A stretch of 62,882 nucleotides of DNA, the filler included, from Lenisia limosa (lineage: Eukaryota; Protista; Breviatea), in NCBI GenBank assembly GCA_001655205.1. It is 15 parts of 15 records of this genome, joined end to end, with 100 filler letters (N's around TTAATTAATTAA, not from the genome) between each part and the next. Parts side by side here need not be neighbours in the genome. Positions count along the whole stretch, not along the records: positions 47,880 to 53,387 come from LPNZ01003365.1; 14 more parts are not named here. The stretch is one strand, 5' to 3'. A model generated the notes under the pieces. The model saw nothing but the letters and a program-made list of their open reading frames with translations. It did no database searches and was not told where the DNA came from. This document shows, in pieces, positions 1-62,882 of this stretch; position 1 is the stretch's first letter, and the number at the start of each line of letters is the position of its first letter. The position numbers were made by a program, and so were the translations under genes.

Positions 1-152
1 ATGAAAATGAAATGCAATTATACTATTTGATGCGTATCATGTAATATTTGCATAACATTCGTTTCATTGTCTCGGCGTACTTTACTTCGAATTCAATCCA
101 AGATAAATACTGATATTGCTCGCACCCATGTGAAGCCCTCCTGACTAACCAG

Positions 153-3100
153 ATCAAAACGGCTCTGACACGTCATGTTGTTGAGACTCACTCCCTCATC
201 CCAACAACAGTGGAGGCCTCCGTTCAGTCCGACCCTCAGGCTTTTGCAAAGGTTCGTTTTTCGGGGGTTACTTGGACTTATCAAAACGCAATTGAGTGTG
301 GACCACAGTGAAACCAGCCGTATCAGCCGTATCATATTATTATATCGATACGTGAAAGTCGTATTTTTCTGCGTTAATAAACGGCATATTTGATTCTTTT
401 TTCATACCTTTCGATAAAAGACTTTGGGGGGGGGGGGGGNNNNNNNNNNNNNNNNNNNNNNNNNNNNNNNNNNNNNNNNNNNNNNNNNNNNNNNNNNNNN
501 NNNNNNNNNNNNNNNCTCAATCATTGTTGTGACGCGCCAGACAGCGTATGTTTGGAAAGCCTCGCGCAACCTCGACGTTAAACTGGCTGAGTGCGTCTCA
601 TTCCCTCCCGATATTTCCCATGTGAGCTGGTGCAAAAAACTCCCTACTTCCTCCACCGTCTTCTTCATTTACCGAAGGCTAATAGATACAGGTGACAGAA
701 AAGACCATCTCCGTGGTGGGGTCATCCGGTCTTGTTATTTCGTCAACTACAGGCTTTGTGCACTACTGGTTGGGGGTCTTTCAGGGAGCCGTAGATGTAA
801 AGAGAAGATCCAAAAATTAAAACTATATTGTTTTTTTTGGAGAAACAGTCTTACTTTGTTGCTCTCAACTCTTCTCAATTCGTCTGCTTTGCTTATCATT
901 GATACTCAGCCCAGGCCCACTCTTGCTTCAGTAACCAATTTAGGCCGTCCTATAAAGACCACCGGACTACAAGAGACGTCCAGATCGACCTGAAACACGG
1001 CGAGTTTGTTGTGGAGGTTCATGCTGCTGAAAGTGGCTATTTGGCCTTTGTCGTCCTTAACACTGGTTGCTGGGTATTGGCAGATCTCAGAGTCATAGTA
1101 GTGATTTTTGAATAAGCCTTTTGTATCATTACTACACACTGATATGTTAATTTCGACCACAAAGAAAAACTTTTTTTTTATCTCAGTTCTATACATATTG
1201 TACTCTGATAAATAGTATACAGATATCGCTTTTTAAATGCAATATACTATTACATGTAATATGTGTTGCGTATCATATTGTATGATGTATTTGTGTACGA
1301 ATATATTATATATCTGGGTGTAATCTGATTGCACAGGTGTTATTGTGATGCTGACAAACGAGAAGAAGATTGTGGCTCGAAGATTGGAAAGACCGGTAGG
1401 CATTTATTGACACAAGGACCACGTGTGTTTGATATGAACCTTTTTACGACGTGTTTGATATGATCAGTTTTTACCACGTGTAGTACCTTGGACTTCTTAG
1501 TGGCCTCAGTCAAATGATCGGTTTAACCAAGACCCCGCTTGAGAACCAGGTACGTGCTTGAAAGCGTTGGCTAAACAGCCGTCTCTTGCTCCCCCCTTTC
1601 AATACTATAATCTTACGGGAGTCATAAATTTAACCGCCGCATTATTTGCGGTAGTTTTGACACCTAGGTTGTAGCCACCTATCAGGTCGGTTCGGTCATC
1701 TTCTGCACAACACCCACATCCCTTCTGATCTCCTCGCTCTATGGACCTGAACCGGAAATGGTCCAAATCGACAACATGGCGTGGGCACAGGGGGATGGAG
1801 TTCAATGCAATCAGTATCAATAATAACGTATTAACATATATTTTCTTTAATCTTTTCAGGCAAATGGTTTCCAAGGAACTCGCGAAGAGGGGCCAGCCCC
1901 AACCCGCGGTATGCCAATGACCCAATTCAAGGGTGCAGATATATATCAATGGTGTCTTACGATTTGATTGTCCATGTTGCTCTTAGTCTTCATATGTTTC
2001 TGGCCTTTTAAAAAAAATCTAGGAAAACAATGGATGCCATAAAAGCGGCCATTTGCTCTCATATCGCCTTTCCACTCAGCTCACACTTCAGGTTGAATTT
2101 GTGGACATTTACGCTGATACAAAGCGCTGTGTGCTGCTGACTGCAGTTCAATGTGGGTCGTGGAAGGGGAGGCCAATGTTGTCTCATAAGGATAAAAAAA
2201 CAAAATCCCTGGCCATTTTTGACAATTGTTGATTGGAATGAAGTATTTCAACATTTATTTTCTAATGACTGTAGTGGACGAAGATACACAAGTCTTTGCT
2301 GTGGTGCATGCGGCTGTTCAGGTGGAAGTGGGTCGAGGGTACTGAGCCACTCTATAAAAAACATCTTCTATTGGGTGAATATTAGTTATTTGTTGTAAAT
2401 TATGTATGTGCCTTGTGTTCAAGACGAACAATAACAAAGGGTGTTTTTAGACCAACAATAACTAAGGTTGTTTTTACACCACTTGGACCCCCCACCCATT
2501 AAATGATGGAACATTTATTTCAACCATTGCAGGACTTTTGGTCAGGCTGCAAGGTTTTCAAGGCCAAAAAATCTGAAGACATTTCGTTTAAGCCCCTCTT
2601 TGACATGGTAGGCTTTCTTCCTTCTTTGACCTTATCAATCGCTTTATGTTCCCTTATTCCTTCCTCCTCTTGTCCCTTTTGTATCCTCAAGCTACCCCGT
2701 CAGTCCTTCCCCTATCCTGTTGGTATTTATTCTATCCTTTTGGTATTTATTCTATCCTTTTGGTATTTCTTCTATCCTTTTGGTATTTCTTCTTATCCTT
2801 TTGGAATTTTTTCTATCCTTTTGGAATTTCTTCTATCCTTTTGGAATTTCTTCATGGCTTTAGGAGGTGTTTGTGTCGGAGGTCACAGCGCAGCGAAACG
2901 TTGACTTCACCTTCGTAAGGGGGTCAACAACGGTCAAAATGGACTATTCTGACGTTCCTTCCGTCATCATCAACCTTTGTTCTGCCGCTGACCCTGTAGA
3001 CCCAGCGGAACCCTCGGCTTCTGGTGCCCTCAGCTGAACAGGCTCATGTCACTATCGGCCGCAAGGCCATTCACCTCCTGCAGATGCCTCTCGACTCAAG

Positions 3101-6100
3101 AAGTNNNNNNNNNNNNNNNNNNNNNNNNNNNNNNNNNNNNNNNNNNNNNNNNNNNNNNNNNNNNNNNNNNNNNNNNNNNNNNNNNNNNNNNNNNNNNNNN
3201 NNNNNNNNNNNNNNNNNNNNNNNNNNNTCCATGTCACCAAGAAGGGCCAGGTCCAGATTGTCACCCAGGTACGCAAGGGATAGTAGTTGATAGAGCGTAT
3301 CATATCATATAGCATTAAAAAGTATGTGTATTTTATCAATCTGTGAAGTTCTATTCCTTCTTATCACACTTTTTTTCTACTGAGGTACTGTGTTCGGATA
3401 GGAAATTGTGCGCATATGGAAAGGAATGAAAAGATATTATTATCTTTGGTCAGATAGAACGGCTTTATGAAAAAAAAAAATTGTTTTTTTTAAAAAAAAA
3501 TAGAACATTTATGAAATACTCAACTATTTCCAATAAGCCAACGGGCATAATCCCTGTTCAATTCACCCCTCACTCTATAGGAGCGACAGTCATTCATCCC
3601 TTCCCACCTCAAAAGAGGAAGAAAGTAGGAAGCTTTTTGATACCCCGTGCCCAAAAAGAGGACCAAATTTGTCAACAAGTATTCAATAAATATCGACACT
3701 TTGATCTTTTGTACTGCTAGGAAGACACCGTAACACTTTATTGACAACAAAGGTACCTCCTTCTAACTTCTTCAGACTTGAACCTGTCTCACAGCAGCTC
3801 TTTGATGCTTTTGAGAACTATGAGAAGAATGTAAGCTACTCCTCTATGCACTTGCCTTCAATCCTCGCTTTGTGATTGGTTTTAAAATGGGAGACAATNN
3901 NNNNNNNNNNNNNNNNNNNNNNNNNNNNNNNNNNNNNNNNNNNNNNNNNNNNNNNNNNNNNNNNNNNNNNNNNNNNNNNNNNNNNGTATTTCCATTCATC
4001 CCTTTAGAATGACTCAGCTGTGTCCGAAATACTGAAGGTTTGCAATGGTTTTTGTGATGTTAAAGTGTTCATGATGTTGTTAAGAAGTATGTGTTCTCTT
4101 TTATTTGAATCTTGGTTTTCAATCACATTATGCCTCCGTTANNNNNNNNNNNNNNNNNNNNNNNNNNNNNNNNNNNNNNNNNNNNNNNNNNNNNNNNNNN
4201 NNNNNNNNNNNNNNNNNNNNNNNNNNNNNNNNNNNNNNNNNNNNNNNNNNNNNNNNNNNNNNNNNNNNNNNNNNNNNNNNNNNNNNNNNNNNNNNNNNNN
4301 NNNNNNNNNNNNNNNNNNNNNNNNNNNCCGCCAATGACGCTGTCAAAGAAATTGCCAACGCCCTTCCTCCCACGTCCCTCCAGTCGGCCTTTGACAAAGT
4401 TATCTGAATGATGCTATTATTCTTTGTATTACATGATGCTGTGACTGAATGTCACTTTTTGTAGTGAAAAGCACGAACACTCCTTTATTCACGAGACTAT
4501 GCGCTTCAAATTAGACCGCATATCTCTGTTTTCAGAGTTTTTGCGGGCGCATTCCCTCCTCCGCCGTGTCACTAAGTCAGCCCGCCTCGAAATGCTCTAC
4601 ACTGTGGCACAAGTGGGGGGGGGGTTGCAACAAGGTATATTTAGAAGTTCTCCTTTTGGGTTGAGTAATACTGAATGCTACTTTTGTTATCTCAGATTTG
4701 TCCTTGAAATACCAGGGGGTTTTTTACCACATACATAGGTTTCCGCATGTGCGAACTTCTGGAGTGTGGACCACCATTCAAAGCGGTATGTGTTATTATA
4801 TTCTTTGCTATCGTAAAAAATAATTCTTATTTGAGCGTCGATACATATTTAAGAGATTGCGACTGTTTTCGAACCCAAGTAGCAAGTGGTCCTTACGCTG
4901 ACCGTTTAGTGTTGTCTCAGATGTGCTTCGTGAGGCTGTTGATGTCTGTTTATGTGACCGGTAATGGGGGGGGGGGNNNNNNNNNNNNNNNNNNNNNNNN
5001 NNNNNNNNNNNNNNNNNNNNNNNNNNNNNNNNNNNNNNNNNNNNNNNNNNNNNNNNNNNNNNNNNNNNNNNNNNNNNNNNNNNNNNNNNNNNNNNNNNNN
5101 NNNCACAAGTGACATGTACTACCAAGGAAACACGGCTTATGTATGCTAGGGTATTGACTCATCCTTTATGTGGACAAATATGGTAAAATTTTCTCATTAC
5201 TATGATGCTGTTGAAATAATGATCTTGTCTCAATTATACCTTAGGACGAGTGTTTCTCTTACGCCGGCCAAATTGAAGATGTCTTCTCCGCTCTCTTCTC
5301 TGCTGGCTTTGTCTCTAAAAAGCAGGTAAATATTTAGCCAAATATTCTGGGCTTCATTTCGTACCAAATATGGCAGGAAATATCGCCATTGTGTAGTCCG
5401 TCCATATTGTACCGAAGTGAAGCCCTCAGCTATACTCAAATATTTAAAAGAACACATTTGCTATCTAATGTGGTGTCTCGTGACCCCTTAGTACGAATCC
5501 CCCATCAGCGCTCCCGATGCAGCGACCTATTTAATGAAAGTAGGTTTAATATATCTTCAAGTTAATATAAGGTGTAGAGTATTATATATAGCCCCTGAGA
5601 ATAGCCACTAACCCCCCAGGTACTTCTTTCCTTCAACAATGAGTTCATTGAAAAGAACCATTCCCTTTTTGGGCTCACGTGGGGGGGGGGGGGNNNNNNN
5701 NNNNNNNNNNNNNNNNNNNNNNNNNNNNNNNNNNNNNNNNNNNNNNNNNNNNNNNNNNNNNNNNNNNNNNNNNNNNNNNACCAAGAAATTGAGTCCCTTT
5801 TCCAAGACTTGTGTTAACTTAAGCCCAGTGTAAACTCCTCATTCCCCTGCTTCTTACTCTACCCAGGGCAGAGGGACGCTGTGTCAACGACCGTGAAAAG
5901 TGCCACCAAGTCTCCCCTAAGTCTGCGCTATCCTTTTAGAATGAACCCATATGACATATACGAGTGTAATGTTCAATTTTACCATCATCACCATCACCAC
6001 TTACCGTACAGTGCTACAACCCCTCTTCCCCTCCCATGTAACGAGTCAGTCCGATACTGTCTCTTACAGTCGATTGACCATATGAACGGTTGGCTCTGTT

Positions 6101-9100
6101 GTAAATATCATAGCATACAATTTCATTTGTATTTCTAATACAGTGTACAATAACCTTCCCTTCTGTTCTGTATCCATGTCCCAACCTTCCCTTCTGTTCT
6201 GTATCAATGCTCCAACCTTCCCTTATGTATTTACTGGGGTGTCTGAGAACGTGATTATTAATCATACTTAGACCTTATCCGATCCTGCTCCAACCACCCC
6301 CGAACTCTTGAGGTGGGGTCATAGAACTGTTATATCCAAGAATCCTCATCGACACTCACATCCCTCCAATCACGTAACACTCACATCCCTCACACTCATG
6401 TCCTCTTTAGGCTCTCATGTCACGACTGCACAGTCTCAGTGTCCTGCTTCTTGACGGCTATGTTATTGAGTACAAGGTGGTGGGGGACATCACGTAAATG
6501 AACTTCACTTAAGAAATCCAAATGGGTTCAAATTTATGAGAAGTAAGAACTTGGAATTCTCTTGTTCTCAAAACGGATGATTTTCTCCTTAAATCCAAGA
6601 TAATTACCTTGTCTTTTTTTGCAGGAGTCGCAGGATTGGTCGGTTATTGAAGAGCTCAACTCTGCTCGTACGAAATGCGTCTCGTTGTTCTTCAGAAACG
6701 GACTTCCAATTGTGGGGGAGGGGGGGAGGAATTTGGAAGGGTATAATTTTTTTTTGACATTTTTCTGGGGGTTGTTGGATTTTTCAGATCACTTGTTGTT
6801 TGCTGGCAGGGCTCTTGTTGTTTCCTCTGGCAGGGCTCTTGTGGAAGGATACTTGCTGTTTCCTCTAATATTGCAGGACACGACCCCAGCAGCGCTGCAT
6901 TTGGCTGAAAAGTTCTGTGACGTTGAAGCTTTGGCAGTGATTGTCGAGGAAATGGTGGGAAACATGATGCTCTTCTTAACTTTCCCTTCTGCTTCGTATT
7001 CGTCTTCTTGTTTTTCTTTTGTTTTTATTATTCTTTTTTTATTATTCTATTATTCTTTTTTTTATTATTCTTTTTGTATTATTAATTCTTTTTGTATTAT
7101 TCTATTTTTTCTTTAAAAAGTATTCTCTCCCTCGTCCATTTATATTTTGCCACATTGACCCGCACAGTATCCCAGCGACCTTCAGCGCCACATTGCCTAC
7201 GATAAGGCTTACGACTGTTACCTCAAAGTCCTCATCAATCACCTCATTTCAAGTAGCAACGTCCCTCGAATCTTCGTGAGGGGTTCTGCCCCCTTCTTTG
7301 AGTGATGCTTAGGGCTTCACTTCGGTTCGAAAAAACCCAGGGAAACTATCGATAGTTTTCGTGGATTTATCGAGAAATTCAGTCTTTTTTCGAACCGAAG
7401 TGAAGCCCTAGTGATGCTTCTCTTGCTTTCTCTCTCTCTCAAGCGTCCCCTCAGTTCCATAGTAGACAATGAAAAATGGTTGAAAACGAAGGTCTTTTGC
7501 TCTATTGCTAACTCTCTCAGGAGCTTCAAGATGGAGGGCTCAATCCTGATGGGATCCACGAGTGTCTTGCAGAGTTCCCCGAAATTGCCTGGGTAGCCAA
7601 CATCAAGGATAGGCAGTACTGCACCGCTGCGGCTGTTCTCCAGCACCTCGTAAGCCACACCATATTACTATCCTCCTTTGTTTCTTCAGAAATATGCAAC
7701 ATTGAAGATCAGATAGATAGATATGTGTTTAGGCCTAATGCAATCAAGCAGGCTACCGTGAGCTACACAACTTCTTTGTCATAGTTTTCTCACTTGTTCC
7801 TTTCATACTTTGTAGGGAAACACGGAGCAAAACAGCCTCCTGCGGAAGCGGATCATCCACTCAATGGCCCACCTCTCGGCTCTTGCTGGCTCCGACCAGG
7901 TGGGTTCCATTCCACAGGCAACTGTTTTGTGCTGTTACTCTCGTGACGTTTGGTTGGACGTTTGGTTGTGTTGTTATTACCTGTTTACAGTATAAGAGGG
8001 GCTGGGGAGAGTAACAAGAGGTGCTGGGGAGAAGAATAATTCAACTTGATAACACACAGTGTTTGTTGCATTTCTAATTTTGCTACGTTGTCACTTGGGT
8101 TTCACTTCAGTTCGAAAAAGACCGTTGAAATATCGATAGTTTTCGAAGATTTGTCGAGAGATTCAGTCTTTTTTCGAACCGAAGTGAAGCCCTAGTTGTC
8201 ACCCCCTCCTACTATTCCCATTCGTATATACTATGTATGTATCTAGGTCAAATATTTGAGCATCCCCGCAGAATACTAACAACGCAGAAGCCCGAGAAGA
8301 GTCAGCGTTTTCCTGACGGCGCTCCCTCCGGTGAGGTCACTGGAGAGTTGGCGAGAAGCAGCATGAGCACTATTGATATCACGGTGGGGGGGGGGGGGGG
8401 GNNNNNNNNNNNNNNNNNNNNNNNNNNNNNNNNNNNNNNNNNNNNNNNNNNNNNNNNNNNNNNNNNNNNNNNNNNNNNNNNNCCAGACTAAAGTGATCTA
8501 CAACCAGCCATCTACCGAAAGTGTCCCCAACTCCCGGGTGCTTTCCCCGAACGAGATTATGGCTGAACTTCTCCAACCCACGGACCCCGAAATGTTGGTT
8601 TAGCAACAAACCATAGGGTTTTATTACGTCATATGCGTGCGAGTTCCAAACTATTTCGAAGGTTTAATTGTTGCATCTTTGCCAGTACCCTAATACTGCA
8701 GAGAAATCAGCCAAATGGAGGCAGTCAGACGGGCGGGGTCGGCCATCGACGTGTTCAGCAACACCACAAATCTCAGAACCAGCCAGGAAAAGTTGGGGGT
8801 TGACAACAATCAAATATTTAATACCATATCATGTAGACATGAAGAGCACTCTTTCAGGTTTAAAATGAAGATTAATCGAACTTACCATCCAATCATATGC
8901 CTCACTCCGTACACACATATTTTCTGGATGTTTCTTACTCTGCAGTGGGGACATGGCAACCCTCCTTTGGGTGCAAATTGCCGAGTTTGACGCTTGGCCC
9001 CATCTCATTGTCTCCGATATCACTCTGTCTGTTGGGTTTTCTGCTGGTTTTCTTTCGTCTTTAAAAAGCAAGTGTGCGCTACCTAAACATAAAACAGGCA

Positions 9101-9740
9101 ATTTGTGCCTCATTTCCACATTTTTGTTTTCAGTTTCTCAAGAGAATCGAGCACCTTTTGCTTTTTCATGGTGCTTTCAAGATCTTTTTTGCTGATCTGT
9201 TTTTGGATTGAAGTGAGATCCACATCACCGTGTAGTCCGCTTCAAGACATTGAGGAGGCCCTCACCAACACCATTCTATACCAAGTCGCCCTCATGAGCA
9301 AAAGCTGTAAGTGTGGAGTGATTATTGTCACTCTATTTGCGATCCGAATTCGAACATTATTCACTTGCGATCCGAATTCGAACATTATTCACTTGCTTGT
9401 CTGACAACGCAGCTATGGCAAACCTAGGTGCGGTCAAGGCCTCTTTAGTCAATGCTATGCCCTGGAAAACTGGCGAGTTCAGTGCAGCAGCGGAGGCCCT
9501 GGGTGTTGACAGGAATTTCTCTTTGGATGGTTTGCATCTGAGTTCTCTAAACTCTTGCCACTTTTGTTTAACATTATTTTTCTGGTTTTTTTTATCATTT
9601 TCAATGGCCACTTTCCTTTTGCTCATGGTACCCTCAAGCATAGAGAACCGATAGGACAATTGCATCGGTTTGCTGATCATTTAGACTGCCGAGACCACTT
9701 CAACCACCTCCTCGAAAGAGTCCTCCTTTCCATCAACTAA
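153..9740 (+). CDS. NUP133: Nucleoporin Nup133-like, >20 exons, 5' end not resolved
   Basis: Spliced exons give LLDGYVIEYK (~6450), ALHLAEKFCDVEALAVIVEE (~6900; cf. AASLAEKYCDFDILVQMCE), FPEIAWVANIKDRQYCTAAAVL (~7575), LRKRIIHSMAHLSALA (~7840) and N-terminal PRLLVPSAEQAHVTIG (~3020), in Nup133 order. Last exon DCRDHFNHLLERVLLSIN-TAA ends at 9740. Some exon boundaries are hidden in N gaps. Confidence 0.8.
2712..2852. repeat. Intronic minisatellite, ~18-bp unit (TCTATCCTTTTGGWATTT) x ~7-8
   Basis: Directly visible tandem units just upstream of a Nup133 acceptor. Confidence 0.85.
7310..7410. mobile_element. hAT-type MITE (family A), intact copy in a Nup133 intron
   Basis: TIR TAGGGCTTCACTTCGGTTCGAAAAAA / TTTTTTCGAACCGAAGTGAAGCCCTA; perfect 8-bp TSD GTGATGCT at 7302-7309 and 7411-7418. 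Confidence 0.9.
8095..8194. mobile_element. hAT-type MITE (family A)
   Basis: Same TIRs (left slightly degenerate); perfect 8-bp TSD GTTGTCAC at 8087-8094 and 8195-8202. Confidence 0.9.
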
Positions 9741-9864
9741 TGTTGCCCTTTCAACTGCCAAAAATCCAAATTACATGTCAGAAAATAATACCAAACGTTG
9801 GTCCCTTTAGAAGTCGGACGGCATTCCGAGCCAGTAGAAGCTGTGGTTGTCTTGCTCAACCTCN

Positions 9865-9963
9865 NNNNNNNNNNNNNNNNNNNNNNNNNNNNNNNNNNNN
9901 NNNNNNNTTAATTAATTAANNNNNNNNNNNNNNNNNNNNNNNNNNNNNNNNNNNNNNNNNNNN
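9865..9963. other. Artificial contig-joining linker (first of 14). TTAATTAATTAA cores at 9908, 12353, 17287, 19721, 22168, 29378, 32210, 35230, 40112, 42303, 45012, 47824, 53432, 58289
   Basis: Identical six-frame-stop 12-mer always flanked by ~44 N each side; genes are truncated at these points. Confidence 0.97.

Positions 9964-10010
<47 letters not shown>
9964..10010. repeat. (TC)n microsatellite
   Basis: Direct inspection. Confidence 0.9.
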
Positions 10011-10039
10011 CCCCCTCCCTCCCTCCTAACACCAGTGTT

Positions 10040-10172
10040 TGTCATCGATATATCCTAGCGTTGTTTACTCGTGTTTGTTATTGCTTTCTTTGTTTGTTTG
10101 GAGTTTCAGATTATTCGGTTCGTGGTTTACCACCTTTACGCCAATATTCATCGGAATTTCCTTCGTTTTACT
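10040..10172 (-). repeat. Interspersed repeat subfamily D
   Basis: Reverse complement of GAAGGAAATT..GATGAATATTGGCGTAAAG..CACGAACCGAATAATCTGAAACTCCAAACAAAC; also at 19101, 33670, 46340. Confidence 0.8.
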
Positions 10173-10414
10173 NNNNNNNNNNNNNNNNNNNNNNNNNNNN
10201 NNNNNNNNNNNNNNNNNNNNNNNNNNNNNNNNNNNNNNNNNNNNNNNNNNNNNNNNNNNNNNNNNNNNNNNNNNNNNNNNNNNNNNNNNNNNNNNNNNNN
10301 NNNNNNNNNNNNNNNNNNNNNNNNNNNNNNNNNNNNNNNNNNNNNNNNNNGGATTTCGTGATTATTAACTTTTCTCTAAAAACTAAAATATTCTGAATCG
10401 GGAAACCCCCCTTA

Positions 10415-10538
10415 GAAGTGACTGGTCTGGGCTTTGTTTGTTTTATTGTTCTCAATCCTCGTGTGTTGTCAGTCAACAGCGTTGATTTTGGGCTTTTTTT
10501 TTGTTGCATAATTTTTCAATTTTACCCCCCCCCCCCAG
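10415..10538 (-). repeat. Interspersed repeat subfamily C ending at a 3' splice site
   Basis: CTGGGCTTTGTTTG..CTCGTGTGTTGTCAG..TTGATTTTGGGCTTTTTT..TTTTACCCCCCCCCCCCAG. Confidence 0.85.
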
Positions 10539-10659
10539 ANNNNNNNNNNNNNNNNNNNNNNNNNNNNNNNNNNNNNNNNNNNNNNNNNNNNNNNNNNNNN
10601 NNNNNNNNNNNNNNNNNNNNNNNNNNNNNNNNNNNNNNNNNNNNNNNNNNNNNNNNNNN

Positions 10660-11936
10660 CCTTCGCAAGCCCTGCTGGAAGCCATGCAAGAGGCCAAGGG
10701 AATTGAGCCGTTCGACATGGCCAAGACCCCTCGGGAGTTCCATGATAGAGGCCTCATCATCTCCCAAATGGAGAACCCCAATAAGCCATACCAAGTATGT
10801 TCAAGCGCATCCAAATCAATCATATCCGATTTTACTCAATCATATCCGATTTTACTAACCCTGAATTAACTAACATATTTTTTTCAGTATGGTATTCACA
10901 TCACACTCCCCTCATGACCTTTTTAGATCTACCGTCGGTGCCAATTGACAAAGTCCTGTCTTCGCGCCACGTACATGCTTATCAAAGAGGGCGTTGTGGG
11001 GAGGGGTCTCTGTTACAATGGTGTGGTTCTCAGAGCTTTCTTTTGAAGCCTTCTTGTGAAGGGGTGCTCTAATGGCCTTGTTTCGAAGAGCTTTATTCCG
11101 AATTCGATCTATTTTCATAACTTAGCGACTCCCTCGCGGCGCTATCGGCAGTTCGTCCTACCTCTTCAACAGGTGGGAGATGTTGCCAAGGGGTAACAGG
11201 TTTAATAATTACTATTATGAAATAAAGACCATTGCATTTAAAGGCCAGGGCTTTTTTTTATATCTTTATGATATATATGCATGCCTATCTGAGGATGAGC
11301 TAAATGCTGATCGATTCAGCTCCATCCCGACCTCAGTATCGCGGGTCCTGAAGTGTGCAGATATGCGGCTTTTCAGTTCCGAAAGCTCAGGNNNNNNNNN
11401 NNNNNNNNNNNNNNNNNNNNNNNNNNNNNNNNNNNNNNNNNNNNNNNNNNNNNNNNNNNNNNNNCGCCGGCGTGTTATGTGTGGTCCCAAATAAAACTGA
11501 ATTTTCCGATAAACCCTCGAGAGATATCGATCTTTTAACGGTTCCAACGCCGGAAAACACCGTGAAAACATCGAGAATTATCAAGGATTATCAAGAAATT
11601 CCACTTCTTTTGGATGTGGGAAGTGTTCGTGCTCCTTTTGGTTGTTATTGGGATAATGAGGTTTACACAATAANNNNNNNNNNNNNNNNNNNNNNNNNNN
11701 NNNNNNNNNNNNNNNNNNNNNNNNNNNNNNNNNNNNNNNNNNNNNNNNNNNNNNNNNNNNNNNNNNNNNNNNNNNNNNNNNNNNNNNNNNNNNNNNNNNN
11801 NNNNNNNNNNNNNNNNNNNNNNNNNNNNNNNNNNNNNNNNNNNNNNNNNNNNNNNNNNNNNNNNNTACGCCCAGGCTGAGCAGTCGGGCGTTTTGTCCAG
11901 CCTTCTGCTGAGGATCAAGACTAATCTGCACCTTTC
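10660..11936 (+). CDS. Hypothetical multi-exon protein fragment
   Basis: Open exon-like segments with GT/AG flanks (SQALLEAMQEAKGIEPFDMAKTPREFHDRGLIISQMENPNKPYQ; IYRRCQLTKSCLRATYMLIKEG; YAQAEQSGVLSSLLLRIK); family not recognised, internal frames ambiguous. Confidence 0.4.
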
Positions 11937-11968
11937 GTCTTCGTTGGAGGGGTGCTTTCTTCTTTAAC

Positions 11969-12128
11969 AGTTTCCTTAACTAACGTGTTGTAGAGAGTTC
12001 CCCAACTGACTTTGTAGCGAGTTCCTTAACTGACGTGTTTTAGCGAGTTCCTTCACTGACGTGTTGTAGCGAGTTCCTTAACTGACGTGTTGTAAGTTCC
12101 TCAACTGACATGTTTTAGAGAGTTCCTT
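11969..12128. repeat. Tandem repeat, ~26-bp unit GAGTTCCTTAACTGACGTGTTGTAGC x ~6
   Basis: Direct inspection; no unique spacers. Confidence 0.85.
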
Positions 12129-12822
12129 GTTTCCCTGCCCACCGTCCTTGATGCAGTGTGTCTGAGTGATACTGGAAAAGAAGCTGTGAAGCAAAGCAAT
12201 GGTAGGATGGGGGTGACTCTTCATAAGCATATGATATGATTGATTTTTACTTCATGAGCGAGTAAATATATATTGTACATTGTATTGTTCTTCATCGAAA
12301 TTTCCTTCNNNNNNNNNNNNNNNNNNNNNNNNNNNNNNNNNNNNNNNNNNNNTTAATTAATTAANNNNNNNNNNNNNNNNNNNNNNNNNNNNNNNNNNNN
12401 NNNNNNNNGATAGCCTGCCCGGATGGAGCGCTGAAGGAACACGAAAAAGCCTCGAAGCACCCATTCAAATCCAAGTTGACAGCTGTACGTAGACCATGAT
12501 CTTTATGATGATAGATGATACACTTTAATTGATTTATTGTTCTTTTTTACGTGTTCATTTCAGAGTAATGAATGTGAATTAGTTATAAAACAATGGTATC
12601 TCTCAAAAACAAAGGTACGAAATTAACCCAATATCTAAGGGGGGGGGGGGGGGNNNNNNNNNNNNNNNNNNNNNNNNNNNNNNNNNNNNNNNNNNNNNNN
12701 NNNNNNNNNNNNNNNNNNNNNNNNNNNNNNNNNNNNNNNNNNNNNNNNNNNNNNTAAATAACAAAAACATATACAATAAATACTAAACACAATAATACAC
12801 AGAAGAAACATTAACATATAAA

Positions 12823-15062
12823 CTAAAAGGACATCCCGAAATCTTCAATGTCCTAAAAAGATCAAAAAAATATGGGACAACTCAAAAAAAACCCAAGAAA
12901 AGTGACTGACCAACCTTCATGCTACTATTGAGATAAAAATTTCCGTCGCGCTGATTGAAAGCCGACGCATCAAACGTGCTTTTGATTTTGGCTAATAGAT
13001 CGACTTTTGTGTCAGTCACATCAGCGACTTGTCCTAAAATTCAATAAAACTCGTATTTAGTCAAGTAATACACTACAGCGCGTCAGTGTGGGCAAAGTAC
13101 GCACGCACGCACGCAAATAAAAATTATTGAACAAAGCACAAATCAATGGTAAGGCGCTGAAAAAGAATTACAAGCAAACGTTTGGAGTTATCTCTGCAGT
13201 CAAGGAGTTGTAGGTCTCTGTCGATAATAATGTAGCTGTTTTGCATCGTGGCGTTGTCTTCAACCTGCAAAAATGATGGACAAAAAATAAGATCATGAAT
13301 AAACTGGAAAGATAGTATGGCGATTAAATTTTCACATATGATATTAAATATTTACAAATATTAGGGGTTTTAAACCTTATTTTAATATTTTAAAATAAAA
13401 ATCAAATAGAAAAAGGGGGAAAGCGATATTAATAATAGTTGTTTTTTGTTATATTTTTTACATAACTTATAATATTTGATAATTGAATCACCCTTACCTT
13501 GATAATACTGTTTAAAAATTCAGATTTGCGGTGACGGCTGAGAAATTCAGAGTACTTCGCTTCGGAAATTGCATAATTGCCGGTATTTTCGTCTTCAATG
13601 TGAAGAACCTAGGGTATTATCAGATATTAATGATAATGTTATACAGGTTTCTTTCAAATCATCGTACCTGGAACACCTTCCATCTGCATAAGCTGCCGTT
13701 TTCACCATGTGAAAGAGATTCGAGGTTCCCAATCATATCTTCGTCGATGTTGAAAGCAGACACCTTCATGGTTACATTAAGCAAAAAGGCGCGTGTCTTT
13801 ATGGGAATGGCGCGATACGATATATTCTATATTTATCATATGATGTGAGGCCACAAACAGTATAATCAGCAAGAAGAATCACTGGCAAACATACCACAGT
13901 ATTGATTTTGAAAGCCACTCCATATTTCTTCGTAAGAGCTGCAGCTCTTCGAACCTGGAAAATTAGATTTATTGATAACTTCGCAGTTGATATGTAGTTT
14001 ATTCATAATGCCTCGAAAATTTTCCTACGGCCATTATTCCAAAAAAAATCTCAAATTATAGAACCAAGAAAGCAACAACGGCGCTTTTGACTCGGGATTC
14101 CCTTTAAATCATTTCAAATTCCATCAAATTCCACATACCTGTGAAGGATGGTCTCCGGATCCACCACGCCTGCCAATTTTTTGGCATGTACCAACGTCAA
14201 AACTGTCACATGACACTCCAAGAACATCAAGGTACTCGGCATTTCTAAAGTGTAAAACATGTCTCTGGAAAGTTTCAATATTCTTAAACACATATCATAT
14301 GCATGTCATCCTGGACGATTCATACTCTTTGAGCCAGTCTTCCTTGAGCAAAGATCCATTTGTAATGATGGAAGTGAAAACTCCAATCTGTTTACAGAAC
14401 TTCAAAATCTAAACAATTAACAAAACAATAGTAAATGCGTCTGGTAGAAAGAAGAAACATATGATAATAGCTATATCGATATAGTGTTATATCATATCAA
14501 TAATTATTACTATTTCATTCAAAATATCATAATTCCATGATGAAAAAGGGTGCCGTGATGATAAATTGGCCTGAGCAATGTTCCATCACAAACATGAAAG
14601 TTCATCAAAAGCCCAGGTCCCCCATTATATATCATACCTTGGAACATAAAGCTGGGTAGAGAAGAGGCTCGCCTCCGGAAATGTTGAGCTTCTTCATTCC
14701 AATCTTTTCTAGGCGTACGAGGGCTCGTGAAATACGCGCCATTTCAAGGGGGGCTTCATCTGCCATTGTTGTTATGATTCAGGAAAGAAGATTGGTAGAT
14801 TGAATTGGGAAAAGTGAGTATAGCAGGAACAGCTGTTTTGTACCCCTTAATCCATACTGTTTGAGGTGTGGAAGCAGTACTTGCAGTCAAAGTTACAACT
14901 TCTGAAAACGAATTAAAGAGATTGAAACGCAACAAGAGATTGTCCACTCCGAAGCATCATTAGTATCATTAGTATCGTTAGTATCGTTAGCATTGCTACC
15001 TCCTACCTTGCGATATGGAAATTTACGCTCAGCGGTTGTTGAGTCTGTAGTTGGATCGGCAT
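12823..15062 (-). CDS. RSAD2: Viperin-like radical SAM enzyme (putative ddhNTP synthase), complete, 11 exons
   Basis: In-phase splicing gives PLSVNFHIAR-SCNFDCKYCFH (CxxxCxxC), KLNISGGEP, TSIITNGS, YLDVLGVSCDSF, FKINTV, RWKVFQ, NATMQNSYIIID, FDASAFNQRDGNFY, then DIEDFGMSF-TAG; viperin motifs in order. Confidence 0.93.
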
Positions 15063-15206
15063 GATGAAGATTGATTGCTTGATTGATTCCAAAGGAACTT
15101 GAAAGAACAATAGAATTACGTGAGAGCTGTGAAATTACTTAGACAGGGTTGAGTGAGTGAGAAGGAGTTAAGAAGAGCTTGAGAAAAGAGCAGAGGTTAT
15201 GACATA

Positions 15207-15212
15207 TTTATA
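15207..15212 (-). promoter_or_regulatory. Possible TATA box of the viperin gene
   Basis: TATAAA on minus strand ~145 nt upstream of the ATG, followed by a pyrimidine-rich leader. Confidence 0.3.
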
Positions 15213-15964
15213 CTTAGCCTAACGGACCTCACGGACAGAACGGACAGAACGGATCGGCAAAATTCCCGGTACGGCTCTGCGCATAATTCCTCAGTTAATT
15301 CTTCTATCTGCCTTTAACTGACCGAAGAGGCGTGGATTATCCTTAAACCAAATTCAAGAAGAATTATAGACACAAATAGTTGCAAAGATTACTGGGTGTG
15401 CTCAAAACCCACGCTACCTTCTATTGTACCTTCTATTGTATAATATTTAAACGGTGTGTCTGAGCTACTCAAAATGGCAAATTGGTATCGTGAGAAAGGG
15501 GTCAGTTGGGGGAGTAATAGCACATATTCAAACATCTTTTAGTTTCAGTCCAGAAGGAGATTGTTGGGAAATTGGATCTGAATTTTATCATTTTACTGGT
15601 TCGATTATTGGCTAGTGACATTGATAACAACAAAACAAGAACCAAACCTGTCGCTTCCGCAACACCGCATCCCATCATTAATATCCATGCTTAAACAGGG
15701 GAAATCAGAGATACATCAAAACGCTCAAACACACTAGAATATTTAGGGACGAAAATCACCTTATGCCTAGAAAAAAGTGAGTTAAATAATGGAAGAGGTT
15801 AACTGAATATAAATGGAAAAGTGTGAACTGCCCAGATGCATCCCTGTCTCGATACTCGCCACAGTTCGGGATATTTCCCCGAAAAAATTCCAGGGCAAAG
15901 ATTTCAGGGATTATGCATCTGGCTACAGACTCCAAATGTTAGTACGAGATTACTGCATAACTAC

Positions 15965-16055
15965 TAGGTTCGGATGAAAAGACCAGTAAGATATCGATAG
16001 TTTTCGAGGATTTATCGAGAATTTCAGTATTTTTTCGAACCGAAGTGAAGCCCTA
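15965..16055. mobile_element. hAT-type MITE (family A), left end eroded
   Basis: Right TIR TTTTTTCGAACCGAAGTGAAGCCCTA and internal TATCGATAGTTTTCGAGGATTTATCGAGA intact; no TSD. Confidence 0.8.
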
Positions 16056-16326
16056 TCATGTTATACAATAAGTTTCCTATTTTTACTCACCCCCCCCCCC
16101 GCNNNNNNNNNNNNNNNNNNNNNNNNNNNNNNNNNNNNNNNNNNNNNNNNNNNNNNNNNNNNNNNNNNNNNNNNNNNNNNNNNNNNNNNNNNNNNNNNNN
16201 NNNNNNNNNNNNNNNNNNNNNNNNNNNNNNNNNNNNNNNNNNNNNNNNNNNNNNNNNNNNNNNNNNNNNNNNNNNNNNNNNNNNNNNNNNNNNNNNNNNN
16301 NNNNNNNNNNNNNNNNNNNNNNNNNN

Positions 16327-16468
16327 ACCATCATCACCATCATCGTCTCCAACAACAATATCACCATCATCATCATCACCATCATCACCATCATCACCAT
16401 CATCACCATCACCATCATCATCATCATATCATAACCATCATCATATCATAACCATCATCATCATAACC
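16327..16468. repeat. (CAT/CAC)n microsatellite
   Basis: Direct inspection, next to an N gap. Confidence 0.85.
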
Positions 16469-16482
16469 CGTTAACTCCTTAC

Positions 16483-17202
16483 CAGTATCGGATTCTGGGG
16501 AAGGGGAAGGAGATGGAGACGGGGATGGTGATGGTTCTGGAGAAGCTTCGGGAGAGGCGTCTGGCTCGGCTGTATCTAAAGAAATGAAGGGGGGGGGGGG
16601 GNNNNNNNNNNNNNNNNNNNNNNNNNNNNNNNNNNNNNNNNNNNNNNNNNNNNNNNNNNNNNNNNNNNNNNNNNNNNNNNNNNNNNNNNNNNNNNNNNNN
16701 NNNNNNNNNNNNNNNNNNNNNNNNNNNNNNNNNNNTAATGTATATATTATTTCTCAAGTTTTTTTTCTTTTAAAAAAACCCACCAGCAGTTTGCCCCTCG
16801 GCTGGGCCGGACATGCCGTAATCCACGTCCTCCTCCTGCTCAATCCGCTCGTATTGCTCCGCGTCTGCTGACTCGTCTGGGGGGAAAATTTTTGATAAAA
16901 AAAATAAAATTGTAAAAAAAAGAATAAGCCCAAAATCAACTCTGTTGGCTGAACTAATCATGAACCGAATTATACTAAACAAACAAGCAAAAACAAACAC
17001 GAGCAACCAATGCTAATTGGAATATGATGGGGGGTGAAACAAAAGAAATGGAGGGGAGGGGAGGTAGATTTTTCAACTCTGTTCGCGCAATATTTGAGAA
17101 ACAAAGAAGAGGGGGGGATGGGACCCTACCATCAATAAACATATCGGGTTTGAATTCGAAGAGCTGTCTGCCTGAAATTCCGACCGAACGTCCAGCCTTC
17201 AT
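16483..17202 (-). CDS. ZC3H15: ZC3H15/Tma46 (DRG-family regulatory protein 1), C-terminal exons, truncated by contig end
   Basis: MKAGRSVGISGRQLFEFKPDMFID-DESADAEQYERIEQEED matches [30 protein letters not shown]; followed by a Pro/Ser-rich exon. Confidence 0.75.
16877..17015 (+). repeat. Family C/D composite at a ZC3H15 acceptor
   Basis: CTGGGGGG..AAGCCCAAAATCAACTCTGTTGGCTGA..CATGAACCGAA..; the G-run end supplies CCCCCCAG on the gene strand. Confidence 0.75.
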
Positions 17203-17424
17203 CTGAAATGGATTATATATCGATACTATATAGCAGTGAGAANNNNNNNNNNNNNNNNNNNNNNNNNNNNNNNNNNNNNNNNNNNNTTAATTAATTAANN
17301 NNNNNNNNNNNNNNNNNNNNNNNNNNNNNNNNNNNNNNNNNNATGTGGGACATAATTCGTTAGTTCAGGATGGAACCTTCACTGGACTCCCCCCCCCCTA
17401 CTCATGCCAGATTTCACACTTTAG

Positions 17425-17520
17425 GGATTCATGCCCAAGTTCCTGGTGTTCTTCGGTATTACTGCGGCAATCATGGGGTTGGGCACAACAATTTACGGGC
17501 TGATCTGGGGTCATGATTAG
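17425..17520 (+). CDS. Probable last exon of a membrane protein
   Basis: After TTAG: GFMPKFLVFFGITAAIMGLGTTIYGLIWGHD-TAG, one hydrophobic helix; rest off-contig. Confidence 0.3.
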   Translation, partial: GFMPKFLVFFGITAAIMGLGTTIYGLIWGHD

Positions 17521-17897
17521 GTATGGTATTAGGTTCCGTGGGTGGGGAGGTTTGTCGTCTCCGCATGCCTGAAATGCATATTGAAAGGGAATTCGCGGAG
17601 GGGAGTGTAAGTTTCTGAAACAAAACAAAACAAAATCAATTGTTGGTGCAATGCACTAATACAGCTTCACTGCTTACCTTCATTATTTTAGCTATTACAA
17701 AAGATTTTCACATGCGCCCATTTTTAGAATAAGAAAGGATATTTTTATATCAATGAGGACATTAAGACCTAGTAATAAATTCTCAACGCGACTATCATCA
17801 CATTTTGCAACTAATGTGAATTATCCACATAGTATGTGGTTTTATTGATTCCTTTGATCCCCTCAGGTCAAAATTGTACAAAAATAAATAATAATTA

Positions 17898-18660
17898 CTA
17901 CTCGTCAGAATGAACGTCATCGTCATCTTCGAGGCTAGGCATTAGGTGGCAGAGGCTTCCCGACGGACGGGGGCCTACACCGGTCATCATTATATCATGT
18001 GAATAAGAAGTATCTGGCTGAATTTGTCCAGACCGGGCATGATAAAATGAGAAGGTTGTATCAAAGGCGCAAGAGATTAGATTTTCAACCATGAGTAATG
18101 AGACAAAAGGAAGCCGCCGAAGCCATCACTACTTCAAAAAAAGTTAGCCTGAAACCAGAAGAGAACCAAGCGGACCTCTTTCATCTTCGGAGGAACTGCT
18201 GGGTGAAGAAACAGTCGAAATCTGCGTTGTTAGAGCTATGAAGGAAGGCTGGTGTTAGCCTACCCAGCATACTCATATTATGCAATAAATGAGCAATGCA
18301 TGTTATTATATCGTAGGGAGAATAACACACAACCCATGTGTAAGGAGTTTGAGCTTAAAAGCAAACCTTTGTTGGGAATGCTGGTGATTGGGCGATAGCT
18401 ACAGAGTCAATACAAGAGGTTTAGCTCAAAATATATTTCAATACCCTTATCGAGTGCAAATACAATATACTATTATTGCTTCTCTATGGAGAGGAAGACA
18501 ATTATATATTGTTTTCAAAATAGAGTAATCTTCAGAATGTTGCAGAATTGACAGCTAACGTTGATTTTGTTTCATAATTGGTCACCCCACCCACCCCAAT
18601 CTTGAACCTGAGGCTCGTCAGTAATGTCATTTGTGGACTAAAGCGTCAAAAGCAGTTCCA
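17898..18660 (-). CDS. Hypothetical protein, C-terminal exons
   Basis: Open segment ending PSLEDDDDVHSDE-stop plus upstream GT/AG-flanked segments; no family recognised. Confidence 0.25.
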
Positions 18661-19100
18661 AGGGATGCATGCAATCGAATCAAGCGTAACAACGATAGGG
18701 AAATATATTTTCACTTTATGAGGTGTTGAAATGAACTAACGCACGGTAGTGTCTGGATGAAGCCTTTCATACCATCACGCTTATCAGAGATATAGGTTCA
18801 GAAAATATTAATTCAAGATAGATAAGGTATCACAAGATTCCTTTGAACTTGAGACAAGGCAGAGCCAACAGGCTTGTTTTTTTTGCTTTGTTGCATAAGT
18901 TATACAAGTTCACTCCCTTCCCCTCCCAAGATTTCTAATGTATATTTTCTCTTGTTCAACCCCCCCCCCCCCCNNNNNNNNNNNNNNNNNNNNNNNNNNN
19001 NNNNNNNNNNNNNNNNNNNNNNNNNNNNNNNNNNNNNNNNNNNNNNNNNNNNNNNNNNNNNNNNNNNNNNNNNNNNNNNNNNNNNNNNNNNNNNNNNNNN

Positions 19101-19275
19101 ACGTACCAAATAATCTGAAACTCCAAACAGCCAAAAAACAAGCAATAACAAACTCCTGCAACCAACGCTAAAACTAGACAAAAACCAGACGACAAAAACA
19201 CAAAAACAAAAACAACAAGCCCGAGCCAGCGTAAAATTGGAAAATTTATGATCAGCCCAAAATCAACTGGGGGTG
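19101..19275 (+). repeat. Family D followed directly by family C head
   Basis: ..AATCTGAAACTCCAAACAG..AAGCCCGAGCCAGC-GTAAAATTGGAAAATTTATGA..AGCCCAAAATCAACT. Confidence 0.8.
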
Positions 19276-19971
19276 AAACCCAACCAAAAGTCTAAGGTAA
19301 CAAGTGATTGATCAAAAGTACAGATATCCAGGATTGAAAGGTCACTCAACTAAGGCTTAAAGTCAAACAGATGAATCTAAAAAAACAAGCATCTGCATAC
19401 AAATGAATCTAAAGGGAAATCTGATAAAATCAGTCAAGAGTAGGAGTGCCCCCTAACCCGACTGCTCTGACGCCAATTTTGGGGCTCTTGTAAGAAGGAA
19501 GCATCAGGCTGGGGATTTAGACGTGAAATGATACGACACATATGATATAGTATATACTATATCTACTATCATACATGTATAAGGGTATGTATATCATACT
19601 GATACAGTATGATATGTAGTATGTATAAGAGGAAAAGATTTTCTGTACTTCTCTTTTTTGCTTCATTCTCCTTTTANNNNNNNNNNNNNNNNNNNNNNNN
19701 NNNNNNNNNNNNNNNNNNNNTTAATTAATTAANNNNNNNNNNNNNNNNNNNNNNNNNNNNNNNNNNNNNNNNNNNNATCAATTGACAAAGAGAGAAACAA
19801 AACCCTGAGATAACACAAAGTACCAAAACAGGGTGAGAGTGTTACATCATAATATCATAGGTGGAGGTAAATAGAGAGACAAAATGGAAAATGGAAGAGT
19901 AAAGTAGAAAAGAGGGGTTAAAATGAAGGAAATTTCTATTAGGAATATTGGCAGAAGAGAGCGAGCCAAAC

Positions 19972-21524
19972 CTCCAAGTGGGCAAGTGGGTCATCAAAGG
20001 TGGGCTCGGCTTCTTTTGCGGCCTCTGCCGCGGAGGCTGGAGGGTGAGGAACCACTCTGTTTAGTGTTCATAAGTTTTGTGGGAATCCCATACATTTCTT
20101 CAGATTTCCCTAAATCATGGGATTCTCATGTCAATAGTGAGATACTAGTGAACACTACGACACACTGACTTGGGTTTCTTATGAATTGTAATCCCGTCAA
20201 TGCCCAGTAGTTTATTGAGGGAGCCACCAGCAGACCTTTCACGAACGTTGACTTGGGAGCTCTGTGCCCAGATGGAGTGGTGAGAGGGGTGGACTTTTCC
20301 TCGGAATGCACGGGTGTGTGTCTGAGGGGTATTAGTATTAACATACTAAAATCCTACATATATCTCTTATAAACGTGATAGTGTGGACGGCTTCGGCCAG
20401 ATACACCACATTCTATGATATGCAAATATCTTTCTGCAATCCCCCAACTCTTTTTGAAGATTCGGGACTGGTTTGTCAGCCTTCGGCGTTTTGGGCGTTT
20501 TTGGGGTTTTGCTTGGGGCGGAAGGTTTGGATTTTGGGGTGGATGGGGCAGATTTGGCTTCCTGAAAAAGGAGTAAGTCCAACAAATGAGAGGATTACTC
20601 GTTTGATTCAATAGTCAACCTGGGGTGGGTGGCTCAGAATAGGATTATGAAAATATCAACGCGTGATGGTGTGTACTGTGCGATAATAATAACATGATGA
20701 TGTGGACAACCCTCTGACTCTGATGGTGGTGGCGAGAGGAACTCCCATTCGCTTGATCTTCATCTTTTTCAAATTGGCTAGAGTATGAGCTGTGAAAAGG
20801 GCTTCACTCCGATCCCCAAAATAACTGAATTTCTCGATAAATCCTCGATACATTTCGATATCAATATCAAACAATAACCTATAGCAAAATATATCATAAT
20901 ATGATTAATTAAAATAAATCTATAATTGTTATAACATACAGAGTTTGGTTGCCATTGTAGCCTCCACAGCCTCTTGAGCGGTCTGGGAAATGAGCATGAA
21001 GTAGTCATTGCTATTTTCGGCCTGTTTGACTGCGTCGGAGTTGAATACCAAATCGAAAGCTCGGCACTTCTTTCCACCTGAATTCGTAAACTTTCAAGAA
21101 GTAAAATAGTATCCGTGTCAGGCAGGACATATCACAGTCAGAGTACTATATACATGTATAACATAACATATCATATCATATAATACACCAGAAGCCCTAT
21201 AAGCCACAGGTGAGTTATAATATGGTGGGTAAGGAGTCAGACGGCCGGTGTGTGTGTGTGTGGGATATTGATTTGGGGGCTTTGTTATTATCAGGACTTC
21301 ACCCAGATCTGCAAACTATCGCCGATTTGTTATGATACCAAGGAAAATAGGTCATCACTTATCCCGGTCACTGTAATCGAGGATTTATCGAGAAATTCAA
21401 TCTTTTTTCGAACCGAAGTGAAGCCCTAATTCTTGTTCCTAAAAAAAAACCCCGCCGAACTTTTGTCAGAAGTGTCTGGACATTCACTGAGCGAGTACGG
21501 TACACTGAAGTGGCCGCCGGAACC
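19972..21524 (-). CDS. DNAAF2: PIH1-domain dynein assembly factor, kintoun/DNAAF2-like, partial
   Basis: Exons GSGGHFSVPYSLSECPDTSDK, GGKKCRAFDLVFNSDAVKQAENSNDYFMLISQTAQEAVE, NLKKMKIKRMGVPLATTIRVR match PIH1/kintoun motifs; further upstream exons likely to 22123. Confidence 0.75.
20359..20410 (+). mobile_element. Family B (Helentron/HINE-like) 3' hairpin end
   Basis: ATATCTCTTATAAACGTGATAGTGTGGACGGCTTCGGCCAGATACA. Confidence 0.7.
21291..21428. mobile_element. hAT MITE A with a partial Tc1-type MITE E (~21322-21373) inside it
   Basis: Left CAGGACTTCAC, then AAGGAAAATAGGTCATCACTTATCCCGGTCACTG-TA, then intact right half of A. Confidence 0.65.
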
Positions 21525-22284
21525 CTGCGATCCTGTTTCTGAAGTATTATTAGAATGGGCGATCCTGTTTCCGAAGTATTAGTATGTGGGGATGGGGCAC
21601 TTTGGCCAGGTACAACCTTGTTTTATTTCCAATCGTAACATACACCAAAGCAAACCTTGGCTGCCTTGTGGAGCGCTTGTATTACGCGATATCGGTTCGA
21701 TTTTAGCGTTGTGGCAGATATTTAAGAATACCTGGGGATGTCAATGTATTGCTATTACAAGTCGCAAAATGACACGCAAATGGCAATTATTCAACAACTT
21801 TTAATGCTTCACTCCACCTCTTTGTATCATTACTACCTATAGCACAATCCTCCTCCCAATTAAATAGCAGCACCCCCTCCCACCTTATCAGCAGTTCTGC
21901 CCCCACACACATTTTCATACTACCTTGAACATTATCACATTCCTACATTAGACCAGGGCTTCCCTTCGATCCCAAAAAAGACTGAATTTCTCGATAAATC
22001 TTTTTTTTGGTTTTTTTTCCCATAAATTTTTCAATTTTACCCCCCCCACCTTATCACCATTACTGTCCAGGGCTTACCCCCCAACTTATCACCATTACTG
22101 TCCAGGGCTTACCCCCCACCTTANNNNNNNNNNNNNNNNNNNNNNNNNNNNNNNNNNNNNNNNNNNNTTAATTAATTAANNNNNNNNNNNNNNNNNNNNN
22201 NNNNNNNNNNNNNNNNNNNNNNNTAATAACTACAACAACAACAATAATTTTACATTAGGATGGCATAAACCGCTAACTTTTCAG

Positions 22285-25200
22285 ACCTCCCAATGGCGCA
22301 GTTTGCTGAGGGTGAGGTCCGCGGCTTCAAGAAGATCCTTGATCATGAGGCTCTTGTCAAGTCCGTCCACGGCCTCGCCAAGCTCATTGCTCACTACTCG
22401 TAAGCCACGTTCCCTTCATCATTGTCCCTCAACCGTCTTCTCACACTTCATCATTGTCCTTCAACCGTCTTCTGACACTCCAGTCCTTACAACGCCGACG
22501 CCCCCTTTATCATTGAGGAGATTGAGGCCAACCCCACCATCCCGGGTGGCCGCGACGACCCCTCCAAGGTTCTTGCTCTTGATGCTCTGGTAAGCACCGC
22601 TGAAAATGGACTTTTTTTGGCAATTCTATGTCTTTGGTCCGCTAAAATCGAACACATCCCATGTCTTTGTTGTAAAATCCTAGATCAACGTCAGTCCTGC
22701 AGGTCGTCGTCTCGCTGATACCTCCACCAAGCCCCTCGACAAACTCGTCCCCATGCTCCTCCCCAAGTCTGTTGCTGTTGCTGGCGCTTCCGCCACTGAC
22801 CCCAAGGTTTGCCCTCTGTGAAGAGGAGCTGGGAAATATCGATTTTTTCAGCCAGGGTTCCCCCTCACACCGAATAGAAGCCCGGAAGTGCTATTCTCGC
22901 CAAGCTTGTTGAAGGCGGAATTGAGAAGGACAGCATCTACCCCATCCATCCCAAGTCCGAGGAGGTCATGGGTCTCAAGACCGTTAAGAGTATCGAGGAC
23001 CTCAAACAGAAGAGAAACAACGAGCCCGTTGACCTTCTTGTCGTCTGTGTCCCCGCCGCCGCTGCCGGAGAATACGTCATGTCCACTCTTGACGGCGACC
23101 TTTCCGTGGCCAAGTCCCTTCAGATCATGACGGGAGGCTTCGGCGAAACGAAGAAGGGTGCCGAACTCCAGGAATCTCTGGAAAACCAGCTTGCGTGAGC
23201 ACCTTGGATCTTGATCTCAAGGTTTCACTTCTGTCCAAGAAAGACTAAGCTTCTCGATGATTATCGATAGCTTATCAATCCGTCTCGGATCGATATGAAG
23301 CCACACTCACATGCTATGCTTTTTTTTTTTTCTCATATATAGTTCTTTGCTAACATTGCAGCAAGCTTGACGCAACCCCCGAGAAGAGACCCGTTATCAA
23401 CGGACCCAACACCGTCGGCAACATCGTCAAGAACCCCGAGACTGGAAAGGAGGTAACTTGGGGACAGGGGGGTCTTATTAAGACAAATTTCACCCATTAG
23501 GTCTCAACTGTCTTCACGGCTGCCTTCAAGAGCTCTGTCTCCGCAATGCCTGAGGTTGGTCCTAAAGATCTAAGGCATCTGACTTGTGTGTTGTCAGCCA
23601 TCTTTGGGCTTTTTTGTTTCACATATAGTTTCCAATTTTACTCCCCCTCCCCAGGGACTCAACAACGCTGCTCTCATCTGTCAATCCGGAGCCTTCATGT
23701 TGAGCCGCATGAGTGATCTTGCCGGTCTCGTGTCCCCTGCTGTTGCACTCTCCGTCGGAAACCAGGTCTGCGGGATTGGATTGGCCTCATCTGGGGTGGT
23801 TATATGCGTGTACTATGCGAGCTTTGTTGTTTGCATTTGTGCTGGGGGTGTTTTTCTGACCGGCAGATGGATCTCTCAATTCCCGACTATCTTGAGCATT
23901 TCATGAACACCCGTCCCGACCTTACCTCATACGGCTGCTATCTTGAGGGCATGAATGATGGTGACGGTCTGCGTCTCATGAAGCTTGTCCAACGCGCACG
24001 CAAGGAAGGCAAGTACGCAAACCTTGCGTCATTTCCTTGCTGGCTTACCATGTGGACACACTGAGCCTCCAATTAACACCTTCTTTTTCATTCACATTAT
24101 ATTAGTACGGCTCTGCTGGGCGTTCATATCTCCCCCCCAGGTTTGTGACCTTCTACAAGGCGGGCCGCAGTGAAGCCGGCATGGAGGCTGCCAAGGGCCA
24201 CACCGCGTCCATGGCTGGAGACTACAACCAGTTTGCTACCCTCATGGAGCATTCTGGCGCTCTCGTTGCCGACTCTTTCGAGGAGTTCAACAACCTCTTC
24301 ATGACTGCTGCCATGTGCCCCTCTCTTCCCTCCATCGTTCAGTCTCTTGACCACAAGGTTGGCTTGGTTGTCAAAAAGGTAATCGACAATGGAATGTTTT
24401 TTCACTCGCCACATATGACTATTCAGCCTCTTGGCGTCGCTGCCATGTCTAACGCTGGCTTCGAGAAGTGCGGTATTGCCGACCATCTCATGGCCCTTGG
24501 TGACGACCACATTGAGTTCTCCACCCTCGAACAGTCCACCTCCGACCGCATCACCGCCTCATTTGCTGCCAGACGTAAGCCCTCAATATTCAACGGGTCT
24601 TGGCTATGGGAATACAGAAAGCTGTGTGCACAGAGTTGTAAGGCAAATGATTGGGTGAATTAATATAACAACAATCCAATATCTCTTATAAGCGTAATGG
24701 TGTGGACGGATTCGCCAGATACAACCTTATTTTTCATTTCTCATTGCTATGTTATGTGGGAATGTATTCTGATGTCAGCCTGTATCGTAAGAATGTTGTA
24801 TGATATTTGGATGTCATTTCCTGAGATGATAATTATGACGTCTGAGAAGTGTCATTCAGCATGATAATCGGCATTTGTCTTATTCATCATAAACCACAAA
24901 TCTCACTACGCAGGTCTTGGCGACGTTGTGGACATTGATGACATTATTGACGTTACCCCCATCATGGACGACTCCGGGTTTGCTCCGTTCAGTCTTAACA
25001 TGGCATCCCCCTCCCCTTTTTTCATTCCCATTTCCCAATTTTGGAAATGGAGATTATAACCCAGGGCTTCCACACCCCTTTTTACTTCCTAGTTACGACG
25101 AGATCATGCGTGCCACCCTCGACGACCCCAATGTTGGGGCCGCGGTGTACGGCATTGTTCCCGAGACCGAGGCTGTCAAGACCCTCGACTCTGAGATGAA

Positions 25201-25532
25201 CCACCCCGACTCTATCCTCACTCGGTGAGATGGGAATCCTGAGTGTCTGTGCTATCGATGTTTTTTTTTTTCCCCAGTCTTTTTTCCTCTCATTATTGGT
25301 GGCGTGTGACGGTGTGACTAGATTAACATTCCCGTCGCACTGACCCCCTAGTCTCCGTGCACTCAAGGCCGAGTACTTCGAGAAGAAGCCCTTCTTTGTC
25401 GTCATCGAATCCGGCGAGCTCTACAGACCCTTCATCTGGGAGTGCAGACGTGCCGGTATCCCCACCTTCGAGGCTGCTGACGTTGCTTCCCGCACCCTTT
25501 CCAAGATGGCTAAGGCCCTCTCTATGCCCTAA
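22285..25532 (+). CDS. ADP-forming acetyl-CoA synthetase, beta-alpha fusion, 5' truncated
   Basis: ATP-grasp C-terminus (EVRGFK..IEEIEANP..LALDAL) followed by CoA-binding domain (LLPKSVAVAGAS, IYPIHP, VDLLVVCVPA, TGGFGE), NGPNTVG, CQSGAF, phospho-His motif KGHTASMAG, SNAGFE and GIPTFE, stop TAA at 25530-25532; exons splice in phase. Confidence 0.95.
23596..23654 (-). repeat. Family C remnant forming the 3' part of a 100-nt ACS intron (23555-23654)
   Basis: GTGTGTTGTCAGCCA..TTGGGCTTTTTTGTTTCA..TTCCAATTTTACTCCCCCTCCCCAG. Confidence 0.75.
24615..24734 (+). mobile_element. Family B (Helentron/HINE-like), near full length
   Basis: CAGAAAGCTGTGTGCACAGAGTTGTAAGGCAAATGATTGGGTGAATTAAT..TCCAATATCTCTTATAAGCGTAATGGTGTGGACGGATTCGCCAGATACAACCTTATTTTT; near-identical copy at 58971. 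Confidence 0.8.
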
Positions 25533-25605
25533 TCTTCTCTTCTTAGATTTCTCTTTCAATGCATGTGTATTACTCCAAACAGAGATAGAAACAGAGTCGA
25601 CGCAG

Positions 25606-27338
25606 TCACAGGTTCAAGTGATCCAGATTAAACTCCCTGTACCGTTAAAGAAGAGTCCAATCAACTTTACATCATCGATACACCGGAAACAATACGACCC
25701 ATCCACAACCCCCCACTTAAGCCGTTGCGGGGCCTCTAGCTGGGTATCTAGGTCCCAGGATGTTGATGCCACTTCTATTCTCGCGGACATCTTGTCTAAT
25801 GTGTCCTGCAAAGGACGGTAAAAAGAGGCTCAATGTTTGATGTTGGGCCAGGCGCCAAGTAATATTATTTTCACAACTATTTGATATCATGTTCTTAAGT
25901 CAATAATATAATATGTATTACATAATATTAAGCTGTGTGCAGAGATGTAAGGCAAATGATTGGGTGAATTAATAATTACTAGAATCCAATATCTCTTATT
26001 AGCGTNNNNNNNNNNNNNNNNNNNNNNNNNNNNNNNNNNNNNNNNNNNNNNNNNNNNNNNNNNNNNNNNNNNNNNNNNNNNNNNNNNNNNNNNNNNNNNN
26101 NNNNNNNNNNNNNNNNNNNNNNNNNNNAAAATTGTGTCCGAAAAGTCGTTGTCTGATTAAGGGAATATTGGAATATGCATATCATATGAATATTATATAC
26201 TATTACAGCAGATCCTGCACTCCCCCAAACAGCATTCAATTGACCCAACTTAATCAGTGCACTCGAAAGACTCCAATCACATAAAGGTCCCTCAATATGA
26301 TTTGATACTGCATCATTACTATGATATATAATATGATTGGATAGTTTGTATAATGAGGGAAATCCACTCACCGCAGAAATTGGGTACAATAATCAAGCAC
26401 CAAAGAGTATGCATCATAACATCATATTATAGCAGAATAATAGTCGTTAATAAAGTGTAATTGAAAACACAATCCATCCCCTCCTTCCTCACCTTCAACA
26501 TATCTCCAAACTCAAGATTATATGTCCTTCCTCACCTTCAACATATCTCCAAACTCAAGCGCCATTTCCTCCATTTTTTGTTTTTGGTCTGCTATCAATT
26601 GGTCTCTGGATGATATTTGTTTGTCTTTAGCTATTTTTGTTTCTTCAAGCGCAATTTGAGCCATTTCTAAAGGGTCAATATTGAGAAATGGCAAATCTCC
26701 GTCAAACATTATGTTGAGAAAGGATATTGATCAAAATAGAGAAAAGAATCCCCTTTTATAAAAATATCAAAAACGATGTGCCTTTGGAGAGGCTTCCAAA
26801 GTTTTAAAAAAACATACCCAAACTATCAGTCAGCTCCTGTACATGGGTTTCAAGAATGTTAATGCGACTGATAAGATCATCCTGCATTGCTTTGTACTGT
26901 CTCGTCATATCCGCCACAATATCTACAGGGTCAAAGATGGAAAACAAACAAACCGTCACGAAGCTCCTTCTCTTTCTCAAAGTCATCATGGTACTCCGTC
27001 ACTCTTTGCCTCAGCTCGTTTCGTGATGCTGTTGACCTGCTGCTTTGCTCCGATCGGAGCACTGCAAAGATAACTACAGAAGAACACAGAGAGGGAAATC
27101 ATCATAAACAATACAAACCCGAAATAGGGCTGTGTAAATAGTGCCCCTCACGCAAATCCCACTCAGTTCTCTCTCAAGTGCCTCAACTCGGACCGTCATT
27201 CGTCGGAGCTTCTCCTCTGTTGTCATACCTTCAAGACCATCACTGTCTGAAACATGAAAAAAAAAGATAGCGAAAACCTTTTGTTCGTTTTTTGGTCACT
27301 TTCTTTCGTGAAGCAGTCTTCATGGGTGATGATGACAT
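25606..27338 (-). CDS. CCDC153: CCDC153/DRC12-like coiled-coil flagellar protein, apparently complete
   Basis: RVEALEREL, NELRQRVTEYHDDFEKEKE, ADMTRQYKAMQDDLISRINILE, QKMEEMALEFGDMLK-DTLDKMSARIE; ATG at 27338, TGA at 25606-25608. Confidence 0.7.
25930..26005 (+). mobile_element. Family B copy truncated by a gap
   Basis: AGCTGTGTGCAGAGATGTAAGGCAAATGATTGGGTGAATTAATA..TCCAATATCTCTTAT. Confidence 0.75.
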
Positions 27339-27812
27339 TATTGGATACAATGGATTTTTGTTTGGTCCCAAGTTGGTACTGGAAAAGAGGGATAATGTAC
27401 AACTGATGAAGGGCGTGGGATCTGAGAGGAGGAAGGAAGTTTTTGTTCTTTTTGACAATCCACTGCGGTATTCAAACAAACTCAAGCGTACAAAGAGGGC
27501 AAAAAAGGGGAGGTTTTTTCTGAAGAAAGGTAGTAGTGGTGGTCTTACGTTTCCCTATTTTCCCCCCTTTTTCCACCCTCTTTCCTGATCCGCCGCCGGG
27601 TCCTCCTCTCTGGCTCAAGAAAGATGAAATCAGAGTTAGACCCGCCGGCGAACCAGGGAACATACTCTCCTGCTCTGCCTCTCTCTCCGCCCTCTCCGCC
27701 TCTCTCTCTCTTTGCTCTTTGCACTACAGATAAACACATAAATTGATAATAAAAGTAATAATAGAGAATAAAAAACGAAAAACGTTGAAAGACGCAAAGT
27801 GATTACGACACA
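27339..27812. promoter_or_regulatory. Putative bidirectional promoter, CCDC153 / ACCS-like
   Basis: Divergent ATGs 474 bp apart; GC-rich and TC-rich patches. Confidence 0.5.
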
Positions 27813-29181
27813 ATGTCTCATGAAGGTAAGTTGTTTGACTGAGTCAGACTTTTTTTTTTGTTTCAGCACTAACCTTTGAAGATGTTGTTGAAAGGGGTCG
27901 GTACTTTACTTCGAAAGAGCTCCCTGCTCTCATCAAAGGAGCTATTCAGTGTGCCATGAACCCATACTCAGAAGACAATGTCGAAGGTGGTAGTTACGGT
28001 GGTGAAGGGAGTCTTATCACCCAGGATTGATTAATGTTGGCACGGCCGAAAATAGTCTGATGTGGCCTGAAATTAAGGAAAAGCTAGCCAATTCGAGAGA
28101 CATCAACCTTCAAACTACCAAGTTGGTTTACGACTCAAATAATGATTTGAATTGGTTTGGAGTATGGGCATATATACATATATCGATATATGCATATAGT
28201 AAATATCATACGGGATATATTATAGTATGATATAACTATTAGTATATATATCATATCAATATATACATATCATATCTATAGTATATATCATATAGTATCT
28301 ATCATATAGTATCTATCATATAGTATATATCATATATAATATAGTATACTATAATATATCATATTCTATTATATAGTATATATATATGGTATGATTTGTT
28401 TCTATGGTACCATTTTAAGAAATAGTATGTAATATTCTATGTAGTCAAAATACAAAAACGCTTACAGTAAATTTTTTTTCTCGTATATGGCATCCTGATG
28501 TTTGAGGTACGACGCTGGATCAGGTCGTTTCGGGTTCAAGCAAGCTCTTTCCCCCTTTATGAACGAAACTTTTGGTGAGTGAGTGGGGGTTGTTGTTTCA
28601 GCGTTTAATTGGGGAAGGCAATTATGTAAAGTGTATTTGCTTTTATTGACATCCACCTATTGATCTGTCAGGTGTTGGAACGTCAGTCGATAGCATTGCG
28701 GTTGCTTCAGGCTCGTCAGCGCTTCTTGAGATTCTTTTCTATTGTCTTTGCAACAAGGACGAAGGAGTACTTGTGCCCTCACCCTATTACGGAGGCTTTG
28801 ATTTCGATTTACCTGCAAGAGCTGGTGTAAAGGTCTGCTCTTCACCGTCATAAATGGTCTAATTATAGGTATTTGTTTTGTTTTCTAATTGTCCCATTTT
28901 TAGGTTGTTCCTGTGCCCACCACCTTTGAAAACAATTGGAGATGCACAACTGAGAGTTTACAGGCTGCTTACGACCAGGCTGAAAAGGCTGGTATCAAAA
29001 TNNNNNNNNNNNNNNNNNNNNNNNNNNNNNNNNNNNNNNNNNNNNNNNNNNNNNNNNNNNNNNNNNNNNNNNNNNNNNNNNNNNNNNNNNNNNNNNNNNN
29101 NNNNNNNNNNNNNNNNNNNNNNNNNNNNNNNNNNNNNNNNNACCACACAACCCCGTCGGCACTGTTCTTGGAGATGAGGAG
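27813..29181 (+). CDS. ACC-synthase-like PLP-dependent class I/II aminotransferase, 3' truncated
   Basis: MNPYSEDNVEG-LINVGTAENSLM, GRFGFKQALSPFM, CLCNKDEGVLVPSPYYGGFDFDL, PHNPVG. Confidence 0.85.
28170..28400. repeat. Degenerate AT-rich ATATC/ATAGT simple satellite in an intron; similar tracts at ~19580, 44905, 60060, 62128
   Basis: Direct inspection. Confidence 0.75.
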
Positions 29182-29793
29182 GTTGGAATGCAATCTTTTC
29201 TTGTTCCCTCTTACCTCGAGTCCGCAATATCATATAGTATATATAGTATATCATATACTATACATATCATATGATATATCACACCGTCCATATATCTGTG
29301 AATTTTCCTCCATCTGTGAATTTATTTGAATTGNNNNNNNNNNNNNNNNNNNNNNNNNNNNNNNNNNNNNNNNNNNNTTAATTAATTAANNNNNNNNNNN
29401 NNNNNNNNNNNNNNNNNNNNNNNNNNNNNNNNNGGGAAATGACCCTCAAATTGTCATAGAAATGTTATTAGTGCGGCATTACGCCAGCCAACCGTTGGGA
29501 TTGAGCCGAGTGAGACGAATGAAAATCCCATTATTCATGTGAGTTTTACTTTCAAAATAGAACGTAATGCGGCCAACCTACAACATAAGGAATTTAAAAG
29601 TGGAAGATGCCGTATTTATTTAGTGTGCCAAAATTCAGTATTCCTGACCAACTTCTCTGGACCTAATTTCGGCATCCAGTCCAAGTTCAATAGTACCATC
29701 ACCTGGATGGGATTAAAATGACCCAAGAGGAGACGGGAGGCTAATAAAATGTCAAAGGCAGTGTAGTTGAGCGTTTAATATACAAAATCAGGC

Positions 29794-32005
29794 TCACATT
29801 AAAACAGAAGAAAGCCAAAAAAACCCACCTTCATAAGTGAGAGTGTAGATGCCTTTAGGATAGTGTCCAACAAGGTCTCGCGCCATCAGGAAGCCAGCAG
29901 CTTGGTCGGCACCCAATGAGGTGATATAACTGTGTGAATGGTGATTCTTATCTTGGCGGAATCCAGGTTCAGGTGAGGGGGACTTATCTGATGAGCAAGC
30001 TTTTAGATGAGCCCTTATTATGGGGTAATTCAAATGTAGATGGGGTATTGATGAACCCCAGATTGTTTTTATTTTTTTATTTCGTTTTTTTATTTTTTTG
30101 AAATAGGTCTCCCAGTGCAAGGCAAACCATCCCACTCGCAGCCAATCGTGGCTCAAGTATGTTGGTAATGAAACTACTGATAATCTATAATATTATTCAA
30201 CTAAATGGTTGATGGGCTGTCTATTACAACAGCACCAACAATAGTATATGATATGTTAATACCGGTGAAATTTATGTAACTGTGAGGATAATCATGAAGG
30301 GGAACATGTGTAGGGATAAGTGAAGTGATAAAGCCCGAGTATCCTTATGCACCCGATGTGAAGGACTATTTTTATTCAAAGAAGACATCAGGAGAGGGAA
30401 GCTCATCATACCCCTTGTTGTTGGTGGGGTACACAGTTTCACGGTCCCACTCGAGCCATCCTTGGACCACAGTCTGTGAGACATATCTGTTAGGTGATAA
30501 AAAGTATGTACTCCTGTACGATCTTAGTGATTTTCACTCTTGCAAACAATAAAAGCAGTCCAAATGTAATCAAGTAAAACAAAAGCAAAGACTCAAACGA
30601 ACCTTCTAGAAGCTTTCATGACATCAACAAAAACCCAATTCGTTGACCAGTCAACAACTCCATCTAGATTGGTTCCGATCTAAGAAGATTAAAAAAACTG
30701 TTAAAACTATGAGTCTTTGACGATAATGACATTGGGAATAAACCATCTCCCATTGAGTTCAATCACCGACATCAGGGGAACAATCATTCGGTTTCGAAGT
30801 GACAGTAGTGCAGTCAGAGCCTGCGAATCTGGATTTTGATTGGAATATTGATACACGTGGGTTGAATCCCGAAAGAAGTTTGGTACGCTACATATGATAT
30901 TCCCTGTACTGAACACTATTTCATTCCACCCCCTCACCCTAACCAGCACACGCAGGAGCCGTCAACACAGTTGCCATTAACACATGAGGTGCAAGTGACA
31001 GGGGTGGGCTGGGGGTTATCGGCAGGCGTGAACGCGAGCGTTGAAACAACNNNNNNNNNNNNNNNNNNNNNNNNNNNNNNNNNNNNNNNNNNNNNNNNNN
31101 NNNNNNNNNNNNNNNNNNNNNNNNNNNNNNNNNNNNNNNNNNNNNNNNNNNNNNNNNNNNNNNNNNNNNNNNNNNNNNNNNNNNNNNNNNNNNNNNNNNN
31201 NNNNNNNNNNNNNNNNNNNNNNNNNNNNNNNNNNNNNNNNNNNNNNNNNNNNTTTGGGTGATGTCGTGTCAGATTCACTTTCCATAAGACCCTGGGGGAG
31301 GAGGTAGGGGTTAACGGAAGGAAAATGTCTTCCAAGAAATACGAGGGGGGTGTGAGAAATTTTTAGAGGGGCTGGTTACAAACTAATCCCAGGGAAATAA
31401 ACCTAAAAGCCAACAAATACCCAACATGCACTGCCAAAAACCTCTGCCCCTTCTCCACTCACAAGGGAGCAAGGACTGGTAGTGGCGTTACAAGGAATAT
31501 CACTTGAAATGAGGTAGTGTGTCATGACAAATGCTGTACCGCCAACTCTACGCCAGCGTTCAAAGTAATCTGAAGGTGTGACAACAGCATGCTTAGAAAA
31601 GGAGGTTGAGAGGGAGAAGTTTTAGGGATGAGGAAATGATCGGGCAGAAAGTAAACAAAGTAAGTACAAGAAAAAGATATGTGACTGAAAAAAAAAAGTG
31701 AAAAAGACTGTCAAAACAATAGCTCGTAATCCCGATGTTCAACCGGAGAGCTTACCAAGCCAAATTTGATGTGCTGCTTCAGATTTTAAGGCGCCATGGA
31801 ATGCATTCTCGAGCTGGGTTTCTTGAAGGGACAGATCATGATCGATCGAGGTGGGGGAGGATTTCTAGGGTGTGAGGTGAAAATATATCGCAAAAATCAA
31901 GAAAAAAAATTCAAGACTCAATTTCAAAAAAACAAACCGTTTTTCAGGGATCTCATACCTACCTTGCTTGTTCTCCAGCGATAGCCAAACTTGGTCAGCC
32001 GAAGA
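29794..32005 (-). CDS. Putative secreted or cell-surface protein with an EGF-like repeat; weak C-type-lectin-like segment
   Basis: PVTCTSCVNGNCVDGSCVCWLG after a Pro/Thr linker (~30940-31050); QVWLSLENKQETQLENAFHGALKSEAAHQIWLG exons; exon chain not fully resolved. Confidence 0.35.
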
Positions 32006-32490
32006 CTATACAGAGGTAAAGATAATATACATTAAACATCCATGAAATCAGAAAACTATGATGCAGTGTCTCAATTTAATAAAATTAAATACAAGGACAA
32101 CCGTAAAAAAAAGACTACCGAACCATCATTGACTTCGATTTCGAAAAGGTCCTTTTTTACCCTCCNNNNNNNNNNNNNNNNNNNNNNNNNNNNNNNNNNN
32201 NNNNNNNNNTTAATTAATTAANNNNNNNNNNNNNNNNNNNNNNNNNNNNNNNNNNNNNNNNNNNNAGTTATTATATGATGCAGTCTGGAGGGCCCATACA
32301 CACACCATCCCTACCACCACTACCACCCAACCCCTTACAGCCCGACAAACACCCGCGATACCCACCATACAGCTATGATCCTAGTTTCAATAGAGACTTT
32401 ACTGTATTTACTTTAACAACAAATACAGCGAAGATAACTCCGCCATACAGCTAGTCAGCCAATAGCTAGTCAGCGAATAGCCCCCCATAC

Positions 32491-35185
32491 AGCTTGTCAG
32501 CCTGCGACAAAGCGTCCTTCTTGCAGCCTGTTCCGTGTACGTCAATTTCAGTGTGGTACCGTCCGGTGAGTTTGACCCGGACTGGGGGGTTAGATGGGGG
32601 GGGGNNNNNNNNNNNNNNNNNNNNNNNNNNNNNNNNNNNNNNNNNNNNNNNNNNNNNNNNNNNNNNNNNNNNNNNNNNNNNNNNNNNNNNNNNNNNNNNN
32701 NNNNNNNNNNNNNNNNNNNNNNNNNNNNNNNNNNNNNNNNNNNNNNNNNNNNNNNNNNNNNNNNNNNNGTATTACTAGGACATAATCCCGCCCATCCCGC
32801 CCACATGATTAATATCGTCAAACCCGGCCTGTTTAAGGGCCTCCGCACAGGTCCCAGCAACAATCGTGGTAATCTAAAGTAGTCAAATAAGTGTCAATCA
32901 AACATAAACAAAGAAGTGGAAATCTAAAAAAAATGATAATCTAAAGTAATCAACAATCTAACCTAAAGCACTACAATTGCATTGTCAAATATTATAAAAT
33001 ATAACACTTTCGGTTCCGGCTTTCTCTCCGAAAATGAATCCGTGACTCGGTTCAGGTTATCTGAGAACCGAGAACCGGTGCGAAGCTTGAAATAACAGCA
33101 AAAGCACGAAGAAACAAGAAGAAGAAGAAGAAGAAGAACAAGCAACACAAGCACAAGCNNNNNNNNNNNNNNNNNNNNNNNNNNNNNNNNNNNNNNNNNN
33201 NNNNNNNNNNNNNNNNNNNNNNNNNNNNNNNNNNNNNNNNNNNNNNNNNNNNNNNNNNNNNNNNNNNNNNNNNNNNNNNNNNNNNNNNNNNNNNNNNNNN
33301 NNNNNNNNNNNNNNNNNNNNNCAAGCACAAGAACAAGAACAAGCACGCACAAGAACAAGAACAAGCACCCCACCTTATCAACATAAGCAAGAAGCTTAGC
33401 AGTTGCTTCCTTGCGGTGTTTGGCCTGGAACTCGACAAACTCGGCAAGAGTCACGGTTTTCTTCTTGTCAATGTGGAAGAGATCCAGGGTTGAAAGCTCG
33501 GCACAAATGCTTCGAACCTATTAGGGGGGAAGAAGTTATACACAAAAGGTAATAATTAAAAATTCCTAATAGTACCGCCCTCCCCCAAACGGTGAGAAGA
33601 CACTGACGGAGAACGGGCGACAGAATGAAGAGATCCTCACGTAACTTGGTCTCATGGATGGCCTAATGGGGGGGGGGTGAAATGAAGGAAATTTCGATGA
33701 AGAATATTGGCGTAAAGGTACTAATCACGAACCGATAAAACTCCAAACAGAAAACAAAAAACAAACAATAACAAACAGGTGAAATTGGCAAATTTAAGAA
33801 ACAAAAAAGCCCAATTCAACTCTGTTTGCTGATAAAACAAGAGGTAAAAAGAAGTAAATTTCGATGGCGTAAAAGGTACTCATCACGAACCGAATAGTAA
33901 AATTGGAAAATTTATGAAACGAAACAAAAATCACTCAGTTGGCGCATTTGGGAAACACACAAGGACTAAAAAAATTTGATTCTGGCTAAGGTGTCGAAAT
34001 CACTGGATAATTTGATACACATCATATCATCTGAATAATGACTATTTTAAAAGATGAACAACCCCCCACCATGGTGTGGCTACGAACGTTCTTACGCCAA
34101 ATGGTGAAGCTCTTCCATTTGCGGTAACGTGCAACCATGGGGACTGTGATCATTTTATGGAACAGCGAGTGTTCCCTCTCCCACTGCCAAGTATTAGAAA
34201 TGAGAAGTAAAAACAAGGTTGTATCTGGCCAAAGCTGATACATAAAACAATCCGCAATATTTAAGTAATATCATGTATTATGCCTATTATTGGGTAAGTT
34301 GGGTACTTTGATCATTAGGGATTCCCTACGGTCCGTAAAAGATAATGAAATATCAATATCATAGATGGATGTATCGAGAAATTTGCTGTTGTCACCCCNN
34401 NNNNNNNNNNNNNNNNNNNNNNNNNNNNNNNNNNNNNNNNNNNNNNNNNNNNNNNNNNNNNCTCGGCGGTTCCTGGTAACACCCTCGGACGACATGGTGT
34501 AGAAATCGTTCTTCGTAACTAAAGAAAAGCGGTCAAATGAACACTGATACCATATTTACAATAACCAAAGAAAATCGGTCAAATGAACATTGATGAACTG
34601 ATTTATAGAACGTCTATTCCCTCTGTTTCTCACCCTTCCCCCTTCCCAGAGTATTTACTCCATCATCAAATTCACAAAAAGTTGACTGAGCTTGACTTTC
34701 GATTACACGAGAGTGTATCAAAGTGAAGTCAAGAAAAATCGGAGAAATTCCCCACCTTTGCTGTGAGGAACGATCACGAGATCGTAGGGGTTGTAAGATG
34801 TGCTACTGGGCTTGGCGTTGATGAGGTAGACAAATCCGAGGTCCGTGCCGGGTTCGGCGTTCTGCACCTTACCTAAAGGGTTACTAATGCAACTATAACG
34901 TGGGCAAAAATGCTATTAGGGGGGCTACCCAATATGCTATTACACAAATAAGAGAATATGTTACCAGTATGGTGAATTGTTACTATCACTACTAAATATA
35001 GATAAAATGTTACAATGATATTCACGTGGTGCTAATGTAACTATTAACAATGCTCCTGAAATGCTCTCAATGCTCACGTATGAAGTGGAACGGCGATGTA
35101 GGGTCATGCTCTCTCCTGAGTTGTTTTACTGCTTCTTCACGCTCCTCATTGCGCATATGGACATTTATGTCAAAGGCTGTGCGGG
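32491..35185 (-). CDS. DNAH6: Axonemal inner-arm dynein heavy chain, DNAH6-like N-terminal region, partial
   Basis: GFVYLINAKPSSTSYNPYDL, FYTMSSEGVT, QWEREHSLFHKMITVPMVARYRKWKSFTIWRKNVRS, TLAEFVEFQ, LTYTEQAARRTLCRRLT follow the DNAH6 N-terminal motifs in order. Confidence 0.85.
33110..33365. repeat. (AAG)n/(AACAAG)n microsatellite spanning an N gap
   Basis: Direct inspection. Confidence 0.85.
33663..33945 (+). repeat. Family D/C mosaic (D-C-D-C) at a dynein acceptor
   Basis: CTAATGGGGGGGGGGGTGAAATGAAGGAAATTTCGATGAAG..; reverse complement ends CCCCCCCCCATTAG at the exon. Confidence 0.8.
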
Positions 35186-35323
35186 NNNNNNNNNNNNNNN
35201 NNNNNNNNNNNNNNNNNNNNNNNNNNNNNTTAATTAATTAANNNNNNNNNNNNNNNNNNNNNNNNNNNNNNNNNNNNNNNNNNNNCCCCCCCCCCCCCAT
35301 TATTTGATTCAATCAAGGCTCAC

Positions 35324-37494
35324 CAGTGACAAGCACCCATGGTCGCGCCTTATCCACGCTCTCTTGAGATCGCGGGGGGCTCCGGCCTGGGATAGGGTCA
35401 GGAATGAGTGGGGAGGCACGTGGAAAGCGGTTTATGTAGTGATTAGGAATCCCAAAAAGGACCAAATTACTCGATAAATCCTCAATAAATATCGATATTT
35501 CACCGGTCTTTTCGGACCGCAGGGAAGCCCTAATGGGAAGGAATGAGAACAGAAATTTAGTAGGTCATTCAGAGTCCTCGGTCCCTTGAAACGCCCAACT
35601 CATACCCCCTCCCTCCCACCATAAATCGGCACCGGAAAAGGTCCGATATCCAGGGGGTACTTCGGCCCTCGGATCTCAATCCACGTGGAGTAGCCACCAA
35701 GGGGCAGACACTGTCCTCTTCGGAGGCATCGGTGGCTGTTTTGGCTATATGATGAGGTTTAGATCATATTTGTCGTGTTTTGTCAAAATAGTGAGTGCAT
35801 TTACTATGTTTAGTTAATGAAAAGCCCCCCCCCCCCCNNNNNNNNNNNNNNNNNNNNNNNNNNNNNNNNNNNNNNNNNNNNNNNNNNNNNNNNNNNNNNN
35901 NNNNNNNNNNNNNNNNNNNNNNNNNNNNNNNNNNNNNNNNNNNNNNNNNNNNNNNNNTCCACTTGCGGCTACCCGAACTTTCAGCGTTATGGAGTGCGTG
36001 CTATGTTGCCGTAAGTATAGTCACCAAAGAGTTAACAATCGCAAGGATCCCAGTGATGTTAGACGAGTTCGCTCGAGAGTTGGCAAGCCTGGGATATATT
36101 GCGACTTTTGAGATCACAAAACACAAAACATAATGAAGGACAAAAAGTAATAGAGGAGGTCGCTAGCCCTGTTTATGGGGTATANNNNNNNNNNNNNNNN
36201 NNNNNNNNNNNNNNNNNNNNNNNNNNNNNNNNNNNNNNNNNNNNNNNNNNNNNNNNNNNNNNNNNNNNNNAAGAGTAGCATGAATATTGGAGATATGGTC
36301 ACCCCAATACCAGCACCATCACACAAATTCTATCCCTCAAACAGTCCATATTTTATCAGCCTCATCACCATGAAGAAGGGCAATGGGCAAGTCAAAATCA
36401 ACTTCCATTAGACCATCCGCTGCCTAGAATGTTAGATTACAACTTCATGAGACCCTCCATTCATGCTGACGGCGCGATCAAGGACGAATCATATTCTTTG
36501 TTTCTAGTAGTGAAACCCTGGTGCCAACAAGAGGAAGTGGGAGCTTAAAAAAGAGTGAACGTACTTAAAAATTAAAAGCGCTGATACGATATGAGGAACG
36601 ACTAGGTTGGAATCTCAGTATGATATGATAATGTTATTCATCACCAAAAGACCCCACACACACCCTAGAATCTTTATCGCATTTTTCTTCGTTTCTAGTT
36701 TTACACCCCCCCCCCCCNNNNNNNNNNNNNNNNNNNNNNNNNNNNNNNNNNNNNNNNNNNNNNNNNNNNNNNNNNNNNNNNNNNNNNNNNNNNNNNNNNN
36801 NNNNNNNNNNNNNNNNNNNNNNNNNNNNNNNNNNNNNNNNNNNNNNNNNNNNNNNNNNNNNNNNNNNNNNNNNNNNNACCTCGATTAGCATTCCAGATCA
36901 GTTCTATATTCCAAATTCCCCCAAATATCAGTTTAAATGTAGGAAGAAATGAAAATAGCGACAAAGAAAGCCCCATTTGCCCCACCTTCCCTCCGGTCTT
37001 CGAAGACATCCACAACTAAAATGCCCTGCAGTCGAGGCATTTCCAATGCTTGCGCTGCCCAGGTCCTGATCATGTGTCAGAAAAGCAATCATGATCATGC
37101 ATTCCCCGAATAGTTCACGGAACCCTGAAGGCCTCACGCAATTCATTTTGTAATAGTAAAGCAAAGATTCTCCAGGACGGTAGGTGGAAAAGACGTTCCC
37201 ACCGGTTGAATAAGTCTGATCGCATCACCCCAATGGTCTCGTAGGCTCCATGAACTCCATCCGGAAGTGGAAATGGTAATAACTCTCCAAATGATCCATC
37301 GATCGAGGCTTTATAGTAAGATATCTCAACAAACAGGACCTACATGAGCAACCTTTGGTGGTTGTCTCCGATAGAATTCGCAAACAGTGGTCTCCATGAA
37401 GTTCTGACGAAAGATGTGATAAGAAGGAGAAGCAAAACGGCAGAAATATGATAAGCAGTAAGAAAGGGGGAGAAATTGCCACTCTAGACCCCAT
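35324..37494 (-). CDS. NCSTN: Nicastrin-like (gamma-secretase subunit), N-terminal half
   Basis: Signal peptide then HCLRILSETTTKGCS (cf. PCVRLLNATHQIGCQS), DGLMEVDFDLPIALL (cf. NGLAYEDFSFPIFLL), CLRRGQCLPLGGYSTW, ARPWVLVT. Confidence 0.8.
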
Positions 37495-37700
37495 TTTGTC
37501 TCCTCATTTAGAGTTACATTTACTAAATGAGTAACTCTTGTTCAAGTTTCCAAAAGCATTTTGCATGTTTGCACTTTGCATTGGGATTGTTTAAATGATC
37601 AATAGGATCATTTCGACATTTGTGACAAAATTTTCCAATTTTTGGATATTTTTATGTTAGCGACTAGGTAAAGGGCTGAATCAAGTTAATAAATCAAAAT
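37495..37700. promoter_or_regulatory. Putative bidirectional promoter, nicastrin / NF1-like
   Basis: Divergent ATGs 206 bp apart. Confidence 0.55.
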
Positions 37701-40067
37701 ATGGCCTCTTTTTCAGGGGAGGCATCCCTGATTGGTAGTATTGTTTCGCGATACTGCTCACAGGTAAGCCCACGGACGTATTATAGTTTTGATTTGTTCA
37801 AATAACCGTGTTAGTTGCCAAATGTCACCGGAAACAACCCGCATCCTGAAATCAGAGATGAGTGCTCCGAGTCCTTAGTCTCTCTTTCAAAGTATCGAGT
37901 TGAAATTGTTGTTGAATTACTTGGCTCTGTGTTATCAGACATCGCAAGGAGCTACGTAAGCCACCCCCTTCTGATCCTGACACTTTTTTAGAAACAGTTA
38001 TCTTCTGATCATGCCAACCACGGCTTCCTCGATTTGTCTGTCACTCTGCTTTTGGGATTGATCAGAGATTGCTTGAAACACAACAAAAAGTCAATTGTGA
38101 GAGGGGGGGCTGAGGATCTTCTGAATTCCCCAAATTATTCCAACCCAATTCTTGAGCATAGTTCATCCGACACATTTTTTTTTACGTCTTTGAATGCGAC
38201 GTGCTATGAATCAAGGTCTCGTGTTAGTAGTGTATATGGATTATTTCAGTCTGTCCTTTACACCCAATGGTGTGGTATGCTGAAATATCCGTTTGTCTTT
38301 CTAATTTTTACTGATTTTGGTTGATGAAACTAACCACGAGGTGTCAACAAACTCTTCAGATAAAATTGCAAAATCCTCTCGTTTGGTTTTTTTTTGTTTT
38401 CTTTTTTGTATGTGACCGGGATAAGTCCTGACCATTTACCATATGATTTACCAAGGAAAATCGGTCAAGACTTATCACTGTATGTGTGTGTTTTACCAAG
38501 ACAATATCGATATAATGTACCAGTTAATCTCGACATGTTTTGACAGTTCAGCTTGAGGCTGGCGTACCAAAAACGGATCCTGAGGCGGAGTGTAAGAAAG
38601 TCGGGGGATGGATGCTTTACTGTACCTTTTTTTGTTACTGAATTTTTGTTTCTATTTTGATTGTTTTTGTATGCTGGGAAGGCACGCAATTAGCTGTGTG
38701 CAAGAGTCTCATCTATTTCTGGCATATGATATAGTAGTATAAAATCTTTATGTTGTGCAAGATGTCTGATATAATTTAGAAAGCAAAACATAAAGATACT
38801 ACTCCCCAGGAGTGTTTAGTTCAATTACTTTTAATTTTACTTCGTTTGTTTTGTTATCAGCCCTCGTGTGTTGTTAGCCAACAGAGTTGNNNNNNNNNNN
38901 NNNNNNNNNNNNNNNNNNNNNNNNNNNNNNNNNNNNNNNNNNNNNNNNNNNNNNNNNNNNNNNNNNNNNNNNNNNNNNNNNNNNNNNNNNNNNNNACCTC
39001 ATAACCATCTCATCGGACTTCATAGTGGTACGGCGACCTGGCATGTCTTCTGAACTTCTAGAAGCTGGTGGGGGGTTGTCAGGGCTTCTCTAAGGTCCGA
39101 TATTATCGAGGATTAATATAGAAATTCAGTCTTTTTTGAGACTGTAGGGAAGCCCTAGTTATAGTTGAACTAAGATGGAGGTGGTGGTAGGTGGAATAAT
39201 TTAGAAAGACGGCGAAAATTTCGATATTATTTTTCGAGGAAATATGGAGACATTCCGTCGTTTTTTTTGGGACCGTAGGAGCCCTATGTAACACCCGGCT
39301 TATAATCGGTGGNNNNNNNNNNNNNNNNNNNNNNNNNNNNNNNNNNNNNNNNNNNNNNNNNNNNNNNNNNNNNNNNNNNNNNNNNNNNNNNNNNNNNNNN
39401 NNNNNNNNNNNNNNNNNNNNNNNNNNNNNNNNNNNNNNNNNNNNNNNNNNNNNNNNNNNNCCATTAAAATGTTCTTGCAGGTTAGTGCACGAAACATACA
39501 TAAATTGCATAAAATAAGAATCTAGGAATTAAGCTGAAATAACTGTACATTTTGGGGGGAGTCATTTTTTAATGTACTCTCCTCTCTTTTCTCTCTTGAT
39601 ATAAAAGCAGTATTTTACTCCCCCCAGAAACTGGGGTTGTCATCATCCGAGGACCTCTCCGACTGGAGACACTCACCACTCTACCTCTTGTCCGTCATGA
39701 ACCTCAACAAGCAGCGGGTGGAGGAGGTCCTTCTCACACTTCATGGCAGGTTCGAATCCCACTGCCCCTGTTTTTTTTATTTCTTCTTTATTCTTTAGAC
39801 GAAGAAATGGGTAATTTCTGGATTTTGATGACCATATTTGTCCTTATTGAGCTCCAAAAAAATACAAAATACAGTTTATTACATCTAAGGCTAAAATAAA
39901 TGCATAGAGATTCAACAAACGGTACAGTATTTTTACAGTTTTTTTTTTTTCACGTTTTTTTTTGTTTGACAAAACCAGTTTTTTATCGTTTAGAGCGGCG
40001 TCATTTAAGAAGCACACCCAAGTGGCTCTGACACAAGCTCTCTACGCAGCTCTTTGGTTTGCGATCC
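37701..40067 (+). CDS. NF1: Neurofibromin/IRA-like RasGAP, N-terminal region, truncated
   Basis: IVSRYCSQLPNVTG..ECSESLVSLSKYRVEIV (cf. VVSRFDEQLPIKTG..KECLINISKYKFSLV), LSVTLLLGLIRDCL, FKKHTQVALTQALYAALW (cf. LKKVAQLAVINSLEKAFW); GAP domain not on this contig. Confidence 0.75.
38411..38480. mobile_element. Tc1/mariner-type MITE (family E)
   Basis: TA-TGTGACCGGGATAAGTC..GACTTATCACTG-TA. Confidence 0.75.
39080..39157. mobile_element. hAT MITE A, degenerate
   Basis: CAGGGCTTC..TATCGAGGATT..GAAATTCAGTCTTTTTTG..GAAGCCCTA. Confidence 0.7.
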
Positions 40068-40210
40068 NNNNNNNNNNNNNNNNNNNNNNNNNNNNNNNNN
40101 NNNNNNNNNNNTTAATTAATTAANNNNNNNNNNNNNNNNNNNNNNNNNNNNNNNNNNNNNNNNNNNNAAATACTCATAGCTGAGCGACTACCCACCACAC
40201 CACCCCTCAC

Positions 40211-40299
40211 CTCCAGTTGCACGGCCTTCTGCCAGTCATGGTCGACGCCAAAGCGGTCCGCAAACTCCTCCAACATCCACCAATACTCGGGGCTGATTC
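40211..40299 (-). CDS. Single exon of an unknown protein, weakly Munc13-like
   Basis: AG/GT-flanked GISPEYWWMLEEFADRFGVDHDWQKAVQLE resembles WLLTEFASYYGVSD of Munc13-like proteins. Confidence 0.3.
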
Positions 40300-40485
40300 C
40301 TTGGAGGGGGGGGGGAGAGTAAAATTGGAAAATTTCTGAAACAAACAACAAAAAAAAAAAANNNNNNNNNNNNNNNNNNNNNNNNNNNNNNNNNNNNNNN
40401 NNNNNNNNNNNNNNNNNNNNNNNNNNNNNNNNNNNNCAGTAAAATTGGAAAATTTATGAAACAACTAAAGCCCAAAATCAACTCT
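40300..40485 (+). repeat. Family C copies at the acceptor of a minus-strand exon
   Basis: CTTGGAGGGGGGGGGGAGAGTAAAATTGGAAAATTTCTGAAAC..; second head at ~40438. Confidence 0.8.
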
Positions 40486-40527
40486 TTTCTCTCAACGCAT
40501 AAGAGTGTCAGAAAAGTTATAATACTA

Positions 40528-42192
40528 AGGCGACCCCCCTGAGTGCGAATTCCAACCTGAGTGCGAATTGCGATTAAGCTATTTTATAGCCCAGCAAGTG
40601 TGTACATTTTTCTGAAACTTAATGATAAATAATACCTATAAACACCAAAAAAACAATTTAAACAGCAAAATAAAGCCATACCACAGAGCTATTTTTTAAA
40701 TGTCAATTCATGGAACGGAACTGAAGTGAACTTTTGCTTTTAATGTGTGGCTATCGTGCTCAGATTTCCTTTCAAAACAATTTTTGTTCTACTTTGGCAG
40801 AGCGGCACACCTCATTGACTGTCGGCGAAACTTCGTAGGCGGAATGTAAGCGTTAGGAGTCTGCTTTTCTTTCTAATATTCTGTAGGATCGATGGTTCCC
40901 GACTTAAACCTTTTGATAATTATTGGAAATCAAAATGCTTCACAGGAAGAGCTTTCTGTGATCAGAGATTACGGTGCAAAAATTGTTTTTAGGCCGAAAG
41001 GCTGGATGGTATGTTGCTAGAAATACAATACCTTTGACAATCTAGTGTCGGATACGTTCTACTTCTGGGTTTCTGAAATTTTAGTTCCTCATGTGAATGC
41101 AGCAAGAGAAAGGCATGGTCTCACAAAGGAATATTTTGCTGTCTTGGATCTTGACCATTCATCAAGATTGAACCCTGCTGCCTTGAATTTGCTTTTGGAG
41201 CACAAAATCTTATTGGTGACTAAAGCATCTCACGCTTCATATCTGACGCAGATGATGGATGATAGCCCGTATGGCACATATAAGAAAAAAGCTTCAGAAG
41301 TATATGAGGCTTTTTGTCAAAATTCTTGATCTTGAGAATGCTCCGAATAGAGCTAGCTCTTGCTACTCGTCTTTGCATCATTAAGGCTTCTCTTAAGGCT
41401 TATGTTGAGTGTACTGATCCTGACACGATATGTACAGGATTTTGTCTTGCTGGGAAGACGTTTTTTAATGGCAAATTGTTCATAAACCCGAACGCGGTTC
41501 TTAAAAGGTGTAATAACCAAAAGANNNNNNNNNNGTGGAGCAAAACAAGCACGGGAATCTTAATCAGGAGCATGTTGTCGCTAACATCAGAGATATGGCT
41601 GATTTAAAAACCAAAGAGTCTCTTGAATCTTTCCATGCTAACCCAGTTGATCTTCCTTGGTATCAGCATCCGAACTCGTATTCCGAAGACCCTACTCTTG
41701 ATTTAATACCAAATAATGGTACTGGTGGAAAAATTGACATAACTCCTCCTGTTACAGAGGAGGAGGCTTTAAGAAAAATCTTAAATGACAGGAAAAAAAA
41801 AGAGGTTGAAGATGCTCGTCAGAATAAACGCATGCTAAAGAGACATAATGGTGCTGTCGGTGCTGATGCTGTCTTAAATGAAGTTACAAATCCTCCCGAT
41901 ACTATTACTGCTGCACGTGGTCGTGGACGCGGGCGTGTTAGAGGTAGAGGTGTGATTATTGATGCTGCAGAACACGGTCGTGGCGGACAGAAGTAGTGTC
42001 TCAGTCTGTTTAATACAAATTTTTCTTTATCTATTAGACTCACGTTCAGTTACTTCGTTGATCTTTAAAATCTAAATAACTCATGGTATCTCTTAAAAAC
42101 AGCATAATGCTCTAAAAAAATGGTATAAACTATTTCTAAAAAAATAAAAAAATTCGCACTCAAGTTGGAATTCGCACTCAGGGGAGTCACCT
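40528..42192 (+). mobile_element. pogo-like (Tc1/mariner superfamily) DNA transposon, 1665 bp
   Basis: ~42-bp TIRs AGG(C/T)GAC(C/T)CCCCTGAGTGCGAATTCCAAC(C/T)TGAGTGCGAATT with an internal direct repeat; TA TSD at 40526-40527 and 42193-42194; DDE_1-like remnants inside. Confidence 0.88.
40891..41996 (+). pseudogene. Degenerate pogo/Tigger DDE_1 transposase
   Basis: DGSRLKP, RPKGWM, FAVLDLDHSSR, LTQMMDDSPYGTYK, TICTGFCLAG, RG-rich tail; frameshifts at ~40915 and ~41325; no N-terminal HTH visible. Confidence 0.8.
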
Positions 42193-42579
42193 TATACCCA
42201 TTATACTACACATTTGGGGGGGGGGGAGAGAGTAAAATACATGTCTTGATTTGAAAACNNNNNNNNNNNNNNNNNNNNNNNNNNNNNNNNNNNNNNNNNN
42301 NNTTAATTAATTAANNNNNNNNNNNNNNNNNNNNNNNNNNNNNNNNNNNNNNNNNNNNGGGGAGGTAACAACTTTCATGAAAATTACAAATGTATGAACA
42401 TGCAGGGACTATGGAGTTTCGGTGCTATTCCTTCCGTAAAATCAATCGAGATTTACCACCGTCAGCGTATGGATTTTCACATTGGTTGGTAAAAGTCAAA
42501 GGAGACTATGTTAGGTATCGAACTCATTGTGAAATATCAAATATTCCATTTCAATTCCGATTTACCAGCCCCTTCTTAC

Positions 42580-43918
42580 AAGCCAGAATGATAAAGGTAC
42601 GCGAGAAATAAAGGTCGTGGTACCCCCAGATAGACGTGAGAAGCTCGGGCAATACGTCGCCAATAATCACAATGTAGGATGTCATTGAACCTGGGGGGGG
42701 GGGGGGGGNNNNNNNNNNNNNNNNNNNNNNNNNNNNNNNNNNNNNNNNNNNNNNNNNNNNNNNNNNNNNNNNNNNNNNNNNNNNNNNNNNNNNNNNNNNN
42801 NNNNNNNNNNNNNNNNNNNNNNNNNNNNNNNNNNNNNNNNAACTGGTGGAGTGGGTAAAACCCAAGAGAAAGCCCCATTCCAAGCCATGTAAATTATCCC
42901 ATGAGAAAGCTCTGCACTCCCCACCGGAGTTTTGGAGGAGAATGGCGATGCAGACAAGGATTTCACCAGGACGTCCAAAGGCAACCTTGCCCAGAGCCTC
43001 ATAGCTGTAGTGGCCTGGAGCGTGAGCTGAGTGTACAACGGAAGAATATTCAGTTAATATGCGACAGAGGATCGTTTATTGTATTCGAATCCATAAGCAA
43101 ACACTTAAAGGTGGCTGGTATGTTTTATGTATTCTCTGGTTGTTTTCAGTAAAAGAATGAAATATCTGGTAAACATGGAAAATGAATAAATACAATACAA
43201 AGAGATACTCCCGCAGCCAAAAGGGGTTGGCACAATTGGCAAGAGCATAATCTAGCATTTTTAAGCGAATTCTCCATAACATTATGATATCTAATCCTGT
43301 GAATATATTCATTTTCGACATTTCCAAAAAAATTAAAGTAAACATAGGGGAGTAATTGGAAAGCCAGTTGAATTGGAAGATGTTGTTGTGAGAGCTGTTC
43401 TAGAACATTTACCATTCCACCGATAGAAAGACAGCCTGACATCATTGTCCCACCAACCGGTTTTATCCGATAATCGAATCAACAGCGCAATGGTGATCTT
43501 GGCCAAGATCGCTGTTGAGAAGAGGAGGCAAGTGAATAGCACTGTTCCAACATTTCTGAGTTGTGAGTGAAAAGTGACCCAATGATCAGAATTGTGAAGG
43601 TGTGTTCGCAATGCGATTATCAAAGGTGAATCTTTTTAGCAAGTTATTCAGGGCCTACTTCATGCTGAACGGAAGCGCCAAGATTCCAGCTCCAAGAACT
43701 GAAATGGTAAGTTCTGAACAGATGGAATTTGCGAGAAGGTTCTCTGCCAAGGCTTTCCTCTTACTGCAATTGATCAAGTTGAAGATAGAGAGGAAGTAGG
43801 AGGTGCGTCCCAGGCTCAAGGGCGAGTTCATCAATTCAACTGGAGCGTCATTGTCTTTGAGGCCCTCATTCGTGGCCGAGGGTATTTCGGAGTAACTTTT
43901 GTGTTCTTTTGACTTCAT
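42580..43918 (-). CDS. Amino acid transporter (Aa_trans, SLC38/AVT-like), 3' truncated
   Basis: SIFNLINC-ILGAGILALPF, SYEALGKVAFGRPG, NSGSMTSYIVIIGDVLP. Confidence 0.9.
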
Positions 43919-44437
43919 TATGAACACAAAAGACACAAAAAGGTCGAAAAATGTTGTCAAGCAATTCGATCACCATGATCTACTCTATCTGTTTCCGTTT
44001 TTGCCTGCGTTGGTTCTTCTTTAACTATAAACCTAAATAGTAATAGACATATAAAAAATCACACGAAATAACGTCAAAAGAAGCACAACAGGGAAGCTGC
44101 AATGTCCCGGTATCCCTCTTTCCTTTTAGTCTTATGCCTCCTCCCCTTCTGCTTTTCGAGCTTTCCTGTGTAAGCATGAGAGATTGGGGGATGGAAGAAA
44201 TTTTGCGAATTAGAGGATAGTTTATTGCGACTGTGCTTGTTTCAAATCACTTTTGGTCCGTTTCATTTTTCATTACCATTAATCAATTATTTATCTTAAT
44301 ATTATATATCACCCTTTATACCGGTCTAAGTTTTTTTGGGAGGGATGATGAAAACAGGAGTGGTCAGGAATTTCCTTCTTCCATGTTTGTTTCTTTACAT
44401 GAGGGCACTGTCCACAAGAGTTGGAAATGGTGAACCA

Positions 44438-44560
44438 AAAAAGTTTGACGACTTTTTGCAGGTGAGTTTGAACAGACGACAATGCTTCAAGAAAAGGGGT
44501 TACAGGAGACTAGTTGAACTGATATTGGGGGATTTACGATGAAAAGTCGTCAAGCTTTTT
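44438..44560. repeat. Isolated 19-bp inverted repeat pair ~85 bp apart
   Basis: AAAAAGTTTGACGACTTTT (44438-44456) and AAAAGTCGTCAAGCTTTTT (44542-44560), one mismatch. Confidence 0.6.
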
Positions 44561-45067
44561 AGTTGCGAAAATTTCCAAACCTCAGCCAGGAACGACCATA
44601 TGGAATGCGGTGTTAACATCTGTCCTTCTTGTCATCTAATTGTCGATAGCTTTAGCGTGGTTTTTTATCCTTCCTGATTGGCTGCGAATTGGCACAACTT
44701 TCTCCTTTCTTATTTTTTTGTAGTATGTACAGCTCAACTTTCTTCTTTCTTATTTCTTTCTAGTATGTACAGCTCAGGAAAAACCCAAATGAAACTCGAA
44801 CCACCCAGTGAGGCCACTCATGCTGCTACTTTTGGAGGTTGGGAGTGAGACATTGGGCTTCACGTGTTAAAAGCCTGTAGTGAGCAATGGTGTCAACATA
44901 TTATATATCATATAATATAATATATATATATAATTATATATATTGTACTATGTATATTATCTATATTNNNNNNNNNNNNNNNNNNNNNNNNNNNNNNNNN
45001 NNNNNNNNNNNTTAATTAATTAANNNNNNNNNNNNNNNNNNNNNNNNNNNNNNNNNNNNNNNNNNNN

Positions 45068-47726
45068 AAGCAAGTTTTGGAGGTTGGTGTTCGCGTGGAA
45101 CTGGCCACCAGCAAGGACGATTTTCTCGAGCAGAGCAATGAGCTCGTTGGGGAGCTCGGCAACCATGAAGGCCTTGACAGCCGCACTGACAGCGTCGGAG
45201 TCGGTGGTCTCGGGAAGAGCAGTGCCTGTATAGTTATTTCATGAAGATTCCATCAAGGTTAGCACCCGCCACAAAGAGTCTTCCGTTTGCGATAGCATTT
45301 TTTAGTTGATGTTTGATGCCCCCCCCCCCCCNNNNNNNNNNNNNNNNNNNNNNNNNNNNNNNNNNNNNNNNNNNNNNNNNNNNNNNNNNNNNNNNNNNNN
45401 NNNNNNNNNNNNNNNNNNNNNNNNNNNNNNNNNNNNNNNNNNNNNNNNNNNNNNNNNNNNNNTGGTCGACAATGGAGCGGCGGGTTGGGTCCTCCTGGAG
45501 AACAAAGGCCCAGAGCTCAGCGTCCTGGCGCTCAACAACGTAGCGGGCAAGAGGCTTGAAGAGGGAGGAGGAGCGGCAGACCTGTGAAGGGTGACTTTCG
45601 GTTACGGCCTCATAAACTATGTGGAGTATGGAGAATGACCAAAATGAAAGACCAGTCCAGTCTCACCTCGACGAGAGCGGTGTCACACTGTCCACGCTTG
45701 TAGGCAACAAAGGCGAGGAAGGGGTCTCTCTTTTCGCAGTAGCGTCCAACAACCTGAACGGTCAATGGAAAACGGTAAAACAAGATTACTCAAGTCGGCA
45801 GCATTTAGTTAAATCATCGCACTCACAGGTCAGGTGTAATATATTTTACCCCCCCCCCGCCGCCGCCGCCGCTCACGTCGCTCTCATAATGGGCGTTAGT
45901 TGTGAGGAAAGCCTCGGCATTGTTGTTGGTGTCAATGTACACCTGGAGTATAAGCAGGCGATGAAATACGGGTACTTGATAAATCAGCGAAGACCAAAAC
46001 AGGATAATGACTCACCTTAGCCAGGGCGTTGTGGGTAGCAGGTTCGGTGTTGCCCTCCTGAGCGCGCTGCTCGAGGAAGGGAAGGAGGAGCTTCAGGCGA
46101 GAGCGTTGCTCGACCTGGAGGGGTCAGAATAAAAAGCCAGATTCAGAACACAGGAATAGCGTACTCACCTCGTTGACAAGGGCCTCGACGGGACAAGAGG
46201 CACGGACGGACATGATGAGGTTCTTGATGAAGTCATCCGAGGCGTCAGCGTCAATCAGAGCTGCAATAACCTGGGGAGGGGAGGGGTAAAATTGGAAAAT
46301 TTATGAAACAAAAAAGCCCAAAATCAGGGGGGCGGGGGGGGACGAAGGAAATCTCGATGAAGAATATTGGCGTAAAGNNNNNNNNNNNNNNNNNNNNNNN
46401 NNNNNNNNNNNNNNNNNNNNNNNNNNNNNNNNNNNNNNNNNNNNNNNNNNNNNATCTTCAAACAAGAAGCAAAAACCAAGCAACAAATACGGGCAACCAA
46501 AGCTAAAACTAGAAAAAAACCAGATGACAAAAACACAACAAAAACAGGCCCGGGCCAGCCTTTGAAGAGTCCCCCACGGACAAACCTGAGGAGTGCGCTG
46601 AGGGTTGACCTTCTGGACATAGACCTCAATGAATTTGGTCATCTGATTGCTATAGAGGTACTGGAGGAGTGAATTTTGAATGTTAATGTGAGTAAAACAT
46701 AAACACCTCAAAATAATTGTTTTCTGGCCGCTATGCCCTCATACATGGGTCAAGTCTCCAATCATATCGAAGCGATCACAAATGATGATCAGAGGCAGCT
46801 GGTCAGGGAGTTTAGCCTCCTTAAGGAAGTCACGAGTCCTGAGATATGAAAAATGTGGTATAAATAATAATAAAAAAAAGGTAGAAGGAGAAGTGAAACG
46901 TGGGGAGCTGCCTACCTAACGGGATCAATACAGGCACTGTCCTTGCAGATACGCTCCACTTCCTTGGTCTGGTTGGTCTTGGTAGCAGCAACAATATACT
47001 TGAAGTGCACGTCGGCATCCTACACACGGTTAACAACAAAATAGGATTGAGCAAAGCAGCTTCTCAGAGCGAGATGACCCACCTGCGAAAAGTCCACAAT
47101 GTTGTTGAGGAAATAGAAGAGACCATCATAAGATTTGAATGACTCGAACATGGTGATCAGAGCAGCAGTGGTGAGATGCTCAGCGTACTTAGCGGCAACC
47201 TATGGGGTGAGGCTAACTGGGAGACGAGTCATAGGGTAATTCATGTGACATGAAGAAGTGAAACCCAACTGATCCCCAGTCTGAAGAAAAGAGAAGCAGG
47301 AGCATACCTGGACAACAACCTGGAGGTTCTGACGCATATTACTGGCCAGTAGCTCACGGAGACACTCCAAACTGAAGTGTCAACATCGTGAGGGGGGGGG
47401 GGTGACTTGAATGGATATTAACTGCTAGGAACTGCAGCTGTCATGTAAAGAGCCTACGAGTTTTCGACGCTAAGTTCGCCGAAGAAGGCAAGCACCCAGT
47501 TGATGTCGATGGTCTAGGGAGGTGAGAAAGCCTTAGTATCAGTGCATTGAGCGAGGAGCATGGGACAAACCTGCATTGGCAGGGCTACGAGGACACGCTT
47601 GATGTCGCTGATTTCAGTGAAGTGGTCGAGAGCATGTTGCATGAGGCCGGCCTTCTCGCAAAGCTCAGCAATGTGGCTGCGGTTGTAACCTGTGAACTGC
47701 TTGCTCGTCAGAATCGCGTCGGCAAC
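45068..47726 (-). CDS. CLTC: Clathrin heavy chain, internal fragment
   Basis: [73 protein letters not shown]. Confidence 0.97.
46271..46585 (+). repeat. Clathrin intron made almost entirely of families C and D
   Basis: C head 46273-46326 and D 46340-46558; only ~25 nt at the donor end is not family-derived. Confidence 0.8.
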
Positions 47727-48277
47727 CTGGGTTGTGAGGTGCAAGACGGCACTGTCTGGTCGAGATGCGAGTTAATATANNNNNNNNNNNNNNNNNNNNN
47801 NNNNNNNNNNNNNNNNNNNNNNNTTAATTAATTAANNNNNNNNNNNNNNNNNNNNNNNNNNNNNNNNNNNNNNNNNNNNTGTGGACCAGGGGGCAAAACT
47901 GGGAGTTTTAAGGCAAATGATTGGGTGAATTACTATGCTGGAGTGCAGAAAGCTGTGTGCACAGAGTTGCAATGTTTTGGATGTACTTGAGAGATATACA
48001 AAGTAACAGGTAAAACGAAGGAAATTTCGATGAAGTTCAAGTTACAGATATCTGGCTGGAGATATCAAAGCTGGGATTTTTTTCNNNNNNNNNNNNNNNN
48101 NNNNNNNNNNNNNNNNNNNNNNNNNNNNNNNNNNNNNNNNNNNNNNNNNNNNNNNNNNNNNNNNNNNAGGAGAAAAGAGGTTTGAATGGATACTTTCAAT
48201 ATGTTAATCGATGATGACAGATTGCTTTGTTAGTGATGGAGTTTTTGTGTCCTAAGTATCTTGGTTTTCACAAGCCA

Positions 48278-48482
48278 GGACTACCAGCTAGACGATCAAG
48301 GTTTCCCAGTCCACACAGGAGCTGACGATATCATGTTCTGGATTCGAGATACTTATGTGGTAGGAGAGGAGAAAGAGAGTGGGAGGTCCTTCCTGAAGCA
48401 ATTCTTCGCTCTTTATTTTATAGAACCACCCGCTTGCAACAGCAAGAACAAGGTACAGAAGAGCTCTCTCTTCAAGATCTAA
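48278..48482 (+). CDS. Hypothetical protein, possible last exons
   Basis: QDYQLDDQGFPVHTGADDIMFWIRDTYV..QFFALYFIEPPACNSK; not recognised. Confidence 0.25.
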
Positions 48483-48686
48483 CTAATTGATGCATATTAT
48501 AACCAGAATTCAACAGAGCCTGCGAAAAATTTATGATGTTGATAGACAGAGGCCTTATTCACGAAAAGAAAGAAGAGAAAACCTGAAAGAGGTCTTTAAA
48601 AAACCCACCCAATAAACAAACAACCACTTGGACTCCTTGAATGCAGTCACAGAGTAACTTTATTAACCAGACAATGTGGAAATGAC

Positions 48687-49210
48687 TTAGAGAGTCTTGG
48701 CCTTGGGGGCAGTTCCTAAACAAGTCAAACCCGGGCAGAATGCTTAAAAATACGACGGTTTTCACTGTTAGTGAGTGTAAACGGTCACAACTAGCCATGA
48801 GCTTACCCTCACGGAAGCCGTTCTTGAAGCGACGAGCAACGGCACCGAGGTGACGCATGCGGCCAGTACCGGTGGTACGACGACGGATGGACTTCTCAGA
48901 CCAGTTGACTAAGGAGGTAAGATGAAAAAAAATATCGTTTTAATGAAAAAAAACTCCATATAACCTCAGCTCAAGCACTGAACGAAGTTTAAAGCTAATT
49001 AAAACTGTTCCCAAACATACAAGTCCGCTTGCGAGCATGGGGGTATCCGCAAGAAGCGCAAGTGCTCTTCTGGATGTGGTATGAGCGACGTCCGCAGCGA
49101 CGGCACACAGTGTGTGTCTTGTTGTGACGCTTACCGAAAGACTGGGTACCCTTGGTCTAAAGAGAAAAGGAAGGTTAGAAAGCAAAAAAAAGAAATGAGA
49201 TCATTACCAT
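48687..49210 (-). CDS. RPL37: 60S ribosomal protein L37 (eL37), complete, 4 exons
   Basis: [71 protein letters not shown]. Confidence 0.97.
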
Positions 49211-49475
49211 ATTGTCTGTTGGGGGCAGGAAAGGAAAGAATCACAAAAAAAAATCCAAAGAAAAAGAAAATAGTCCAGTTCAGTTCAGTTCAAAAAATTA
49301 CGAATTTAGCGTCTTTTAAGTTTAATTTTTTTTAATTTCTCCACCCTTTTCGGATAAATTGGTATGCCTTGATGTAGTGGATTTATTTTCATCGCATTAA
49401 ATATTTTCTCAGCAATGAGATTGCTTTGATACCATAAGCGATTTTCCTACTTTTTTTTACTTTTCAGCTACTAAG
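49211..49475. promoter_or_regulatory. Putative bidirectional promoter, RPL37 / ML-domain gene
   Basis: Divergent ATGs 265 bp apart, AT-rich. Confidence 0.55.
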
Positions 49476-50771
49476 ATGCGTTTCTCCCTCAGTTTCCTCC
49501 TACTTGTGTGCATGTTGGCATTTGCCCACAGTTTGACTTGGTCAGTTTGCGATACCGGTGCTGAGGTTGGTTCACTAATTTCCTGTTATTTCTTATCATC
49601 AGTACACTCTCCGAATCAACAAGGTTGATCTTAACCCTGGAGAACCCAAGCGCGGCCAAGACGTTTCAGTTGACGTCGAAGGATACCTCTGTGGGTCACC
49701 TCAAGCTCTTTCTTAGAGCTGCTAAGGGATAATCAGTGTTTTTAGAACTAATTACCGGAAGTATTAATGCATATCAGCCAAGAACGTCACCGGCGGGTCT
49801 CTCCACGCTGAAATCAAGGTCGATCATATCAAGGTTGCCAGCAAGACTGTCGACACTTGTGAAGCCAGTATGTTGGGAAACATAAGGGGTACCAGGCACA
49901 AGTGTTGTTGTTGGAGTTGATTCTTTACCTTTACAGCCAAAATGTGCCCCTTCGTTTCCGGACCTCTTGTGTTCAACGACATTGTCAACATCCCCCATGC
50001 TGCCCCCAAGGTCTGGGACTGAATTTTCGGGACTGCTTTGAATTTTTCTCTGAGAACTGTTGTGTTATTTTGAATATGGAGAATTGTCTGGTAGACTGCG
50101 AAAGATATTTATCATCGTCACTTTAATTGGTTTTGATGTTCCCCTGTTACCACCTCCACAAACTGCCCTTTACTCATGTGTTCTGAACATCACTGAGATC
50201 ACTGAGATCATAGAACTGGTTAAAGTTGCCAAGAAAGTTGATCATGGAATATGGGCGGGGGGGGGGTAGCTCCACCTTCCTTCTATTCTCATTGATTTTG
50301 GATCTTTTTTGTTTCATAAATTTTCCAATTTAACACAATTCCCTTGGTTTGGGTTTTTTTTTAATTTTCTACCAATTTTACTCCCCCGGGGGGCTTTATT
50401 AATTTCAATTATAATGAAAAGTAACTACGAGATATAGTAATGAAGAATAAAAAGCAAGGTTGTATTTGGCAGCCGTTCACACCATAACGCTTATAAGAGA
50501 GATTGAATTAGAGTATACTATTAATCATTTGCCTTGCAACTCTGCACAATGAGCTAATGCATGTCATATTAATACCCAGCACTAATATCATTTCTACTTT
50601 TACCGACGTCCATATGGGAACATTGGAGATCATATTTATCATTAATAAAAACACAAGATCATCATGTTTCAATGACTGATATTTCAGGGTCGCTATGACG
50701 CCAAGATCAACGTTGTCGACCAAGACGGCACTACTGTTATCTGTGTCAAGGCCTCTCTCAAGCTCCATTAG
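49476..50771 (+). CDS. Secreted ML-domain lipid-binding protein (NPC2 / PG-PI transfer protein-like), complete, 5 exons
   Basis: Signal peptide MRFSLSFLLLVCMLAFAHS, WSVCD, VDLNPGEPKRGQDVSV, DTCE, CPFVSG, IPHAAPKGRY, VICV; TAG at 50769-50771. Confidence 0.9.
50449..50555 (-). mobile_element. Family B copy, reverse orientation
   Basis: AAAAAGCAAGGTTGTATTTGGCAGCCGTTCACACCATAACGCTTATAAGAGA..AATCATTTGCCTTGCAACTCTGCAC. Confidence 0.75.
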
Positions 50772-51096
50772 ACTGCACATTGCTCGTGGTGGCATTAAGT
50801 TGCTGCTAGTTTGATATGATATAATATACTCATTCTGAAAACTCCAAACCTTTACATCTAATATGATTTCATAAATATAAACTTGAAGACTTTTCTATTT
50901 AGTATTAATGTACCATATCAAGTTCACGGGTTTCAGATACAACACCAGGTTTCGTAACTTTACAATGCTCATCTCCAATGGAAATGATGAATAGAAACGA
51001 AAGCACATGAAACAGGACCAAAAAAGAGGAAACATATCTTCATCTAACAAGATCATACATAAGCAGGGGAAACACAAACAAATACAAAAAAGAAAC

Positions 51097-53348
51097 TTAA
51101 TGAGCCAAATGGAGCTCATGAACAGGGTTGTTGACCAAGTCTTCGGTGCCGAAGTAGCGATGGAGAGCGGAAGTGACAACGTCATTCTCGAAGGAGTGGT
51201 GGACCTTGTTGGAGGCATCGGAGCGACGAAGAGGGTTGGCACGCTTGGTGTTGATGTTGTAGCGAGAAGACTGGAGACGAAGAGCCATTCCGCCGCCGCC
51301 GACACAGCCGTGGGGGCAGGCCATAGCTTCGATCGCGTCAATGTCGGTGATAGAGCCGTCAGTAATGCCGGCGTATAGGGTGGTAGCGTCACGGGCTCCG
51401 TGGACAACAGCAACACGGCAGGGGGTTTCGCGGCCTGGGGGGTCAGGTTTTGTTTGGTGTAGCAGTGAAATAAACGTTACGTAGAATCTATCACAAAGAT
51501 GTTAAAAACAATAAATAAAACCCACATACCTGGGGGGCCGATGAGGAAAGTAGCGCGCTTGATGGCAGTTGAGTGGCTGCGGATAATGTCGATAGCTTCG
51601 GCGTTGAGGTCCATGTTGAGGGTGCCACCGACGTGCTCCATGCCGGCGCGGGCGCAAAGAATGTAGTGGGCACCACGAAGAGCGGCTTCCATTACGCCAC
51701 CGGTGGTACCGAAAATGGTGGAGGAACCGGAAGATTCGCCGAGGTAAGCGTCGAACTTGTTGAGACCCTTAGCGACATCATCTTCAGTGACGGGATGGGT
51801 GTACTTAAAGTCCTCAGCGCGACGGATCATGTAAGCAAGCTCTCGGACGGTGATGGAGGCTTCCATGTCAACACCAGCCTTGACGACGTTATCGCGCTCA
51901 ATCTCGGCCTTCTTAGCGGTACAGGGCATGCAGCCGAAAATGGCGTAGTCTTCGGGCTTGTAGCCTTGGGCCTTCATGTACTTGTGGACCATGGTGGCGG
52001 CCATGGCAAGAGGGGATTGGCAGGTGGAAAGATTCTTCTCGAGAGTGGGGAACTTCTTCTGGATGAGCGAGTAGTTGCCGGGGCAGCAGGAGGTAACGAG
52101 GGGAAGCTTGAGCTCTTCTTCGGGGTCGGTCATACGAGCAAGAAGCTCCTTGGACTCCTCAATGATGGTGGCATCAGCGCCAGCTTGCACGTCAAAGACC
52201 TTGTCAAAGCCGAGGCGGCGGACACCACGGACCATAAGCTCGGTAAGCTCGTTGGGGTCGGCACGGGAAAGAGAAGCTCCGAAGGCCTCAGCAAGACCGA
52301 CGCGGGTAGCGGGGGCAGTGAGAGCAATGCAGATCTTGCCAGCGTCCTTGGCGGCTTGGAATTTGGAGCGGTCCTCGCGAGGGTGGATAGCACGGACTGG
52401 GCAGCTGAAGGGTCAAGAAAATGGAAATATGGACAAAAAAAAACAATATGAAACAGAAACAAAGATTTGAGAGAGAAAGTCTCATCCCCATACCTGACAG
52501 CACACTGGCCGCAAGAGATGCAGTTGGTGTCCTTGAGGAACATAGCGCCATTGGTGAGGGTGGGATGGTCACCAGGGTATTCCTGGGCAAGGATGTCGCA
52601 GGGGCAGGCTTCTGGAGGGGTCAAGATGATGTCAATAACACAAATTCATGAATGATCTTGCTCCAAATAATAGGAATTCAGCAGCCCCACAAACCGACGC
52701 AAGAACCGCATCCCATGCAGGAATCGAGGTTGATACGGAGGGGGCCAGTGGACTCGAAACGGCGGGAGCGGAACTCCTATGAGGGTAAGAGAAAAAAAAA
52801 TCAATATGGGGTACAAAGCGGGTGATTGAAATATTCGTGAGCGATATGACAAGAAAAGCCCCTCATACGGTACGGGCTTCAGGGTTGTCATCGGAGGTAA
52901 TGGTTTCAGACTCAGCGATCTCGTGCTCCTTTCCAGCGTTGGCAATCTCCTTGTTGTAGTCGGTGAGAAGCTGGCGGTAGTGGGGGCTGTTGATGCCCTT
53001 GAACTTGTCCTTAAGGTACTTGTTGATGTTGATACCGGCAACGCGTCCCGCGCCGCAGGCACGGATAACGGTGGCAGCACCGGTGGCAATATCTCCGCCG
53101 GCGTAGACGCCTTCAATGTTGGTTGCTTGACGATCGTCGACTTCGATAAGGCCGCGGTTGGTCTTGAGCTCAGGCCAGCGAGAAGTAAGGACAGGGTTGG
53201 GGCCTTGGCCGATAGCGATGATGAGAGTGTCGCACTTGATGAACTCGAAAGCGGGGGGCTCAATAGCGGTGATGTGTCCGGTGGCAGAGACTTGCATCTT
53301 CTGGACGCGGATACCCTTCATCTTGGTGCCGTCACAAGAAGCAACAAC
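51097..53348 (-). CDS. hydA: GltD/NfnB-like FAD/NAD(P)H oxidoreductase fused to 2x[4Fe-4S] and [FeFe]-hydrogenase H-cluster domains, 5' truncated
   Basis: In-phase exons: CDTLIIAIGQGPN..GVYAGGDIATGAATVIRACGAG; CMGCGSCVEACP; CISCGQCAVSCP; P1 TSCCPG; P2 MPCTAKKAE; P3 EAMACPHGCVGGGG; C-terminal SFEN..VHELHLAH-TAA. Confidence 0.95.
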
Positions 53349-53601
53349 CTAGGGGGTAAAAATGGAAATATATATGGGGGGGGGGGGNNNNNNNNNNNNN
53401 NNNNNNNNNNNNNNNNNNNNNNNNNNNNNNNTTAATTAATTAANNNNNNNNNNNNNNNNNNNNNNNNNNNNNNNNNNNNNNNNNNNNCAATACAGCCCTT
53501 CAGCCACCCCTCTTCTCCTTAATACCCCCATGATGACCACTAAGTCGTCCATTCCTCCGTTCAAGTATGTTTTTAAGCCAGGAAAGAATATGCTTATCAG
53601 A

Positions 53602-53649
53602 TTACAAGCGTGAAGGTGTGGACGGCTTCGGCAAGATACAACCTTTTTT
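53602..53649 (+). mobile_element. Family B 3' hairpin end; other partials at 18748-18794(-), 34208-34243(-), 47910-47975, 54484-54550
   Basis: TACAAGCGTGAAGGTGTGGACGGCTTCGGCAAGATACAACCTTTTTT. Confidence 0.7.
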
Positions 53650-54038
53650 ATCTCTCATTGCTATAGCATTACATTATACTCATTACAAATCTAGGGAAAC
53701 AAACAAATACATAGGGATACCAACAAAACAAATGAGAAAGAAATAATCTACATTACTACAATACTTCTGAGCTGTCAACTGTCTTTTTTTGAAAAAAAGA
53801 ATAATGAATCATGACAACATAAAGATACAACATATATCTGGAGGGGGAGGGGCATTGTAACGTGGTCAGGGCCCTCTAAAAGGAAAGACAAATACAAACA
53901 TATTACATATTACATATTATTAGAAGTAAATCTTCCCTACAATCACAAAACAATTCTCAATAAAGCATCGTAAATCACATTTAAACGACCTTTTTCGCAA
54001 ATTAGGTAAGCCCATTTGATTGTTAACTTACTTTGCAG

Positions 54039-57000
54039 CAAGAACAACAGCATCTTTAGCCCCGCTGTTCTGGCTCGGAGTGACACGTGGGCGGGTTTGC
54101 TAATAGTTATGGGATGCGGTGCTGCGACTAGCCTGGGCTTTGTTTGTTTGACGTTTGTTGCTCGTGTTTGTTATTATAAAATAAGAGCAGCAAGAGCCCC
54201 CTCCCTTTTTTTATTTTTGTTTCATTGCTTCTTAAAGTTTCATTTTTAATCCCCCCCCCCCCANNNNNNNNNNNNNNNNNNNNNNNNNNNNNNNNNNNNN
54301 NNNNNNNNNNNNNNNNNNNNNNNNNNNNNNNNNNNNNNNNNNNNNNNNNNNNNNNNNNNNNNNNNNNNNNNNNNNNNGGTGGATTATAATATATGGGAGG
54401 AAATTTTTATTATAATACTTGTAAGGGAGAAGGAGGAAGCTGTGTGTACCTAGTTGTTTCGGCAATGATTATTATTGTTTCTACCAATATCTCCTATAAT
54501 CCAAAATCACGAATAAACGTGATGGTGTGGAAGGCTTCGGTCGGATACTATTTACAATAATTGTGATACTGTTGACGGTTTTAGATATTGTTAGATTTCC
54601 GCTTTTACTTCTTAGTTTATGGCCAAGTTGTTTTTATTCTTATTTGTTTTCCCTTCCTATTCTTGTTGTTTTCATTTCAACTCAGACTTGACTTCGGTTG
54701 GAAAGACTGAATTTCTCAATACATCCTCGAAAACTATCGATAATTTACTGGTCTTTTTCGAACCGAAGTGAAGCGCTATTTTCAACCCTTCGAGAATGTA
54801 CAATATTTAGCCATAAGAGTTGATTTTGGTGTTTGTTTTTTTTTTTTGGTTCANNNNNNNNNNNNNNNNNNNNNNNNNNNNNNNNNNNNNNNNNNNNNNN
54901 NNNNNNNNNNNNNNNNNNNNNNNNNNNNNNNNNNNNNNNNNNNNNNNNNNNNNNNNNNNNNNNNNNNNACTGGAGGGGGCTCCAAGTCACTGGTCCTGAA
55001 GCCTGAATATGAAGTGAGGAGGGGGTGCTACCTTTTACTATACCCCCGAGTGATGGGATGCGGTGCAGAAGCGACTGGCTTGGGCTTTGTTTGTTTTGTT
55101 GTTCTCAATTCTCGTGTGTTTGTCCAAAACTTGTCAACTTGACCCTGAATTAATTTTATTTCATAACTTTTCCAATTCCCCCCATCACCACCCCCCAGGA
55201 ACAGTATACAAATGAGAAATCCTGGGCCCAAAGATCTAGTATCCATATTTCAAGTCTGATTTACATTGCTCTTGCTTTGGTAGGCGGGGGGGGGGGCTTC
55301 ATCTCTGACAAACGTTAAATACATTGTATCTGAAAGCTTCACTATCAGTTTCAAAAAATATGTAAAAGATCTATATTTGTCGAGGATTTATCGAGAATTA
55401 AGTTACAAAAAAGAAAATACTACTAATCAGGCCACCTCAACTAACATGGCCCAAACTATCCAAATTTGATGATTCAGGAATTCAGTCTTTTTTTTTGGAT
55501 CGTGGAAGGCCTTTGCCACCTGTGACCCCACAAATTTCACACAAAACAAGCCCACCTACCCTCCGCATCACTATTATATTATCACACCTCCAAGATGATC
55601 ATCACTCCTTCTAGAGTTGATTTTGGGCTTTTAATTATTTTATACATTTCCCAATATATCCCTCATAAATTTTCCGATTTCACTCCCTGCCCTTTAGCTG
55701 CACCTCCTGGTGACCTACATTGAAGACCATACCAGTCCTATCCCCGTTCTCTCCCGCTTTGCTATCCAGATTGTCACCATTCTATGGGCATGGATGACAA
55801 GGGAAATGGCCGAGTTTGGGGGGGTCTATTATCCTCNNNNNNNNNNNNNNNNNNNNNNNNNNNNNNNNNNNNNNNNNNNNNNNNNNNNNNNNNNNNNNNN
55901 NNNNNNNNNNNNNNNNNNNCGTTGACAAGTCTCTGCGAGAACCCTGTGCAATTCAAAAACAATTAAAATTTGTTTTAGTAGGAGCAGCATATCTATTCAA
56001 TAATTTTATTATTGCTTTGAACTGAAAAGGTCTAAGTTCATTTTAATACTTTCGAATTCAGAGTGTTATGTAAACAGAGCCTTGCCTGGGTCGTTGGCTG
56101 GACAGCAATCCAACCTTGGGAATAATGTTTCTCACCGATACGGGTCCGGTTTTTTGAGTGAATTAAGATAAGCATAAGTTATTTACCTCGAATTACATAA
56201 GTCATATGAAATAGAAGAACATTCACTTTTAGAATTTATAACAATTTTGAAATCTAGATCTAAAAAATGAATATACCAATCGCTAATACCTTTGGGTTTC
56301 AATCTTAAATTGGATGTGAGTAAGTCTCCAACACCCACGCAACACGACTGAGATTCGCATCCTTGCTGAACTAACAAAACATACCATTGTTCTCATTGAA
56401 TTGACTAAATCCAGTGACAGCAATTTTTTCCCTCGCTTCACCACAGGAGGAAGCTCATTCAGGTAAATTACTGTATTACAGTACAGTGATAGGTCTCTGT
56501 GGTTCTCCGATCATGGCAGACGGCCCCTCCACCTCCCAGTTGAAATACTTTTGGATGAGTGGGAGCAAGTCCAACCCCTGAGCCCTTAAAACATAAGGCT
56601 GACAGTGAAAACAAAAAGAAGGAGAAAAAAAATACCCGAAGTACGTGACCAAATAACATATGTGCGTCAAAAAAAAGTGGCCACATTTTTGGTGTTTTCC
56701 ACATCGATTCAACAATTACTCTTGGATTTTATTAATCATCATAAACAGAATATGAGCTGCTTGTTGCCCCTTTACACCGAAATCATCTCTGGATAAGTTA
56801 GTAACTGGACGATCATATATTACACAATTTGTAATTTTAGAAAAAGAAATATGTTCATCATATTTTAATAAAAAAATAAGGGAGCAGTAAATAATTATAC
56901 TCCAATTACCTCGTAAATGTCTGTGTCTTGAGAAGGGGGGAAGAGGGCTGAATCTAAAAAGTAAACCCAAGCTGTGTTAAAAGATCTTAATCAAAAAAGT

Positions 57001-58069
57001 TACCAGCATTGCAAATGATTGGGAAACAACCAGCTTATACAAGTTTCACTCGTTTTCCAGTCGATGAAGAATAAGCCAGCAACGGTATACGGACCAAGGT
57101 TTTGGATAGTTCTGGAGTACGCCGTGCAACCACGATCTGCCAGAGCAATTGAAGGACATAGGTATTATTTGGAGTAGGTGATAGCTTCCTCAGAGGTGGG
57201 CACTTTGCTTCAACAATCCACAGTCGCTCATTTTCCGGCGACATTCCCATAAACTGTTGGTGGTCCCAGGACGCTACTGGTGCTGTCACAAGCCCANNNN
57301 NNNNNNTAGTCCATCTGGTGACATTCCCATAAACTGCTGGTGGTCCCAGGACGCTACTGGTGCTGTCATAAGCCCACATCGGATGAACTAGGCCAATTAA
57401 AGCTGTCCCAAAAAAAAAATTATGATATATGTTCCAAAAATGATCAAAACAGATGACACAGAACAAATTATCACAACGTAAATACTGTAATCTAATATCT
57501 ATTCTATGCGTGATGGTGTCAAGAACCTCCATTTACTCATTTTAACATCAAAGATTATATTCTATCTACACCCCCACACAAACTTCTTTTTCAACATTTT
57601 CAGAAGTCTACTTTCACGCTACTATTTTTCCAAGTTGAATTATGATAAATATTTTTGCATTATGCATTCTTCTCTTATTCGAATTAATATTCAAGTATTA
57701 TTAATCAAGATATTTTTCCCTGTAGTTATTTTAAAAATGGAGGCCTCCCTTTGACCAGTTTCAGGCCACGGGCGTCGCACGAAATTGCGGGCTATATGCT
57801 CTTGATAATTGCTGTCCTTGACAAGGTCTACCTCTATATGGTNNNNNNNNNNNNNNNNNNNNNNNNNNNNNNNNNNNNNNNNNNNNNNNNNNNNNNNNNN
57901 NNNNNNNNNNNNNNNNNNNNGAATAATTATCCTTTTTTTTTTTAATCCGATACCACGAAATATTTTAACACGATAACTTTTTTAAACTCTGTTAACCCCT
58001 ATGAAGGAAACACAATACCCAGACTTCATACCCCAAGTCAAGCTCAAGGACAGGAGCCCAGTTTTTGAT
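54039..58069 (+). CDS. Hypothetical multi-exon protein
   Basis: AG/GT-flanked open segments (KNNSIFSPAVLARSDT; LHLLVTYIEDHTSPIPVLSRFAIQIVTILWAWMTREMAEFGG; FRPRASHEIAGYMLLIIAVLDK); family not recognised, chain unresolved. Confidence 0.3.
54682..54778. mobile_element. hAT MITE A, opposite internal orientation
   Basis: TSD ATTTCAAC / TTTTCAAC (7 of 8); right TIR TTCGAACCGAAGTGAAGCGCTA. Confidence 0.85.
55050..55198 (-). repeat. Family C, long copy, ending at a candidate acceptor
   Basis: GTGATGGGATGCGGTGCAGAAGCGACTGGCTTGGGCTTTGTTTG..TTCCAATTCCCCCC..CCCCCCAG; related 3' modules at 15628-15695 and 54100-54170. Confidence 0.75.
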
Positions 58070-58344
58070 GTGGGCGAGGGGGGGGGCAATTATACAGTGA
58101 ACGGGATTAGTCGTGACCAATTTGTTTTATGATTTCCTGAGGTTTAAGATTTAATGTATATAGGAGAATATGGGAATGGATGGCGAGGGGGTTAATAGGA
58201 GGAAGTGATAAGGGGGAAGGAATAACGGCCCCCCAGGGGGGGGGNNNNNNNNNNNNNNNNNNNNNNNNNNNNNNNNNNNNNNNNNNNNTTAATTAATTAA
58301 NNNNNNNNNNNNNNNNNNNNNNNNNNNNNNNNNNNNNNNNNNNN

Positions 58345-58448
58345 GCCTGGGCTTTATTTTGTTGTTATCAACCCTCGTGTGCTGTCAGCCAACAGAGTTA
58401 ATTTTGGGCTTTTTTTGTTTCATAAATTTTCCAATGTTACACCCTCAG
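58345..58448 (-). repeat. Family C ending at a Popeye-gene acceptor
   Basis: GCCTGGGCTTTATTTTG..TTGGGCTTTTTTGTTTCATAAATTTTCCAATGTTACACCCTCAG. Confidence 0.85.
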
Positions 58449-61400
58449 ACTAGCTTTCAAGTCTCTCATTGAAGGGGCCAACTCTCGCCTCCACCATCTT
58501 GATACTGGGTCCCGATACGCTCTTGAGGGTTGGAGTGGGTTTTTTTGGGTTTTTTAGAAAAAGATATTTTTTTTTGTTGGGTGAAAGATCGCTGGGATGC
58601 CCTATTATCGTTCCTGGAGTATCAGATTACACCAATATTCTTCATTGAAATATCCTTCTTTTTACCCCCGCCCCCCAGGCGACCAGGCATCTTCTCTCAG
58701 CATCCTACTGGAAGGCGAGATGCTGGTATCCAAGCGTAACGAAACAGGCCAATCCTTCCCGCTTCACACCATATCGCAGTATGAGTTTCTGGACTCTCCT
58801 GAGTGGCTTGCTGACACCATGCAAGAGGTGGGAGAGTTGTAATATTATATCATATACAGTGACCGGGATAAGTCTTGCCCGATTTGCTATATGATTTCCC
58901 CATTGAAAATCGGTCAAGACTTGTCCTCGTTACTGTATTGATAGTATGTAGTGTATCATATGTAAATGTATGCAGAAAGCTGTGTGCACAGAGTTGTAAG
59001 GCAATTGATTGGGTGAATTAATATTTTACTATAATTCAATATCTCTTATAGGCGTGATGGTGTGGACAACTTCGGCCAGATACAACCTTTTACAAGGTAG
59101 AAATGCAGCGACCCGGTGGAGTTTAAGATTTCGATTCGGACCACTCGCCCCTCCTCCATACTCACATGGCAAAAATGCGACTTAAAACGTGGGTGTTTGG
59201 GGGATTGTTTTTTTTTTGTTTTTGTTTTTTTCTTTCTTTTTTTCTTTCTTTTTTTCTTACTTTTTTTGGAGGGGGGGTATAGCAAACAAAAGATAATCAT
59301 ATTTTGAATGGGGCTTTTTGTTTCATAAATTTTCCAAATATTTACTCCCTCCCCTCATTATTTTAACCCTTCCAGCGTTCCTTCACGACCACCCTGACAT
59401 TACCCTGTCCTTGAACACGGTTGGGGGTAGTGCTTCACTTCAGTTCGAAAAATTCCTGGGAAATATCGATAATTTCGAGGATTTATCATGAAATTCAGTC
59501 TTTTTGCGAACCGACCCTAATTGGAATGGATTTGGGTAACTACACATCGATAGGATATATATATGTGATATGATATACACTGTTCATATTTTGACAGAGT
59601 TGATATTTGGGTGTTCTGTTTCATAGTATGTAATTTTTAAGCTTGTCACCCCCCAGATATATAAACTGTTCACTATCGCTTTGTTGTTTTGTGTGTTTTC
59701 AGCCAAATGAGTTGATTTGGGCTTTTTTTGTTTCAAATTTTTCCAATTTTACTCCCCCCCCCCTCAGCTTGTCGGGGCGGATTTGTCCCGGAAACTCATG
59801 CTCTTCAATGACGTATACGTCTACAAGGCAAATGAGGCTGCTAATAAGGTGGGGGGGGGGGTTCAATATTCTGTACGTACTAATATATATGATATAGCTA
59901 TACAGTGACCGGGATAAGTCTTGACCTATCTGATTTCCTCATGGAAAATCGGCCAAGAGTTATCCAGGTCACTGACACAACGTTTTATTTTTTCATTTCG
60001 AGATTATATAATATGTAGTATTATACATTATATAAATGTGTCAAATAATTACATAGAGCTATGTGATATATCTAAAGCTATATTGTAATACTATATATTA
60101 TAATATACTAGATACTATATATATGTATGTCGATATACATATATAGTGTATATATGATATCTAGTATATGATATCATATGGTATAAATGTAATAATACAT
60201 AAATGATTCTCATTTCCCCTCAGACAGCCTACCCGGCTCTATACTGCAAACCTCCGCTGACACCACCCCTCGGAAGAAAAGACGATAATGCAACTAGTGT
60301 AGCTCATGCAGTTGCAGCCTCACCCGAAGGCATTGTCACCCCCCCTCGTCAGTCTAATAAACCGAAAGATNNNNNNNNNNNNNNNNNNNNNNNNNNNNNN
60401 NNNNNNNNNNNNNNNNNNNNNNNNNNNNNNNNNNNNNNNNNNNNNNNNNNNNNNNNNNNNNNNNNNNNNNNNNNNNNNNNNNNNNNNNNNNNNNNNNNNN
60501 NNNNNNNNNNNNNCTATATGCATATACATTGTGAGGTGACCTCCGTGCAATAAGTTGAAACACAGAATTTGAAGTGAGACTTATTGTCATGGAGACGCCA
60601 TTTCAGACACTTCAATTTCAAATTTTGTTATTAATGTCTTCAAAAAATCAATTGCACGGTGTATTAAATAGATTGTCTAGTTTTACNNNNNNNNNNNNNN
60701 NNNNNNNNNNNNNNNNNNNNNNNNNNNNNNNNNNNNNNNNNNNNNNNNNNNNNNNNNNNNNNNNNNNNNNNNNNNNNNNNNNNNNNNNNNNNNNNNNNNN
60801 NNNNNNNNNNNNNNNNNNNNNNNNNNNNNNNNNNNNNNNNNNNNNNNNNNNNNNNNNNNNNNNNNNNNNNNNNNNNNNNNCCGAGAATCTTCATAAATAT
60901 TTCCTTCATTATGCTCTCGGCTTCACTTCGGTTCGAAAAAATACTGAATTTCTCGATAAAGGAATGGTTAATTTTCCATTTTCTCGAAGCGACTGGCCTG
61001 GGCTTTTGTTGTTCTCAAACCTCGTGTGTTTTTAGCCACGAGAGTTGATTTTGGGTACTTTTGTTTCATAAATTTTCCATTTTCACTCGATATTTCCTTC
61101 ATTTCACGCCCCCAATAGGGATGGTAGCAGTTGACCAGAACCTGCTCACGCTCCTGCTGCATGAACAAGCCATGTTAAGAGCAACGCCCTCCACATCGCA
61201 GATTCCGGCACCTTCGTGAGAAGGGGGAGTTGGTGAATTAAATGGTTGTTAACTTTCAAATGGTTTTTAACTTTCATATGGTTGTTAACTTTCAAATGGT
61301 TGTTAACTTTCAAATGGTTGTTAACTTTCATATGGTTGTTAACTTTTGTTTAGGATGGTTGTTAACAATTTTTTGTCTCATTTTCTCATGTGTGAAATAT

Positions 61401-62681
61401 CATTTTAGAACTCTGTACATATAGTAATAGGAAATGAAAAACAAGTTGTATCTGGCCGAAGCCGTCCACATCATCACGCTTACAAGAGATATTGGATTAT
61501 AGTATCTGGCCGAAGCCGTCCACAACATCATAACTCTGTATAGAAGTAGTAGTTTGTGTTTTAGTATTTGTTTTCGTAACATGTGAACTAGGAGGTCTTC
61601 AGTTTGGTTCGAAAAATTATCGATAAAGTATCGATAGTTTTTGAATATTTATCGAGAAATTCAGTCTTTTTTCAAACCAAAGTGAAGCCCTAATGCGAAC
61701 AGAGTATATGTAACCTGTGCTAAAGTAACTCTGTTTAGAAATAGTTGCGCTGATTTAAACTCTGTTTAGAAATAGTTGCGCTGATTTAAACTCTGGTTAG
61801 AAGTAGTTTGTTTTGTTTCCGTAACATGCAAACAGAGTATATGTAACCTATGCTCATCTATATTTAGTTTAGAAATAGTTGTGCTAATCTAACTCTGATT
61901 GGGTTGTGGTCCGTTAATCAGTCGGATTTTTAACATTTGCCTTATTTTTTAACGCCTTGTGAGGAAACAGTGCTCATCTTAACCCTGTCTAGAAATAGTG
62001 CTCATCTTAACCCTGTATAGAAACGGCAAGTCTTTGGTTGAGCTTTTGGCCTGGGAGTCCGATCAAGGAAGCAAGAAGTGGTCGAAGGGGCTGAGGAAGG
62101 TGTGTGTGTGTGTTTGAACAAGAAATAATATATCATATCATATCATATCATATCATATCATATAGTACTATAAATGTACATATTACACATTTTCCACTTT
62201 TGTTTTCGTTTATTCTCCCAGGAGGTCAAGTTGGAGAAGCACTCTGAAACTGCGCATATCGCCTCAATTCCACGCACTAATAGTCTCCAAGAGGACATGG
62301 ACAAACGTGGTGATATGTTGATGGTAGGGGGGCAGAGTTGGAACAATTATGAAACAACAAAAAGCCCAAAATCAACTCTTTTGGCTGACAACACACGAGG
62401 GTCGATAACAACAAAACAAACAAAGGGGGATATTTCATGCTTTCTTCCAATTTCTTCGCTTTTGCCCAATTTCTTCGCTTTTGCCCAATTTCTTCATTTC
62501 ACCAATTTCTTCATTTCACCAGTTCCTTCATTTTTTNNNNNNNNNNNNNNNNNNNNNNNNNNNNNNNNNNNNNNNNNNNNNNNNNNNNNNNNNNNNNNNN
62601 NNNNNNNNNNNNNNNNNNNNTCCCCGAAATAGCTCTCTCACGTCCATGTCTGAGATGTCCAATGATCGCGTAGGGGGATGA
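58449..62681 (+). CDS. Popeye-domain (POPDC/BVES-like) cyclic-nucleotide-binding protein, 5' truncated
   Basis: SLSILLEGEMLVS..LHTISQYEFLDSPEW (cf. RLSILLKGKMKVS..LHNIYPCAFIDSPEF), EFKISIRTTRPSSILTWQK (cf. KFQVTIIADDNCRFLCWSR), LVGADLSRKLMLFND (cf. IGKDITNKLYSLND); low-complexity tail exons to 62681 are less certain. Confidence 0.78.
58857..58935. mobile_element. Tc1/mariner-type MITE (family E), intact
   Basis: TA-CAGTGACCGGGATAAGTCTTG..CAAGACTTGTCCTCGTTACTG-TA. Confidence 0.85.
58971..59091 (+). mobile_element. Family B, near full length
   Basis: Near-identical to 24615-24734, including CTTCGGCCAGATACAACCTTTT end. Confidence 0.8.
59428..59518. mobile_element. hAT MITE A; half-copies also at 20796-20870, 21953-22000, 35460-35532, 60915-60960
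   Basis: TAGTGCTTCACTTCAGTTCGAAAAA..GAAATTCAGTCTTTTTGCGAACCGACCCTA. Confidence 0.8.
59690..59767 (-). repeat. Family C ending at a Popeye-gene acceptor
   Basis: GAGTTGATTTGGGCTTTTTTTGTTTCAAATTTTTCCAATTTTACTCCCCCCCCCTCAG. Confidence 0.85.
59903..59974. mobile_element. Tc1-type MITE E; partial copy also at ~58095-58140
   Basis: TA-CAGTGACCGGGATAAGTCTTG..GAGTTATCCAGGTCACTG. Confidence 0.8.
60985..61118 (-). repeat. Family C plus D head ending at a candidate acceptor
   Basis: GAAGCGACTGGCCTGGGC..TTTCATAAATTTTCC..ATTTCCTTCATTTCACGCCCCCAATAG. Confidence 0.75.
61240..61350. repeat. 18-bp tandem repeat TGGTTGTTAACTTTCA(A/T)A x ~5-6
   Basis: Direct inspection. Confidence 0.85.
61437..61540 (-). 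mobile_element. Family B with duplicated terminal hairpin
   Basis: AAAAACAAGTTGTATCTGGCCGAAGCCGTCCACA.. followed by a second TATCTGGCCGAAGCCGTCCACA at ~61503. Confidence 0.75.
61589..61692. mobile_element. hAT MITE A inserted in one unit of a local duplication
   Basis: TSD ATGTGAAC / ATGCGAAC; empty-site sibling GTAACATGCAAACAGAG at ~61821. Confidence 0.85.
61700..62020. repeat. Complex ~30-bp tandem repeats (AACTCTGTTTAGAAATAGTTGCGCTGATT)
   Basis: Direct inspection. Confidence 0.75.
62324..62430 (+). repeat. Family C in sense orientation starting at a donor site
   Basis: ATG|GTAGGGGGGCAGAGTTGGAACAATTATGAAACAACAAAAAGCCCAAAATCAACTC.. Confidence 0.75.
62440..62530. repeat. 19-bp tandem repeat TTTCTTC(GCTT/ATTT)..CCAA x ~4-5
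   Basis: Direct inspection. Confidence 0.75.
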
Positions 62682-62882
62682 TGAATGGTTAATAATTTAA
62701 AAATAATAATCACAGCCGAGTTTCACTATGTCCAAGCTATGGTATTTTGATATGATATTATTGAAGTATATTATACAAAATCTATTGGTTCAAAACCTTT
62801 TTAACACCCTGCCTATTCTTCTTATTGTCCTCATATTATGACAATATGATGATATTGGAGGAGTGTTTGGAGATAAGCAATG

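Follow-up and report, generated by a model that had tools for sequence, protein, structure and literature searches.

A candidate NAD(P)H-linked hydrogenase from Lenisia limosa that joins an Nfn-type flavoprotein to an [FeFe]-hydrogenase in one reading frame

We think it rather likely that a single nuclear, intron-rich gene of the anaerobic protist Lenisia limosa encodes an NAD(P)H-linked hydrogenase as one polypeptide of about 1280 residues, 1100 of which were seen. Five GT-AG exons in a single phase (53348..51097, minus strand, of the window, by which we mean the whole 62,882-nucleotide stretch of DNA that was analysed) lead from the FAD lobe at the C-terminus of an NfnB/GltD-type protein through a linker and two [4Fe-4S] motifs to an H-cluster domain. 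Farther upstream, an independent public assembly holds a complete NfnB, preceded in frame by the [2Fe-2S] end of NfnA. The in-phase combination of Nfn and [FeFe]-hydrogenase exons is real and rare, and it could wire H2 production directly to NAD(P)H.

The disposal of NAD(P)H as H2 by anaerobic eukaryotes is a thermodynamic puzzle, and the usual answers are confurcating HydA-NuoE/F complexes or CysJ fusions. A third answer would be a natural single chain with both the Nfn bifurcating flavoprotein and an H-cluster, and such a chain would serve as a test object for the low-potential branch of Nfn driving proton reduction without ferredoxin, for the NAD+ stoichiometry, and for the dependence of the host on hydrogen-scavenging partners.

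The gene is probably the NAD(P)H-dependent (or NAD(P)H-accepting) hydrogenase that was reported from L. limosa in 2016, and thus a known object. The abstract of Hamann et al. 2016 (Nature 534:254) is said to describe the L. limosa hydrogenase as "a so far unknown type". Later papers credit this organism with an NAD(P)H-dependent hydrogenase or with NAD(P)H-driven H2 production, which fits the remark in a preliminary description of this DNA that a similar NAD(P)H-dependent fusion had been reported from L. limosa. Like the 2016 enzyme, ours is from an anaerobic protist, one that is rich in introns, and the DNA of the window is found in one study of 2016 that has a poly(A) metatranscriptome. Carpediemonas frisia, on which the same laboratory worked at that date, is an unlikely source in view of the density of introns. 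The literature that we searched, which did not include the 2016 paper itself, does not set out which domains (GltD, Nfn or glutamate synthase) the Lenisia hydrogenase has. What we add is a gene model that has been corrected and lengthened (NfnA and NfnB, more than GltD), the exact place of the one joint that lacks transcript proof, and predicted detail of the mechanism.

Gene structure and the hydrogenase domain

The features of the gene, in window coordinates (piece LPNZ01003365.1), are as follows.

53349..53387, minus strand: 3' end of the upstream intron, ending ...CCCCCTAG; the window piece stops within this intron
52869..53348, minus strand: exon E1, 160 codons; final ~115 residues of an NfnB-like FAD/NADPH flavoprotein, then a ~45-residue linker
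53064-53099, minus strand: GGDIATGAATVI motif in E1; NfnB-like C-terminal GGD motif, FAD site
52777..52868, minus strand: E1/E2 intron, 92 nt, GTATGA..CATAG; separates the flavoprotein and ferredoxin-like parts, splice inferred
52695..52776, minus strand: exon E2; remainder of the linker, then Cys 1 to 3 of [4Fe-4S] motif 1 (CMGCGSCV)
52612..52694, minus strand: E2/E3 intron, 83 nt; skipped in an RNA contig, CT..AC on the plus strand
52494..52611, minus strand: exon E3; rest of motif 1 (EACP), and Cys 1 to 3 of motif 2 (CISCGQCAV)
52405..52493, minus strand: E3/E4 intron, 89 nt; skipped in an RNA contig
51530..52404, minus strand: exon E4; completes motif 2 (SCP) and holds most of the H-cluster domain, with P1 and P2
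52074-52094, minus strand: P1, TSCCPGN, in E4
51903-51929, minus strand: P2, MPCTAKKAE, in E4
51435..51529, minus strand: E4/E5 intron, 95 nt; skipped in an RNA contig
51097..51434, minus strand: exon E5; P3 motif, small-subunit-like C-terminal tail, and stop codon (51099-51097)
51286-51324, minus strand: P3, MACPHGCVGGGGM, in E5

The four introns within the gene model (92, 83, 89 and 95 nt) all run GT..AG, with GTATG or GTTTG at the donor and a pyrimidine-rich tract before CAG or TAG. Their GC content is 0.34–0.41, as against 0.56–0.62 for the exons, and every exon junction is in phase. A 1246-nt poly(A) RNA contig (51256..52768) skips exactly three of them (E5/E4, E4/E3 and E3/E2). Because spliceosomal introns are removed in poly(A) RNA, the gene is eukaryotic, and we rejected bacterial contamination. 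Some 320 nt beyond the stop codon there is an unrelated ML-domain gene on the opposite strand.

The preliminary description had proposed a eukaryotic gene with spliceosomal introns, in which in-phase exons join a GltD/NfnB-type module, two [4Fe-4S] motifs and a complete H-cluster domain. The gene model and the profile matches agree with this proposal, and all of the motifs that were quoted there are present.

Judged by its motifs and profile matches, the hydrogenase is confirmed as a complete [FeFe] group A domain. The group A H-cluster motifs TSCCPGN, MPCTAKKAE and EAMACPHGCVGGGGM are present (the references are TSCCPxW for P1, MPCxxKxxE for P2, and ExMxCxxGCxxGGGQP for P3), and the four ligand cysteines and the proton-transfer cysteine are all kept. 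P2 also retains its Lys and Met, and the context of the proton path (EE..E..R, SP) is intact. Directly before the H-domain, the F-domain has two [4Fe-4S] motifs of the form CxxCxxCxxxCP, CMGCGSCVEACP (CMGCGSCV/EACP, E2/E3) and CISCGQCAVSCP (CISCGQCAV/SCP, E3/E4), each of which spans a splice that is confirmed by RNA. Given the F-domain and the full set of H-cluster motifs, we rejected a Nar1/NARF-like protein.

E4 matches Fe_hyd_lg_C (PF02906; E = 3.9e-46, 158 bits, cut-off 22.1), PDB HydA1 7q4v_A (E = 3e-44) and, on its own, FeFe_hydrog_A (TIGR02512; E = 1.1e-68). E2 matches Fer4 and Fer4_2, and E3 has a weak but colinear match to positions 41-59 of FeFe_hydrog_A. E5 matches positions 204-245 of Fe_hyd_lg_C and 465-555 of NF040763; residues 5-107 of its 111 align to residues 533-631 of PDB 9rkm_A, and the C-terminus is homologous up to the stop.

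The hydrogenase is also divergent. Of 149 relatives, 145 have W after TSCCPx and not one has N, so TSCCPGN is indeed unusual next to TSCCP(G/A)W, as the preliminary description had remarked. P3 has GGGGM instead of GGGQP, and GG(G)M occurs in 9 other relatives. With E4 as the query, the best identity of the H-domain was at most 50% among 1.8 billion representatives; the nearest relatives that have names are group A enzymes from anaerobic protists (44–47% identity). In a tree of E4 and 140 representatives, the branch to E4 has a length of 0.99 (the median is 0.37) and lacks a supported sister. The N in place of W in P1, together with the long branch, could mean that catalysis is altered.

The predicted NfnAB module upstream

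The independent contig (L001, from ENA ERZ3820729) is 9.5 kb long, and the window piece is 5.5 kb. We retrieved it by an exact look-up of the 152-amino-acid open reading frame of E1; an exact look-up of the 252-amino-acid open reading frame of E4 gave no match. L001 is colinear with the window piece, has the same joint, and adds 1.9 kb upstream. The intron before E1 is 146 nt (1822-1967 in L001). Our exons lie colinearly on the model for fused NfnAB (PRK12778, NF009414; model length 752): U1 at 181-272, U2 at 297-324 (a weak match, E = 0.038), U3 at 327-505, U4 at 510-633, and E1 at 641-751. A GT-AG intron of 117 nt separates U1 from U2 and leaves the phase unchanged; U2 has an in-frame Met inside it, and the two exons are presumably spliced together. 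L001 begins at position 181 of the model, and the ~180 N-terminal residues of NfnA, with its FAD/NAD(H) sites, lie off the contig. A word search with U1 for this missing 5' part found only bacterial NfnA fragments, at up to 68% identity.

The structures that we compared are those of Nfn from Thermotoga maritima (4YLF/4YRY) and Pyrococcus furiosus (5JCA). U3 and U4 match residues 35-214 and 221-341 of T. maritima NfnB (E = 2e-49 and 2e-42), and E1 matches residues 354-461 (4ylf_B, E = 7.9e-19). U3 and U4 keep the NfnB motifs RCLQCPDPQCQKGCPV, GRVCPQENQC...C, GTGPAG, GAGNVA and YRR. The Fer4_20 domain, with two [4Fe-4S] sites, is present (PF14691 on U3, E = 1.9e-31); of the eight cysteines of T. 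maritima NfnB, seven are kept, and the eighth is a Thr, as in NfnI-L of P. furiosus. When aligned to 4ylf_B, the FAD and NADPH sites read VVGTGPAG, GGDIATGAATVI, VVGAGNVACDA and VYRRNRAAMPA. E1 also matches Pyr_redox_2 (44.5 bits) and, at their C-terminal end, models for NADPH-dependent glutamate synthase and Nfn. As for NfnA, U1 matches residues 189-272 of the small subunit of P. furiosus NfnI (5jca_S, E = 2e-30) and keeps DGTGMCGACRV...C; the [2Fe-2S] site (Asp and three Cys) is DGTGMCGACRVTVAGTTKFACVDGPEF (PF10418, E = 3.7e-14). The retained part of NfnA is about 65% identical to NfnA/NfnS and keeps all of the [2Fe-2S] ligands.

Since L001 has both a complete NfnB and, in the same frame, the [2Fe-2S] end of NfnA, the flavoprotein module is predicted to be a fused NfnAB, which is more than GltD alone. 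Sequences of the NfnB type also outscore GltD proper as matches to the flavoprotein exons. The earlier label, GltD/SudA/NfnB-type, is thus right in naming the NfnB/GltD type, and GltD alone falls short because the end of NfnA is in frame upstream. The preliminary description had also suggested that the 5' contig be recovered and that an NfnA partner and the NfnB sites be looked for. L001 recovers the 5' side in part: it supplies all of NfnB, including the pair of [4Fe-4S] motifs and the sites for FAD and NADPH, and it points to an NfnA partner within the same gene, while the ~180 N-terminal residues are still absent.

The predicted joint between flavoprotein and hydrogenase

On the flavoprotein side, the match of a 1486-nt RNA contig ends at 53348 and the contig runs on into an upstream exon, which confirms this exon edge. 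The letters past 53348 code for DLKLLRKPVE, which is the end of U4 (L001:1792-1821). This contig extends 1263 nt upstream of E1; because U4, U3 and U2 come to 1080 nt, it presumably reaches beyond the start of NfnB and over the boundary between U1 and U2. RNA thus covers four splices, the three on the HydA side and U4/E1. No RNA contig covers 52769-53125, which holds the junction from flavoprotein to ferredoxin (the E1/E2 splice, or fusion joint). We infer the E1/E2 join from its phase, the style of the intron, and the lack of an alternative start.

If the joint were not spliced, there would be two products: an Nfn-like protein that stops right after 52869, with the 92-nt intron unspliced, and a hydrogenase from a separate or alternatively started transcript. 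If the intron is retained, the frame does end after one codon (V, stop), and the RNA contigs on the two sides of the joint differ in depth (44 vs 8.5), which could reflect either 3' bias or two transcripts. Against this, E2 has no usable start codon, as its frame is closed by the TAG of the acceptor and its sole Met is inside the Fe-S motif, so there must be an exon upstream of it. Nor is there an in-frame Met in the linker exon downstream of the Nfn domain. And the donor of E1 (GTATGAG) is the nearest available, keeps the phase, and is similar to the seven others. We consider two products improbable. It is still less probable, in our view, that the two halves come from different genes and were joined by the assembler at a 47-nt sequence (52957-53003) that is common to a second locus. 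Logan contigs from the DNA run do break at 52974-53003, and their graphs fork at 52957-53003, which implies that a paralogue or allele exists; a 395-nt contig matches 52957-53003 and diverges beyond it, the DNA contigs have depths of 36, 35 and 20, and there is a short duplicate fragment of E1 4.7 kb downstream. However, the window piece and L001 are two assemblies and take the same path. Furthermore, the contig on the hydrogenase side (to 53003) has an open, Met-less frame that starts with the C-terminal helix of NfnB (KYLKDKFKG), so even there the true upstream partner would be NfnB-like.

Proposed mechanism and known relatives

We propose that the protein has, from N- to C-terminus, an NfnA-like part, a complete NfnB-like part, a linker of ~45 residues, a standard HydA F-domain, and the H-cluster domain. 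The NfnB-like module would carry FAD, a pair of [4Fe-4S] clusters and a site for NADPH. Its flavin would receive a hydride from NADPH, and electrons would pass from the [4Fe-4S] pair of NfnB to the tethered clusters of the F-domain and on to the H-cluster, which would reduce protons to H2. The hydrogenase would thereby stand in for the free ferredoxin of NfnAB. As the NfnA branch has been kept, we favor flavin-based bifurcation, with 2 NADPH + NAD+ + H+ -> 2 NADP+ + NADH + H2, in which the downhill electron from NADPH to NAD+ would pay for the uphill electron to H+. This version is plausible but somewhat short of probable, and it requires the FAD/NAD(H) part of NfnA (the ~180 residues off the contig). 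All of the catalysis, and its direction, is predicted. More tentatively, a complete bifurcating NfnA and NfnB might be hard-wired to the H-cluster so that cytosolic NADPH is vented as H2 independently of ferredoxin, and retention or removal of the 92-nt intron could switch between a transhydrogenase and the fusion. If true, H2 would be released at H2 pressures where plain transfer from NADPH to H2 is impossible.

The same fusion might instead be a non-bifurcating, GltD-like conduit that passes electrons one by one via the [4Fe-4S] pair (NADPH + H+ -> NADP+ + H2). It would run only at very low H2, held low by a hydrogen-consuming partner, with NfnA either a second point of entry for nucleotides or a vestige. 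GltD-type modules are established as non-bifurcating conduits from NADPH to FeS (PMC8097209), and the N-terminus of NfnA is unseen. But the high identity of the NfnA part and its intact [2Fe-2S] ligands are contrary to a vestige, and the NfnB-type matches score above GltD proper, so a plain conduit seems rather unlikely to us. We also considered that the H-domain might be a regulatory or electron-transfer relic on a working Nfn transhydrogenase and no longer make or use H2. The loss of the near-invariant W from P1, the GGGGM of P3, and the long branch without a supported sister would suit a relic. However, the protein keeps the four H-cluster cysteines, the proton-transfer cysteine, both Lys and Met in P2, and the Glu/Arg/Ser context of the proton path, GGGM is seen in the 9 other relatives, and the gene is transcribed; a relic is very improbable.

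We found no relative with the same architecture among the representatives and the genome and metagenome contigs that we searched. Comparing E1 to the 150 nearest HydA representatives (by blastp) gave no matches, and none of the 150 has an Nfn/GltD domain; the long proteins among them are fusions with CysJ, NuoF, formate dehydrogenase, epimerase or WD40. A word search with E4 (proteins of up to 509 amino acids) reached at most 47% identity, with no Nfn/GltD domain among the 120 matches listed. A scan of genome contigs found three bacterial loci, none of them with Nfn nearby, and a scan of metagenome contigs found no relative. A feature search of the ESM Atlas returned ordinary hydrogenase clusters.

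The flavoprotein module, as predicted, resembles known fused NfnAB in its order (NfnA, then NfnB), in the same short joint between them, and in the [2Fe-2S] site (Asp and three Cys), Fer4_20 with two [4Fe-4S], the FAD/NADPH motifs and the C-terminal GGD motif. In contrast to known Nfn, which sends the low-potential electron to free ferredoxin, this one has a linker, F-domain and H-cluster domain on its C-terminus. It also differs in that its gene is eukaryotic, with at least 8 introns, and its N-terminal 180 residues are unseen. The hydrogenase shares an M2-type core and a small-subunit-like tail with the group A HydA of protists (Trichomonas, Pygsuia, Stygiella, Paratrimastix and Barthelona, including HydA-CysJ and HydA-flavodoxin), but has no 2Fe-2S or NuoG-like N-terminal domains. 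The cytosolic HydA-CysJ/flavodoxin fusions of protists likewise link NAD(P)H and H2 in a single chain (PMC4989108). In those fusions the flavoprotein is C-terminal and of the CysJ type, while here it is N-terminal and of the Nfn/GltD type. A C-terminal flavodoxin/FAD_binding_1/NAD_binding_1 is absent, as the reading frame ends 4 residues past the HydA alignment; two relatives (P0002 and P0003) carry these domains.

The [FeFe] group A2 (glutamate synthase-linked) of HydDB also pairs a group A hydrogenase with an NAD(P)H flavoprotein of the GltD family, but its defining mark is that GltD is a gene of its own, directly after hydA (PMC5037454). In our gene the flavoprotein precedes the hydrogenase within one reading frame and has an NfnA part, and downstream there is the ML-domain gene. 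StnC, NsoC and NfnA of the Bfu-type transhydrogenases (Stn, NfnABC; PDB 9N5U) similarly have an N-terminal NADPH module that is GltD/NfnB-like and a C-terminal Fe-S domain that is related to HydA/NuoG (PMC7483475). The C-terminal domains of these Bfu-type proteins have no H-cluster, and their partner subunits, where bifurcation occurs, are NuoE/NuoF-like; our protein has instead a true hydrogenase domain and an NfnA partner module. PDB chain 9n5u_A matches the flavoprotein exons only.

Exon structure and transcripts

Within the piece at 47880-53387, we found a five-exon gene fragment that runs on the minus strand from 53348 to 51097, with one reading frame throughout all of the junctions. The four introns (92, 83, 89, and 95 nt) begin with GTATG or GTTTG and end with a pyrimidine-rich tract and CAG or TAG. 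Their GC content is 0.34–0.41, versus 0.56–0.62 for the exons. Two ferredoxin-type motifs, CMGCGSCV/EACP and CISCGQCAV/SCP, are whole only after splicing. Each of the motifs quoted in the preliminary description is present:

Exons and motifs in the window
53348..52869, minus strand, exon E1 (C-terminal lobe of NfnB, and linker)
53064-53099, minus strand, motif GGDIATGAATVI
52776..52695, minus strand, exon E2
52611..52494, minus strand, exon E3
52404..51530, minus strand, exon E4
52074-52094, minus strand, H-cluster motif P1, TSCCPGN
51903-51929, minus strand, H-cluster motif P2, MPCTAKKAE
51434..51097, minus strand, exon E5 (stop codon at 51099-51097)
51286-51324, minus strand, H-cluster motif P3, MACPHGCVGGGGM

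The exons were used one by one as queries. In profile searches, E1 matched the final portion of Pyr_redox_2 and the C terminus of models for NADPH-dependent glutamate synthase/Nfn; E2 matched Fer4; and E4 matched Fe_hyd_lg_C (E = 3.9e-46) and FeFe_hydrog_A (E = 1.1e-68). E5 encodes the end of the H-cluster domain and a small-subunit-like tail.

We mapped contigs from two public runs of one 2016 study (one DNA-like, the other a poly(A) metatranscriptome) onto the window. An RNA contig of 1246 nt covers 51256 to 52768 and omits exactly 95, 89, and 83 nt where we had predicted introns E5/E4, E4/E3, and E3/E2. A second one, of 1486 nt, aligns to 53126-53348 and goes on into sequence coding for DLKLLRKPVE, which establishes 53348 as a true exon edge. 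The in-phase splicing claimed in the preliminary description thus holds for phase, with RNA for E3/E2, E4/E3, and E5/E4; none of the mapped RNA contigs covers 52769-53125, with the E1/E2 splice (the fusion joint). That this splice joins the Nfn and hydrogenase parts is supported indirectly, because the frame of E2 is shut directly upstream by the TAG of its own acceptor, the sole Met of E2 falls within an Fe-S motif, and the E1 donor is the nearest one, in phase, and like all the other donors. The two RNA contigs have depths of 44 and 8.5, which may reflect 3' bias of the poly(A) library or two transcripts. Another RNA contig (91 nt, depth 183) maps to 51221-51285 as two overlapping pieces; this GCC/GGC-rich stretch codes for GGGG, and the contig is probably an assembly artefact of the low-complexity word.

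The upstream exons and a second locus or allele

Exact look-up of a 152-residue open reading frame within E1 led to ENA contig ERZ3820729 NODE_1803 (L001, 9522 nt). L001 is colinear with the piece (L001 position = 55316 minus window position) and extends 1928 nt farther upstream. There it carries four extra exons, GT-AG and in phase, and these and E1 fall in order along NCBIfam NF009414, a model of single-chain NfnAB:

Upstream exons and their positions in NF009414
L001:3-332, exon U1, model positions 181-272
L001:450-533, exon U2, model positions 297-324 (weak, E = 0.038)
L001:688-1303, exon U3, model positions 327-505
L001:1442-1821, exon U4, model positions 510-633
E1 (in the window), model positions 641-751 of 752

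U1 encodes the C-terminal [2Fe-2S] domain of NfnA, with DGTGMCGACRV...C intact (residues 189-272 of the P. furiosus NfnI small subunit, E = 2e-30), and U2 encodes the N terminus of NfnB. U3 has a Fer4_20 domain and the FAD motif GxGxxG (T. maritima NfnB 35-214, E = 2e-49), and U4 has the NADPH site (GAGNVA, YRR; NfnB residues 221-341, E = 2e-42). These ordered matches imply that the flavoprotein module is probably a fused NfnA-NfnB and more than a GltD-like domain. The domain had been described as GltD/NfnB-type: NfnB-type stands, and GltD-like alone does not, since an NfnA part is very probably in the gene as well. Similarly, the NfnA partner that was to be looked for exists, probably as part of the same gene (U1) instead of a separate one.

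The end of U4 is the exact sequence that the RNA contig reaches on leaving E1, so the U4/E1 splice is confirmed. Upstream of E1, this contig has 1263 nt, versus 1080 nt for U4, U3, and U2 together, so it should run beyond the start of NfnB into U1 or its intron. This length favours NfnA and NfnB being on one transcript; the U1/U2 splice is predicted from the genomic phase on L001. The sought-after 5' sequence was recovered in part: L001 begins inside NfnA and not at the gene start, so about 180 N-terminal residues, plus any targeting peptide, are still missing. We see 1100 codons in total, and the full protein should have about 1280 residues.

The contig graph of the DNA run (Logan contigs) forks inside E1, at 52957-53003, with contig depths of 36, 35, and 20. 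A 395-nt DNA contig has these 47 nt in common with E1, save for 1 mismatch, but differs beyond them: translated in the frame of the gene, it gives ...KYLKDKFKGINSPHYR and then TSQHKSEPG, where E1 has QLLTDYNK. This contig represents a second locus or allele in which the C-terminal helix of NfnB is the same; it may be a paralogue of Nfn that is not fused. Furthermore, 4.7 kb downstream of the stop codon, 65 nt (L001:8975-9039, coding for QTMQVSAIGHITAVKPPAFEY) match a portion of E1 (L001:2012-2076, coding for QKMQVSATGHITAIEPPAFEF) at 86% identity. Flanked by proline-rich low-complexity sequence, they resemble the remnant of a duplication. From the fork and this copy, we conclude that there is a paralogue or allele. 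A mis-join at the fork would alter only which Nfn copy is attached. The hydrogenase-side contig alone starts with the C-terminal helix of NfnB, whose frame is open and has no Met, and therefore a mis-join would leave the fusion standing.

Proposed activity and known enzymes

The abstract of Hamann et al. 2016 reportedly describes "a so far unknown type of NAD(P)H-accepting hydrogenase." Our gene is very probably this L. limosa hydrogenase; the single 2016 study with its poly(A) metatranscriptome, the density of introns, and the fragmentary assembly all fit L. limosa as the source. Papers that cite Hamann et al. (e.g. PMC5437931) mention an NAD(P)H-dependent, "specialized" [FeFe]-hydrogenase from L. 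limosa, in agreement with the preliminary description.

All four H-cluster cysteines are kept, as are the P2 Met and Lys and the proton-path context (EE..E..R and SP). The P1 motif does read TSCCPGN and retains the proton-transfer Cys, as previously described. After TSCCPx, 145 of 149 relatives have Trp and none has the Asn seen here. GGGGM replaces GGGQP (nine relatives have GGM).

In NfnAB (structures 4YLF/4YRY and 5JCA; reviewed in PMC6405883), the bifurcating FAD of NfnB receives its electrons from NADPH. The uphill electron passes via the two [4Fe-4S] clusters of NfnB to ferredoxin, and the downhill electron passes via the [2Fe-2S] cluster of NfnA and FAD to NAD+ (PMC6405883). Here, a linker of about 45 residues ties the ferredoxin-like F-domain and the H-cluster domain to the C terminus of NfnB. 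On the simplest reading, the hydrogenase would stand in for ferredoxin as the electron acceptor of NfnB. We favour such a bifurcating NADPH-to-NAD+/H2 enzyme, whose reaction would be 2 NADPH + NAD+ + H+ -> 2 NADP+ + NADH + H2. As the chief alternative, the enzyme would be a simple conduit from NADPH to H2, like GltD, and would operate at very low H2 only; the hydrogen sensitivity reported for Lenisia (PMC5437931) fits this conduit.

Judged by its sequence, the enzyme belongs to the group A [FeFe]-hydrogenases and to the Nfn family. The HydDB rule for group A2 is a separate GltD gene downstream (PMC5037454); no such separate gene lies downstream here, and the enzyme falls outside this group. 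Known eukaryotic HydA fusions have a C-terminal CysJ/flavodoxin part, which this enzyme lacks. In StnC/NfnA(Bfu) fusions, the HydA-like part lacks the H-cluster (PMC7483475), whereas the H-cluster domain is present here.

Relatives and neighbouring genes

Searching 1.84 billion representatives with E4 matched 2043 hydrogenases, none above 50% identity. The best named matches are from anaerobic protists (Barthelona, Ergobibamus, Paratrimastix, and Cantina), and the long matches are fusions with CysJ, NuoF, formate dehydrogenase, epimerase, or WD40. In a quick tree, the E4 branch is long (0.99, versus a median of 0.37) and has no supported sister. Blastp found no counterpart of E1 among the best 150 of the 2043 matches. 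A word search, which covers proteins of up to 509 amino acids, gave the same picture, with no Nfn-HydA among the 120 matches listed, and when we scanned genomes of prokaryotes and metagenomes from JGI, there was no close relative and no Nfn adjoining a hydrogenase. Therefore, the Nfn-HydA architecture did not recur among the best 150 matches, the 120 listed, or the contig scans.

Among the predicted proteins matched by E4, P0001 (4122 amino acids) combines seven H-cluster domains with as many small-subunit tails, plus three flavodoxin domains and a single FAD_binding_1 domain. It is probably a set of tandem HydA-CysJ/flavodoxin genes merged by gene prediction; a single protein would be striking if real. 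P0035 (1158 amino acids) and P0080 (1135 amino acids) have an N-terminal WD40 propeller, then HydA (2Fe-2S and H-domain), and then a C-terminal flavodoxin; either neighbouring genes of eukaryotes have been merged here, or the fusion is one not yet described.

Translations read by eye revealed two other genes in the piece. At about 48790-49210 (minus strand), a gene for ribosomal protein L37 is interrupted by one intron directly behind its ATG start codon and by a second farther on. The gene at about 49476-50772 (plus strand) encodes a small secreted protein with a lipid-binding ML domain (NPC2/MD-2-like), whose signal peptide reads MRFSLSFLLLVCMLAFAHS. It has at least four introns, one of them unusually long (~680 nt, ~50010-50690). 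The piece contains a run of N at 48086-48167, which shows that its source contig is a scaffold; at this site, L001 falls 21 nt short of the length of the N-filled gap (offset 1928 versus 1907).
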